A stretch of 64,000 nt of DNA from Chara braunii. Lineage: Eukaryota; Plantae; Charophyceae. The stretch spans positions 4,524,847-4,588,846 of the forward strand of contig BFEA01000039.1 in assembly GCA_003427395.1 (NCBI GenBank), in the 5' to 3' direction. A program made the position numbers and the translations under genes. Positions 1 through 64,000 of this stretch are shown one piece after another (the first letter of the stretch is position 1; each line of letters begins with the position of its first letter). Below the pieces are notes generated by a model, which worked only from the letters and a program-made list of their open reading frames with translations, was not told where the DNA came from and did not search any database.

Positions 1-532
1 CCGCCNCCGCGTTTCGATTCGAAGGGAGCTCACAGGCAGTGGTACTGGCGGAGGTAATAGCAGTTCATCGGCGAGCGGATCCCGGAACGAGCCACGTCAC
101 CACGGTTGCGGCTTTCAGCGGCGACATCAGTTCGCTCAATCCACGGTGGCATACCGCGATCTTGACCTCGCTGCGAGAGTGGACGGAGCAAGTGTCCAAC
201 GTGTGGCAGCACGGTCTTGCCCGGCTAGGGCACAACCTCATCCCGACCTTTGCACCGGATCTTGGCGAGATTCGTTGTTCTCCGCGCGAGCCGCCTGTTG
301 CAATCCCCACCCTCATCCCTTTCCCACGTCCCCAATGAACCACGCCGATCCCCTCGCTCCTCTCTCCATCTTCGGTCTCCCCTCTCTTTTCCCCACCTTC
401 TGGCAGTCCGATCTTCATCCTTCTCTTTCCTTCTCGTTCGAGCCTCTTTCTGTCCCGCTTATTAATCGTGGGCATATGCGACTGTGGCGCGGAACTTTTG
501 ACGAGCTGTCCTTCTGCTTGGCCTGAGTACAG

Positions 533-1354
533 GTGATGTGGACGCAGACCAGCGAGCATCCTGCGTGGATCGAAAATTTGGAACTGCTGATCATACAAGC
601 TTGGAAGACTAACATCGAGGGCGATCTTCTCGGCTTTCTCTTTGGATCGGTACGGTCGGGCCGCCGCCAGTTGATTGCGCAAGAGCTCATCGCGCCGATC
701 GTGCAATTGGCGGACGATCTCTCGCCCGACATCTTTTCGCAAAGTGACAACAGCCCCGCTCCGTACGTTCTCAAGCGGTCATTGGATCCGTACCTACAGT
801 GGACTGCGTGCTTGGAGGAGCCCAGGAACGAAGATACGCTACCATCACGGCAGGAGTATCTGAAGCCTTACGACATCATCCCTTACGCCTTCTATCCGAA
901 GGCGGAGGAAGTGGTGATCGACGACGATGAGGTTGAAACGTCGGAGGAAGGAAGCTATAGCGAGTATAGCGAGGGCGAGCTGAGTGAAGAAGAAGAAGAA
1001 GAGGAGGAAGAAGAAACCGGATCTGAGTGGGAAGCCTTGCCGGAGGAAGCGGCGCGTACTGGCACGAAGGCGGAAGATCCTGAGGCCGCACGCAAGTGTG
1101 AAGAAATTGCCACCGGGAAGCGCCAGCTGGAGTTAGCCAGCGGAGCAGGCCTACGCATCGGTGACGATCCGACCAGGAATCTGGAGCCGTCGAAGCCCGA
1201 AGATGGCGACCCCGCAGCCGCCACCCCAAGCACCTCACGACGGAGACGGAGCAGATCCCCCTCCTCCTCAAGCCCCACCCATCCCCCAGTTCGCCCACGT
1301 GCCGATGCGGGCGATAGGCCTTCGTCCTCGGACGTTATCCCACCGTCCCCTTGA
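533..1354 (+). CDS. Low-complexity acidic ORF, probably an accessory ORF of a retrotransposon-like repeat (region ~1-5160)
   Basis: 273-codon ORF with poly-Glu and an R/S/P-rich tail and no recognisable host domain. It lies in GC-rich repeat-like sequence with a purine tract (AAGAGGGGGAG, ~4976-4986) further downstream. TE origin is inferred. Confidence 0.3.
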   Translation: MMWTQTSEHPAWIENLELLIIQAWKTNIEGDLLGFLFGSVRSGRRQLIAQELIAPIVQLADDLSPDIFSQSDNSPAPYVLKRSLDPYLQWTACLEEPRNEDTLPSRQEYLKPYDIIPYAFYPKAEEVVIDDDEVETSEEGSYSEYSEGELSEEEEEEEEEETGSEWEALPEEAARTGTKAEDPEAARKCEEIATGKRQLELASGAGLRIGDDPTRNLEPSKPEDGDPAAATPSTSRRRRSRSPSSSSPTHPPVRPRADAGDRPSSSDVIPPSP

Positions 1355-3730
1355 TTTTCTCACCCTCGAACAGATACGCACCCCCGTCACCTTCCCCCTC
1401 CATCCCTTCCTTCCCCATCTCTTTTGCGACTTCTACCCTACTCGCTACCGTTTACCCCCACCCATCACTTCAGCCCGCTCCCCCCACGTTCTGCTGGCAT
1501 ATCCTGTTGTTCAGCGCTGCATGGGAGTGATGCAACGTGGTAGAAGTCTACTGCGTAGCCACGGGGACAATCCCCGCCTGTCGCCACTACGAGTTCTTTC
1601 GAGCGGCGCTCCTCCGCACCCTCTCCTCCTTCTATCGCGATTACCTCGCTTCTCTCCCTCGTAGAGGCGATCGCTTTCCTCGCTTCCACCGGATCATCCG
1701 ATATGAGGAGCTTCCGGTGACGGTAGAAGGGATGAATGGCTACCTACCCCCACTTCCTCCCCGTCGTCCCCGTGAGTTCCCCTCCATGTACCGCGTCTAC
1801 TTCCCCATCCCCACGAGACGCTAATCCCAACCCCACTCTCTCCCTCCAACCATTCGACAAGAGAAGACGGCACGAATCAGAAGTTTCGCGAAGATCACGT
1901 CAAGGACGATGACGTCCACCTACGCTCTGATTCGACGAGCCGCGACGAGCTGGGGCGCAGGGCCCACGGAGACCAGGTGGACCATGATGGCGTCACATGG
2001 ACGATCTCTACAGCGTGGAGAATAGGGGTTTCCATATGACAGGGCTGCGGAGATCTTGCCACGGATGTTGTCGCCATCTCATCCGCGGCTCAGTTATCGT
2101 TCCTTGTGCTTCTTCCTGATGCTCCGTCTTCTTCTACCCCTTGTTCGAACTTCCGTACAGTCAAGAAGTTGCAATTGAAGTTGGCGTCAACATGAACTCT
2201 GGCTTGATCATCTGCTGATACACTTGGTTCCTCATGCATCCCTCTTCCTTCATCTCTCCTTCTCCGCCATAACATGCAATCAGGAGATCGCATAATTTTG
2301 GAACCCCCTGAGCGTCACATATGTGACGAACTATTTCCCGAACCCGGACTATCTTTCGTACCCTTTTTGCTTGTATCATACCAACCCCATAAAACCCCAT
2401 TTCGTTTTCTTGATTTCGGGTGCCGCATTTTGGACCCCCATCTTTTCGGAAGCTTTCATGATTCTCGGGTTCTGCTTTTTCGTTGCAATTCGGGAAATAC
2501 ATAGGAATTTACGTGCGNCTTAGCGAGCGCACTGGGAATTGGGCCCGGCAGTTGGGAATTCCGGGATAAGCGGAACTTCGACGTGTCCTTTTTGTGTGTG
2601 AATGTTCTGGGTCGCGTTGGGGAAAACTCTCGGAATTTTGCGAGGATACGAATAGGCGTAGGACTTTCTTTTCCCGCGTCGACCCTTTTGCGCGCGGATA
2701 TGGNNNNNNNNNNNNNNNNNNNNNNNNNNNNNNNNNNNNNNNNNNNNNNNNNNNNNNNNNNNNNNNNNNNNNNNNNNNNNNNNNNNNNNNNNNNNNNNNN
2801 NNNNNNNNNNNNNNNNNNNNNNNNNNNNNNNNNNNNNNNNNNNNNNNNNNNNNNNNNNNNNNNNNNNNNNNNNNNNNNNNNNNNNNNNNNNNNNNNNNNN
2901 NNNNNNNNNNNNNNNNNNNNNNNNNNNNNNNNNNNNNNTCCCCTCTTGCAACTGTTTTCCCTCTCCCTCTCCCGCTCTGATCAATTGCGCGCCCATTTCC
3001 CTTTCTTGATCATCTGAATCTTGGACCCGTCTCGCGCTGCTTTTCGCGCCTCGTTTCTTCCCGCTCATCGACATTGGCTCACGAAGCCCGGCTAATCCTC
3101 CGATCACCCCGGCTCACCAATCAGACGTGTTGAGTAGGAGGAACTTCCTGCTACGCGACGAATCTGATTGGTCGACCATTGGGCTTGGAAGGATCAACAT
3201 GGCTTCAGTAGTGCGCTCCTCGCCAAATCTTCTCTTCCTGCTTCTTTTCTTACACCTCGATTTTCCCCTTGCCTTCTCTCTCCCCCGTCCCCCTTCTCGC
3301 CACTATAAATTCTGCAAACGCGCCCGCAAATCTCTCTTACGTTCTCGACTCCCAAGCCAGCTTCTGGGAAGCAGTGGATAGGTAGAGTGTTTGTGCGAAT
3401 CGGAAAGTCCTGACGGGCNGACGATAGGCTGGCCGGTTGCGCGCTTGATCCCTACGACGAACTGTGGGATCCGGGCGAACCGCGTCGAGTTTACGTCGGC
3501 GGGGTGACGATCGCAGTGGTGGGAGTTAGCACGCAACGGCAGGGATTGTCGGTGCGGGTATGAGGATCGATGATTGGAGTTGAGTGGGTGATTGGCCCGG
3601 GGCGATATTAGAATTCACGGCGAATGCGCCTTTATTGATTGCGGATCTTTATCTCTGGCGTGAGTGTACGGCGGCAACGCCGAACTTCCTCTTTTCGGAT
3701 CTTGTCATCTCCTATCTCGACATTCTTCCC

Positions 3731-3804
<74 letters not shown>

Positions 3805-5258
3805 TCTTTGAATGACGATGTGTCTTGATGCTTGTCCCTCTCAGGAATGAGAATGAATTTGTGTGCTCTCTCGTGTGAAGGAACTTCTTTCGGAACTCTT
3901 CCATTAGTTTCCTGGATAATCCTCTGATGTCGAGGAATTGATCATCTTGTCTTGTGAATGGTGGATGCGTGTGTACAATTCCCTTGGTTGATTTCCGACA
4001 TGTGTATCCCTGTCATTTTCGCACCTTCCACAGTGAATGTATGTATGGAGATGCTTGCCTTTTCGTGTTGATTAGATGTAACACTCGACGGGATTTTATC
4101 CGAGAATGCAAGAGTGTTGAGATCTGTAGTTCTGAATGCACTGCGCATGCCATCTGCCTTATGCTGCACGACATCTGCAACCGATCTTTAGGGCGGCCTC
4201 GAGAAACAGGGCGCCTGGGATCAACGCTGCGGTAGCTTACTAAACCTGAGTCGTGGGTCGGTCCCTCAGTTACATGCATGATCAGTTGATGAGTGTTTTC
4301 TCTCTCTCGTGTCAGAAAGAATTGATTGGTGGTTGTGCGAGTATTTTTCCTTGATGACGTCTCGGGATCTTCGCAATTGATTGACATGTGGACTGACCAA
4401 CACCCTTCGATCGGCGTCAGCCTCCCGTATCTCCCGCGTCAACGCGACCTTTTCCTTACAACGAGGAAAGGACACGTGTATGCGAGTGGGACGTACGAGA
4501 AGCTGTCGCACGGATTGGCGGACGTTATTACTTCCCTCAGGGAAATCGTTGTTGAGGGTTCGTAGAGGCTTGGTTTGTCATTACCGATACACACTTTCCA
4601 CCTTACTCGATACTGTTGCCATTTAACGAGTTGATCGTCATCCCGTGGATGGCAGTAGAACCCCACTGGCCTCGCACTCTATGCACCGAGTGCCAGCGCT
4701 TTGAGCGCTACGAATCCAAGGGTTTTCGCTACCGCGTACGAAGTGAAGACGAACAAAGAGAAAGAGCCACGTAACTGAGACCCTCCACGTCGGACTCAGA
4801 ACTAACCGGTGAACGACGTCGGGACTTAATACGAAGACGAGACACGCGAAGCGTGCCGAAACCGTTTTGCTCTAAACGAAGGGTCGTAGCACGGTGGGAA
4901 GTCCTTATTTCTTCCGTCCCCCAAGTAATTGTCTTTTGCCTGTTGCTTGGTTTGGATAGACATCTCCAGAGTTGTAAGAGGGGGAGTTATTTGTTATAGG
5001 CTCAATGGAGATAACTGGTAATGTGCTTGGTTGTCAAGATTATTTGCCGCCCATTAAGGGTGAAGAGGCACTACGCTAGATTTGTAGGCTCATATTTTGT
5101 TCTCAGCAGGTTCCTTTAGGTTACTTCCGGGTAAACTTTGAGGACCCCGGCCTCAATCATTATATTGGTAATATCAGCCTTGGGCACTGGGCCCGTTTTA
5201 AAAAAAAAAAAAAAAAAAGTGTTGGGCGTGGTTTACATCACACTGCTCTACCTTTTTA

Positions 5259-6050
5259 GGGCACTCTCACACTACCAGGTATTTTCGCAAAATCGCAAAT
5301 TTTATGTAGTTTTGGGGTCACAAGAGGCACGTATTTTGCGTGTTCACACAAAAGGGCACGTTAATGTCAGCGGTTTGGACAGCGGCGGACTTACATACAG
5401 AGGTCCCCGCAAAATAGTATTTCTTTTTCCTCTGCTGCTTTCAAGAAGCAAAAAAAAAAAAAAAGTGCATCGTGCTGTCTGAGTCAGTCTAACTGCCGAC
5501 AACGTATTTTTGCAACTCACGCCAGGTCGCGATCCTGTCTTTTCTGCTTTGGGCAACAAACGGGTGACCAGTGTGACCCGCAGGTGCCATATAAACACAC
5601 AAATTCACATACGTAAAATTTGCGGAAGTACGTGCTAGTGTGAGGGCATACTCACACGGGGACCAAAAGTCTCAAAAATTTGAGGCATTTGGTTCCGCTT
5701 TTTTTAGGCATTTGGTCCCCGTGTGGTCACACGGGCAGACCTCGTCCAGAAAGGACGAAGTCGTGCCCCTGACGTTTTGTATTCAGGGCTAGTGCGCCCG
5801 CTCACACAGGGGAGGACCAAACCAAAAGATGGATTTTTTTTTTTTTTTAAATCACGAACGAAAGGTTATTTGAGACCACCTCCGGAGGTGGTCTAAAAAA
5901 GGGTACGCCTGCAGCCCCGCAGGCCGCTGGCAGAAGGGTCACCGTTTGAGGCATTTGGGTAGCGAGCCTCTCCAGTGTGAACCAAAAATGACTCAAATTT
6001 TGGGATTTTGGGTCTTTTGGTCCTCGTGTGAGTATGCCCTGAGTATGCCC
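5259..6050. mobile_element. PIF/Harbinger-like MITE (outer element, right TIR interrupted by a sibling)
   Basis: Left TIR is GGGCACTCTCACACTACC. The right TIR is rebuilt as GCTAGTGTGAGTATGCCC once 5644-6039 and one TGA are removed. Flanks are TTA/TCA. Confidence 0.65.
5644..6039. mobile_element. PIF/Harbinger-like MITE (inner, nested)
   Basis: TIRs GGGCATACTCACACG / CGTGTGAGTATGCCC with a 3-bp TGA duplication (5641-5643 and 6040-6042). Confidence 0.75.
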
Positions 6051-6053
6051 TCA

Positions 6054-6365
6054 AATGGGACAAGGTCGCGACCGTCTGGAGAAATGGGGATTTGGTACTT
6101 GGCTGGTCACAGGGGGTCATCCAGAAGTTGTGCAAGAACTTCTGTGAACGAATTTTTGCCAATTTTTGAACAAAATGCAAAAACAAAAAGGGCATTTGCG
6201 GTTGCCTCCAGAGGTGACCGCAAAATCCCTTGCCCTGCGGCTTCCTAGGCCGCTGACAAATTGGCACTGGAATAGTACATTTGCGAATTTGGTAGATCCG
6301 TGTGACCGGCCATTTCCCCTTTTTTTTGGGATTTTTGGATTATGGGTCCCCGTGTGAGTATGCCC
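6054..6365. mobile_element. Partial third copy of the same Harbinger-like MITE family (right end only)
   Basis: Ends in CCCCGTGTGAGTATGCCC followed by TGA. Internal similarity to ~19530-19663. Confidence 0.5.
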
Positions 6366-6705
6366 TGAGTTGGCGTGAAGCGTCAATTCTATGGGTGTTT
6401 TTAAAGCTTCGCACCTTGCTATTTTTTTTTGCAGAAATTGAGAATATTGAGATTTCCATGGAACATTGTGAACGGACTGGGGGGAAGGTCGCATGGGAAG
6501 GTCGCATGCAGAATGAACCGGGTTGGTGGAAGTGTGGATGCACAACCTGTACTGTCCGAGTCATGATGTCGATGTCAGGCCCCGTGATTTTTCATTTTTT
6601 TGTTCTTTTCTTTGCATTTGTGTAAATGAAAAATAACATTGTTTATGCGTTTTTAAATGAGAAAAGAATGCCACACACCATTTTAAACGATGTTAGTCGG
6701 TCCCG

Positions 6706-6729
6706 GGCCCTGCTCAAGGATGACACGCA
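6706..6729 (+). pseudogene. Short U6 snRNA fragment
   Basis: GGCCCTGCTCAAGGATGACACGCA closely matches U6 GGCCCCTGCGCAAGGATGACACGCA. The flanks are not U6. Confidence 0.45.
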
Positions 6730-7055
6730 AGGATATAACAAGATTCGACATTTCATTTCAAACAGATACGAGGTCGGGACCTCACAAATAATCTGGGATA
6801 GCACGAGTACTGAAAGCATCATCCAACTTGGCTTACAGGGATAGGAATAACCCTGGGTCTTGGCCAACCCAGAACGCAGCTCTGGGCTGCAGAATCTAAG
6901 GGCCTCGCCACACCACCCTCGAAATGTGAAAAAGACAAAATTGTCTTGGGTGTTCTGACAGGAAATTCATTCTCATTTTGCACATTTGGACAGTGATGTG
7001 GCGGATGTTAGTTGGACATCGGGTCCAGCACCCCTAAACAGTGGTGTGAAACTAT

Positions 7056-7153
7056 GGGCTTCGTTGCACTACTCTCGAAATATGCAAAACGGGTGCAAAA
7101 TGGTCCGCCATAGTTTTGTCTTTTTCAACTTGGAGAGTAGTCCGGTGAAGCCC
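7056..7153. mobile_element. Short MITE of the GGGCCTCGCT(G/C)CACTACTC family
   Basis: Imperfect TIRs GGGCTTCGTTGCACTACTCTC / GAGAGTAGTCCGGTGAAGCCC. Relatives at 19792, 26204, ~26502 and ~42886. Confidence 0.5.
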
Positions 7154-7748
7154 ATCATATCATTTCATGTAGAGTGCTAATTTTAGCGTTATTCCAAAGC
7201 GGTAAGCCCTAAGCGTCGCTTCGGCAGCGCTTACCACCTAAACCGTGATTAGGGATGGAAAGGTTCACCATCAACCGTTTGTCCATAGTCGTACTTCCCA
7301 CGACGCTTACTTCTTTCTACAAAGAACAACTGGATTCCTCATCAGATCACTGATGAAGGCCTACCCTGTGCCGCTTTCCCCCCTCTAGTGAGGCGGGCTT
7401 AGGCATGGCTTCGACCGAGGGAATCGAGATGACAAAGGGGGCTCTCTCCCCCCTGATGGCACCAACTGGTTGCGAGGGAGTAAGCTGTGGAGATACTTGG
7501 TGGCTGCTGTTGGCCAAATTCTTCTTGTACGGTTCGGCCTTGCTAAGGTAACCTCGCTCCTTCAACCTCAATATCAATTATTGTATCCCTGATTACAGAG
7601 GCTTAGTATCTATTTGATTTGGCTTGAGTAGGTTTTCCTTTTAACGTCAATTTCTTCATCTTTTTTTCTGTTTTCTACTCAATGCGTGTTAGTCTTTAGA
7701 ATTTGCTGCCTGATTGGATTTTGTTCTTGGTCAACTGAGTGGGTTGCT

Positions 7749-10700
7749 ATGGCGGAGGCGTTAACATCCCGCCCCTCCCTGGTGCTCTGCCCAGAGGAGA
7801 AGAAAAGGATTCAAGGAATCCTAGCAAGTTGCTACAACAAAGGTCTTCTCCCTGAGAAACTCAACCCTGATTATGTGGAGGTCGGTGAGGACTACCTGCG
7901 TGTAGTCGTCAACCTCGATCTCTATACAATCCAGGAAGAATGGCTTAGTGGCAACGCGGTCTCCGTGATCTTTGAGAATGAATCTAAGTCCTTACCGGTG
8001 TCAGTTAAAATTCGTTTGATTCGAATGTATGAGAATGGATGGGCCAAGAGTGGGGCAATTAGTGCCCCACCAAAGAGAAGTGTTTTCCATAACGAAGGCT
8101 TTAACTTAGTAACCTACGTGGCCTCGGCAACGGAAATTGCTACGTGGTTGTTAAGGAAGAAAGAAAATAAAATTACTCTTGATGGGAAAACATACCATGT
8201 GTCCTTTAGGTCATGGATGACTGAACAAGAATTGTTCGAGTGGAGAGAGGCCGCACGTTACAATTTTTTTTAGATCTACTGTATGTATGTGTCAATCGTT
8301 GCTCTTCCTTACATGGCCACATCAGTCAAACAGGCCTTTGGTAACATCCTCAACAAGTTTGACACCTTTGTTGACCCGGTCTCCCCCGAATTGATAAACG
8401 TGATATTTGATTTGGAGCCGATATCCTGCTTACGCTATAAACCCTATTTGATTATTGACATGAAAAGGGGCAGTTATGTGGAGGTAGAAGTGGTGCATGC
8501 TCAGACACCCTGGTGCTTTTGATGTCAACAATATTTTCGCTCAGAAGATGACGACACCTGCCTCGCCAAGAAAAAACACACAGGCCATGGCAAGAGAAAA
8601 CGGTCGGAGAATGACGGCTCAAATTCTGTCGCTCGAACAGACCCCGATAACGGGTCGACAGGAGGGGCTGGGGATGGATCTGGGAGGGTTGGAAAGGAGG
8701 GTCGTAGGAAGGAGGTGGACAAAGATATAGGGAATGATGGGTTTAAGGGGGACGACAAAATGAAACCAAAGGAGAAGGGCCCCTTGCTTCCCCCTCCCCC
8801 AGCCCCCGCCCCCGCTCTGGCCCCCCCTGTGGACCTTGTGGACCCCGAAGACGATCTCAGAGAGAAAACAGTCCCAACGGGAAATGAGGAGGGCGGTAGG
8901 GAGAAACTGGGTGAGAAGGAGAACCTGATGGAGATTGAAGTTCCATCAGGGAGGGATGATAAGGGGACGGATCAACAGATTGATGGAGCCGTTAAGAGAG
9001 TCCGGACTGAGAAGTCCTGGCAAGATCCGCCTCCCCAAAAGGGAGCCTACATGCCCAGACTCAGGTACCGAAGGTTGTTAAGATGAAAAATAAAACGTCT
9101 AACAAAAACAGTCTAATAAGTCGGGACGCAAAGCAACCCTGAAGTGGAAAGCAAACAGAACCCAGAAAGAGGCAGTTGTTAAACCAACCATCTTGGAGGA
9201 TGCGGCCCCTGCACCAATTAATGGACAGGTTGAAGACCTTCAGGCCAAGTGGTTACCCAATCCAGGTAAGCAGGATGACAACAAAGAAGAAAAGGGAGGG
9301 ATGGTGGAGAGGGAGAATAGCGAGATGCTGAATGGGGAGCTAAACGTGAAAGCTGCCCAAGATGAAATGAGGGAGAAAACTTCTTCCAAGAATTCTCCAA
9401 GGCCTGCCCCCCCAGATGAAGGGAAAGGGTTGGGTAGAAAAGGTTGTAAAACTCCACGCACCCCTCGCCCCTCGCAGGAACTGACCTCAACACCAGGTCC
9501 AGCACCTCAACTCACCGAGTCAACAGGAGTGGCAGTCGTAACGCTGGTTATCCTGTCGTCAAGGGATCAGAAACATTGCTCTATGTACAGGAACAAAGTT
9601 TTTAACATCAGCCCCTCAGAGGATGAGTTTGAGGTACCGGTCATCGAGTTGAGGAAAATTAAACTAAATGAAAGTACAGCCCTTGAGCCGACTGAAGGAA
9701 GAGAGCACTCCCCTTCCCTAGATGAGGAAGAGAAAAGGAAAGTGTCAGAAGCGGGTGAGGAGGAAGATGGGGTAAACTCAAATTTATTCTCTCCTGCAGA
9801 AGGCTTGTCAGAGTTCTCCGTGGAAGTGTTGGGGGAGAAAGGGTTGTAAAAATCAAATGACGAGGAAGTTTTTGGTGGCCCTCCCCTCTCAAGCTTATTT
9901 AATACGTCGTTCCCCACCTCTCCGGTGGGGTCCCCTACCCAGGGTGACGATTTTGTTCTCTCCTCTATCAAACGACCCAGGATTGAGGGCTTGATGATCC
10001 AGGCCCGGTTGGAAGATGAAGAGACAGCAGAGCCAGGGGAAGGGATAGTTAGAAGCTCCCCCCTCAAAAGGGACAAATTGCGAAATCGGCTAAACGGTCT
10101 CTGGCATTGGCTGCCCCAATGCGCACCTTGACGAGAAAGGAAGTAGTCAAAGCTAAGGGTCGGATTTCTTACTACCTCGTTCCCGTAATCTGCTCACATG
10201 AAGGGCAAGCTGCTCGTTTTCAGACAATGAAAGGGAAGTGGGCCTGCTCGTTCTTGTACTGTTGAGAGGTTCCCCCTCCTCGGTTATGGCCTGCAACTTG
10301 ATCAAAATTCATATTTTGCAGAACCTAGGAGAAGTGGGCCTGCTCCCGGAGCCAAAGATGACAAGACACCTGATAGACGTACCTGAAGGAGGGAAAACAC
10401 GCCTGCTGTTTGCCTTTTTTGACCTATTGCATACCACTAACAATAAGGGCAAATGGGATGATTTAAAGTTATATTGGATTAAGATAGTCGTCCACTTGGC
10501 CTCCCCCACCTCGAATACTCTGCAAAATATCCGCCTGTTATCAAACCTATCAGCCAAAATAGTGGCAGACTGGTTGGTTCTGTCGGACAACCTGTCAACG
10601 ATAGTGACGACAAGTTTTGCAGATAACCTAAAAAAAAGGAGTATTGGCAAGAACTACAACTTTGTCATTGGTCAGATCGCCAACCCGAAGGGTCTTCCCA

Positions 10701-12296
10701 CTACTGTGATTACAGCATCAGAGCCCCACATCCAACCCCCAGCTGTCCAGCCCCCAAGGATGGTCCTTCCTAATAGGATCAGATTGGCGAGCTGGAACGT
10801 TCGAGGACTTGGAGATTAAAACTCAACATTTAAAAGGGGGAGACTCTCCCAGTGGATACATGCTAATAATGTACAAATTGTTTATCTGCAAGAGACCAAA
10901 ATAGGGCCACAAAAAAATGGTAGATATCCAAAACTGGTGGGCAGGCCCCCAGATTTGGTCCCCAACCGATGGGACCAAGGGGGGAGTGGCTATCTTGTTG
11001 GATAAAAATCTGGAAGTGGAGGTGATTGACAACTGTATAGACTCGGAAGGCCGTTGGGCTTGGGTTAAACTGCCAGTTGATGACGAGGATTGGGTTGTCA
11101 TGTCTGTCTACGCCCCAATTACTAACTATGCAGAGAGAATATGTTTTTTTGTTAATCTTCCTAAGTGTATTTCGGACACAAAGAACCTCTTGATGCTAGG
11201 GGATTGGAATTGTGTGTTGAACCCGGGATTAAACTCTCCCTCCCTCGCTCCTATTAGAAACAACGATGTTCTACTACTTTCCTTCATGGAGGCCCATGGC
11301 TTGCTGAACGTCTATAGAACAATGAACCCGGATGCGTACGGTTTCACGTGGAGAGGACCGAGACCTTATGTGAGAGCTCCTCGGTCCAGGAGGAGTCTGG
11401 ATCTGATTTTAGCCAGAGGAACACCATGGGAACGTACCATGTGGTCAGAAGTTTTGTTTTCCTCCATATCTGACCACTACCATGTAGCCATGGACGTCAT
11501 TTCAAAGGAGGTAGTGGACAAATGTCGCCCGCCTTTTCGATTGAATGTCCAAATCCTCAAAGACCCTGGTATCCCGCAATGGGTCAAACACCAAATGGAG
11601 GACTAGGATAAAGCAAAAAAATTATTTGAGACCTTTGAAGATTGGGTAGATGCAGGGATTGGGATTCTTCAAGCTACTATGATCAAATTCTCAAGGATTT
11701 AGATGGCAACCAGAAATTGGAAGGAAAAACAATTGACAAGGGTCATCGAGGAGGCCGATGCTTGCTCTAACTCAAACCCCTTCTTGGAGTACTTCTGGTC
11801 CAAAAAGAGAGATAAGACGATAACATAATTAGAAAAGTTGGAAATAAGCAAACAAAGGGATTGGCAGGAATGACTGAAAGTCAGAGGGATATTCGGATTT
11901 GACAAGATGACAAAGGACACTTTTAGATCATTTATCCTAAGGAAGGCCAAACCTGTCATGAGGGAGCTTTCGCACCCTTTTGCGATAGCTGCTCCCCTAG
12001 CTACCGACATGGAGAAACTGTGTTCCTATGCCATGACATATTTTCGGGACGTAGCGTCCACACGTCGCCCCTATGATGATTTTGACTCCAATCTAGCGGA
12101 GTACACCACTTTCTGGAACTATTTAACCTCCGAGCTGTCGGATGGAATTAACAGAGCACTGGATAACCCAATCACATTAGAAGAAGTAACTTGGGCGGTT
12201 AGACAGATGGCCAAGGGCAAATACCCTGGGCCGGATGGCCTCCCTATTGAGTTCTTCCTATCTGCCTGGGAAACATTTGTTGTTTTTTTTTGTTGA
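7749..12296 (+). mobile_element. Degenerate, 3'-truncated L1-clade LINE (ORF1 + ORF2 endonuclease + start of RT)
   Basis: ORF1-like frames from 7749 include a broken zinc knuckle (C-F-*-C-QQYF-R...C near 8510-8560) followed by a long low-complexity stretch. ORF2 motifs are listed in the next feature. Multiple stops and frameshifts. Confidence 0.8.
10760..12296 (+). pseudogene. LINE ORF2 remnant: APE-like endonuclease and pre-RT region
   Basis: SWNVRGL, LQETK, VYAP, GDWN, GFTW and SDH endonuclease motifs, then LDNPITLEEV...MAKGKYPGPDGLPIEFF preceding the RT domain. Interrupted by stops; the RT core is absent. Confidence 0.85.
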
Positions 12297-14765
12297 TATT
12301 TTTAATATCACACGGTCAGCTGGTACCCTAACGTCTGGAATGCCCTCGACCCCTCGGTCCTTTCGCGTTGCTCCGATATTTTTGCATCGTCGCCTGCTGG
12401 TCTCAATCCCTTAATCTCCAAACCAAAAGTCCGATGTTGTAACCAATAGTGTTAGGCCCAAGGCTGATTTTAGCACTAGTGGTAAACCATATAAACGGGT
12501 ATTGCTACACGTGCAGGTCTGCCGAAGGCTTCCCGGTCCCACCACGCGAGTCACGACTGTGCTTCAATTTACGTTGACTAAGTGGTCGACTAGAAATAGA
12601 GAGTGTGTGGCCATGCGAACTTCGGGTGCTCGTGGTCTCTTTTCTTGTTGATGATTAAAAATTCGGCGTGGTTGCCAACTAAAATTTTAATATTTTGATT
12701 AAACTAGGACTAACGGATTTTATTTTTCAATTGGTACGCTTGACCGAGGCTTGTGCGTACATGCGAACGGCAACATCGATTACAACATGACTCTTTATAA
12801 TAAGTGGAAGGAATGTAAGGGTAGAAGTGTGGAGGCGGGCGTATGCGCGGTAGGTGCGGGGCACAATGGTTGTGGGGTCAATCGATAGGTCCAGGAACTT
12901 ATTTTCTGTCCCTTGCAAAAAACAGGGTGGATACCCTTGTGAGGGTATTTGCACCGACCGCTACAAGCTCATTTTTCTACAAGGCTGAGGTCGTGTACTA
13001 CTGGTTTCAACCCACTGTCTACATCCACTCAACTACATATTTGAACTGCATGACTAGTAGTACGACAGTATTGCATGTTGTCATATTCCCAATAGACCCA
13101 TATTACCCGATTGCCCTGATACCACTTAACTAGCTAGGTGAAAAAATAATAATAATAATAAAAATGATATGAACCTCAAACGGTCTGACGAAAGTAGTCC
13201 AACATTTTTTTTTTCCTTCTGCAGGGATCTTCTCTGGTCCTTACCAAGCCAGATTACCTTGTCAACCAAGGCGACCTGGGCGGTCCGGTTGGCAGCACAA
13301 CTATACACAACTCTATAAGAATATAATGACTATGCTAGACCGTTTCATCAGACTTTCACTGACTCGGTAAAATGTTAAACCTTAGTATTGACTGCTCAAA
13401 AGTATGTTGTGATGATGGTGAACTTATGCTGTGATTGACCCTTTGCATTTTTGTATAGGACCAATCACCATTGCTGACGAAACCGGTACCTTAGAAAAGC
13501 ATAAGATAAGTCTTACCTTGTGACTAGAAACCTAAAAGGAGCCCAATTTTGAAGATCTAACGGTGGCTACCATCTTAATTTGAAAAGCATAAGACAAGCT
13601 CTACCTTGTGACTCATAAAATAATGGTCCACATTCTCTATACTATTACCGATCGATCCCAAGTGTTTTGACTCGTTCGACTGGACTCGAAACTTACAGTA
13701 ACCTATAATTGAAATAATGTTTGAAATAATAGTGACTAATATTTTTTCAAGCTAAGCCTTTAACCACTACTGTGTCATTCTTTTGGGGTCAAGCCTTCGA
13801 AACGAAAAGGTTTGCAGCGCCAACCAAAATAAATTCATTTTTTCGCACAGAACGGTTCTACAAAAAATGGTGGGCAGCAGTGATCAGTATTGAAGAAAAA
13901 AAACGTAGAAATATATACTATTAGTTAAGGTAACGAATTGGTTTCATGGTTGAAAAATCGTAGTTTTGCATAACGTTTATCTATAGGGTAAATTTTTGCA
14001 ACGTGAGTTTGTTATGGGACAATTCTTTATTTTTTAAAAGCAAAGGAACACTGATATCATGACCTCATAAGAGCGGTCATATGAAGTTATTGTTCCTCTG
14101 TTTAAGTAAACGAGTATTGTCCCTGGGTGTGGTTGGCCTAAGACCCGAAGAGCAATAAATGAGCAACAATTTTGGCCCGCAAAGTGCATGTGGAGAACCC
14201 AAACTTTTTGATAGTAAAGAGGCAGGTACCAGTACCCTATTGATTTTTCCTATGCCGATACTGTCTGTTTTAGGCTTGGCAAAATATATTTTGTTCGTCA
14301 ATGATTTAGCTTCGGATGCACTAATGGTTTAAACTTTAAACCACATGTATCTTTCCTAACTATTTTGCCATGACGCTCCGAGCAACGTGGGAGGGTGGCA
14401 AGGTTCGGTGCTACCGGACTAAAATGGTTGGCGACACCAACCAAAATGAGGGTGAGTTTAGGTTCAGTTTCGGTAGTTGAAAAATTTACTGGTGGTTCAA
14501 CTTTAATCCCATAAATGGCATAATCAAAACACTTATGTCCGATAGACCTTCCCCAATTGGTATTTCAAAGAGTTTTTCTTACTTGCTCTATCTTCGGAAT
14601 CAGGAAACTTAGATCACCCTTGGCCTTTTAAAAATTAGGATGGGCCAATGTTTTCAATGTAGTGGTGTTCAAATATTAGTTTCACATACCAGTAGGTTGT
14701 ACTTCATAACACGACCATAGAAAGGCGCATAGTGGAACCACAAACCCTTTTTTCCCCCTTTCTCC

Positions 14766-14830
<65 letters not shown>

Positions 14831-16439
14831 NNNNNNNNNNNNNNNNNNNNNNNNNNNNNNNNNNNNNNNNNNNNNNNNNNNNNNNNNNNNNNNNNNNNNN
14901 NNNNNNNNNNNNNNNNNNNNNNNNNNNNNNNNNNNNNNNNNNNNNNNNNNNNNNNNNNNNNNNNNNNNNNNNNNNNGGACAAAGGTTGTTCAGTTGCAAT
15001 TGCACATTGAAAATCGACGAACGACATCATCCTACCTTCCCTCTTTCCCCTTCCCTCTCTCTCTCAGGATCTTGGGGGGTTGTGTTCCGTGTGCACTAGC
15101 GATTAGGCAATTAGTGATATTTGCATGTAGGTGATATAATATTTAAGTAACACGAATTACTTGGCCGAGTAATCTGGTCGGATCTGGCCGGATTATCCGG
15201 GGATGCGATTATCCGAAAATTTGGATAGTAAAATAACAAAATTGAAAAAGTGTAAAAAAAAAAAACAAAGAAAAACATGATATTGCGTATATTAAATAAA
15301 ACAAAATATGCTCCTAGTTCATAAAAAACTTGATTGATCATCAAAGGGTTCAAAGGGGGTATAGATAGTGAATTAGAGGGTTTAGAGGGGGTTTGCTCAA
15401 TTTGTTTTATCTCAATATTCTTTAATTGTTTTATTTTATTTTTTAATTTTATTTTGATTGCGATATCAAAGATGATATCAAGCCAAAAGTTGTTCGTATT
15501 ATTTATATCTACAACATATTTGTTTTTTATATGTTTTTTTTTTTTTTAATAGGGAAAAACCTTATTTTGTGTAGGGTTGGATTTGCTATATCTGAAATTA
15601 ATCCAAATATTTTATACGGATTCAAAATTCCGGATAAAATAGGTGTGTCGGATATCCAGTTATGTTACATAGTGTAGTATGGACCCACTGGAGCATTACT
15701 TATGCAAAGCTTTAGAGTTGATTGCAGTCAGTACAAAAAGATGATTAAAAAAAGGGACTCTGGGCCCAATTCCCAACATTTGATGCTCCCCGCGACTTGA
15801 TCAGAGCAATTCTTGTTAAATAAAAAAAAAAAAAACTAAGACGTTGTCACAGTTTCAGTAAAAAACGCGTTTCAGTCGATTTCGTGAATGTTGTGCCAAA
15901 CTGAGGACAATCATGAATGTATAAAACCCAACAATTGTGAATGTATACAACCCAACTTTAGGTTTGGGGTGGAATGTGTTGTATTCGAGGGATGCTTGAA
16001 GTGGATTTAAAACTAAAATGGTGACTGCGCCCTACTTGCCTCATAAATAAATGTATCGTACCGTGTTTTAAGCCGAACCTAGGTGCATCTAACTGCAGTT
16101 ACATCCATAACTAAGCAAAAAAGTCCTAGTGTGAGTACGCCCTTAGGGTAACAACCTTTTTTGTTTTGTTTTAGAAAATTAAATTTTTGACACCACCACT
16201 ACCTTCAATCCTTTTTTTGTTGAACAAGAGTTCAATTGCTCGCCAACAAGAGGCTGAAGTGCCAACGCGACATTTTTGTTTTCTTTTGGTCGCGGCGACA
16301 ACCTTTGTGGTCCGGTAGCGCCCAACCTTTACCTGCCTCTGAAGAATGTGGTGTATGTTACTTTTTACGACTTAGCCTTCCAGCGTGAAAGGTAGTGGTG
16401 GTTATATCTGTCGAATTTGATAGTGAGGCCTTTCGGGCG

Positions 16440-16850
16440 TTTTTATTATTATAGTATTACAGGGAATCCCATAGCTGCCAGCCCGAGTTGAGGCCTCCGA
16501 CTCAAGAACATGCGCATAACATGTAGGGGCTGCACCCGACCTGCAGGTGGGCATTCAAGCCTCCATGAAGGGAAAACGCAGGGGATGCACCCTACCTGCA
16601 GGTGGGCAACACCGACCAGGGGTCAGCTGATAGCATCAGGACCAAACTTTTTCGATGGGTTAGTCACTGTGCCTCTCCTCCTGCCCCCTCCCCATATAAA
16701 CATCAACAGTGTCGGCTCGATGATGCCGCTTGGTGGGACCAACGGGCTATCTCTAGGTGGCGGGTGCCAAGCATGCCCAGGGAGGTACACGGACCCAAAA
16801 CCTCCTAAATGGCACTTGTGTGCCTTTTACAACTGAGTTAGGCTGCTGGA
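16440..16850 (-). mobile_element. tRNA-derived SINE-like element, copy 1
   Basis: Colinear with ~18700-19680 (shared CTATCTCTAGGTGGCGGG..CCAAGCATGCCCAGG and CAACTGAGTTAGGC.GCTGGA). AT-rich tail at the left end. Confidence 0.55.
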
Positions 16851-16901
16851 TAGGCAAAATTTCCTACCTTTTTGCTCTTTGGCTTTCTTTTCTTCTTTTT
16901 T

Positions 16902-17244
16902 GAGATAAATTGCAATACACCCCCATAAGTTGAAATCTATGCCGAAATGCCCCTAAAAGATGTAGGTAGAGCTGGTGCCCTTTTGAGCCCAATTCATGGT
17001 GTTATGCCTGCTATCAGGACAGTGAGCGAATTTGCAATCTGGTGCTCATGGCTTGGGCCTGGGCATTTTGCAACCAGGCCTTGGAAAGCCGGTAGGGGTA
17101 CACTGTAAAGATGGGAGTTCCAACTGACACCAGGGGTATGTCACTAACAATTTTTTGTCATAGGGGCACTCCACTGTATTCACCTCTTATAGGGGGCATT
17201 TTGGCATATTTCTCAACTTATTGGGGTACTTTGCAAACTATCCC
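16902..17244. mobile_element. Mutator-like (MULE) MITE
   Basis: Imperfect TIRs of ~55-60 bp (GAGATAAATTGCAA... / ...TTGCAAACTATCCC) and a 9-bp TSD TTCTTTTTT/TTCTTATTT. Confidence 0.65.
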
Positions 17245-17403
17245 TTCTTATTTTAATAAAGGTGACGACCTTTAGATGCCGGCATTGAACAGAGCTGCCT
17301 TACCCTAGGTAATTCAAAAGACTAGTATTTTACTCTTCTGTTTCCAGTAGAGTTCGAAGTCAGGCATGTATCTCAACAGTTTAGGGGTGTACCAACTGAG
17401 CTA

Positions 17404-17509
17404 CCCGTCTTCCCCTGAATACAACGTACCGTCAATATAGTTGTATCTAGACTGAAAGATGCCTCAAATGTAGCTATAATGACCGTACGTTGCATTCGGG
17501 GAAGAAGGG
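17404..17509. mobile_element. Tc1/mariner(pogo)-like hairpin MITE, copy 1
   Basis: TA-flanked ~105 bp element with TIR consensus CCGTCTTCACCCGAATAGAACGCCCG. Four copies in the window. Confidence 0.6.
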
Positions 17510-18154
17510 TAGGTCAGTTGGTGTTAGGGGCTGATCCGACCACTACACTACGAATGTAGACGCAAAAAGTCACTACGAAGATGTCAGTGTCTGTGGCGGG
17601 GCAAAAAAGAGAAACTGGATCCCACGAGGCCGACTTCTCGGTGGTCTTCCTGGACCTGTGGCGGTTCTTTATGGGCTGTTATAGAGGACGAACGTTTTAA
17701 CAGACTCCGCCAACCGACATGTCACACAACACTATGGTCCTCTGACATTCCTAATGCAAGCGAAAATAAAAAATAAAAAAATGATCCCTCTTTTTCGAGG
17801 CTGTGAAGCCCTCACGGTCTACATGAGAATTGTAGTAACTAAGTTTGCGCCCTTCGCAGAAGTGCTGCCATGACACAACCAAACGAAATTGAAGTAAAAT
17901 ATTTCGGCAGCCGCGACAACGTCAGAAAGTGGTGGGATATCAAAACTTCACTGTAATTGGGCTGTAGTGTAGTGGTGGGATCAGCCCTTTACTCTTCTTT
18001 TTCTGAAAGGTTGTAGTCCTTGACCTTGTCGTTTCCATCGACCGTGATTCGCACCATGATTCGCACCATGATTCACACCATGATTCAACTCCTGACCTGG
18101 TTCAGGCGCTGGGGCGGAAAAGCAAACTGGGACCCCACAAAGGCGGGTTCTGCG

Positions 18155-18355
18155 GGTCTTTCCCAAGTACCACGCCGGATTTTTTTGGGCTTCCACCGAG
18201 ACGGACGTTCCTGTGGCCCGCCATATGGCCTGGCCTCCAGCGTCGTACCGGATGAACATCGGGTCTTTCCCAAGTACCACGCCGAATTTTCTTGGGCTTC
18301 CACCGAGACGAACGTTCCTGTGGCCCGCCATATGGCCTGGCCTCCAGCGTCATAC
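18155..18355. repeat. Tandem duplication of a ~107-bp unit
   Basis: GGTCTTTCCCAAGTACCACGCCG...CCTCCAGCGTC occurs twice, preceded by CACCATGATTC repeats at ~18040-18085. Confidence 0.8.
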
Positions 18356-18699
18356 AGTTCTCTGGTCCACGGATGAACATTGAAAAGGGCGACTCATTTT
18401 TGCGGCAGCTTTCTTGGTAGGGGTAGGAGTCCTCGACCTTTCCATTTTGTGTAGGGCCGTTGGGCCGTTCATCACGACCGACGTGCCATGTACACATGAA
18501 CTGAAAACATACCCCTAACAAAGCGTGGCGCCCTGTAATTTCAGAAAGTGGTGGGATCCGCGTTTCTCAACTCAATTGGCTAACTTACGCAGCGTCGGAT
18601 CAGAAGCTCATTCCCACATTTTTTATTTTTTTATTTTTTTAAAGCTATATTCTTCTCTCAATTGCACCTCACACTACCTACCTACCACTACTCCTAATT

Positions 18700-19680
18700 G
18701 TAGGCATACGGGGAACCCCGTAGCAGCCAGAACCGTGTTCACGAGAGAACATGCAGGGGCTGCTCCCGACCTACAGGTGGGCGATACCGGCTGGGGGACA
18801 GCTGGGTCAAGGTCCCACTTGCACAGATTAGGAGATTTTGGCCGTTGATGTCGGCTCTCTACGGTCTCTATCTCTTGATTTGCGCAAGTGGGACCTAGCC
18901 CCTGGTAGCATCAGGGACCATGCCAACAGGACCAATCCCTGTGCCTCCCCTCACGTCCCCTCCCCTACGAACATAGCAGACTCTGCTTCAATGGCTATCG
19001 GGGGATCCAGTGGTCTATCTCTAGGTGGCGGGCGCCAAGCATGCCCAGGAAGGTACATGAGGCCAATGGGGATTGAACCCACGACCTCCTGAATACCACT
19101 TGCGAGCCTTACCAACTGAGGGCACGCTCACACTGTGGTACCAGAACCGCATATTCTTAAAAAATACGGATGCCTGATTTGGGGATATAGTGGCGGCGCC
19201 AGTCACACTGTGTCCCCAAACCACCCATTCCACGGTCGCGGTAGGTCGGCCAGTGCGAAATTGCGGAGGTCACCCACCAGTCACACGGCGCCGACCCTTT
19301 TCCCTCAATTGCTTTTCTTTTTTTTTTTTTCTTCGTTGTTCAGGGACTCTCTTCTCGCGTCTGACGGGCCGACGAGGTCACCCATTTGCCCAAATTCCTC
19401 ATTTTCAGTTGATATGGCGCCCATATCTTGCCATTCCATTCTCAAGTCATTTCTGAAAAAAAAAAAAAAAAAGAATAAGGAATTTGTGGTAACCTCCCGA
19501 GGTTACAGCAAATTCCCAACCCCCGCGGCCTCTCAGGCCGCTGACAAAAGGGTTCGGGAATAAGTGATTTGCGAATTGTGCACCCAGTGTGACTACCCCT
19601 CGACCCCATTTTTTGGGGATTTTGGGGAATATGCGGTTTTGGTACCGCAGAGTGAGCGTGCCCTGAGTTAGGCCGCTGGA
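18700..19680 (-). mobile_element. tRNA-derived SINE-like element, copy 2, head split by a Harbinger MITE
   Basis: After removing 19120-19663 the minus strand reads A-box CTAACTCAGTTGGTAAGG ... B-box GGGTTCAATCCC. The body matches copy 1. Confidence 0.65.
19120..19663. mobile_element. PIF/Harbinger-like MITE
   Basis: TIRs GGGCACGCTCACACTGTGGTACC / GGTACCGCAGAGTGAGCGTGCCC and a TGA TSD (19117-19119, 19664-19666). The empty site is visible in SINE copy 1 (~16828-16850). Confidence 0.85.
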
Positions 19681-19791
19681 TCATTCCCATGTTTCCCAGT
19701 GCCTCTTTTTCTTGTTCTCATTTTTTTTGTGGGCGGGTGAAGCGGAGGTAGGCGAATCCGACTTCCCTCCAGGAAGTATGGGTCAACCTAT

Positions 19792-19889
19792 GGGCCTCGC
19801 TGCACTACTCGCCAAACGTACGGAGTGGCGAACGCATCTTTTCTTGAAACTGGAAAATAAATCGTGACTATCGTAGAGCAGCGAGGCCA
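19792..19889. mobile_element. Short MITE immediately upstream of the SAMS TATA box
   Basis: GGGCCTCGCTGCACTAC ... GTAGAGCAGCGAGGCC inverted termini. Same family as 7056 and 26204. Confidence 0.55.
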
Positions 19890-19899
19890 CATGTCCCTC

Positions 19900-19906
19900 T
19901 ATAAAA
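19900..19906 (+). promoter_or_regulatory. Putative TATA box of the SAMS gene
   Basis: (C)TATAAAA ~330 nt upstream of the ATG, followed by a GC-rich leader. Confidence 0.45.
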
Positions 19907-20234
19907 CCCGGTCAGTTATAGTTCGTGCTATCGGCCGTCGCTGCGTTGCCAGCATCTCCCTAGCGGAAGGACATCGCCCGATCGCTTCACGGCGGAAGCG
20001 CGGAGCATCATCGTAGCACCTGCCGCGGGCGAGGATTTGATCATATTCCCGCTCGGTTTAGGAAGGAGCGCCGGCGATCGAGCGAAGCGGTGCCCGAACG
20101 GCCGATCTGTTCCGCGGGCTATTTGTTTTGGCGGGCCGAGTGTGGCCATTGTTGAGGCGAAGTATTTAGCTTTGTGCTAGGGTCGTCTTTGTCGACTTGT
20201 GCGTGTGCGTGGGCAAGGAAGCAAGCGAGCGACA

Positions 20235-21452
20235 ATGTTGTCTTTCCTGTTCACGTCGGAGTCCGTTAATGAGGGTCATCCTGACAAACTATGCGATCAG
20301 GTGTCGGATGCGATCCTGGATGCGTGTCTTGAACAAGATCCCGACAGCAAGGTGGCCTGCGAGACATGCACGAAGACAGGCATGGTGATGGTCTTCGGCG
20401 AGATCACGACGAAGGCCAAGGTGGATTACGAGAAGATCGTGAGGGAGACATGTCGAGGGATCGGCTTCACGTCGGAGGATGTTGGTTTGAACTGCGATAC
20501 GTGCAAGGTGCTTGTCAATATCGAGGAGCAGAGTCCGGATATTGGCCAAGGCGTGCACGGGATGGGAACGAAGAGGCCAGAGGAGATCGGCGCGGGAGAT
20601 CAGGGGATCATGTTTGGGTACGCGACTGACGAGACCCCCGAGATGATGCCGTTGACCCACGTGTTGGCCACGAAAATTGGCGCGAAATTGACTGAAGTGA
20701 GAAAGAGCGGGAAAGTCAAGTGGCTGCGTCCTGATGGAAAGACGCAGGTAACCGTCGAGTACACCAAGGACAAGAATGGCGCCCTGGAACCAGTGCGCGT
20801 TCACACCATCTTGATCTCGACGCAACACGACGAGTCTGTCTCCAACGACCAGATCGCCGCCGATCTGCGTGAGCACGTCATCATGCCCGTCGTTCCCGCC
20901 AAGTACCTCGACGCCGACACTATCTTCCACCTTAATCCGTCTGGCAGGTTTGTAATTGGTGGTCCCCACGGAGATGCGGGACTCACCGGAAGAAAAATCA
21001 TTATTGATACCTACGGTGGATGGGGTGCGCACGGTGGAGGGGCCTTCAGCGGCAAAGATCCGACCAAGGTTGACCGAAGCGGAGCGTACATTGTGCGTCA
21101 AGCTGCGAAGAGCGTTGTGGCGGCGGGGCTTGCTCGTCGTTGCCTTGTGCAGGTGTCTTACGCCATCGGTGTTGCCGAACCTCTCTCTGTTTTCGTTGAT
21201 ACTTACGGGACCGGTAAGATTGCAGATGGGGAAATTCTTGAAATCATCAAGGAGAACTTCGATTTCAGACCTGGAATGATCATTCAGGCTCTCGATCTCA
21301 AACGTGGAGGGAATATGCGCTTCCAGAAGACGGCGGCGTACGGACATTTTGGTCGCGATGACAAAGACTTCACGTGGGAGACGGTCAAACCGCTCAAGAA
21401 GAACGGTCAACTCGTCAATGAGGAGATGATCGAGAATTGCTTAGCTGCGTGA
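20235..21452 (+). CDS. SAMS: S-adenosylmethionine synthetase (methionine adenosyltransferase), plant type, intronless CDS, 405 aa
   Basis: [21 protein letters not shown] and GGGAFSGKD signature motifs, TAAYGHFGR. The ATG at 20235 matches the family N-terminus (the ORF track starts upstream at a GTG). Confidence 0.97.
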
Positions 21453-22564
21453 GGATGGCCTGCTTTCATCGATTTTCCAATTCTTTCCTTGGATTCGTTT
21501 ATTGGTGGGTTTTGATTGATTGTGCGCGTATGTTGGTTTCTTTCTTTGATTGATTGTTTCATTCACTGCGCATAGGTTGGTAGTTTGATCGATCGTCCGT
21601 TTGATTTCGTTGATCTATCTATCTGTTCTTGGCTGAAGAAACACCGTCTCGGTGGATTTGTTGGCGGAAATATCTTTTTGTAGAAAATGTAATAATGTGT
21701 TTCCACATTATTTGAAAGGGAGTGATGGTGATTCGTAAGCGTTTGTCATCCAATCATTTGTCCATGTTTTGTTTTGAGGTCATCTGAAGGAAGTTATTGG
21801 GTTACTCGTACCTCTTTTATCCCGACATTGTTTTGTCTGTTGTGTTATCTCGACCTTCGTCGGCATTTCAGCTCGGTGTCCTGTCGTCGGTCCAAGCTCT
21901 ATGTGGGTATAAGTATGATTGGAGTTGTGTGTTTCTCGCTACTTAAAAAATACGTCGGCATTTGATTGTCTGTGTAGCTAGGTGCTCTTTTCGTAAGTTC
22001 GAGACCCGTGGGGTGGTATGAGAATGATTGGAAAAAGTTATGGGACAGGGAAAAAGAGTGATGGAGATGAATGTATTTACTTGTAATACCAATACATTGT
22101 AATACATTTGTGAAAAGAAAGTGAACCGCATGTGATGTGACTTCATACATCGTCGGTTCAAAACCTTGGGGTTGATGCAGCTGTCTGCTCACTTTCCAGT
22201 AACTGCATATCCGCCAAGGATAATCAGACTTTCGCTGTTTGCTTTCTCGTTGCTTGCCTGCTTGTTGAGTCTGTTGGTATGACATGGCAAGTGGTACTAA
22301 TCGTTTTTAGTCTGAAAGGCTACGGTGTTTTGGAAACGCGACCGTGAGAGGATGTCACTTACAGTCGATCCAACCAGAGCGGGAGGGCTCGAGAGAGGTC
22401 TGTGCCTGTGGATGTGTGCACGCTAGACGGGCGTCGAGAAGTAGATGAACAGGCAACAAGAACGACGGTCGAGCAAACTGTGTTGGTGTGTCCGTGCTCA
22501 ACGGGGTTGAGAGAGGTGGTGGATGAAGAGGCTGTGTCCTTGAGTGTGCGTGTCACAAACACCT

Positions 22565-22654
<90 letters not shown>

Positions 22655-22884
22655 NNNNNNNNNNNNNNNNNNNNNNNNNNNNNNNNNNNNNNNNNNNNNN
22701 NNNNNNNNNNNNNNNNNNNNNNNNNNNNNNNNNNNNNNNNNNNNNNNNNNNNNNNNNNNNNNNNNNNNNNNNNNNNNNNNNNNNNNNNNNNNNNNNNNNN
22801 NNNNNNNNNNNNNNNNNNNNNNNNNNNNNNNNNNNNNNNNNNNNNNNNNNNNNNNNNNNNNNNNNNNNNNNNNNNNNNNNNNNN

Positions 22885-22971
<87 letters not shown>

Positions 22972-23698
22972 AGGGGCTGATTAGCGAAGTGAGTGTGACG
23001 GAGTATGTGAATGCAATTTGGAGGCGTAAGTTGGGCGGCAGCTGATGTGATGTGTTTTTCGTGTGTGTGTGTGTGACTTAGAGTAGAATTAAAGGACACT
23101 GTTCGGCGCCTACTGAGAGGGGGAAGAGGGGGAGGGGGGGGGGAAGAGGAGGGGTAAGGGAACGAGGTCGTTGAAGGTCTGACACGCGGTCTTAGTGTGA
23201 CGGAGTATGTCAATGCAGCAGTTTGGAGGGGAACGCTCTGCTTCAGTTGGTGTGATTTGTGTGCGTGTGTGTGTGTGTGAGTGCGGTATGAGAAAGAAAC
23301 AGCATAATTTGGCTTCGTGATTAAGGGAGTTGTGTAGAAGCTTTGGACCGTGTAACAACTGTGTCGGTCTGGGAAAGAAACGTCGTAATGTGGCTTCGAG
23401 TAGATGCGGTTTTGTGGGGTTGCGTAGTCATCGAATTGCACGTGAGGAATGCGACTTCACATGGCCTTCTATGAAACTGTTTCACGTAGGCTTGTTTGAC
23501 ATGTTGCCTACCGATTTCACCGCAAATGCCGTTCGGCTGAAGCACACGACGCACGTCTATTAGAGGACTGAACGATGGGTTGAGGGTACGAATTGTCACG
23601 GTTGAAGGCGCGAACTTAACCGATGAGAAATGAACAGTGCAGTTAACTGGGAGTGAAAGGAAGAGCCAGACGCGCGCGCGTCACACACGGAGCGAGCG

Positions 23699-23749
<51 letters not shown>

Positions 23750-23788
23750 TGTTTGTGTCTGTGAGAGGTGTTTTTGTGTGTTAAGGTG

Positions 23789-23882
<94 letters not shown>

Positions 23883-25082
23883 CGTAGTGAAAAGTTTGTG
23901 TTGATCAGATCTGTAATCAGGCGTAACTAATCAGGTAAGAATACGGCCAGAAAAAAAGGGGATGAATGGGACCTTTGAGACGAGATGGGGTGGTGATGAT
24001 GATGGCTGCTGCTGCCGATCAGCAGCATGATCAGGAATGATACGAGTCCCAATGATGAGGAATGATGGAGAAGTACGAGTCTTGACAATGGCGGCATTGA
24101 TCCAGCATCCTTTGCCCGCTTTTTGTACGGAATAGGTCGCAGGATTTGCCCGCTTTTGGTACGGAATAGGTCGCAGGATATTATGACGGGTAAGCTATTG
24201 ACCGTGTGGTCCGAGATACGCGGCGGAGTGAAGTCTCGACTTTATTGAGAGCATTCACTACATAGAACAGTACATACGTACGCCGTACGGGAACAGAACA
24301 TAAGCGGTTTTTAAGGTTTTAGTTTATCCTATCTGTAGTGATTGGTCAGATAATGCGCGCACAGCAGTGGACAGCCAGGGGCAGGTCCACTAGCAGCGGC
24401 GAGTTTCCTGAACGCCCGAGTCTGGACGTGTTTGTGGAGCTTTGCAGTTGAGGAAACTAAAACGCAATTTTCTGCACGTCTCCGCAAACACGTCCAGATT
24501 CGCGCGTTGAGCACACCCAACTCTGCTATAGTGGGACTTGGCCTCAGAGGAGAAGCAGAGGAAATTATCGGAGAAGGAATCGGTGAAGCGATGGGATAGG
24601 AAATCGGTACTTCCTTTTCTCCTGCTTTTTCGCTCCTTGAATGTTCAGAGAACCGACTTCAGGCAACGAGAAGAACCGTGAGCACAGACAAACACCGTGA
24701 GCTGGCAGATGCTTCCCGCCAAGGTGGTTGTTAAACTTGGCCACCAGATGTGACGGTCAAACGGTGACTACGTCGTACACTTGCAACAGACAGTTTAAGG
24801 AAAACGTAAGGTGGAGGGTGAATTTCAAATAAACCCCACTACACTTCACCTTTCTCTCTCTGAACCCTGAACAGACAGATGGTGAACTGCGAATTTCAAT
24901 TCAAATGAATGAGAGCCGGATGTTGCTAATGCAAGTAGAATGTCGACGACGCCACGCTTCGGTGTTGAGAAGAGGGGTCGTTTAGCCCGTACTGCAGCTG
25001 CGAGATGCGTGCGTGCTTCACGTGCGTGCCTGCGTGTGTGGGTTTTGTCAGGTTCGATATATGCCTCCACAAATGAATGCAT

Positions 25083-25362
25083 ATGACTGTGCCAGACTGT
25101 TTCGTCGGAGTTTTTTCACAGACTCATCAGTCAGTCAGGAGGTTTGAACCCCGACAGTCTGCCCAGGATGCATTTGCCACGTCGACCAGGGTTAGCCATA
25201 CCCCTGAGTCAATGTCCCGTGGTCCCCTGACCCCGGCCTGGGAGGGGCCAAAAAAAAAAAGAAAAAGAAAAAGAAAAAATAAAAAAAAATATGGGGGGTA
25301 TGCAGCAGAAGCCTGCACCCCCTGGGCGAAACTGCAAAAATGCAGTTTTGGCCCCACCTTGG

Positions 25363-25422
<60 letters not shown>

Positions 25423-25572
25423 GTTTACACCCTCCCCTGGTGAGCCCGGGGTGGCCCCACCTGACAAAAGTGGTTGACTTCACTCACACCAAACCTGCAG
25501 TCCTAGCAGACTGTCGGTCCAAACCCTGGTCAAGAACGGCCGTAAGTCTAAGAAACTGATCTGTCACAGCTG
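25083..25572 (-). mobile_element. Hammerhead-bearing non-coding element, copy A (with ~260-bp internal insertion containing poly-C)
   Basis: Reverse-complement colinear with 52601-52862 at both arms and in the spacer. (TG)n follows on the right. Confidence 0.75.
25093..25161 (-). ncRNA. Type III hammerhead ribozyme, damaged copy
   Basis: Minus strand: CAGACUG-UC / GGGGU-UCAA-ACCUC / (CUGA)2-CUGAUGA / GUCUG..CCGAC / GAAA-CAGUCUG. The core is preceded by an 8-nt CTGA slippage duplication. Confidence 0.7.
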
Positions 25573-25668
25573 TAAAACACACTCCACATACTTTGTGTGT
25601 GTGTGATGTCTGTTGTCATGCTCCCTGCTACAGAACTTCACAGAAAAAAAAGCACGACTCTGTGTGCG

Positions 25669-25725
25669 TTGTCATATTGGCTATTGGCTATACACTAAAA
25701 AAAAGCATGAGTGCGCTAGACTGTT

Positions 25726-25728
<3 letters not shown>
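25669..25728 (-). mobile_element. 5'-truncated 3' end of the hammerhead element inside a (TG)n tract
   Basis: The reverse complement CGAAACAGTCTAGCGCACTCATGC(T)nAGTGTATAG..AATATGACAA matches 52841-52893. Confidence 0.7.
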
Positions 25729-25797
<69 letters not shown>

Positions 25798-26203
25798 TGA
25801 TGTGTGTGTGTGTGTGCGTGTGTGTGTGTGCGTGTGGGTGTGAGTGTGGGTGTATGCGCTCGAGATGCACAGACAACGGCATGACTGAGACAGACCCATT
25901 GTCGGACTTTTCACCGACTCGCCAGGTGTGTGTGTGTGGTGGGGGAGAGGGAAGGTGGGTGTCACGGAACAGCCTGTGTTTTGTGGTTTGTGTTTTATGC
26001 GTGTCTGTGAGTGTTCGTGCGCAGACAAGAGAAATGACTGCTACCGATGCTTTCGTTGGACTTCCACCAGCTCGTCAGGGATGGAAGTGTCGGGGGGGGC
26101 CAGGAGGGGGGTGGGCGAGGGAAGTTGGGTGTTGCTAAAAATAGACCATGCGTCTGTGGAAACCCTTGTGCTACTGACGGAGCAAGGGGGAAGTATAGTC
26201 ATT

Positions 26204-26333
26204 GGGCCTCGCTCCGCTACTCTCGAAATGTGCAAACAACATGAGAGTGAAACTCCCGCTAGAATGTCGAAAGATACACAGCCATTATTCTTTTCTGTCT
26301 TTTGTACATGTCGAGAGTAGTGGAGCGAGGCCC
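26204..26333. mobile_element. MITE with 3-bp ATT TSD
   Basis: TIRs GGGCCTCGCTCCGCTACTCTCGA / TCGAGAGTAGTGGAGCGAGGCCC, flanked by ATT on both sides. Confidence 0.7.
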
Positions 26334-27049
26334 ATTGATCGGAAGGATAAGGAGGGTGGAAATATATGGAAGTTAGGGGTTTTATTGCAGTCATCCCTCC
26401 ATCCTTACCCTTCTCCTGTCTTTCCCACGATGAATAATGGGAAACCAAGACAAGATTCACAAGAATAGATTTCTCTCCGGGGGGTGGGTGGAGGGGGGGA
26501 TTGGGCCTTGCTCCACTGCTGTCCAAACAAATATGCAAAATGAGAATGAACCTTCTGCTAGAACATGGAAATATACACTGCCATTTATTTATTTTTTTGT
26601 CTCTTGTGCATCTGGTGATTTGATTAGTCGAGCGTGAGACAATATATGATGCCTGCCAACGCCTGCCAATCAGGAGTGAGCTGCAGCAGATGCGCAGTAC
26701 TCTCACACTAAAGCCAGGTGCATTCCATTAAAAAAAAAAAAAAAAAAAAAAACCAGGTGCATGATTGGCACAGCTTGTTTCTTCAGCGTATGTTGTGTAG
26801 ACAGGGCAACTTGCCTTTTTTTTTTTACCTGGTTAGAAATCCTAAATCTTTTAAGGCGGCAGGCCAACTTTGCCTTTTGAAGTCGGAGCCGTAATAAATG
26901 ATATTCAAATATCAATAAAATGATATTCAAATATCAATAAATGATAATCATATCAATGGGGAACTCGCTGCCCGACCTATGGATGAATCGTGCGTTCACA
27001 CGGTTGATCAGCCAACCCACCTCTTTGGGCGGTTCAGACAGATTTGCCA

Positions 27050-27154
27050 CTGTCTTCACCCGAATAGAACGCCCCGTAATTATAGCTGCATTTAGACTGA
27101 AAGTCGCCCCAAATACAGCTATAATGATGGGGCGTTCTGTTCGGGTGAAGACGG
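27050..27154. mobile_element. pogo-like hairpin MITE, copy 2
   Basis: CTGTCTTCACCCGAATAGAACGCCCC / GGGGCGTTCTGTTCGGGTGAAGACGG-TA. Confidence 0.65.
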
Positions 27155-29707
27155 TAGCTCCACTTTGGGCGGTTTAGACAAATTTCGCTAGCTTGACATT
27201 CAGTCGATCTCTCTGCGCTCCAATGGGGCAACTCAGCCACCAGAGGCAAGGTCCCACTATCAGCCACCAGAGGCAAGGTCCCACTATCAAACAGGATTGG
27301 ATTGGAGGTCTGAATCTGGACGTGTTTGCGGAGAGGTGCACAAACTCACCATAGATCTGCTGTTCTGAATCTCTGTGTAAAACAAGTCCATATGCAAAAC
27401 ACGTCCAGATGCAGGCGGTTAATCCAATCCGCTTTGCAAGTGCGACCTCGCCCCAGGCAGGAGAGTGCGCCTCTGTACGGCACCTGTCTTCATTGGAATA
27501 TCGACAACGCCTTGTTGTAATACCCTGGAAAAGCCACGCTGAACTGCGGGACAATCAATTCCGAGCGACCGACCGCTCTGAACTGCTGAATGTACTTCAT
27601 GATTGGAGATTGTATTGTATCGAAGAGGTTTCAGTCTCTGGCTCTGTTTCATATATGTATGTAAAATTGTTAATCTGTCCATCGCATTGTATGTAAAATT
27701 GTAAATCTATCCTTCACATGACATTGTGTGTAACCGTTGCATTCAGTCACCAAGCATCTCTTTCCAGATGTAGAAACTTTTTTGTTCCCTGGATTGTTTT
27801 CACATCCGGCAAATTTCCAGGACAAGTTGTTGCACCACATCCGGCAAATTTTTTCGTCCGTCAGTTTCTTGTTGCTAAACTCAGCAGCAGGCGGCTTGGG
27901 CGCTAGGAGCGCTCCCGTTGTGCGCCCTATCCCTATGTCTGCTCCTGTGACTTTGACGCCGTTGGAGGACCATCAACTCCTGTGTGGGTTCTCGACGGAT
28001 TCACCCACTCGGACATCGGGACGTGGTGCGCCTTTGTGCGCCCTTTGTGACTATGCTGACCAGTTTCGCCCGTTTGCTCTGCCGGTTGCCACTTACCAAT
28101 TACCTGTTGATCCCTAGATTGGGAATGGATTCACCCACTCGAACATCGGGACGTGGTGTCCCTTTTCCACTTTTTGGCTAGGGTGGGTTCACCCACTCGG
28201 ACATTGGGACCTGGTGCCGATTTTCCAATTTTTGGCTAGGCTGGTTTTTTTTTTTTTTTTTTTTTTTTTGGTCCATCTTGTGACGTTTCTTGGCTTTTGG
28301 CAAAACGTTGGCTGACGTCTGGATGGATTGAGGATTCTGATGATTCTGTGCTTCCGACTGGCTCACGTCCTCCCGAGGCACTGGAAGCAGATAGCGATGG
28401 ATCCTAGCGGAGGTAAAGCAAGTGTGTTTCTTGTGGCTGATTTCACACCAAGCGTCTTGCCGGTTGCGGGGCTTGGTGCACTTGCAAAACTGGTAGATCT
28501 TCTCCTCTGTGTGTGATTTGTCCTGGGACTAGAATTGTGCACTTGCAGCAGTTCTGCGTGCGCTGCGATCTTTCGCTGGAAATTTTGGACGTGGTGGAGG
28601 GAGAACTGCACCTCCGATTCCCTTCCTAGGGGGAGCATTGGACAGATGCCGGGTTTCTTGTGGCTGATTGCACACCTAGGAAGGGAATCGGAGGTGCCGT
28701 TCTCCTCTGCGCCTTCTTGCCGGTTATGACTTGTAGAGCCTGAAAAACTTGTAGAGCTTCTCCTCTCTGTGTGATTTGTCCTGGGACTAGAATCGAGGAC
28801 GTGCAGCATTTGTGCCTGCATGGCGATCTTTCGCAGCACTGGTGCCTGGATTGGACATATGCCTTCATTTTGCTGGGTTCGACAGCTCCCGGAAATCAGA
28901 CTTGAACCCCTCTCACTTGTGTGGAGGAAAAACTGAGAGGGGCAATCTTGTGGACACTGGGGACTACTTCCGTGATCAGCCAGCGTCCAGTCATCCTTGC
29001 GTTGCACAAACGGTCTGGTAGTCCGTAAAGAGATTCTTCTTCAGGAACGAAGAATCCTATCCGGAGGAACAATTGCACACGGCGCCAGAGAGAGATTCTA
29101 TCCGGAAGAAGAATCTCTTTACAGACAATTTTAAACCACCAGTACCTTCTTCTCTCCGTTCTCTGTATCACCACAAGTTCAACATGTCCCAAATGAGACA
29201 ACTTGGATTGTGTCCCATAACTGACTGATGGATGGCAATTTGACAAAGGAGCAACCTGAAAGTCGCCTCAGGCTGATGAGCATTGCACCCTCTGTCAGTC
29301 ACTTCATGCAGCATTTGAGGCATCCCATCATTCTGAATATTCTTAAACCGCCAGAGCACACGGCCCCAGCCTTGCAAGATTTGAAGACTTCTTTATGGCC
29401 CAATCCAAAAAAATCAGAGGCTTGGGAATTGTGGGCCACGATGGCCTGTGGAGCCAGCTAGAAAAGAAAAAAGTGGTGCCACTGGCGGTTCGGCAAAGAT
29501 TGGTGTGCAGTGCGGCGCCTCAAGCCCCAGGTGTCCTGGTGGCTTAAGCCAGAGATCAACTGAGAGCGCAGGAGCTTTGCGGCATAGTCAGGCACCGCGA
29601 GTGCAAACAGAGGTAGAGAGAGAAACAGATTTGAAAACGTAAGGGGAGGTTGGGCAACAGAGATTAAGAAAGATTAAGCAAACACAAATCCATACATAAG
29701 CATGCAT

Positions 29708-29798
<91 letters not shown>

Positions 29799-29821
29799 NN
29801 NNNNNNNNNNNNNNNNNNNNN

Positions 29822-29894
<73 letters not shown>

Positions 29895-31868
29895 CAGGGG
29901 CAATTAATAAAAGGCAGAGTGTGCATGCACTCGACACTCCTACTGCAATAAGAAAAAAAAACAGCGGTTCATGAGAATCACGATGTCGGAATCGGGAGGT
30001 CTTCCCAACATGTCACCGTGCAGTGTGCACATGTTTACTACAGCCAAAACTGACCCAAGTTTGGTCATGGACTTCTGGGTGCAACCAACACAGCCAGGTC
30101 TACGTCATCGGTGCAACTGACAAACCACCGCCTACTTCATGTGTACACTAAACCAAACACCATCTTTGCGATCCTGGTCTCCGTCTGGCGTTGTTCTCCT
30201 TTCGGCCCACGATCTATAACAGGTAGGCGCGTCCTTCTGCTGGAGCTCTAGCGCAAACTAACCACGCAATCAGGGAATGCAACACTGGAGCCAGGAGATG
30301 AGAGCAGTGAACAGTGATGCGGCGGGGGAGATCATTCTTGAAGTCTACATTGCCATGAAAGCGAAGAAAGATGGGAGTCGTCATGGTGCCACATAATCGA
30401 CTGGACCTTATGACATTTCCACATGGCATATCATCAGGTGAACTGCAAGAAACAACAAACCTCAATGTGGGACCTCAGACTTACAGCAATCTCACTCAAC
30501 CTGCATCCTACATCAACGCCATGTTATCCCGGAGGACATGCTACATCCGCTGGGTCATCGATGGGCCACTAAACAGGGCCACATCGGCCTTTAGCATCGA
30601 GTGCTCCCCTACGGCAGAAATAGGGGTGCCATTTGACAAAAAATGCGCACCAAAAAAGGAGGGAATAATATAAACATGAGAACAAAATACAAAGCTGTGG
30701 CAATATACAACGGCGAACCCTTTGCCCAGGGGATACGCACTGAAGGCAGCAATCGTTGTAACTTTCTCTGTAGCTCAATAGCAGTGTGGGAATTACCTTT
30801 ATTTGCTTCCACAGAAGCGTCCTGTTCCAACCGAGAAGCAGATGGCAGGCCGCATACGTTGTCGTCCAATGTTCTTAAAATCTGCCGATCGCGCCCGTCT
30901 TCCTTGGTACCCTTGGTGGTTTTGTTTCCTTCGCCACTCGGTCCCTTCTTTCCCCCCGCGCTCGTCTTCCTGCATCCGCTGCTGCAACCGCTGCCTTCTT
31001 CATTGCATTACCCTCACCGCTTTCCATGCACGCTCACGTCTAACGTCGTAACTACTTTCCCCTGATCAGCTCTCTACTTGAAACAGAAGTTACCGAACCT
31101 TCTAATATTCAATAGCCTGAACCTCTCCTATTCAATATCCACAAGTTGTTATTCCAGGTTCTAGTACTTTGTGCCCTCCCCCCGGGGGAGTGCAAGGCAT
31201 ACCCATACCCATACCCTGACTATGCATCTCAACTACCACTCCTCTCCTGCGTGTTTCACACGAGGAAGCGCAGCCGGGCCAGGACGTCTCCCGTCCTTTC
31301 CGCGGTGCTCAGATCTGTGCCATATCTTTGTCGGGCAGTGACTCCCGTCTGTCAAAGCCTGCCTGATGCTCTTCTCTCGTCTCACGCACGCATTGCTGTG
31401 CTGAAACTTGAGAGCAACTCTGGCTTGGTTATGGGAGTCGGGAGTTCGATAGCAAGTCTGACTTGGGCTGTCCAAGTCAGAGGTCAGAGTTGCCTTTGCT
31501 GTTGAATGCTCTCTCGTCTTGCCTTACGAATTTCTGAAATGAATCTCAACATCTTTTTCCGGAACGATCCTGATCCTGCTTGTAGACAAATTGTGCGTAT
31601 AGAGTGCCTGGATAGGACATTGTGGAATTCAAAGGCGTTGCGATTTGTAACGTTCACAACACAATTGCTGTGCTACTCGACCGCTCGCCGTGCCTGAGGA
31701 ACAAAGGATCAGCGCAGTAAATGTTGTTGACACGGGACAGACTGAAATCGACGACGCTACAGTCCAATCAGGCGAAGAACACCAGTCCTGATGACATATA
31801 CAGCTACGTAACTCTGACAAAAAGGCGGTATTGAGATATTGAGATACATCTGGCTATGCAGCTGCCTA

Positions 31869-31975
31869 CCGTCTTCACCCCAATACAACGCCCGGTCATC
31901 ATAGAGCTGTATTTGGGGCATTTTTCAGTCCAGATGGAGCGATAATGACCGGGCGTTCTATTCGGGTGAAGACGG
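31869..31975. mobile_element. pogo-like hairpin MITE, copy 3
   Basis: TA-CCGTCTTCACCCCAATACAACGCCCGG / CCGGGCGTTCTATTCGGGTGAAGACGG-TA. Confidence 0.7.
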
Positions 31976-32452
31976 TAGGCCATCCAGCGAGATATCTGAA
32001 TTCATCACTCTGGCTATGTCTAGCCATTCAGCGAGCTATCTCTGCGCTAACCGACGACATTGTGCAGTGGTCGTCGGCGGACCAACGGGAAAGCTACACA
32101 TTGTCGATCGCCGATCAACATGTCGTCCTTCGGGTTAGGATGATATAGCTTGTTAGTCACCGGATGAGATGAGCCTTTTCCAGGCCTCAATGTCTGCCCT
32201 GCTGGTTAGTCAACCGATGGCTTGATACAACAAACGGTACCTCGGCGTAACTTTAAGGTGGCAATGTCATGCATGCTGTGGGATAAGAAGCGCAGCTTCT
32301 AAGATTTTATCGCACAGAGAACCAAAAGACTTCGGCCCACCAGTGCGCGCGTGCTGCGTGAGGTCACCGTTCGTCTTCGAAAAGGATGCTTCCACCAAAT
32401 ATTAAGCAGAAAACTCTACATACTTATATTCTCCCTCACGGTCTCACCCCAA

Positions 32453-33751
32453 CTACGCCCGCAGGCAGACCCTCTTCCGGTGAGGAAGTTCCTGGCTATT
32501 CAGGTTGTGTCGCTGTTCTACTCTACGCGAACCATTGCCTCCTGCAACCTGGTCAACTGGTTCGCCGCCGCTGGTCGTGCCAGCAGCGCCGCCGGCTACT
32601 GGAGCGACTGAAGAGTCGTGGCAGGGCGCAGAATCTCTCTGACCCTGACGAGCTGCGATGAGACAGCCTTCTATGTCATCCTCTCCCGATGGTACAGGGC
32701 CATTACCTCCATCCTGTGGAGCGACTGGTTCTGAATTGCTGTCGGGTACTCGGCAGCTCATCATATTGATCATCCCACCAGTTTGCGGCGCATTCGAATC
32801 CCTTGCTGCATCAACAACTTGCCCACATGTCCTCTGTGTAAGGTGATTACTGTCATGAAGAGACATGAAGTGCACCTCTGGGCGTAGCGTTCCTGGACCG
32901 GCTCTTGGACAAGGAATTGGTTCCAGGTACTGAGAAGCTCTGGTCCCTTGGTCCACGACAAGAGGTAGAACAGCTGGGTCTAGTGAAGTTCGTCGGACGC
33001 GAGCTGCACAGCAGATGGAGCTGCTGCTCCCAGCACCTATTGTGGAAGAATCGGTACCGGTATCTCTTTGGCAACCGATAAGCGTGAGGTTTGGGTGCAA
33101 GGAGTGTGATTCTCGCAAAGGTGGCGTCACATTCTCAAGCAAGCACCCGTGGATGGAACCGAACGAGGCTTGCTGATCATTGTTATAATGAAGGTAAGCA
33201 GGTCGGTTAGGCCGTGGATTGTGGCCTCCTGTATAGGCTATCATCCCATCATCGCTAAGCCTTCCTTCTTCTTCCTCCTCCTCCTCCTCCTCTCCCTCCT
33301 CTTCCTCCTCCTCCTCCTCTTCCTCTACTTCGTCCTCTTCATCCTCCTCTACCTCCTCTTCCACATCTACATCCGCTTCAAATTGCTCCGCTTCACTTAT
33401 CGATGCGCCGATTACGCCGGGCCAGCCAGAATTTGCGGCCTGCGGCAACGTAACAAATTCATTTGCTTCGTGGCATTGTAGTGACAGGCGGACGATAACT
33501 CGACTCCGCATGTCGACTTGCTGACCCTGGCGGCCATCCTGCTGCTCGTGCTGGTCGACCAAACATTGCTGAAAATGTCCTGTGTTCACAGCGAAGGTGG
33601 GTGTCGCCAGAGGACAGGAAGCTATCGGCCGCGCAGGTGCTGGCGCCTTACGGCTGCAATCTTGCGCTGCCGCTTTGGCTTCACTCTCTATCAACCAGGC
33701 CAGAAGTCGTTTACCGCCATCTGCTTCTGCTACCGACCTCCCAAGCTCTCT
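32453..33751 (-). CDS. Atypical MAPK-like kinase, terminal exon (long low-complexity/acidic C-tail)
   Basis: TTCAG acceptor in frame with the 465-aa ORF. Begins RELGRSVAEADGGKRLLAWLIESE, continuing the previous exon in phase 0. Contains poly-Glu and ends RKRVCLRA*. Confidence 0.65.
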   Translation of the reverse strand, partial: RELGRSVAEADGGKRLLAWLIESEAKAAAQDCSRKAPAPARPIASCPLATPTFAVNTGHFQQCLVDQHEQQDGRQGQQVDMRSRVIVRLSLQCHEANEFVTLPQAANSGWPGVIGASISEAEQFEADVDVEEEVEEDEEDEVEEEEEEEEEEGEEEEEEEEEGRLSDDGMIAYTGGHNPRPNRPAYLHYNNDQQASFGSIHGCLLENVTPPLRESHSLHPNLTLIGCQRDTGTDSSTIGAGSSSSICCAARVRRTSLDPAVLPLVVDQGTRASQYLEPIPCPRAGPGTLRPEVHFMSLHDSNHLTQRTCGQVVDAARDSNAPQTGGMINMMSCRVPDSNSEPVAPQDGGNGPVPSGEDDIEGCLIAARQGQRDSAPCHDSSVAPVAGGAAGTTSGGEPVDQVAGGNGSRRVEQRHNLNSQELPHRKRVCLRA

Positions 33752-34328
33752 CTGAAGCACACAAAGCCAGACAAAAAGAATGCACAAGGCAAGCAGTGCT
33801 GAATAATGGCAATTATTCAGAATCGGGACGCCCTGAATAATCAACTTCAAACAACCAGTTCAGAAAACACAGCACGAAAAACAAGAGTCCCGATTCCTTA
33901 TACCAAATTTTCATTCCTCAGATCTGCCAACCCTATTATGAGATATTCCCTATTAATTCCATCAGTGGACAGTGACAAGAAGACTGACATCCATTGCCCG
34001 AAAGGCAGAGTAGCATCTTTAGACCGCCCTCTCCCATACGTACAATCGATATAAAGGAAGCGACAAGAAGAGCAATACAGGTGCCAGTATAATCCAAACC
34101 ATGGAATGTAGCCAGTGTGAACTATTTACTGACTCTGTAAGCCTGTCCAATCCAAACCACAGGGACGTAACCGCCGCGCACTCTGTGCTGACTCCGACGC
34201 AAGCATGTCCGTCGTGTTTGAAGAAACTTGAACTCCCAATCCCTAAATCCATAGTTCGTTGCTTTACCCTACACGAGCACACAGTGCGGCATACATGAGC
34301 ACACACCGCGGCATGACTTGGGATTTAA

Positions 34329-34512
34329 ACCACCAGTACTTCAGTCCGAGGCACTTTTCTCCGACCCTGGGGATGCCCTGCGTGCCAAAATACAAACCGG
34401 CGCGGGCCATTGGTGAATTTTATCGACGGGCCGATGGCTTTGAAGGCCCCGAAAATTGCGGCACATATACGAAGATGGCCCGCAGCGGATATATGGGCCA
34501 AGTACTGGTGGT
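34329..34512. mobile_element. TTAA-flanked MITE (ACCACCAGTAC TIR family)
   Basis: TTAA-ACCACCAGTACTT ... AAGTACTGGTGGT-GTAA. Confidence 0.65.
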
Positions 34513-35355
34513 GTAAGAAAATAGTAATATGTATGATTTGGTATTAAGAAAGTGTGTAGTGGCAAAGAGAAGGAGAGGTTTATGGGGCAGAGCATGATAT
34601 GCATGTGATCGAGAAGGAGTTACAAAAGAGAGATCGAGGCGGAGCAAGCAGCATGGTCATTACGTGACAGCACGGCCAAGAGAACCACGGGGAATAGCCC
34701 GATATGGCTTCTGTAGGAAAGGAGGTGAGGGGATCGAGGAGAGCAATCAGACTGTGACAGGAATAATAACATGATGGTAATTGCCAATTGGCATGCAAAG
34801 TTTGCAAACTTCTTTTCCTTCCACTCGTCGGCTTCGCTCCCTGTCCAAGAAAAGAATGAAGCAGAGACCACCCCACAATGGGGTGGGCGGGAAAGATGAA
34901 TGATTCGCAGCGGCTGTGTCACCAGAGGCCAGCGAAGACGTGTAGAAGACAAAGCTCTGGGAATTATTTCATGAAAAAAATATGCATGAACCAATTCATA
35001 CAGGACTACAAGCGCTGTCAAGCGGCAGACAGCCTTGTCCCAATAGGTTGTGGTTAACGCGACTAGCATTTTCCTATAGAGAGGAGGTACTCCTCTAAAC
35101 ATGCGAACGCAGCTGCTGAGGCAAGGCAGGTTCTCACGGGAGGACATTCGAGGAATTGATACTGCTGCATGCAAGGCTGTGGCTCCAGAAGTTACTTCGC
35201 TTTTGTGGAGAACTGATGCAGTAGATGAGACAACACAGATCCAGAGCATGGCAATTGATACGTCAGGAAAACATGCTATAATAACAGTACAAATTTCGCA
35301 CTCAAACAATCAAGAGAGGGCACAAGCGACGGACGGTAAAGCTGATGAAACGGAC

Positions 35356-35448
35356 CTCGAGGAGCCCAAGTGCAACTGCTGGCTCACGGACTTGCCAGAA
35401 ATGTTTGTCGTCGGGGAGAGGAGGAAAAGAGACTTCCTCTGCTGTACC
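35356..35448 (-). CDS. Atypical MAPK-like kinase exon (post-kinase region)
   Basis: AG/GT-bounded, 31 codons GTAEEVSFPPLPDDKHFWQVREPAVALGLLE, phase 0/0. An extra candidate exon lies at 35754-35804. Confidence 0.55.
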
Positions 35449-36065
35449 CTGAAAAGGAGCAGATTGCCTTGCTATGCTATTGAACTGCACAATGAACGAA
35501 AAAGCAGGCAAATACAGACAACCATTCACCTCACCGCCCCTCCACCTCCTACAAAATACGCTCGCATGCACACCCAAAACACACACACACACACACATGC
35601 ATGCGTACACAGGCACACAGAAAGCAGCCCCTTCCCCCACCCCACCCAGTAAACGCACAGACATCCATATACAGACGAGGATTAGAGACCAAGCATGAAA
35701 CAAAAGTACAGAGTCAGCATGAAACAAAAGTACAGAGTCCACTGTCCACTCACTAAGCCTTCCGCATTGCTGCAGCATAAAGGTATTTGAAGCTGTAAGC
35801 TGATCTGAATACAAAGAACAACCCTGATCATAAGCGAAAAGCATAACGAAAGATCCGGACCAGAAGGATACCAAATCATGAAAACCCCGAGACCATGACC
35901 ATCGTATCCCAATCCACTCCAATCCCTAGACCCTGCCTAGTGCCGAAACCTTCGTATCAGAGTCCCCTGCTGGATGCCAGGGCAAAGGAAAGATCTCAAG
36001 TTCATTCCCCAGGAACAACAGAACTATATACCAGGGAAAGCGGCAAAGTTTTTTGTTTGACTCAC

Positions 36066-36188
36066 ATACGTATGGGAGAGCGCCTCCTCTGCCGTGCACC
36101 GAGTCTCAGGATTAAAGCTGAGCATTCTAGAAAGTAGATCAACTGCTTCCTTATCATATCCATGCAACTGCATTTGCAGGTTGCCCGC
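36066..36188 (-). CDS. Atypical MAPK-like kinase exon (subdomain XI)
   Basis: [41 protein letters not shown] with canonical AG/GTGAGT. Confidence 0.9.
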
Positions 36189-37031
36189 CTACACGTGCCA
36201 CACAGGCGAGAAACACCAAACCACGGGCCCGCACGCAAATCAGTGAAATTGAGGTCATTTAAGACAAAGGTCACGTTACATGAAGGGAGCACGAAGGGAA
36301 CAGAAAAAAATCAAAGGACTAAAACAGTAGAACCGTAAAAGACAAGTTAGAACTTAGAAATCTTATGACTTCAATACTTGGGGTTTCCTGCCACTGATTA
36401 GCAGATTGGTAAGTAAATAAGTAAATACTAAAACGTTCTAAGAACTAAATTGACAAGTAAATTGATAACAAATTAATAAAAATTATTAACAATCGTAAGT
36501 CAAATGGGTTATTTAAACTTATTTAAAATTTAAAGTTATTTTGAATATATTCCCTTGTGCCCAGGCATGAATGGCTTGCAGCCTTGCGCAGACCCATGCC
36601 TGGATGCCTGGTTGGGCAGGACATCCGGGGGAGCGCAGCCCCAGTGCAATTTTCCTTTTTGTAGATCGAAAAACAATATGCTGCATAGAATTGCAATCCA
36701 AAGTTGCAAACAGCTTTTGGCTGAGGGTCATCTCAGAATTGCTTAAACCACCACTACCTTCCACAGCTGCAGTCTCAGTTGCGAAAAATGACCTCAACCG
36801 AAAAGTTCGGGAGTCGGGGCGAGGGTTGGCGAAAAGAAAAGGTTTGGGTCTTGTGGGCCCGATTGAAAAGAAAAAAAAAAAGAAGGGAAAAAATACTGCA
36901 GAGTTGAAAGGATGGACGTCCAAAAAAAAAAAAAAAAAAAGGAAGGACATCCGGGAAAAGCCACCAAGGAGGTGTGCTCACAGTAGTGCTTCCACACGGA
37001 ATGCATCTGCCCAGAATCATTGCTAGTTTCG

Positions 37032-37137
37032 TTTTTTTTTTTTTTTTTTTTTTTTTTTCCGATGGACCATGGATCAGATATTAAATTGATCAGAACGATA
37101 CTACACTTGATCTTAGCCAAAAGGCCGAGAAAGGTAT
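37032..37137 (-). pseudogene. U2 snRNA retrocopy (nt ~1-80 plus poly-A)
   Basis: Minus strand ATACCTTTCTCGGCCTTTTGGCTAAGATCAAGTGTAGTATC...TCCATCGG followed by A27. Confidence 0.92.
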
Positions 37138-37229
37138 TTTGTGTTTTGTTATTTTTTCTTCTAATTTAGTTTGTGCCCTGCCAACGAGGCAGGGCGCTTT
37201 CCATGGACAGCTGACACTTGCAACCCAGG

Positions 37230-37745
37230 GGGCACTCTCACATGTACTCAAGCTTCTGTATCCAGCTGCTTTTACGTCCAAGGAGTTGTTGCTGTTTTCT
37301 TTTTTTTTAAGTTTTTTTCCCCCCTACTGCCGTGTCTTGCTCAGCGCTGTAACACCCGTTCGGAGGGCAGATTTTCACATGTACCAAATGCTCTGTAATG
37401 AGTCTGTATCCAGCTGCTTTCACGTCCAAAGAGTCGTTGCTTTTTTTTCCTTTTTTTCATCCCCCCCCCCCCCCCCCCCCCCTACTGCAGTGTTTTGCTG
37501 AGGGCTGTAACGCCCGTTGAGAGGGCGGATTCTCACATGAACCCAACGATATGTATCCACTGTCCAGCTGCTTTCACGTCCAAGCAGTTGTTGCTTTTTT
37601 TTCTTTTTTTTTTTCGTTTATTTTTATTTTTATTTTTTTAATTTCCTACTGCCATGTTTTGCTGATGGCTGTAACGCCCGTTGGGGAGAGCATACTCTCA
37701 CATGTGCCCAATGTTCTGCATCGAGCTGCTTTCACGTCCCTACCG
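37230..37745. repeat. Four diverged tandem units of ~140-165 bp
   Basis: Repeated TCACATG...CAGCTGCTTTCACGTCC...GCTGTAACGCCCGTT motifs. Confidence 0.75.
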
Positions 37746-38452
37746 TAGTTGATTTTTTACCTTTTCTTTCGTTTATTTTTTTGTTTGTTTATTTCATTTT
37801 CCACGAGTACCAGAAAAGAAAATACAATGGGACCCAGGCTTGCCAAAACATGGTGCGCAGTGAAATTCAGGGCCGAGAAAAACAGGCTAGGAGGTAGTGG
37901 TGTGAAATGAAGAGAAAAAAGAGAAAAAAGAAAAAAAAGAAAAAGAAACTTAAAAATCAAACTAAGGCACCCCCCTTTAAGCCCCTTTAAGCCCCTTTAA
38001 GCCCCTTTAAGCACCATTCATACCCCTCTTCCCCCACCCCACGGACGACATTGAAAAACAAAACAGAGCCCAGGTTTGGGCTGCTTTCAGCGGCAGCGCC
38101 AGGCACAGAAAAGCCCTGCAACGAGGCAACGAGGGGAAAAAAAAAAGTTCCCGGAGTTTTACATACCTCCGGGTACCCCGGGCAACCTAGGCGACCTGCT
38201 CGGGTACCCGGCTGGATGCCCTTTGTAACCTAGTAAGTAAATTGACAAGTAAACGAAAGGATTTCACCAGTGTGATCCCAGTCCCAGTTCCTGTTCCAGT
38301 TCCAGTCCCAGTTCCAGTTCCAGTTCCAGCTCCAGTTCCAGTCCAGTCTCGGTTGCATGTACTGTATTCCTGAGTCCCAGATTGGTTAGTGTCAGCACGC
38401 CAACATAGGAAGATTCCCGAAGGTACCTGTAGGCTTAGGAAAAGTCTGGAGA

Positions 38453-38520
<68 letters not shown>

Positions 38521-38701
38521 ATACCTGAGGGATCTCGCCCGGCGGTCATACCCGCCCACCATGTACAAAGACAATTTTGTGTAACTGAGTTGATTGGCTG
38601 TGACTATCTTCGAGTTTACAGTTCACATGTGCTTTGTGTGTGCGCTCCCATTGTGTGAGCTTGGTGAGAAAGAGTTGTGGGATGCATGGTCTTAAAGCAC
38701 T

Positions 38702-38713
38702 TGGTATCAGAGC
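38702..38713 (+). other. tRNA-iMet primer-binding site of an LTR retrotransposon
   Basis: TGGTATCAGAGC preceded by an LTR-like CA end at 38698-38699. Confidence 0.7.
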
Positions 38714-39479
38714 AGACTCTCGTTACCTCTCTGGATGGTGCACAAGTGAAAAGCCGGTGTGTAAAGTGCAAAGCTGGTGGGCAAACGAGAAAAGTGAATG
38801 GCTAAGGCCGAAGAAGAAGAGGCCAGGATTAGGGAAGGCGACTCACTTGGTGGCTGCAAACTTCCAGAGTGACCGTCAAACATCGGGATTGAGCTATCGC
38901 ATGACGCACCTCTTAACCCTAGCCTTGAGTGTTTTCAATTCCGCATGACTGTTTGCTGGTGTCTTTCTTGGCGACTTCGCTGCTGGTCGTACTAGGTCTT
39001 AGGTCGCTCAGGTAGGCGATCCATGGTCTAGATAGGTAGCGTCAACCTGCCGAAGGCAAAGCGTGTAAAGTAACTGCACAGGCATGAGCAGCGGACACTC
39101 GTTAAACAACCTGTCTAGCTCTAGGACTGGTACTGAGCAGCATGGTGAACCACGATAGCACGAGCGCTGCCCGATCTAAGTGTTGAGGGGGAGTGTTGGC
39201 TGCATCCAGCCACGTTATCCTGTTTGCGACCTTAAATAATTCCAGAGAACTGTGCAGCCGGTCCTTCAACTGGCTGTTGGCTGGGCAACGGGTGTTCTCC
39301 ATAACCCCGTAGCAAGCGTCAAGAGTCGTTGACAATCTGGGCAAAGTCAACAAATTTCAGGTCTTCTAGTTGGTAGGCCTATGAGGTGAGGTGTGGAAGC
39401 GTCCCTTTCCCCCCCCTTCCCCTTTGAAAACCAGTCCCTCCGCTAGAAGGGGTGATAAGAGCACCCCCTTCTAGACACT

Positions 39480-40500
39480 TCATGGATGCTATTACAGGCC
39501 CTCAGCCACAAGGTAAGGGAGAAGAGCACCTAGTGGAGGATAGCAGCCAGGCCGAGGCACAAATCAGTGACCTGAAAACTAAGCTGCAGCAGGCGGAGAA
39601 GAGGGAGGAGGAGTTAGCGCAGCAACAGAAAGCCATGGCTGAGCCCTTCGTGCCAGTCTCAGGGCCAATATATCAGCAAAAGAGATAGAGGGGGATGCCG
39701 CCATAGCCACCATAGCCGTTGATAACGCCGAGAGTATGGACGGACTGCGCCTAGCAGACGGGAAGCTGCATGAGGAACCGAAGAGGGAGACAAAGCGGCA
39801 GTTCAAGGGTCGGGTAAGGGAATTGCTGACTCACTCTTCAAATTCTTCAGGAAGATCAACCGAGGAAGGACAAGGGCGTGGTGGAGGCGGCGGATGAGAC
39901 GGAGGAGATGGAAAAAGTGATGGCAAGGGATGAGGAAAGGCGAGAGGACCCGCCGGTGCAGGAGAAGATAGCCAGCCACAAGGGATACAAAAAAAAGTAG
40001 GATGAAGGTGAAGCTCTCCTTTACTTACCATGGGAGGAAGGATGGAAATCTACTGGGTTGGGACTCGGGAGGCCACCGCCAGAACTTACGTGCACGTGCA
40101 GAGCATCGAGGAGGAGGACAAGATTGTGGCCATTAGCATGGTCATGGAGAGTGATTGGTTGACATGGCTGCGCTCACAAGCACAGGCAGCCTGGTTTGAG
40201 AGCAACGTTATAGCACATTCCCGGAATACTTATTTTGAGGACTTTATGAGGGTACAGATGGACAGATTTACAGACAGGAACAAAGCTCTCAAAGCCTCTG
40301 ACGCCATACTTAACATAGAAGAGTATGGACCTGAAAGCCAAAGTAGACGGCTACAAACAGGTACCCAGCCGGGCCAGCCACGGCGTGACGGACTCCCAAA
40401 TCCTCCACCACTTGGCCCTGCCTGATGCTATCAGGAACAACTTAGCTTTAGAAGCTAGATGGGCAGGGCAGACCTACAACGCCTTCTCAAAAAAGAGCTC
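39480..40500 (+). pseudogene. Degenerate gag-like region of an LTR (Ty3/gypsy-like) retrotransposon
   Basis: Broken coiled-coil and capsid-like frames (..DFMRVQMDRFTDRNKALKASDAILNI..) downstream of the PBS. Confidence 0.4.
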
Positions 40501-42121
40501 TTGAGACGGAGGCTTACATGAAGCCTAACCGCTTCCCCCTGTTCAGGAATCTGTCTTGAGGGAAGAAGTTTAGGGGACCATAGCCTATAGGGTGAGGGGC
40601 AAAGACAATCTGCTCCTTACCTAAGAGGAAGGAGGAGGAGACACCGTTCCCTACAAAGTCACGGCACTTCTGTCACTGGGACTGAGGCAGGCCCGTCGGC
40701 ACAGACACGAATATGACGAGGAAAGTCTGCGACAACATCGCAGGTAATGATCTCTGTGTCACTCCTGGGATCCGAGGAGGGTGGTCGTTTCCCAGAGGCG
40801 ACGCTTAGCTGGTGGTTCAAGGGTCGATGGTGCTCACAGTATGTAAGGGTAAGAGTACCTGCCTTCTGGCAGACTGGTGGTACACAGATACAAGTTTTGA
40901 TAGACAGGTCATGAGTTCAAATCCTGCTGGATACAATGAGGTTAGGGGCTACCTATTCCTCTTTTCCATCCATAATAAGACAAGCAAAAGAAAAAGCAAG
41001 TACGAGGGTAAGAGTAGGAAGGAAGGGGGAAGCAAAATATATGTATGTACTATGTATGTCCATTTACTTTAAGGCCCAAACATGCTTCCGCTGAAATCCT
41101 CCTATTATACGAGTCTCATAGTGTTAGCTCAATTTAGGCCGATCAACATAACGGCAAGACAATCATAACAAGTGAGAAGTGCAACCAGCCTAGCTGGTAG
41201 TGTGTAGTTGAGCAAGGCTGGTGCTTTTGGAAAAAGCACATGATTTATTAGCCGAGGCTCCAAGATTTGCTCCCGACTTCTCATCAAGACAGAACATAAC
41301 TCAGGTTTCCCTCCCTCCCTCCCCCCCCCTCACAACTCNNNNNNNNNNNNNNNNNNNNNNNNNNNNNNNNNNNNNNNNNNNNNNNNNNNNNNNNNNNNNN
41401 NNNNNNNNNNNNNNNNNNNNNNNNNNNNNNNNNNNNNNNNNNNNNNNNNNNNNNNNNNNNNNNNNNNNNNNNNNNNNNNNNNNNNNNNNNNNNNNNNNNN
41501 NNNNNNNNNNNNNNNNNNNNNNNNNNNNNNNNNNNNNNNNNNNNNNNNNNNNNNNNNNNNNNNNNNNNNNNNNNNNNNNNNNNNNNNNNNNNNNNNNNNN
41601 NNNNNNNNNNNNNNNNNNNNNNNNNNNNNNNNNNNNNNNNNNNNNNNNNNNNNNNNNNNNNNNNNNNNNNNNNNNNNNNNNNNNNNNNNNNNNNNNNNNN
41701 NNNNNNNNNNNNNNNNNNNNNNNNNNNNNNNNNNNNNNNNNNNNNNNNNNNNNNNNNNNNNNNNNNNNNNNNNNNNNNNNNNNNNNNNNNNNNNNNNNNN
41801 NNNNNNNNNNNNNNNNNNNNNNNNNNNNNNNNNNNNNNNNNNNNNNNNNNNNNNNNNNNNNNNNNNNNNNNNNNNNNNNNNNNNNNNNNNNNNNNNNNNN
41901 NNNNNNNNNNNNNNNNNNNNNNNNNNNNNNNNNNNNNNNNNNNNNNNNNNNNNNNNNNNNNNNNNNNNNNNNNNNNNNNNNNNNNNNNNNNNNCTCCCCC
42001 CTCCCTCCTCCCTTCCTACTTCCCTCCCTCTCCAGCTCCCTCCTCCCTCCCCACTTCCCTCCCTCCCTCACTCACTCACACACTCGCTTGCTCATTCACT
42101 CTCTCCCAACCAGTCACTCAC

Positions 42122-42223
42122 TCTTCCAGGTAGACCTCTCAAATACGCTTGCCAGCGTTCACCGGGCACACTCTTGATGTCTTGCCATGAGGGTGTCCCT
42201 ATAACATTGAAAATGACATCCAT
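42122..42223 (-). CDS. Atypical MAPK-like kinase exon (subdomain X)
   Basis: MDVIFNVIGTPSWQDIKSVPGERWQAYLRGLPGR with AG/GTGAGT, 34 codons. Confidence 0.9.
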
Positions 42224-42374
42224 CTGCACAAGCAAAAGCCAGCCAGTGAAGCACCATGCGCACAATGGGCACAACCACCACAACAATAAGCTTATATGCA
42301 AGTCAACAATCTGACCAAATTGATGTGGCTCAAGTAGAATCCATAATACAACACAAGTAAAGCCATTGCCGCTA

Positions 42375-42474
42375 GTCCTTCGGGACATCCGTTAAAATTG
42401 GAACGATACAGAGAGAGAAGATAAGCATGGCCCTGCGCAAGGATGAAAAACGAGAAATGGTCCAATAAAAAAAG
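42375..42474 (+). pseudogene. U6 snRNA processed pseudogene with A-tail and 16-bp TSD
   Basis: GTCCTTCGGGACATCCGTTAAAATTGGAACGATACAGAGA..GCATGGCCCTGCGCAAGGATGA..GAGAAATGGTCCAA. TSD AAAGCCATTGC(C/G)GCTA at 42359-42374 and 42475-42490. Confidence 0.93.
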
Positions 42475-42538
42475 AAAGCCATTGCGGCTACACCCGCACA
42501 CATGGAAAACAACAGGGAGATATCCATGGTCTAACTGT

Positions 42539-42589
<51 letters not shown>

Positions 42590-44155
42590 GACAGAGTGCA
42601 CTTCGCCAAGCAGGTTTGTGTGCAGCCCATATATTGCCAGAACTCGGCGTGCGTTTTTTGCTGAGTGTGAACCGACCTCTGACCCCACCGCTGAGAGAGA
42701 GATCAGGAGTGCACTCTGCGACACGCGCGTGAGACAGAGAGCACACTTCGCCACGCCCGTTATCCTCTGCGCTGCCCAGGAAGGTAAATACTGTCACGTC
42801 GCAAACTCGCCTATTTACTTTTTTTTTTTGAGCTGAGCGAGTCTGGGCTGCCCATAAAACTGGCTCCCCGAATTGCACTCTCTCTGGGCTTCCCTCCACT
42901 CCCGACATGCACAAAAGACAAATAATATGGCAGTGTATCTTTCCATGTTCTGGCGGAGGATTCAGACTCATTTTGCACCTTTTGAGAGTAGTGCAGTGAC
43001 CCGCTGTTGGCACGGGGCCTCACCGCACGGCACACAAAACAAAAGAAAATCGAATGCATCCGGTGACAGAAGGTGGAACAATACATTTGTTACTATTACA
43101 TAGTAGAGTTGGATCCATCCTTCCATTTTCTGCTGGCAGATTCACTGGGTTCGTTTTTGTTTCGTGTGCAGGGCGGCGAGGCCCACTATCCAGAGAGGAA
43201 AATGTCCACGATCCTGCCTGAACAAACTAAAGCAGATAGCGCATTTCCTTTCTGGATGACGCATGAGCCCCAATTTAGTTTTTTTTTTCTTGGGTTTTAC
43301 TTGTTGGGAATATTTTTTCTCAGCGCCATTCGAATTCAGCCAATGCCGCCACAAACCCTTAGTGATTTCCAGGACTCAACCCACGTTTCCATCCGTTCTT
43401 TTGAGGGGCACCGTGGATAGGATCCGGAACATGCGTTGCTCATCGGACGGCCAATATACAAAACGGCAGAATCTGGTCCCGACCGTAGGAACTTTAATAG
43501 AATGTAGTAGATGGAGTAGATGGAGTAGCTGGAGTAGATGAAGTAGATGTAGTAGACATGGACTCACAGTGTGCACAGCACATCCCATGACAGGAAGCCT
43601 ACAAGTCAAGAGTGTGCAGCCTCTTTATTAGGCGTTTTTGCCTTTTTTTTTTTAACTTGCCCTGATCATAACAACATACAGATGTAGCTGGTGTTTGGTC
43701 CATTTCGCTATCCAGTGCCCAATCAATCAAGATTCAAGAGACTCCGTAAGCTTTACTTTCCATTGCCATGATGTTCAGGCAGGGCGGTGGACACGCTGGC
43801 TGAATACCTTTTTTTTTTTGTTTTTTTGAAAAAAAGATCCATCTATTGGTGGGGAGCAGCACCTGGCTGAATACCAGGTAAAAGCATCCAAGTTGATCCA
43901 ACGGATTCCAACCTCAAGGTTGTTCTGCATGGGATGGCTTGCTCCTTCCCCAATTACTGAGCAGTCCAATGTCTGGCTTGCAAAATAATGCAAGAGGGGC
44001 CAGTGCAGCTCCACCTGCATGAAAGGTGAAAGGCAGTTGGGTGTGGTGCAATCACAAGGTCCACCAGCCCAATGTCTTGCTCGGAAAATAATAAATAAAA
44101 GAGGGGCCGGCGCAGTTCCTACTGAAAGGGAGTCAGGTGCGATGGAATCATAGGG

Positions 44156-44730
44156 GCCAGCAGCCGCGGTAACTCCAGCTACAATATCATTATTATAATA
44201 TTATCATATATTTAAGTTGTTGCAGTTAAACCACCAGAAGCCTCCCCCAGAAACTTGAGAATTAAAATTGACGCAATCTGAAGATTTCGGATGAACAGTG
44301 CTACTGGACCAAAATGGCTGGTGGCACCAGGCAAAAGAGGAAAAAAGTTCGAAAAACTTTACTGCTGACAGCCCATTTTCCTTTGGGGCGAAGTGCAAAT
44401 CCGCATTGGGAAAAACAGCCTAGGAGTCGAGGAGGTATTGGTCGTTTAAAATGCTCGTAGTTGGATTTTGGGTGGGAGGGCTCGGTTCGCTCTTGCAGGT
44501 GTCCAGTGTCCACTGGCCCTTTTAGCTGTCTTGGTGGGGGATGCACTCTTGCCTTCATTGGTATACTCTAGGGTAGGGTACGGTTGGCTATACCCTACAG
44601 TACGGCAGGGTAGGGTATGGTTTAAAATGCTCGTAGTTGGATTTTGGGTGGGAAGGGTCAGTCCGCTCTTGCAGATGTCCACTGGCTGTTTTAGCTCTCT
44701 TGGTGGGGATACGCTCTTGCATTCGTTGGT
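44156..44730 (+). pseudogene. Degenerate nuclear 18S rRNA fragment (start of V4), split by a MITE and partly tandem-duplicated
   Basis: GCCAGCAGCCGCGGTAA.TCCAGCT...TATATTTAAGTTGTTGCAGTTAA resumes after the MITE as AATGCTCGTAGTTGGATTT.GGGTGGG. A second copy starts at 44621 (176-bp period). Confidence 0.85.
44230..44445. mobile_element. TTAA-flanked MITE inserted in the 18S fragment
   Basis: TTAA-ACCACCAGAAGCCTCC ... GGAGGTATTGGTCGT-TTAA. The ancestral 18S has a single GCAGTTAAAAAGCTCG. Confidence 0.8.
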
Positions 44731-44852
44731 ATACTCTAGGGTAGGGCAGGGTTGGGTATACCCCAGGCTACGGCAGGGTAGGGAATATACACTAGGGTAG
44801 CATTGGGTACGTTATATCCTAGGGCAGGATAGGGGAGAGCAAGCTAACCAGC

Positions 44853-44928
<76 letters not shown>

Positions 44929-45769
44929 GTACGTACGTATGTACGGAGTGACGGAGCGACGGACAGACAGAGAGAGACATGCACACACACACACACACAC
45001 ACAGAGGGAGGGAGGAAGACAGATAGACCGATCGACCGACAGACAGACAGACCAATCGACTGACAGACATACATACCGATCGACCAACAGACAGACAGAT
45101 GGAGAGAGAGAGAGAGAGAGAGAGTGAGAGAGAGAGCATGAGGGGAAGAGAAAAGCGGCGGAGGAAAGAAGGGGGAGAGAGTGCGAGAGAGAGAGAGAGC
45201 CTGAGGGAAAGAGAAAAGCGGAGGAGGAGGGGAGGGGGGGAGAGTGCGAGAGAGAGAGACGCCGAATGAGAGGAAGGGTCTCGGCATCGACTACGCAAGA
45301 ATGACCAAAGAATACACGTTGAATAACCACAAAACTTGAAAAAAGGGTTTTGGCAACTGAACTCACGTTTTCAACCGTTGTTCAACACCATCGGCGATCA
45401 GAAACCCGCAGTCAGCCAGCGGACTTGACATGAGTAGAGGCACGCCTGGCTGATAAGCTTTAGTGTTCTTAGTATTCTGAATCACCTGGCGCCAGTAAGT
45501 TCAACGATGATCTCTTCAGGCCGTCCCCCTTTTAAAAGAAAAAAATAAAATAAAAAAAGCATTTCAAAAAATCCATATTGACTCAACCAGTCGGCAAACT
45601 CTCTCTCCCTCTCCCAACATACAGACAGACACAGGCGATCTCAAACTCGAATACAACTGTTTCCAGCAGAAAGAAAAGAGCTATGACAGCAGGAAAGAAC
45701 GAAATGCCTTGTACGTGTCTGTTTTCAATCAACAGGCCCAGCTCAGTTGGTACAGGCATGAACTCTTAA

Positions 45770-45955
45770 ACCAACAGTACCTCGGCCAGACAAACTTCAG
45801 AATCGAAATCGCCCACCATTTTGGTTCTTTCCCGACCAAAATGTCTGACAGCGCGAGCCAAAAAGGAAAAGAAGTGTGCTGCTGCCGGTCCGTTATTTCT
45901 CTCGCATGCAGTGCAAATCCGCACTTGGAAAAAGAGGCTCCAAGGTACTGGTGGT
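45770..45955. mobile_element. TTAA-flanked MITE inserted in a tRNA-like SINE head
   Basis: TTAA-ACCAACAGTACCTCGG ... CCAAGGTACTGGTGGT-TTAA. The flanks rejoin as A-box AGCTCAGTTGG ... B-box GAGTTTGAATCC. Confidence 0.75.
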
Positions 45956-47125
45956 TTAAAATACAGACCTGAGTTTGAATCCAGATGAATATCATTGTCG
46001 AACCGACTGGCCCCAGGTATTTCAGAAATTAATAAATTAAAAAATAATAATAATATATATATTAATTTATCGACTTCTGAAACACATGGGGCCAGTCAGT
46101 TCTACAGTGATATATCAAGGGCGTACTCTTTTAAAAGAACAAAAATAAATCGAAAAATACCCAGAGACGGGGCCATACGAGACTATTTGCAGGAAAAAAT
46201 AAAAATAAAAAAAATCCATATGGAGACAGACACAGGCTCTCTCAAACTCAAATACAATTGTGATCGGCAGAGAGGAAAGCGCTATGACAGCAGGACAGAA
46301 AGAAAAAGGTGTGTGGCACTGCATGCCATCATACATGCCTGTTCGTGGAGGAGAGTTGAGATGTTGTGTACATATGTTGCACCTTCCTCCGGGGTTGCTG
46401 GCTCACCTCTGCACGCACCAACACACACACACAGTCCAGCACTCCACTGCGTTTAGGAAAACATTTAGCATTTATGATTTATTAGATCTGGTAAATAACC
46501 GGACCAGGATCTGTGTTTCTGCAGGATGCTAATAAACTCAAATAAAGTGTTGTAACTTGTACGTTGTAACTCACCCTAAATAGTAAATAGTAAATAGTAA
46601 ATACACACTTATGGAAGCGGCGCATGCAAAGCAATAAGTGAGTGTGCACGAGCACGTTTCCTCAGTGGAGGGAATGACAAGCATGAGTGTAAACAGCAGA
46701 GCTTTCAAAGGAACGTCGAACAGAAGAATGAGTGCACGAAATCTTAAACAAAGTCTCTTAAAAAAAGCCCGCCTGTGTAAATGACCATCCATTGCAGACA
46801 GCAATCATTGATGATAAGGAAAGCTGAAGAAGATATGCTTTGGTGATGCCTTAAGGTGACAGTCTGTGCCTGTAATCAGTGTAATGTAAGAAGGCAGAAG
46901 CCAATGAGATTTGGTCCAGCCAGTCACATATTACGATTAGCCTCTGAGTAATTTTACTAATTTTGTCATGATATAGGAGCTTCAAGGAAAATACCAGGTA
47001 AATCACACCGCCGCGCCGTGGCGATGGGAAAAATGAGCTGAATGCTACACACATGTAACTGTTTATAAACAGCTCAAGAGCTCAAATCCAGTTATTAGTA
47101 CTTGTTAAGTTATTACAGTAATGCT

Positions 47126-47171
<46 letters not shown>

Positions 47172-47518
47172 AACACAAGGCCCCTTCTGTTCTGGGGGGC
47201 AACAGTCCGGTTACTTTACCACAAAAAAAAAAAATAGAGAGGGAGAAAAGAACTAACACAGAGTCTTCTAGACGGAGTTGCCAAACTATGTGTGTGACAA
47301 TGTGTGATCAGGACCTTCAGCTGCGGACCAAGGACTCCCCGTCTCCCACTTCTCTCATCTTGTGACATTGGCGAGGTGAGAAGCAATGCCTCACTGCCCG
47401 ATAAACGGATCAACTTGCCCTCTCCAGCCCTCTCCAGCCCTCTCCACCCCCTCCTCTCACTCCCCCCCTCCTGCTCGCTATGCCTATGATGGCAAATGAT
47501 GCATGTTTCATAGCTCAC

Positions 47519-47583
47519 CGTAGTCCAAAGAGGGGTCTTGGAGGCCCGAGGCGGTTTTGATCTTTCTGTCTTTGTATGAGCTC
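47519..47583 (-). CDS. Atypical MAPK-like kinase exon (end of subdomain IX)
   Basis: ELIQRQKDQNRLGPPRPLFGL(R) with AG/GTGAGC. It ends in phase 2, so at least one unlocated exon lies before 42223. Confidence 0.8.
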
Positions 47584-48253
47584 CTGCAACATACAACACA
47601 CAAAGCAGGATAAACAACCAAAAGTATTTCTCTATTAGAAAAAAGACAATATAAATGAGACCCGGGTTGAAGATAAGAGACACAGATTGAAGATACCAAA
47701 TCACATGCGTGTAGAATGTGCTCTTCGCACTCCAGCAGACAGATTGAAGATGAGAGAGGACATGCGTTTGTAGCATGTACCCTTGTCACTGGAGCAAACA
47801 AGGCTTCGAGAGGCTATTCCACCTCTTGCCCAGCAAATCTTCATAAGTTGTGAGTCATAAGACACGTAACAAAAACTTCGGCAAACACGGTCAGGGTTTT
47901 GTACATGCCTTGTTGCCAGTTTGCCTGCAATGAAGAGGATTGCTAGAAAAGAATGCAATTTCCGCAACCCAAAAAAAAAGAGGCAAAGAAAAACCTATTT
48001 TCCCCCAAAAAATAAGAAGTAAAGAGAAAATAAACGTGTATGAAGTACTATAAACTTTAGACCCCTAACCAAGAAGAGAAGACGAATGACCGTCTTCCCG
48101 ATTCTTCTCCTCCTCTCTCTCCTGCATCCCACTGTTCCCCCTTATCCTCCTCCTCCTCCTCCTCCTCCTCCACCTCTGTACACCGCATAGTTTCCTTCAT
48201 GATTGCTTCCTCTACCCTGTCCTCCTTTCTTTTGCATCCCAGAAAATAGACAT

Positions 48254-48313
<60 letters not shown>

Positions 48314-49046
48314 NNNNNNNNNNNNNNNNNNNNNNNNNNNNNNNNNNNCCTATTGTTTCTAAGTACTCTTTGTATGTTTGAGTGAGCACCTTTGAGAGGT
48401 GCCAAAGAGTAGGTGGTCCGTTGTTTGGAGTGCCTGCAGGACTCTTAGGGGATCCGCTCTGTTCGTAACGTCTGTGTGGTGCACATGGTCTATGGGTGAT
48501 ATTAGGCGTCCGCCAGAGTGACTCCCCTGGCTCAGTGGGTAGTGGGAACCAACAGTCTGCGGGGTTCACCCGTGATGTGAGTAGTTGATGAGCCGCTTTG
48601 CACCATGTTGGATGTGTGGACTGCCTTGTCTGCGCTCTGCCGCTGCCTTGCTGCCTGTCTTGCTTGTTTTGTGCGTCTTTCTTGGCAAGATGCTGTGTTC
48701 ACTGTGTAGTGTGGTTGTGGTCTTAATGTTACATTGTGCTTCACTTGTCTGCTGCCATGCTGCCCATCTGTGTGCCTTGTCTTCCGCGCCATTTGCTTGT
48801 GTGCCGTGTAGTTTGGCTGCCGTGCTGGTGCTGCCTTGTGCTTCACTGCATGGTCGCTGTGCTGCTCATTTGCTTGCCATGTCATTCCTTGCCGTTGCTT
48901 TTCACGATGAGCAGTCGTGTTGCCTCGGCAGCGTTGCCTGGTGCTTCGTTGAGTTGCTGCCCGCTGCTATGTTCCGCTTGGGAACAGTCTGCCTTCAACA
49001 AGGGTCAAATGGTTCATGACCCAAACCATCAACACGGAGATTCCGC

Positions 49047-49102
49047 AGATTGTTGAGGGTTCAGCCTCCTGATGAGTCGGTGCAACTCCGACGAAACAAT
49101 CT
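49047..49102 (+). ncRNA. Type III hammerhead ribozyme, apparently intact
   Basis: Stem III AGAUUGU/ACAAUCU, cleavage triplet GUU (after 49054), stem I GAGG/CCUC, core CUGAUGA 49069-49075, stem II GUCGG/CCGAC, GAAA 49093-49096. Confidence 0.85.
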
Positions 49103-49433
49103 TTCATCATCAGTTTTTTTTTTCTTTTTTTTCACTGTTGCTTTTTTTTTTAACTTGTACTTTTTCTTGTTTGTCGGTTGTTGTATTTTCCCTGCGTTTT
49201 TTTTGGTTGTGTGTTGTGTGCCCTCCCGCCTCCCCCGTGCTCCCCAACCTATGTGTCGCCTTGCCCTTGCTGTGTTTTCCCTGTCTGCTCCTTTTCTGCT
49301 GTTTATTGTCTTTTCCCTGCCCTTAAACTTGACTCCACTCAGATGCGTATTCTCATCCCGAGGTGCTGCGGTGGTATGGTGCATGGTCCTTTACCGTGCT
49401 GAGGCTAACTGCAATATGTGTTCACACACATCA

Positions 49434-49497
<64 letters not shown>

Positions 49498-49526
49498 ATA
49501 TGCCCCGCAGAGCAGTCACGATGACC

Positions 49527-50100
49527 AGCAGGCGATCAATAAACACATACAGAGTGCCAATCGGTCGCCCCAATTTCGCTTCCGGTGGTGGCACCTGCTT
49601 TAAGGTGTGACGGTGCAAAAGGGAAATGAATGATGGCCTGTCGGCCCTCCCCAGCTGCGTCAACTTTTTGAGCAGCCCCAAAACAAATCAGGAGGGCTGG
49701 TAGGCCTTCCCCAACTGGGCGGCAATCTGGGCCGCAAGCTGGGGCATGCTCACTTGAAGCCAGGCGATCAGGAAACACATACAGAGCGCCAATCGGTCGT
49801 CCCAATTTCACTTCCGCTCGCGGCACCTGTTTTCAGGTGTGACGCTGAAACAGGGAAACGGAACGACGGCCTGTCGGGCCTCCCCTGTGCCCATGAAGGG
49901 CCTTCCAGCCACGTCAACTTTTTCAGCAGCCCCCAAAACGGCCTTTTGGCTAGGACCAAGCGAAGTATCTGTTCTGATCAGTTTAATATCTGATCCGTGG
50001 TCCATCGGACCAAAAAACAAAAAAAAAAAACAGCAGGGCTGGTAGGCCTTCCCCAACTGGGTGGCAATCCGGGTCGCAAGCCGAGAGATGCTCATTTGAC
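49527..50100. repeat. Two diverged tandem copies of a ~235-bp unit; copy 2 carries the U2 insert
   Basis: CAGGCGATCA..AAACACATACAGAG.GCCAATCGGTCG...GGGCTGGTAGGCCTTCCCCAACTGGG...ATGCTCA occurs twice. Confidence 0.8.
49939..50030 (+). pseudogene. U2 snRNA retrocopy (nt ~11-84 plus A-tail), diverged
   Basis: CGGCCTTTTGGCTAG...GTATCTGTTCTGATCAGTTTAATATCTGATCCGTGGTCCATCGGACC followed by an A-rich tail. Confidence 0.88.
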
Positions 50101-50309
50101 ATCATCCTCACATTCCTCCAGATTATGACTGGCGATCACTCAGGAGGGCAACTAGAAACGAGGATTGCACTCGTTGCAGGTCTTAGCTGAACCTCTCACA
50201 ACAGGAGCTGACGACAGCCATGCACCACCTGTTCCTGAAGGAACGCCCTCTTTTCAGAGGGACTCGCAGCATGTCAAACCCTGGTAAGGTTCTTCGCGTT
50301 GCATCGAAT
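50096..50309 (-). pseudogene. Degenerate plastid-type 16S rRNA fragment (roughly E. coli 960-1200)
   Basis: Plus strand contains GAGCTGACGACAGCCATGCACCACCTGT, GCATGTCAAACCCTGGTAAGGTTCTTCGCGTTGCATCGAAT and TTGACATCATCCTCAC, with many substitutions and deletions. Confidence 0.85.
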
Positions 50310-50571
50310 GAGCACCTTTCAGGGGCCCAAATTGCGGGCCGATCACCGAAGTTCAAGACCGGCCCGCGATTTGGGTCGTTGTGCAAGGAAAGGCCCAGAT
50401 CGGCGGTCGATCACCAAAAAAATACGATCAGCCTGCCTTCTGCGCCCTCCGCAGATGCGAATGGCCCAGATTGGCAGTTAATCACCAAAGAAATAAGATC
50501 AGCCTGCAATCACGGCCCTCTGTGCATGTGAACAGCACAGATCGCGGGCCGATCTTCTTTTTGGGTGATCA

Positions 50572-50691
<120 letters not shown>

Positions 50692-51424
50692 TCAAAATCC
50701 GCTTGAATTCAGACAGTTGCCAGCTCTCTTTAAATGTGCAGGAGTCTACTGAGAATGTCAGCATAGGTAGGCGCGCCGCTTCAAGGCGGCCTTGCATCCG
50801 GTTTCAATTGTTGTCGATTTTGTGGGCAACGACCATTTCACGTCCTACGACCTATTGTTGTCCATTTCGTGTGCAACGACCATTTCACGTCCTACGATGT
50901 TTACAGGTCAACGGGTCACACTAAGGTCGCGTTATGCACTGAGAAACCTTCCCGCGACCAAGTTACTATGGTGTCTCCTACAACAGTTATTGCACTAGCT
51001 AAAATCGGCGCTGTTCACGCGCACAAACAGCCTTTTAACGTTTAGGGATTTCTATAGTATTGTAGGAAAATTTCAAAGGACAAGACAATCTGAAGCGCTA
51101 CTCCCCTCAACCCTATGTCACCTAGGGCTGTCATTTATATGCAGCTAGTCTGAGCTAGAACAAAAAGACTGCAGAATGTACGTGCTCAGTGGCTGAACAA
51201 AGGTCAGGAGTTCAGATCCTGCTGCACGTATCATCTTACAAGCTACTTCCCCTCCAGACCCCTTCTTCAAGAGAGACAAACACAGACAAAGAAAGCAGAA
51301 AACCTTGCAGAACACATAGGATCCCTCAGACTAGAAACATTTGGAGTCTTTCAACGTTATCCACAAACAAATGGACCTTACCCACACACAGGGACACCTT
51401 TCCAGTAGTGACCACCTTTAACTA

Positions 51425-51529
51425 CCGTCTTCACCCGAATAGAACACCCGGTCATTGTAGCCGCATTTGGCCCAACTTTCGGTCCAGGTGCAGCGATAAT
51501 GACCGAGCGTTCTATTCGGGTGAAGACGG
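51425..51529. mobile_element. pogo-like hairpin MITE, copy 4
   Basis: TA-CCGTCTTCACCCGAATAGAACACCCGG / CCGAGCGTTCTATTCGGGTGAAGACGG-TA. Confidence 0.7.
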
Positions 51530-52516
51530 TAGTTAAACACACTATCCTTGTGGAGCGCATATCCCGCTGCAGGCATGTGATGGTCCTGCAGGCATATGGT
51601 TGGAGTATACAAACATTTACGTAAACTTCGTAAAGGACCACTAGGTCCACTACCCTTGACGTTTCGGGTGGCGGGCCTCCAAATTCGAATTCGGACGCCG
51701 GGAGCTGCTGATGGAAAATATAAGCGGCTGCGCGGCGCCGAATTTTCTGGAGTTGGTTACATTTGCGACTTGGCGTCCAGTGACAAAGGTAGTGGTGGTT
51801 ATAAGGAGTACTCTTCAGAAGCACTGAAAGAAGACGTTGCCAAAATTACATCTACTGCCACTACTGGTCCATATATCTTCATTCTGAAGGTGTCCAGGAT
51901 CATCAGAGCTCTTCTTTCATGCACGTTCCTCATCATCAGGAAGAGAGGAAGGAAAAAGGAGAAGCACGTCCCAGCTCTCCAGTCATGCATGTTCCTCTTA
52001 ACTGCTGTCTTATCCTTTCTACTTCCTCCTCATGATACATTCTCTTGTAAAACAGGACATGCTTTTTTCCCCCCAAAAGAAAAGTCACAGTCTCATCCGA
52101 TTCTAGCTTGCCTTGTCACATCTTTCCTGTAATCTTGGTTACTTGCCCTCCTTAACCAAACCTCTCTTCTTTTCCACCTCTTAGGCTCGCTGGCCTAGCG
52201 GCTTTTCTGCAGTGCTCTGCCGCCACCAAAAGAGAAGGAAAAACGCCACCATGTCAGCCATGTTTTGATTGGTTGGCACTTGCACAGGAGTAGAGTAGAG
52301 TGAGCACAGCGTTGTAGGTAAATACCAGAAGTCTCAGAACCTTCAGGAGCTATGTGTGAACACTGTGAACTGCTGCTGTTGTGCTTTTTTGGGGGGTTGG
52401 GCATTGATTCACGCAAAGGACTTCTTTTAGTTTCGCAAAAAAAGAAGTAAGCAGGACGATGTGCAAGAGGGACACATCACGTCACTCACTCAATCACTCA
52501 CTCCCTTAATTGCTCA

Positions 52517-52588
<72 letters not shown>

Positions 52589-52589
<1 letters not shown>

Positions 52590-52891
52590 GAGTGGGTTTT
52601 ATGACTGTGGCAGATTAGTTTCTCAGACTTACTTCCGTTCTTGTCAAGGGTTTGGACCAGGTTCAGACCCGCTAGGATTGCAAGCTTACGTTGGTGTGAG
52701 TAAAGTCGACCACTTTTCTCTCTCACTGGGGTGTCGCTAACTCTGGGCGATGTGGTGAGTCGTTATCCATCAGTGAAATGAATCCTGGGCAGACTGTCGG
52801 GGTTCAACCTCAGCCTCCTGACGAGTCGGTGAAAGTCCAACGAAACAGTCTGGCACAGTCATGCATTTTTTGAGTGTATAGTGAATATGAC

Positions 52892-52893
<2 letters not shown>
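52589..52893 (+). mobile_element. Hammerhead-bearing non-coding element, copy B (complete, between two (CA)n tracts)
   Basis: Inverted termini ATGACTGTG(G/C)CAGA..GTTTC (52601-52622 / 52842-52862), a hammerhead in the right arm, a short tail ending AATATGACAA, and (CA)n on both sides. Confidence 0.8.
52790..52852 (+). ncRNA. Type III hammerhead ribozyme
   Basis: Stem III CAGACUGU/ACAGUCUG, GUC triplet (cleavage after 52798), stem I GGGGUU/AGCCUC, CUGACGA 52818-52824, stem II GUCGG/CCAAC (one mismatch), GAAA 52842-52845. Confidence 0.85.
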
Positions 52894-52966
<73 letters not shown>

Positions 52967-53524
52967 ACACACACAGGTTGCCAGCCTTGTAAGTGAGAGG
53001 CACAGTGAAAAGGGAGCTGCAAGAACAAGTAAAAGGGGGGGATCTTTTCTTTGCAAGGAAAAAAAAAAGGGGTGCCCCAAAGAAAGCCAAAGTAAAGATA
53101 GTCAAGAAAGGGATATAATGGATCTATCCTGCTGCAAACTTTTTCATTGTTGAATTGGCTCATCTGAAGTGGGCTTCATTGTCTGCAAAAGAGGGAAAGC
53201 TGCTTCGATTTTGGATCTACTCATCTGTGTGGAACACAGGCTGTTGTGGTGAAAATCTACAACACGCACACAAACACCCACACCCACACCCACACCCACA
53301 CCCACACCCACACCCACACCCACACAGACACACACACACACACAGACACACACACACACACAGACACACACACACACCGAGTCGTTAACAAAAAACTCGT
53401 TCCTAAACCCTGCCCAAGCAATCCCCTTATGTACAAGGCAGGGGTCTAGAGGATTATTCTGCATCCTAAGCATCCTTTCCAATGTCAAATCAGATGTTCC
53501 CAAAATGCATTTCAAGAAACCTAC

Positions 53525-53549
53525 CCAGAAGATGCAACCAACGGACCAT
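53525..53549 (-). CDS. Atypical MAPK-like kinase 25-nt micro-exon (subdomain IX)
   Basis: (I)WSVGCIFW with TGCAG/GTAGGT. The phases join AID-I upstream and ELIQR downstream exactly. Confidence 0.88.
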
Positions 53550-54109
53550 CTGCATTATGAAGGCAGTCAGATCATCATCATTATCATCATCATCAACGTC
53601 ACCAATTGCCGGCATAAGCAGAGTAGCAGCAAACAAGCGAGCAAAACAAAGAACAGTCACATAGTTAGGCTGTCAGTCAGATAAATAACATAACTTTTTG
53701 GATTTCCACCCGATTGGAAGAGAGCGAGACAATAACACTGAGAAGGCTATTGCAAAGACTACTTTCGCAGCAAGTTTCACTCCATACTATTCCATAACCA
53801 TTTCCGTATCATGCCCTTCGCATTCAGTGCACAACAAAATTGAGTTCAGTCCTCACGACATCGCAAAATAGTAAAATACCATTAAGTATCAAGTTATCGT
53901 AAATGACGAATGTTGGGTGTTACCCAGCTCAGTGACACACTTTGCCTGCAAAAGGAGTTCCAGAAAATCAGAGCAAAGGAGAACTCGAATTACTTTAAAA
54001 GTAGTCGAAGGCAACTGACGGAACAAACGGCATGCCAAGCTCGAGTACACAAATAGGTGGCCAAGGGTGACTGTACTACCAGAGGAACAGGGTACGCTCA
54101 CAAACTTTC

Positions 54110-54470
<361 letters not shown>

Positions 54471-54660
54471 AAGGCTGCAGTGGTGACATCCTTCCACCAT
54501 ACTGTCAAGCTCACAAACGTTCAAGTGATATTTCAACGTCTGGATTGACAGCTGCAATCACAAACACATAATTTAAGACCAATCTGGCAACACATTCCAG
54601 CCCTCCAACTCCAGCCCCGGACTACCACCGGTGACTGTGGGATTCCCGAGCACCCATCCA

Positions 54661-54732
<72 letters not shown>

Positions 54733-56200
54733 GGTAACGTAAGCAGCTCCAGAGATGCCGGCGGGGGCCATGGGGAGGGTTCTTTTTCCTTCTTGATGGC
54801 TCGCTCAGCCTGGAATCGGATCAACCGGAGATAAGGTGCAGGAAAAAAAAAAAAAAAAAAAAAACCTTAAAAAAGACCAATCTGGCAAGAAAACCGTCGT
54901 CCAGATGCAAAGCAAACACGAACTGTTACGAACATGGCAGAATATGAAATCAAAACGAAACAGAGCGATAGCAAATGCAAACCAGGAGGCAGACTGACCG
55001 ACCAACTGACAAAACCGCAAAGCGAATGCAGGTAAAAGTGGCAGACTGCAACGGAAAATATCATTTATTGAAGTAGAGGGAAAGAAGTAGGGCTCTGAGA
55101 TGACGAGAATTTCTGCACAGACCAACAGATGCCCTTTGTAGACCATCAGATCAACAAAGAATAACATCTGATGCACCCATCATGCACTGAAGGACGTCTG
55201 ATTCATTTTCCGTTGTACAGGTTCACCGACTATAGGGACCTTGTCATGGATAGGAGAGATGTACACAGAAACCCTCTGTAAGCCTTAGGCACAAAGTACA
55301 GAGGCTGGCTTCACAGGTCTCTGTTGCTGTCCAGACTCCAGACTTGTGTCCACAGTCTCCAGTTCTTGTCACCCAATAGAGTTGTATTGAAATTTTGCCT
55401 TTTGACACACACAGAAATTTAACATGAAAGAATGGAAGTTTCATCCTTCTCTGTAAAAAAATACCATAAGAAAGTAGAACAGGTAGAGGGATCCTGGGGT
55501 TGCCCTGATAGCGCTCAGGGGCCTCAAGAATAGCTGACAGCTGGAGAAACTGAGAGGAGCATAGGAGGAGGTCACAGATAAGTGGAGATAGGAATTACAG
55601 AGGATTGAATGGATTCCGTGGTGAGCGATGGCTCGTAAGCTAGACTGGGTAACGCTCCCGGGATAACCCCGGGTTGAATTGTGAGGACCCCGGCCTCAAA
55701 CTGTCTTTGAATTTTAAAATATATTCTTGATTATTGGTTCCTGGAAGAAAAGAAAAAAAAAAGGAGAATGGTGTATAAGACTATAAGTTGTATAACACAT
55801 CTACGAGGAGTGCAGGACGAAAACCAAACGCTTGCGCACCCATAGGCAGTCGATTGAAGCGAAGTCTCCTCGAATATTAAAATCGTATGCAGCTGGCATT
55901 GTAGTCTCGAGCAATCGTATTTGATAATTTCGATTCATGATAACGGGACCGCAAAAAACTCAGCAGTCTTTTGCAATATGCTATGTTTTCATGTGAGGAT
56001 GATGCCTGGAGGCTCGTGTTTTTTTTTTTTTTTTTTTTTTTTTGGAGGCTCGAAATTGCACAAGACTCAGAAGACTGTGAAGAGAACAAAATAGGGATTG
56101 AGAAGGAGAAGAACAGTTCCCACTGGAGCACGAACACAAATCTACAAAGAAAAAGGAAACAGTGATTGGGTCAAGTTTGGGAGTTGATGTGTGAACACAC

Positions 56201-56271
56201 ATGTCGATTGCTGACGTGTATATCCCCCTTGACATAACCACCTCCGGTGCTCGATAGCTAGGAGTTACTAC
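56201..56271 (-). CDS. Atypical MAPK-like kinase exon (subdomain VIII-IX)
   Basis: VVTPSYRAPEVVMSRGIYTSAID(I) with AG/GT boundaries. Confidence 0.92.
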
Positions 56272-57126
56272 CTGCACATTGCACGCGCACACAGAGGACA
56301 TCTGCCAGTCAGAATCTATGCGACAAAACATCCACAACTCGATCTCATCTCATATTCACACAAGAAGTCACCTCACCCGCTACATCACAAGCGCACACCC
56401 GGAACAAACATGCATATAGCTAGCTGCACACAGGTGCCTCCTCTCTCCATGGCATCCTGATTGGTGCAATTGCCAGCACGAGCAAACATAAACCATCACC
56501 GTTCATTGAACTTCATTCTATCCAAAATAGTCTTATCCTCCACAGCAGCATCTTTGGGTAAGAAACAGCTCTTACTCACTCTATCTCCCGATGACATTAT
56601 GCAAAATAATCTTATCCTCCACAGCAGCATCTTTGGGTAAGAAACAGCTCTGACTCACTCTACCTCTGACGACACTATATGGTATCGGGTGGCCCATACC
56701 GCACTTCACAATCTGGGCTGCTCATACAATCCAGATCCCTACAAAGCCCTACAAAGCCCTAGACAAAGTCCAATGGGGCCTGCTCTCAGCGCACAAGTGC
56801 TTGCATCACATTGTAGATGCCCTCTCACTTGGGCTGAAGGCAGCCTTCACGAAGACACATGAAAACACAAGTGAAAGCAAAAGCGAGAGCAAGAGAATAA
56901 GTGAAAGCAAAAGTGAGAGCAAGAGAATAAGTGAAAGCGCAAGCGCAAACGTGAGAGTGTCAGTGAGAGCCAAAGCGACCGCGAAAGCGAAAAGTGAAAG
57001 AAGCCGCCGATGATCACGGACACAACACATTCAAAAACTAGCATCTGATGTCCTTGCAGGCTTGCAGCATCAATCAGTGAAAATCTGTGAACAAGTAATG
57101 CATGTAAGCTAGAAGTCTGCGCTTAC

Positions 57127-57192
57127 CGTCTTCGTATACTGGCGTCGTAGTTCTTTCTTCCCAGGTTTTGTAGAATCCAACGCTGGACATCC
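57127..57192 (-). CDS. Atypical MAPK-like kinase exon (activation loop)
   Basis: GCPALDSTKPGKKELRRQYTKT with CTGCAG/GTAAGC, phase 0/0. Confidence 0.8.
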
Positions 57193-57516
57193 CTGCAGCC
57201 AGTTCATGCCCAGAATAAGAGAACACGCGTCAAGCAACAAAGAAACCTACCGAGATAAAGAGCCATCAGCTGGCCAACCACACAGCCTTTTGTCCACAAA
57301 TAGCTATCTGTCAATTCCATGTGCCCAACGTCAAAAAAGACTCGATTGGGAACGAACCCCGGTCATCAAGGTCAAGAAAAGATGCAAGGTTCGGAAACGA
57401 TGGCAGCAAGCAAAAGCAAAGCATGTTCTTCGATGACTGTGGATAGCGAGAGCAGCAGCAGAGTAGGATAAAGAGCTCATGAGGAGGGTCTCAAACACGA
57501 TCTAGAAGGATTTTAC

Positions 57517-57621
57517 CGCTTCCCCCTGCATTAGGCCGTCACGGGACTGAAGTGGGCGATTTATGCTCGAGTGTGAAAGGCGGGCAGAGTTGGGGTTGTT
57601 CTTGTTTGATTTGGTCGTTGC
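57517..57621 (-). CDS. Candidate activation-loop insertion exon of the kinase
   Basis: 35 stop-free codons, poly-C + CAG acceptor, GTAAAA donor, phase 0/0. No conserved motif. Confidence 0.5.
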
Positions 57622-58594
57622 CTGACGGGGGGGGGGGGGGGGGGGGGCAGGGACATGTTCTGAGAGAAGTGCTTTCTACGACTTCTTTTTTCACCCTGAG
57701 GGTCAGACACATCCCCAAATTCATCACAGAATCTAGATCAACCAGCTCTACCACAGAGAGGCCTTATCCTCCTCGAGAGCCCTAAACAGTTACTAAGAAC
57801 CCTTAGCTGCACCTTAGGCCCAGAGATCCACAAGCAACGAGCCCGGAACCGAATCCAGGACATTCAGAGTGTTTTCTCTTTTTCTCTTTTTTTATTTTTA
57901 AGCCTGTGCACTTAACAAGATGCCCTCCTCCCCAGTAAAACATTACTCCACTGGTGTCCATTGTGTTTCTTCCAACAAGCACACAGGTATTTGTGGGCTG
58001 CTTGTCACTCTCGATCACTAAATTGCTGCATAGGCATAGGCTTAGGCTACCACTATCTACAGAGAAAAAAAACCCTAGTTTATGATAAGAACGTCTTCAC
58101 CATGCGTGCTATACCCAGTGGACTAGGTCATCGAGTAACACTCAAGATGGCACTTAAATATGTTGAAACTTAGAAGGCAATATCGCGTTCTTTCCCCATG
58201 TCATATGTTGTGTACCCGAGGGTTGAACCCATTCTCCATGTGAGCTGCTGATCAAAGGCACAGTGATTTCGATGGTGTTCGCAAGATGACAAGCCAGACG
58301 CAATGCAACATTTGCCAAATGGTGCATACCCGCAAAGTCAGTAAAGAGAGAGATTTCGATTTAGTAAAGGGATGGATTCACAAACGAACAGATGAATGGA
58401 CGGACGGACAAACAGAAAGTGGAAGAGAGTAGGAGTTGGGAGAGGTTTCAAGCAGAGTACTGTTTTTGCACTTTGCCACTGTTTGGCCCTGAGTGACCAG
58501 CAGGAACTGTGAGAAAGGAGAACTAGCCGGTGAGCATGGGGTCTTACCAATCAGCTTGAGTGTGTGAGTGGCTGATTGATACACACACACACAC

Positions 58595-58632
58595 CTGTCT
58601 CTTATACACATCTAGATGTGTATAAGAGACAG
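58595..58632. other. Nextera mate-pair junction adapter (assembly artefact)
   Basis: Exact CTGTCTCTTATACACATCT+AGATGTGTATAAGAGACAG (head-to-head Tn5 mosaic ends). Confidence 0.98.
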
Positions 58633-59401
58633 CACAAACACACATATGCCCCGCAGAGCAGTCACGANNNNNNNNNNNNNNNNNNNNNNNNNNNNNNNNN
58701 NNNNNNNNNNNNNNNNNNNNNNNNNNNNNNNNNNNNNNNNNNNNNNNNNNNNNNNNNNNNNNNNNNNNNNNNNNNNNNNNNNNNNNNNNNNNNNNNNNNN
58801 NNNNNNNNNNNNNNNNNNNNNNNNNNNNNNNNNNNNNNNNNNNNNNNNNNNNNNNNNNNNNNNNNNNNNNNNNNNNNNNNNNNNNNNNNNNNNNNNNNNN
58901 NNNNNNNNNNNNNNNNNNNNNNNNNNNNNNNNNNNNNNNNNNNNNNNNNNNNNNNNNNNNNNNNNNNNNNNNNNNNNNNNNNNNNNNNNNNNNNNNNNNN
59001 NNNNNNNNNNNNNNNNNNNNNNNNNNNNNNNNNNNNNNNNNNNNNNNNNNNNNNNNNNNNNNNNNNNNNNNNNNNNNNNNNNNNNNNNNNNNNNNNNNNN
59101 NNNNNNNNNNNNTATTAGATAAATAAGGAATTCTTTCTATTATTATATTGTTATGAGATATTTTTTTTTCTTTAAGTAAGAAAGCAATTTGTTTATTGTA
59201 ATACTTTTGAAAATTTTGATTTTGAGTTCTGATTTCAAAAAACTTAAAACAGAGATATAATAGATAGATAGTCTAGACTATCTATAATCAATGAATATTA
59301 TCTATCTATCTATCTATTATATAGAATAGATTATATATATCTATATTTTGTAGATATCATCTATCTATTAGAATATCATCTATCTATTATATTTAGTTTA
59401 A

Positions 59402-59566
59402 CCTTTAAATTCCGAATATGGCAAAGTTGCTCCTGGTTGGGGGACTACTGTTTTAATGGGGATTTTTATGGCTCTTTTTGCAGTATTTTTGGTGATTATT
59501 TTAGAGATTTATAATGCATCAGTATTGTTAGATGGTATCTCGGTTAGTTGGGCAAGTTTAGTTTAG
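59402..59566 (+). pseudogene. psbH: 5'-truncated plastid psbH within an AT-rich plastid-like insert (~59113-59700)
   Basis: [54 protein letters not shown]. No start codon; an in-frame TAA lies just upstream. Confidence 0.93.
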
Positions 59567-59572
59567 CAATCT

Positions 59573-59620
59573 TGAAATAAGAAGTGGGATTGTTCTAGAA
59601 CAATCCCACTTCTTATTTCA
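59573..59620. terminator. Perfect 48-bp palindrome 3' of psbH (plastid-type 3' stem-loop)
   Basis: TGAAATAAGAAGTGGGATTGTTCT|AGAACAATCCCACTTCTTATTTCA. Confidence 0.75.
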
Positions 59621-59729
59621 TTATAGTATTTTGTATTATATTTATTAATTGTATCATATTATGTTCTATATATTATATGTTTAATATAATGATTTCTTGA
59701 AAACAAAGGATTATTCGCCATGCACTCAC

Positions 59730-59814
59730 CCCAAAAGCTGAACGTGAAAGCCCAAAATCGCATATCTTGACTGTCATGTTTGTCATCAACAATGTATTCT
59801 CCGATTTGATATCC
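59730..59814 (-). CDS. Atypical MAPK-like kinase exon (catalytic loop to DFG)
   Basis: (R)DIKSENTLLMTNMTVKICDFGLSRSAFG with CTGCAG/GTGAGT. Confidence 0.92.
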
Positions 59815-60729
59815 CTGCAGCAAATGGAAAGAAGCAAGCAAGTTCCAAAGTCCCATAGTCCCAAAGTCCCAAACAGCAGATCCAATTGTCTCAAACAATG
59901 CAGCAAGAGGCAACAAATGGGTCCCAAATTTCCAAACGGCCGTTCCCAAGTCCCAAACAGCAGAGCCTCATATTCACATGTGGATGCAAGACATGGATTG
60001 GGCTCCAGTTTGAAATTTGATGTGAATTGCATCGCAAATGCAAACCACTTGGCAATACCACCATCTCACATCTCCCTCCAAATATTTTGATGCTTCTGCA
60101 TTGCCATCACAAGCTCTGGAAAGAAAAGGGTTCTGGGCCTTCTGGCCCTTCTGCGGAAGCGAAGTGTCTCCTTTTTCTTTCCAAAAGAACAGCACCCTTT
60201 TGAAATTTGAATAGAACACCTGTTCAACTTCAAAACACAAATTAATAAAAATAGAATGCATGGGCAATGGGCATTGTGTTTCTTTTTTTTTTTTTTTCTT
60301 TTTTTTTTTTTTTCTGCCATCATGTGCCATGCCAGAAAACATTTTACTCTTAACACAAAGAAAAAGAAATGCCTTCTTCAGACTTCTTCAGATTCTTCTT
60401 CGTTTTCCCTTTTTTTTTACCCCTTTCTGGTTAACGGTTTGCCAAAGTGACTTTTTAGTCTAAAAGAATATACTACTATCATAGTACTATGATCACTATC
60501 ACATGTAGCTCGAGGAGGTTAACGAACCGTGTGCCGCAAACGGCATTACCTGTGACAGTTTTTTTGGATCAATGTAAGGCATTGTAAGCACTTCAAAATG
60601 AGGCTTTCTTTTTTGGCAGGTCAGCAGTTTGCGAGTGGAAATAAACTTCAATAAAGTGAATCTCTCACGTGCGGAATTCGTTGATCGAACTCGATCCTAT
60701 TCGAGAGAAGGTTAACAACAGTCGTATTT

Positions 60730-61130
60730 TTCATCACCACTTCAGGACACCCTTCACCACTTCAGGATGCAGCCTGCCTAAACAGGTGGTTTTCAGGGTC
60801 TTCGGACCTTTCACCACTTCAGAACCATTCAGGTCTGAAAATCCTGAATGGGCCTGAAGTGGTGAAAGCTCCGAAGATCCTAAAACCACCTGTTTAGGCA
60901 GGATCATCCTCAAGTGGTGAAGGGTGGTTTTCATGGTCTTCGGACCTTTCACCACTTCAGGACCATTCGAAATTTTCAGACTGCCCAAAACTCTCACTTG
61001 ACCACTTCTGGACACCCTTCACCACTTCAGGATGCAGCCTGCCTAAAAAGGTGGTTTTCAGGGTCTTCGGACATTTCACCACTTCATAACCATTCAGGAT
61101 TTTCAGACTGACAAAAACTCTCACTTCAAA
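60730..61130. repeat. Element built of direct and inverted TTCACCACTTCAG subrepeats
   Basis: The motif recurs many times in both orientations. Confidence 0.6.
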
Positions 61131-61784
61131 ATTTTCATTCCTGAATTTTCAGCTACCCGATAATTGTTAGAAATCCAGGCCAACAAACAGAGGTCATTCC
61201 CCCAATATCTCGCTGAACTGGCATTACTTGCCATCGATTCCTGGTTCACGAAAATGGTCAGTCTTTCACCACTGGTATCATCGGTCTCAGCACATATCGG
61301 TGCGTCCTGTAAGGGCTGTCAGAATAGTGATGGATTAACTGTTGACACTTGAAAGTTGAAACCGTTGAACAGAGAACACAGAAACGATGCATCATTCGCA
61401 ACTCCCCCCTCCTCTCTGCAAATATAAGGGTCTGTCCTGTAGGGTATGTCAGAAGTAGTGATCGTTCGGGCTGGACAGAGAACAGAGGAACGATGCATCA
61501 TCCACCGCTTCCTCCATTCCCCTCACACACAGACCCGCACACCCTGTGGGGTCGTCAGAGGTAGTGATAGTTTAAGGGATAGAAATCTAACACAGAAGCG
61601 ATGCATGATTCACAGCTTCCCCCTCCTCCAATCCCTCTGTGTGCCCTTTACCCTTCCCCACCAAGCCACAAACTGACCTCCCCCCTCCTCAACCCCCCAC
61701 CCTTTAACTCCTTCCTCACCACACACATGCTGATCTCCTCCGCCTCCTACCCTCCCTTCCCCCAACACACAAAATCGGTGAAGA

Positions 61785-62065
61785 CGGATATAGTTGCAAT
61801 CTACCATGTAGTAGTCCAACCAAACTCTTGTCACAAACACTATCAATGGCTATCCATGATCTCCCCCCCTCCTCCTACTCCCCCTTCCCCCATCACACAA
61901 AACTCTTGTCACAAACACTATCAATGGCTATCCATGACCTCCCCCCCCCCTCCTACTCCCCCTTCCCCCATCACACAAAATCGGCGAAAGACGGATATAG
62001 TTGCAATCTACCATGTAGTCGAACCAAACTCTTGTCACAAACACTATCAATGGCTATCCATGACC
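61785..62065. repeat. Nested tandem duplications (AACTCTTGTCACAAACACTATCAATGGCTATCCATGA x3)
   Basis: Direct reading of the sequence. Confidence 0.8.
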
Positions 62066-63935
62066 GGCATCAACAGATCCATCAGTCATCCCGTCTGTAG
62101 ACCGCATCAAACTACCATGGCCAGTCAGAGCAATCCCATATACTTGAGACTATAACCGACTGGCAATGTGCACCGCATTGTCTTGCATGCAGTGGCAGAC
62201 ATTGATGCCCCATTGACATGAATGTATTACAAGCGGTATCCTGGTTTGATACAGTCATGATGATGGGGACTGATGGGTTCGGCGGAAGACGAACAGCTTG
62301 CACTAAACAAAACGATGTTAGAAGGTAAGTAGCTTATCACTGTAAGTTGTCTTACCTTACTGTAATTACTCCTGTCCGTGACCAGTGTTCAGTGGCAGTC
62401 TGTTGCTCCTCTTTCTTTCTGGATGACCTCTCCTGAAATGACATGTCCCAAAGTAAAGTACAAAACCTCGCCCTTAGCAAATTCACATGGCTCAGGAGGA
62501 TGGGGGGATCGTACATTTTGCCTCCTTACACGAGATGATCTTGAAAACAAGCTTCAAGCTTCAGATCCCTGTGTAAATGTATGCTTTCATTTTCGTTTGC
62601 TCGTTTGTTCGTTCGTTTGTTTGCTTGCTTGCTTGTTCAAGTACACAATCATCACGAATTTGTCTAATCCTTTGGAAATAGGTCATTCACAGCTCCGGAC
62701 ATTAGTCCAGACGCAAGATCAACAACATCTAGTACAACCCGACTTCCAGCACCTGCTCGGGCAGACGCCCCTAGGTTAAATCTGGGCCTTTAAAAGATTC
62801 CGCCAAAGTGAGAGAGAATCTGGGCCTGATATTCTTCTGGACGGGCATTCAGATGTCCACAAGTTGAATCTGCATCAGAGACGTATATCAATGGCAAAGT
62901 ATGTTATATATGCTCCATAAGCCCGTTCTACGACAGCTGTCAATAGCGGATAGAGGGATTATCCTCAAGGCCATACTTACTAGAAGAACTGATAGTTTCA
63001 CCAACAAGATAGTACACGAATGCCCGGAAAACCCCTTTTTGATGGAGTAAAAGCTGCAATACACACCGTCCAGGAGGTCCATTTTCACCCGGATCCGGAC
63101 AGCTAGTTCCAGATGGATGCAGTGGAGCCCTGGACACCTCATTGAGTGTTGGGGATGCCTCCACCCCAAGGCTGCTGCCAACCCCCTTGCCTCACACGCC
63201 TCCCTCACCTCCCCTGGCATAATCCCACTATGCCAGCGGGCAGCAAACATCCCATATTCTTTGCCGCTCTTCGCAGGCACATTGAGTCCCTGCGGCTCGC
63301 TCCTGGTCAGAAAACAGAGTCTGGAACAGGTACGACCAGTTTTTGGACCTGGGTCCGGAACTCTGTACAGGTGCGGTCCTGCCTTTTCAGAATGGATTGT
63401 TCTCTCAAAGTGGTTGGGCCGAACAAGTTCCCTAATGTCGTTGTTGCCTATGGGTTGGTCCCGGCCACTGCTGTTATGTTTATGCTACGCTAGCATGAAT
63501 GTGCCCACTTGAACGGCAAGGTTCCCGCCCCCTAAGCATGACCATAGCACCAGCCGGGCATGCCCCTGTATGGCTCCCATCCTTGGTGGTGGGCGTACAC
63601 CTCTGTTCACAAACTTGTAAGGCGCTTTAGTTCATGGCGTACTTTCACACCCTTGCTGAGGGGTTTCAATTAATCTAGTGCCAATTGCTCCTTCAAGTGC
63701 TATTTACCATATTGTTTCAACCCTTGTTCATCGTCAGGCTGTCCCATGTACGTTGATGGGGGAAACAGTGAAGCTCCAGTTCCTCCAACGTCTCATTAGA
63801 TGCACTTGAATGTTTATCGGACTTTATCCCCCTGTATATCCCTGCCTGATCCATCGAAGACATATACACTTTTGAAGTTTGAAAATCATGCAGACGTGAA
63901 CTATGCAGAGAACTCAATATGGATGTTGTGGCGAA

Positions 63936-64000
<65 letters not shown>

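Follow-up and report, generated by a model that had tools for sequence, protein, structure and literature searches.

Non-coding elements with type III hammerhead motifs in Chara braunii: a dispersed family probably related to Chlamys-clade Penelope-like elements

The hammerhead-bearing loci found in a 64,000-nucleotide stretch of Chara braunii DNA, referred to below as the window, are probably copies of an abundant non-coding retroelement, namely non-autonomous derivatives and 5'-truncated 3' ends of hammerhead-bearing Penelope-like elements of the Chlamys clade. We put the probability of this reading at roughly 0.65; the assignment to Chlamys elements was made from the published description of their traits.

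Chlamys Penelope-like elements have been described in C. braunii, some of them at very high copy number, and both Chlamys-2_cBra, which has a gag-like ORF, and the endonuclease-less PLE-X carry canonical 3' hammerheads in this species (Craig et al. 2021, PMC8557442). According to the same study, many Chlamys elements target (CA)n and (C)n, and they show frequent 5' truncation, pseudo-LTRs and inverted 5'-truncated copies. Non-autonomous derivatives that retain the 3' ends of autonomous families were reported in Chlamydomonas reinhardtii, not in Chara (PMC8557442).

The Chlamys-type traits found in the window were 1) a hammerhead in the 3' region, 2) 5' truncation, together with stacks and inverted copies, and 3) a bias for (CA)n. 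Each structural trait that could be tested here fits the published Chlamys description. The original prediction had allowed that the elements might match a Penelope-like terminus already on record, and hammerhead-bearing Penelope-like elements of C. braunii have indeed been published (PMC8557442), so that most of the novelty is gone and the family is a modest extension of known biology. Three features were not found in the published texts that were compared: the hairpin-shaped unit of ~305 nt, a type III hammerhead in a Penelope-like context and a strand-specific (CA)n junction with the fixed terminus ATATGACAA.

Hammerhead motifs in the window

Three complete type III hammerheads had been predicted, and searches with the Rfam model RF00008 (Hammerhead_3) and a covariance model, designated R1, located all three within 1 nt of the predicted positions (Table 1). 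The core CUGA(C/U)GA with GAAA, the cleavage triplet GUC or GUU, the type III topology, which follows from the motif ends falling in stem III, and the change of a stem III pair from C-G in copies A and B to U-A in copy C were all as claimed. With RF00008, copy A (52791-52851, + strand) scored 38.1 bits (E 1.1e-5 in a 6-kb search), copy B (25094-25160, - strand) 34.0 bits (E 9.1e-5 in a 3.5-kb search) and copy C (49054-49102, + strand) 23.4 bits (E 0.16). The matches of copies A and B were still significant once scaled to 64 kb. A default Rfam search of the whole window returned no hammerhead, because all three copies score under the gathering threshold of 48.5 bits, and the E-value mode was needed.

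Model R1, built from copies A, B and C and run unfiltered across the whole window, gave these three copies 86.4, 71.9 and 78 bits, respectively, and also recovered decayed relatives at 26045-26092, 13337-13396 (copy F, 24.1 bits, E 2e-4) and 25901-25925, all on the - strand. A 3' fragment at 25682-25729 on the same strand was added by blastn, which brought the family to seven loci in the 64-kb window. The prediction had counted at least five, and the two fragments that it listed are among the seven.

Table 1. Coordinates of the hammerhead-bearing family and its flanking repeats in the window
Feature	Position	Strand	Evidence or sequence
Unit A, complete non-coding element of ~305 nt with a (CA)n tract on each side	52589..52893	+	blastn self-search; TRF flanks; run-X5 contig
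Unit A, 5' arm: decayed inverted copy of hammerhead and 3' box	52590..52690	+	alignment A1; local matches 19/22; inverted repeat
Unit A, conserved 3' box (GGCACAGUCAUGC...) and 3' terminus ATATGACAA (52885-52893), adjoining (CA)n	52852..52893	+	sequence; consensus of RNA-read loose ends
(CA)37 microsatellite, 5' flank of unit A, presumed target	52515..52588	+	TRF
(AC)41 microsatellite, 3' flank of unit A, presumed target	52893..52975	+	TRF
Type III hammerhead of unit A (copy A)	52791..52851	+	Rfam; model R1
Copy A, stem III	52791-52797 / 52845-52851	+	AGACUGU / ACAGUCU
Copy A, cleavage triplet GUC	predicted cut after 52798	+	Rfam
Copy A, stem I	52799-52817	+	
Copy A, core CUGACGA	52818-52824	+	
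Copy A, stem II with C.A mismatch (A at 52839)	52825-52841	+	
Copy A, GAAA	52842-52845	+	
Unit B, a further complete unit that shares both ends with A	25043..25584	-	blastn; sequence; ~76% identity in both arms
Copy B hammerhead	25094..25160	-	Rfam; R1; MFE fold not a hammerhead
Three 5'-truncated 3' ends, stacked in one orientation immediately upstream of unit B	25682..26092	-	blastn; sequence; R1
Copy C hammerhead, best preserved	49047..49102	+	Rfam; R1; MFE fold; flanks
Copy F, full-length decayed hammerhead, core lost, 3' box present, no nearby (CA)n	13326..13396	-	blastn; R1

In copies A and C, the open stem III has 7 bp, and the closed stems I and II have 4-5 bp and 5 bp, respectively. 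The description of all three folds as complete stood as far as the presence of the motifs is concerned, but copy A has a mismatch in stem II, copy B is probably inactive, since an 8-nt CUGA duplication separates its stem I from the core, and only copy C adopts the hammerhead as its MFE fold (39% of the ensemble), that of A not being the full hammerhead and that of B not being a hammerhead. In copy C, the core and the 5-bp stem II are perfect, stem I has 4 bp and the triplet is GUU, with the predicted cut after 49054. The four other copies lack core residues or entire stems, core residues having been lost in copies D, E and F, and the copies in the window are mostly dead, decayed or shortened.

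Several comparisons bear on constraint on the motif. A six-sequence alignment, which was fitted to the model with the decayed copies partly forced in, had 86.9% of its cells paired and seven doubly changed pairs, the latter number being reached by 1 of 500 shuffles. In addition to the stem III change, similar double changes were seen in stem II of copies E and F. The covariation is weak, since the alignment was model-fitted and the reliable double changes were all transition pairs, which could have arisen by methyl-C decay on the two strands; the caveat that had been attached to the stem III change therefore stands. The family majority letters in the RNA reads described below, T at position 52822, which is core residue U7, and G at position 52839, which gives C-G in stem II, restore canonical features that copy A has lost and argue better for constraint than the covariation does. 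Constraint is also indicated by the mean column identity of 82% that the hammerhead retains between the A/B subfamily and copy C, a member of a diverged subfamily with unrelated upstream sequence and a (CA)n tract downstream at 49423-49498.

A metagenome scan with the hammerhead pattern gave no matches. A scan with the 3'-box pattern gave 13, none of which carried a hammerhead according to R1, and these were attributed to chance.

The 305-nt unit and its insertion sites

Within its 305 nt, unit A had no meaningful ORF, no tRNA-like part and no tRNA, 7SL or 5S-like head (Rfam and tRNA search). A copy of ~300 nt lacking an ORF and lying between (CA)n tracts had been predicted, and this was borne out. 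The hammerhead cleavage site lies 95 nt ahead of the 3' terminus.

The 5' third of the unit is a decayed, inverted copy of the hammerhead end, a feature that the original prediction had overlooked. A repeat search of unit A identified 52601-52630 and 52833-52862 as the arms of an inverted repeat that are 73% complementary. When reverse-complemented, the 5' arm of unit B retains GCAGACUGUCGG, and the reverse complements of the 5' arms of both A and B keep GAAAC..AUCUG.CACAG in the correct order; the local matches on which the homology of the inverted arms depends are short and statistically weak (E about 0.01, the search space being tiny). Between A and B, identity was 75.5% for the 5' arms and likewise for the 3' arms, while each arm was only 42-55% alike to its own inverted partner, indicating that the head-to-head composite is old and was inherited as one unit. 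Most likely, the ~305-nt unit is a single head-to-head product that now propagates whole.

Neither Rfam at E<=10 nor R1 run unfiltered found a minus-strand hammerhead in the 5' arms of A and B. In the alignment, the inverted core was lost identically in A and B, and no hammerhead fold was predicted for it. By its sequence, then, the inverted 5' arm is no longer a ribozyme on the minus strand. In the MFE structure of the unit A RNA, the 5' arm and the hammerhead arm are base-paired to each other (z = -2.7), an arrangement that is predicted to compete with the active fold.

Unit B, which likewise lies beside CA repeats, is split by a foreign insertion of ~260 nt that carries a 57-nt homopolymer run (25364-25420). 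In the inserted segment (25200-25462), the homopolymer reads as C on the + strand and is accompanied by a long tract rich in T and by internal inverted repeats (GGTGGGGCCAAAA / TTTTGGCCCCTCC); TCAGG(T)GGGG may be a duplication of the target. For comparison, Chlamys elements are reported to target (C)n besides (CA)n (Craig et al. 2021, PMC8557442).

The association with (CA)n was strand specific. A family piece lies at most 350 nt from four of the five perfect (CA)>=12 arrays in the window, with CA always on the sense strand of the element, and from none of the 14 (GA)n/(TC)n arrays (Fisher p about 0.001 versus (CA)n). Each member of the stack (26092-26040, 25926-25879 and 25729-25682) is preceded by a CA-rich repeat. 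The terminus ...ATATGACAA(CA)n is common to unit A and the fragment at 25729-25682, and nearly so in unit B. Taken together, the ragged 5' truncation, the stacking, the head-to-head arms and the strand-specific insertion into microsatellites constitute a signature of target-primed reverse transcription, unlike that of LTR-type or cut-and-paste transposition. Between the (AC)41 tract of unit A and an (ACACAC)n tract at 53262-53377 there is an unrelated sequence of ~290 nt (52976-53262), which may be another element in the same microsatellite.

No usable reverse transcriptase, GIY-YIG or zinc-knuckle ORF was present in the window, as determined by six-frame scans for Y/F-x-DD, GIY..YIG and CCHC, and a Pfam search of ten large ORFs detected only an S-adenosylmethionine synthetase and an L1-type endonuclease, and hence no autonomous partner. 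The search for a reverse transcriptase or GIY-YIG ORF that the prediction had proposed was thus negative within these 64 kb. The synthetase gene (20235-21452, + strand) is intact and intronless and encodes 405 aa with all three Pfam domains. Its ORF (20235-21449) has a single occurrence, on contig BFEA01000039.1 of NCBI assembly GCA_003427395.1, an accession cited in papers on C. braunii, which confirms the host species. The ORF at 10905-11603 (+ strand) has an L1-type apurinic-like endonuclease domain (Exo_endo_phos, E 3.5e-7); no reverse transcriptase motif was found downstream of it, and it is probably a LINE remnant.

The window also contains several sequences related to structural RNAs. 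A U2 snRNA pseudogene with an A-rich tail (49926-50035, + strand) lies 25 nt from a 257-nt fragment that matches bacterial or plastid-type 16S rRNA (50060-50316, - strand, 118.8 bits). Both are embedded in a local duplicated repeat (49529-49652 ~ 49761-49885 ~ 50022-50099), and the pair has the appearance of a chimeric retrocopy produced by template switching. A second U2 pseudogene (37027-37137, - strand) is truncated and passes into a run of A, and the U6 snRNA copy at 42375-42471 (+ strand) ends in A instead of U; these two are probable retropseudogenes. At 59407-59467 (- strand), the plastid psbN 5'-UTR RNA is matched over its full length (RF04353, 54.6 bits, over the gathering threshold); this is probably either plastid DNA that was inserted into the nuclear genome or a retrocopied plastid RNA. 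Finally, a 168-nt tandem duplication at 44444-44783 was unreported by Rfam at the gathering threshold; we take its unit (..GCTCGTAGTTGGATTT..) to resemble the V4 region of eukaryotic 18S rRNA.

RNA reads and modes of propagation

Two raw oligo-dT RNA-seq runs (2026) and two older contig runs were aligned to 52590-52892 at a likeness of at least 80%. Thousands of reads matched unit A, the majority of them less than 95% alike, so that most of the matching reads come from other copies. The family is expressed, multi-copy and dispersed, and the high copy number that had been predicted was confirmed. In run X5, the depth was 344 at the 5' end and reached 57,345 at 52832-52842, and in the raw RNA run X13 it rose from about 16 to about 850 reads at 52832-52853, the coverage of the 3' end of unit A being ~100 times that of the 5' end. 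A dip in depth at 52799-52809 coincided with the variable stem I and loop. The loose ends of the reads consisted of (CA)n before 52810-52824, and behind 52871 they converged on ...ATATGACAA(CA)n. One contig of run X5 spans 52604-52872 at ~81% identity and thus represents a third full unit.

Between 84 and 88% of the aligned reads continue into unrelated sequence, so that most of the signal is passive co-transcription of fragments. One relative elsewhere in the genome shows high expression in poly(A) RNA, two runs contributing about 240 and 330 reads over 52763-52798; it has fixed flanks and a core mutated to CUGAUCA, is read through at the cleavage site and probably sits in the UTR of a host gene.

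The prediction had described a ribozyme-processed, non-autonomous retroelement. The dispersed, non-coding type III family was borne out, but processing was not: the raw oligo-dT reads, which come mostly from truncated or mutated copies, showed no pile-up of ends at 52798/52799, and in vivo cleavage is therefore unsupported. Nor did the raw RNA contain back-joined reads, an absence that carries little weight because oligo-dT libraries would miss circles. Joints that "go back" (52862>52590 and 52863>52611) occurred only in contigs of runs X5 and X1, which are of uncertain kind, with unknown letters between the joined parts, and they are explained by head-to-tail stacks in the genome.

These joints bear on the proposal that the elements are non-LTR retrozymes, in which two hammerheads cut tandem or dimeric transcripts, and the products are ligated to rod-like circles of ~300 nt that act as intermediates of transposition, or even of replication, as has been put forward for metazoa. 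The size of the unit, its lack of coding capacity and its self-complementarity are as expected for such circles, and the contig joints could be read as traces of them. However, a direct pair of intact hammerheads occurs nowhere in the window, stem III/I or core residues are missing from the stack copies, and the joints are absent from the raw RNA, evidence that is weak in oligo-dT libraries, while genomic stacks account for the contigs. We consider this proposal unlikely. It is compatible with dependence on Penelope-like elements and does not exclude it (10.64898/2026.07.22.740005); the combined form, in which the intact members are type III non-LTR retrozymes of a streptophyte alga whose ~300-nt circles are copied into (CA)n by a Penelope-like reverse transcriptase, is likewise given a low probability.

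A SINE-like element moved by a LINE with transcripts that end in (CA)n, the microsatellite being the tail of the insertion and the hammerhead a captured passenger, would also show 5' truncation and a 3' end of simple repeats, which are typical of LINE-dependent elements, and the endonuclease ORF shows that an L1-type sequence is present in the window. What makes this quite improbable is that (CA)n flanks both sides of unit A and lies upstream of the truncated copies, as expected for insertion into an existing array, that Penelope-like elements are typified by inverted arms arranged head to head and by a hammerhead at the 3' end (PMC8557442), and that the unit has none of the SINE-type heads that were looked for. 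The terminal inverted similarity of unit A and the ordered hammerhead residues in its reverse-complemented 5' arm could, in turn, be taken for a viroid-like rod with hammerheads of both polarities or for a MITE, a DNA transposon with terminal inverted repeats. The failure of both covariance models to detect a minus-strand hammerhead and the loss of the inverted core in A and B speak against the viroid, and the roughly 100-fold excess of 3' over 5' sequence, with ragged 5' truncation, opposes a cut-and-paste mechanism; either form of this idea is very improbable.

Dependence on Chlamys-type Penelope-like elements is thus the preferred reading. For this family we infer self-cleavage, the identity of the mobilizing enzyme and the priming step, in the following scheme. 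A copy would be transcribed, often by read-through from its surroundings, and the type III hammerhead of an intact copy would free the RNA from upstream or tandem sequence, cutting ~95 nt ahead of the 3' terminus. The 3' end of the RNA, ...ATATGACAA followed by CA repeats, could then pair with the nicked TG strand of a (CA)n microsatellite, where a Penelope-like reverse transcriptase acting in trans would copy the element RNA by target-primed reverse transcription. The excess of 5'-truncated copies, the head-to-tail stacks and the head-to-head inverted arms would result when copying was incomplete or the enzyme switched strands.

Comparison with known systems

The closest likeness is to the Chlamys elements of the same host species, with which the family shares the 3' hammerhead, insertion at (CA)n, high copy number, 5' truncation, head-to-tail stacks and inverted 5'-truncated copies. 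It differs from them in that no coding partner was found in the window and in that the hairpin-like ~305-nt unit is absent from the text of PMC8557442; the topology of the Chlamys hammerheads is not stated there. Like MRC1, a non-autonomous Chlamys derivative of Chlamydomonas, the family is non-coding and has probably retained the 3' end.

Angiosperm retrozymes (Cervera, Urbina and de la Pena 2016, PMC4918200) are also non-coding, non-autonomous elements of green-lineage hosts that carry type III hammerheads with a stable stem III, and their RNA, like that of the Chara unit, is predicted to fold on itself. They have LTRs of ~350 bp, a tRNA-Met primer binding site (PBS), a polypurine tract (PPT) and a direct pair of hammerheads within 600-1000 nt, whereas the 305-nt Chara unit is without these (PMC4918200). 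The only direct repeats around unit A were the microsatellites, there was one hammerhead per unit, and no PPT was seen in unit A by eye. The tRNA-Met PBS motif TGGTATCAGAGC occurred once in the window, at 38702, far from every copy; it hints at an LTR retrotransposon near 38.7 kb that is unrelated to the hammerhead copies. Since there is no LTR, no PBS near the copies and no second direct hammerhead, the family is not an angiosperm-type retrozyme, in agreement with the original prediction, and the siting in microsatellites and the ragged 5' truncation point to target-primed integration instead of the LTR-type integration of the angiosperm elements.

The non-LTR retrozymes of metazoa resemble the family in their small size (170-400 nt), their lack of coding capacity and a probable relation to Penelope-like pseudo-LTRs; they have been argued to be non-autonomous derivatives of Penelope-like elements (Li, Clavereau and Pollet 2026 preprint, 10.64898/2026.07.22.740005). 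They differ in having type I hammerheads and tandem arrays of full units that give rise to circles, whereas the Chara hammerheads are of type III and the units in the window are single or truncated, with no tandem full units. The pseudo-LTR hammerheads of Selaginella Penelope-like elements (Cervera and de la Pena 2014, PMC4209133) share with the Chara motifs the canonical three-helix structure and a host of the plant lineage, but they are type I (PMC4209133) and those of Chara are type III, a difference that counts against the Penelope-like reading.

If the link to Chlamys elements is true, a Penelope-like system of the plant lineage has a stable, monomeric type III hammerhead, as do angiosperm retrozymes and viroids, instead of the type I known from other Penelope-like elements, and has given rise to a short non-coding parasite with the shape of a hairpin, whose integration into (CA)n is strand specific. 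The Chara family would then be relevant to the proposal that retrozymes and viroid-like RNAs descend from Penelope-like elements. If the elements do pass through circles in the manner of retrozymes, they would be a missing link on the route proposed by de la Pena, from Penelope-like elements to angiosperm retrozymes and hammerhead viroids. The segment at 49040-49110 is a concrete substrate for cleavage assays. For annotation, the family accounts for many short hammerhead matches in the Chara genome and for part of its (CA)n landscape.
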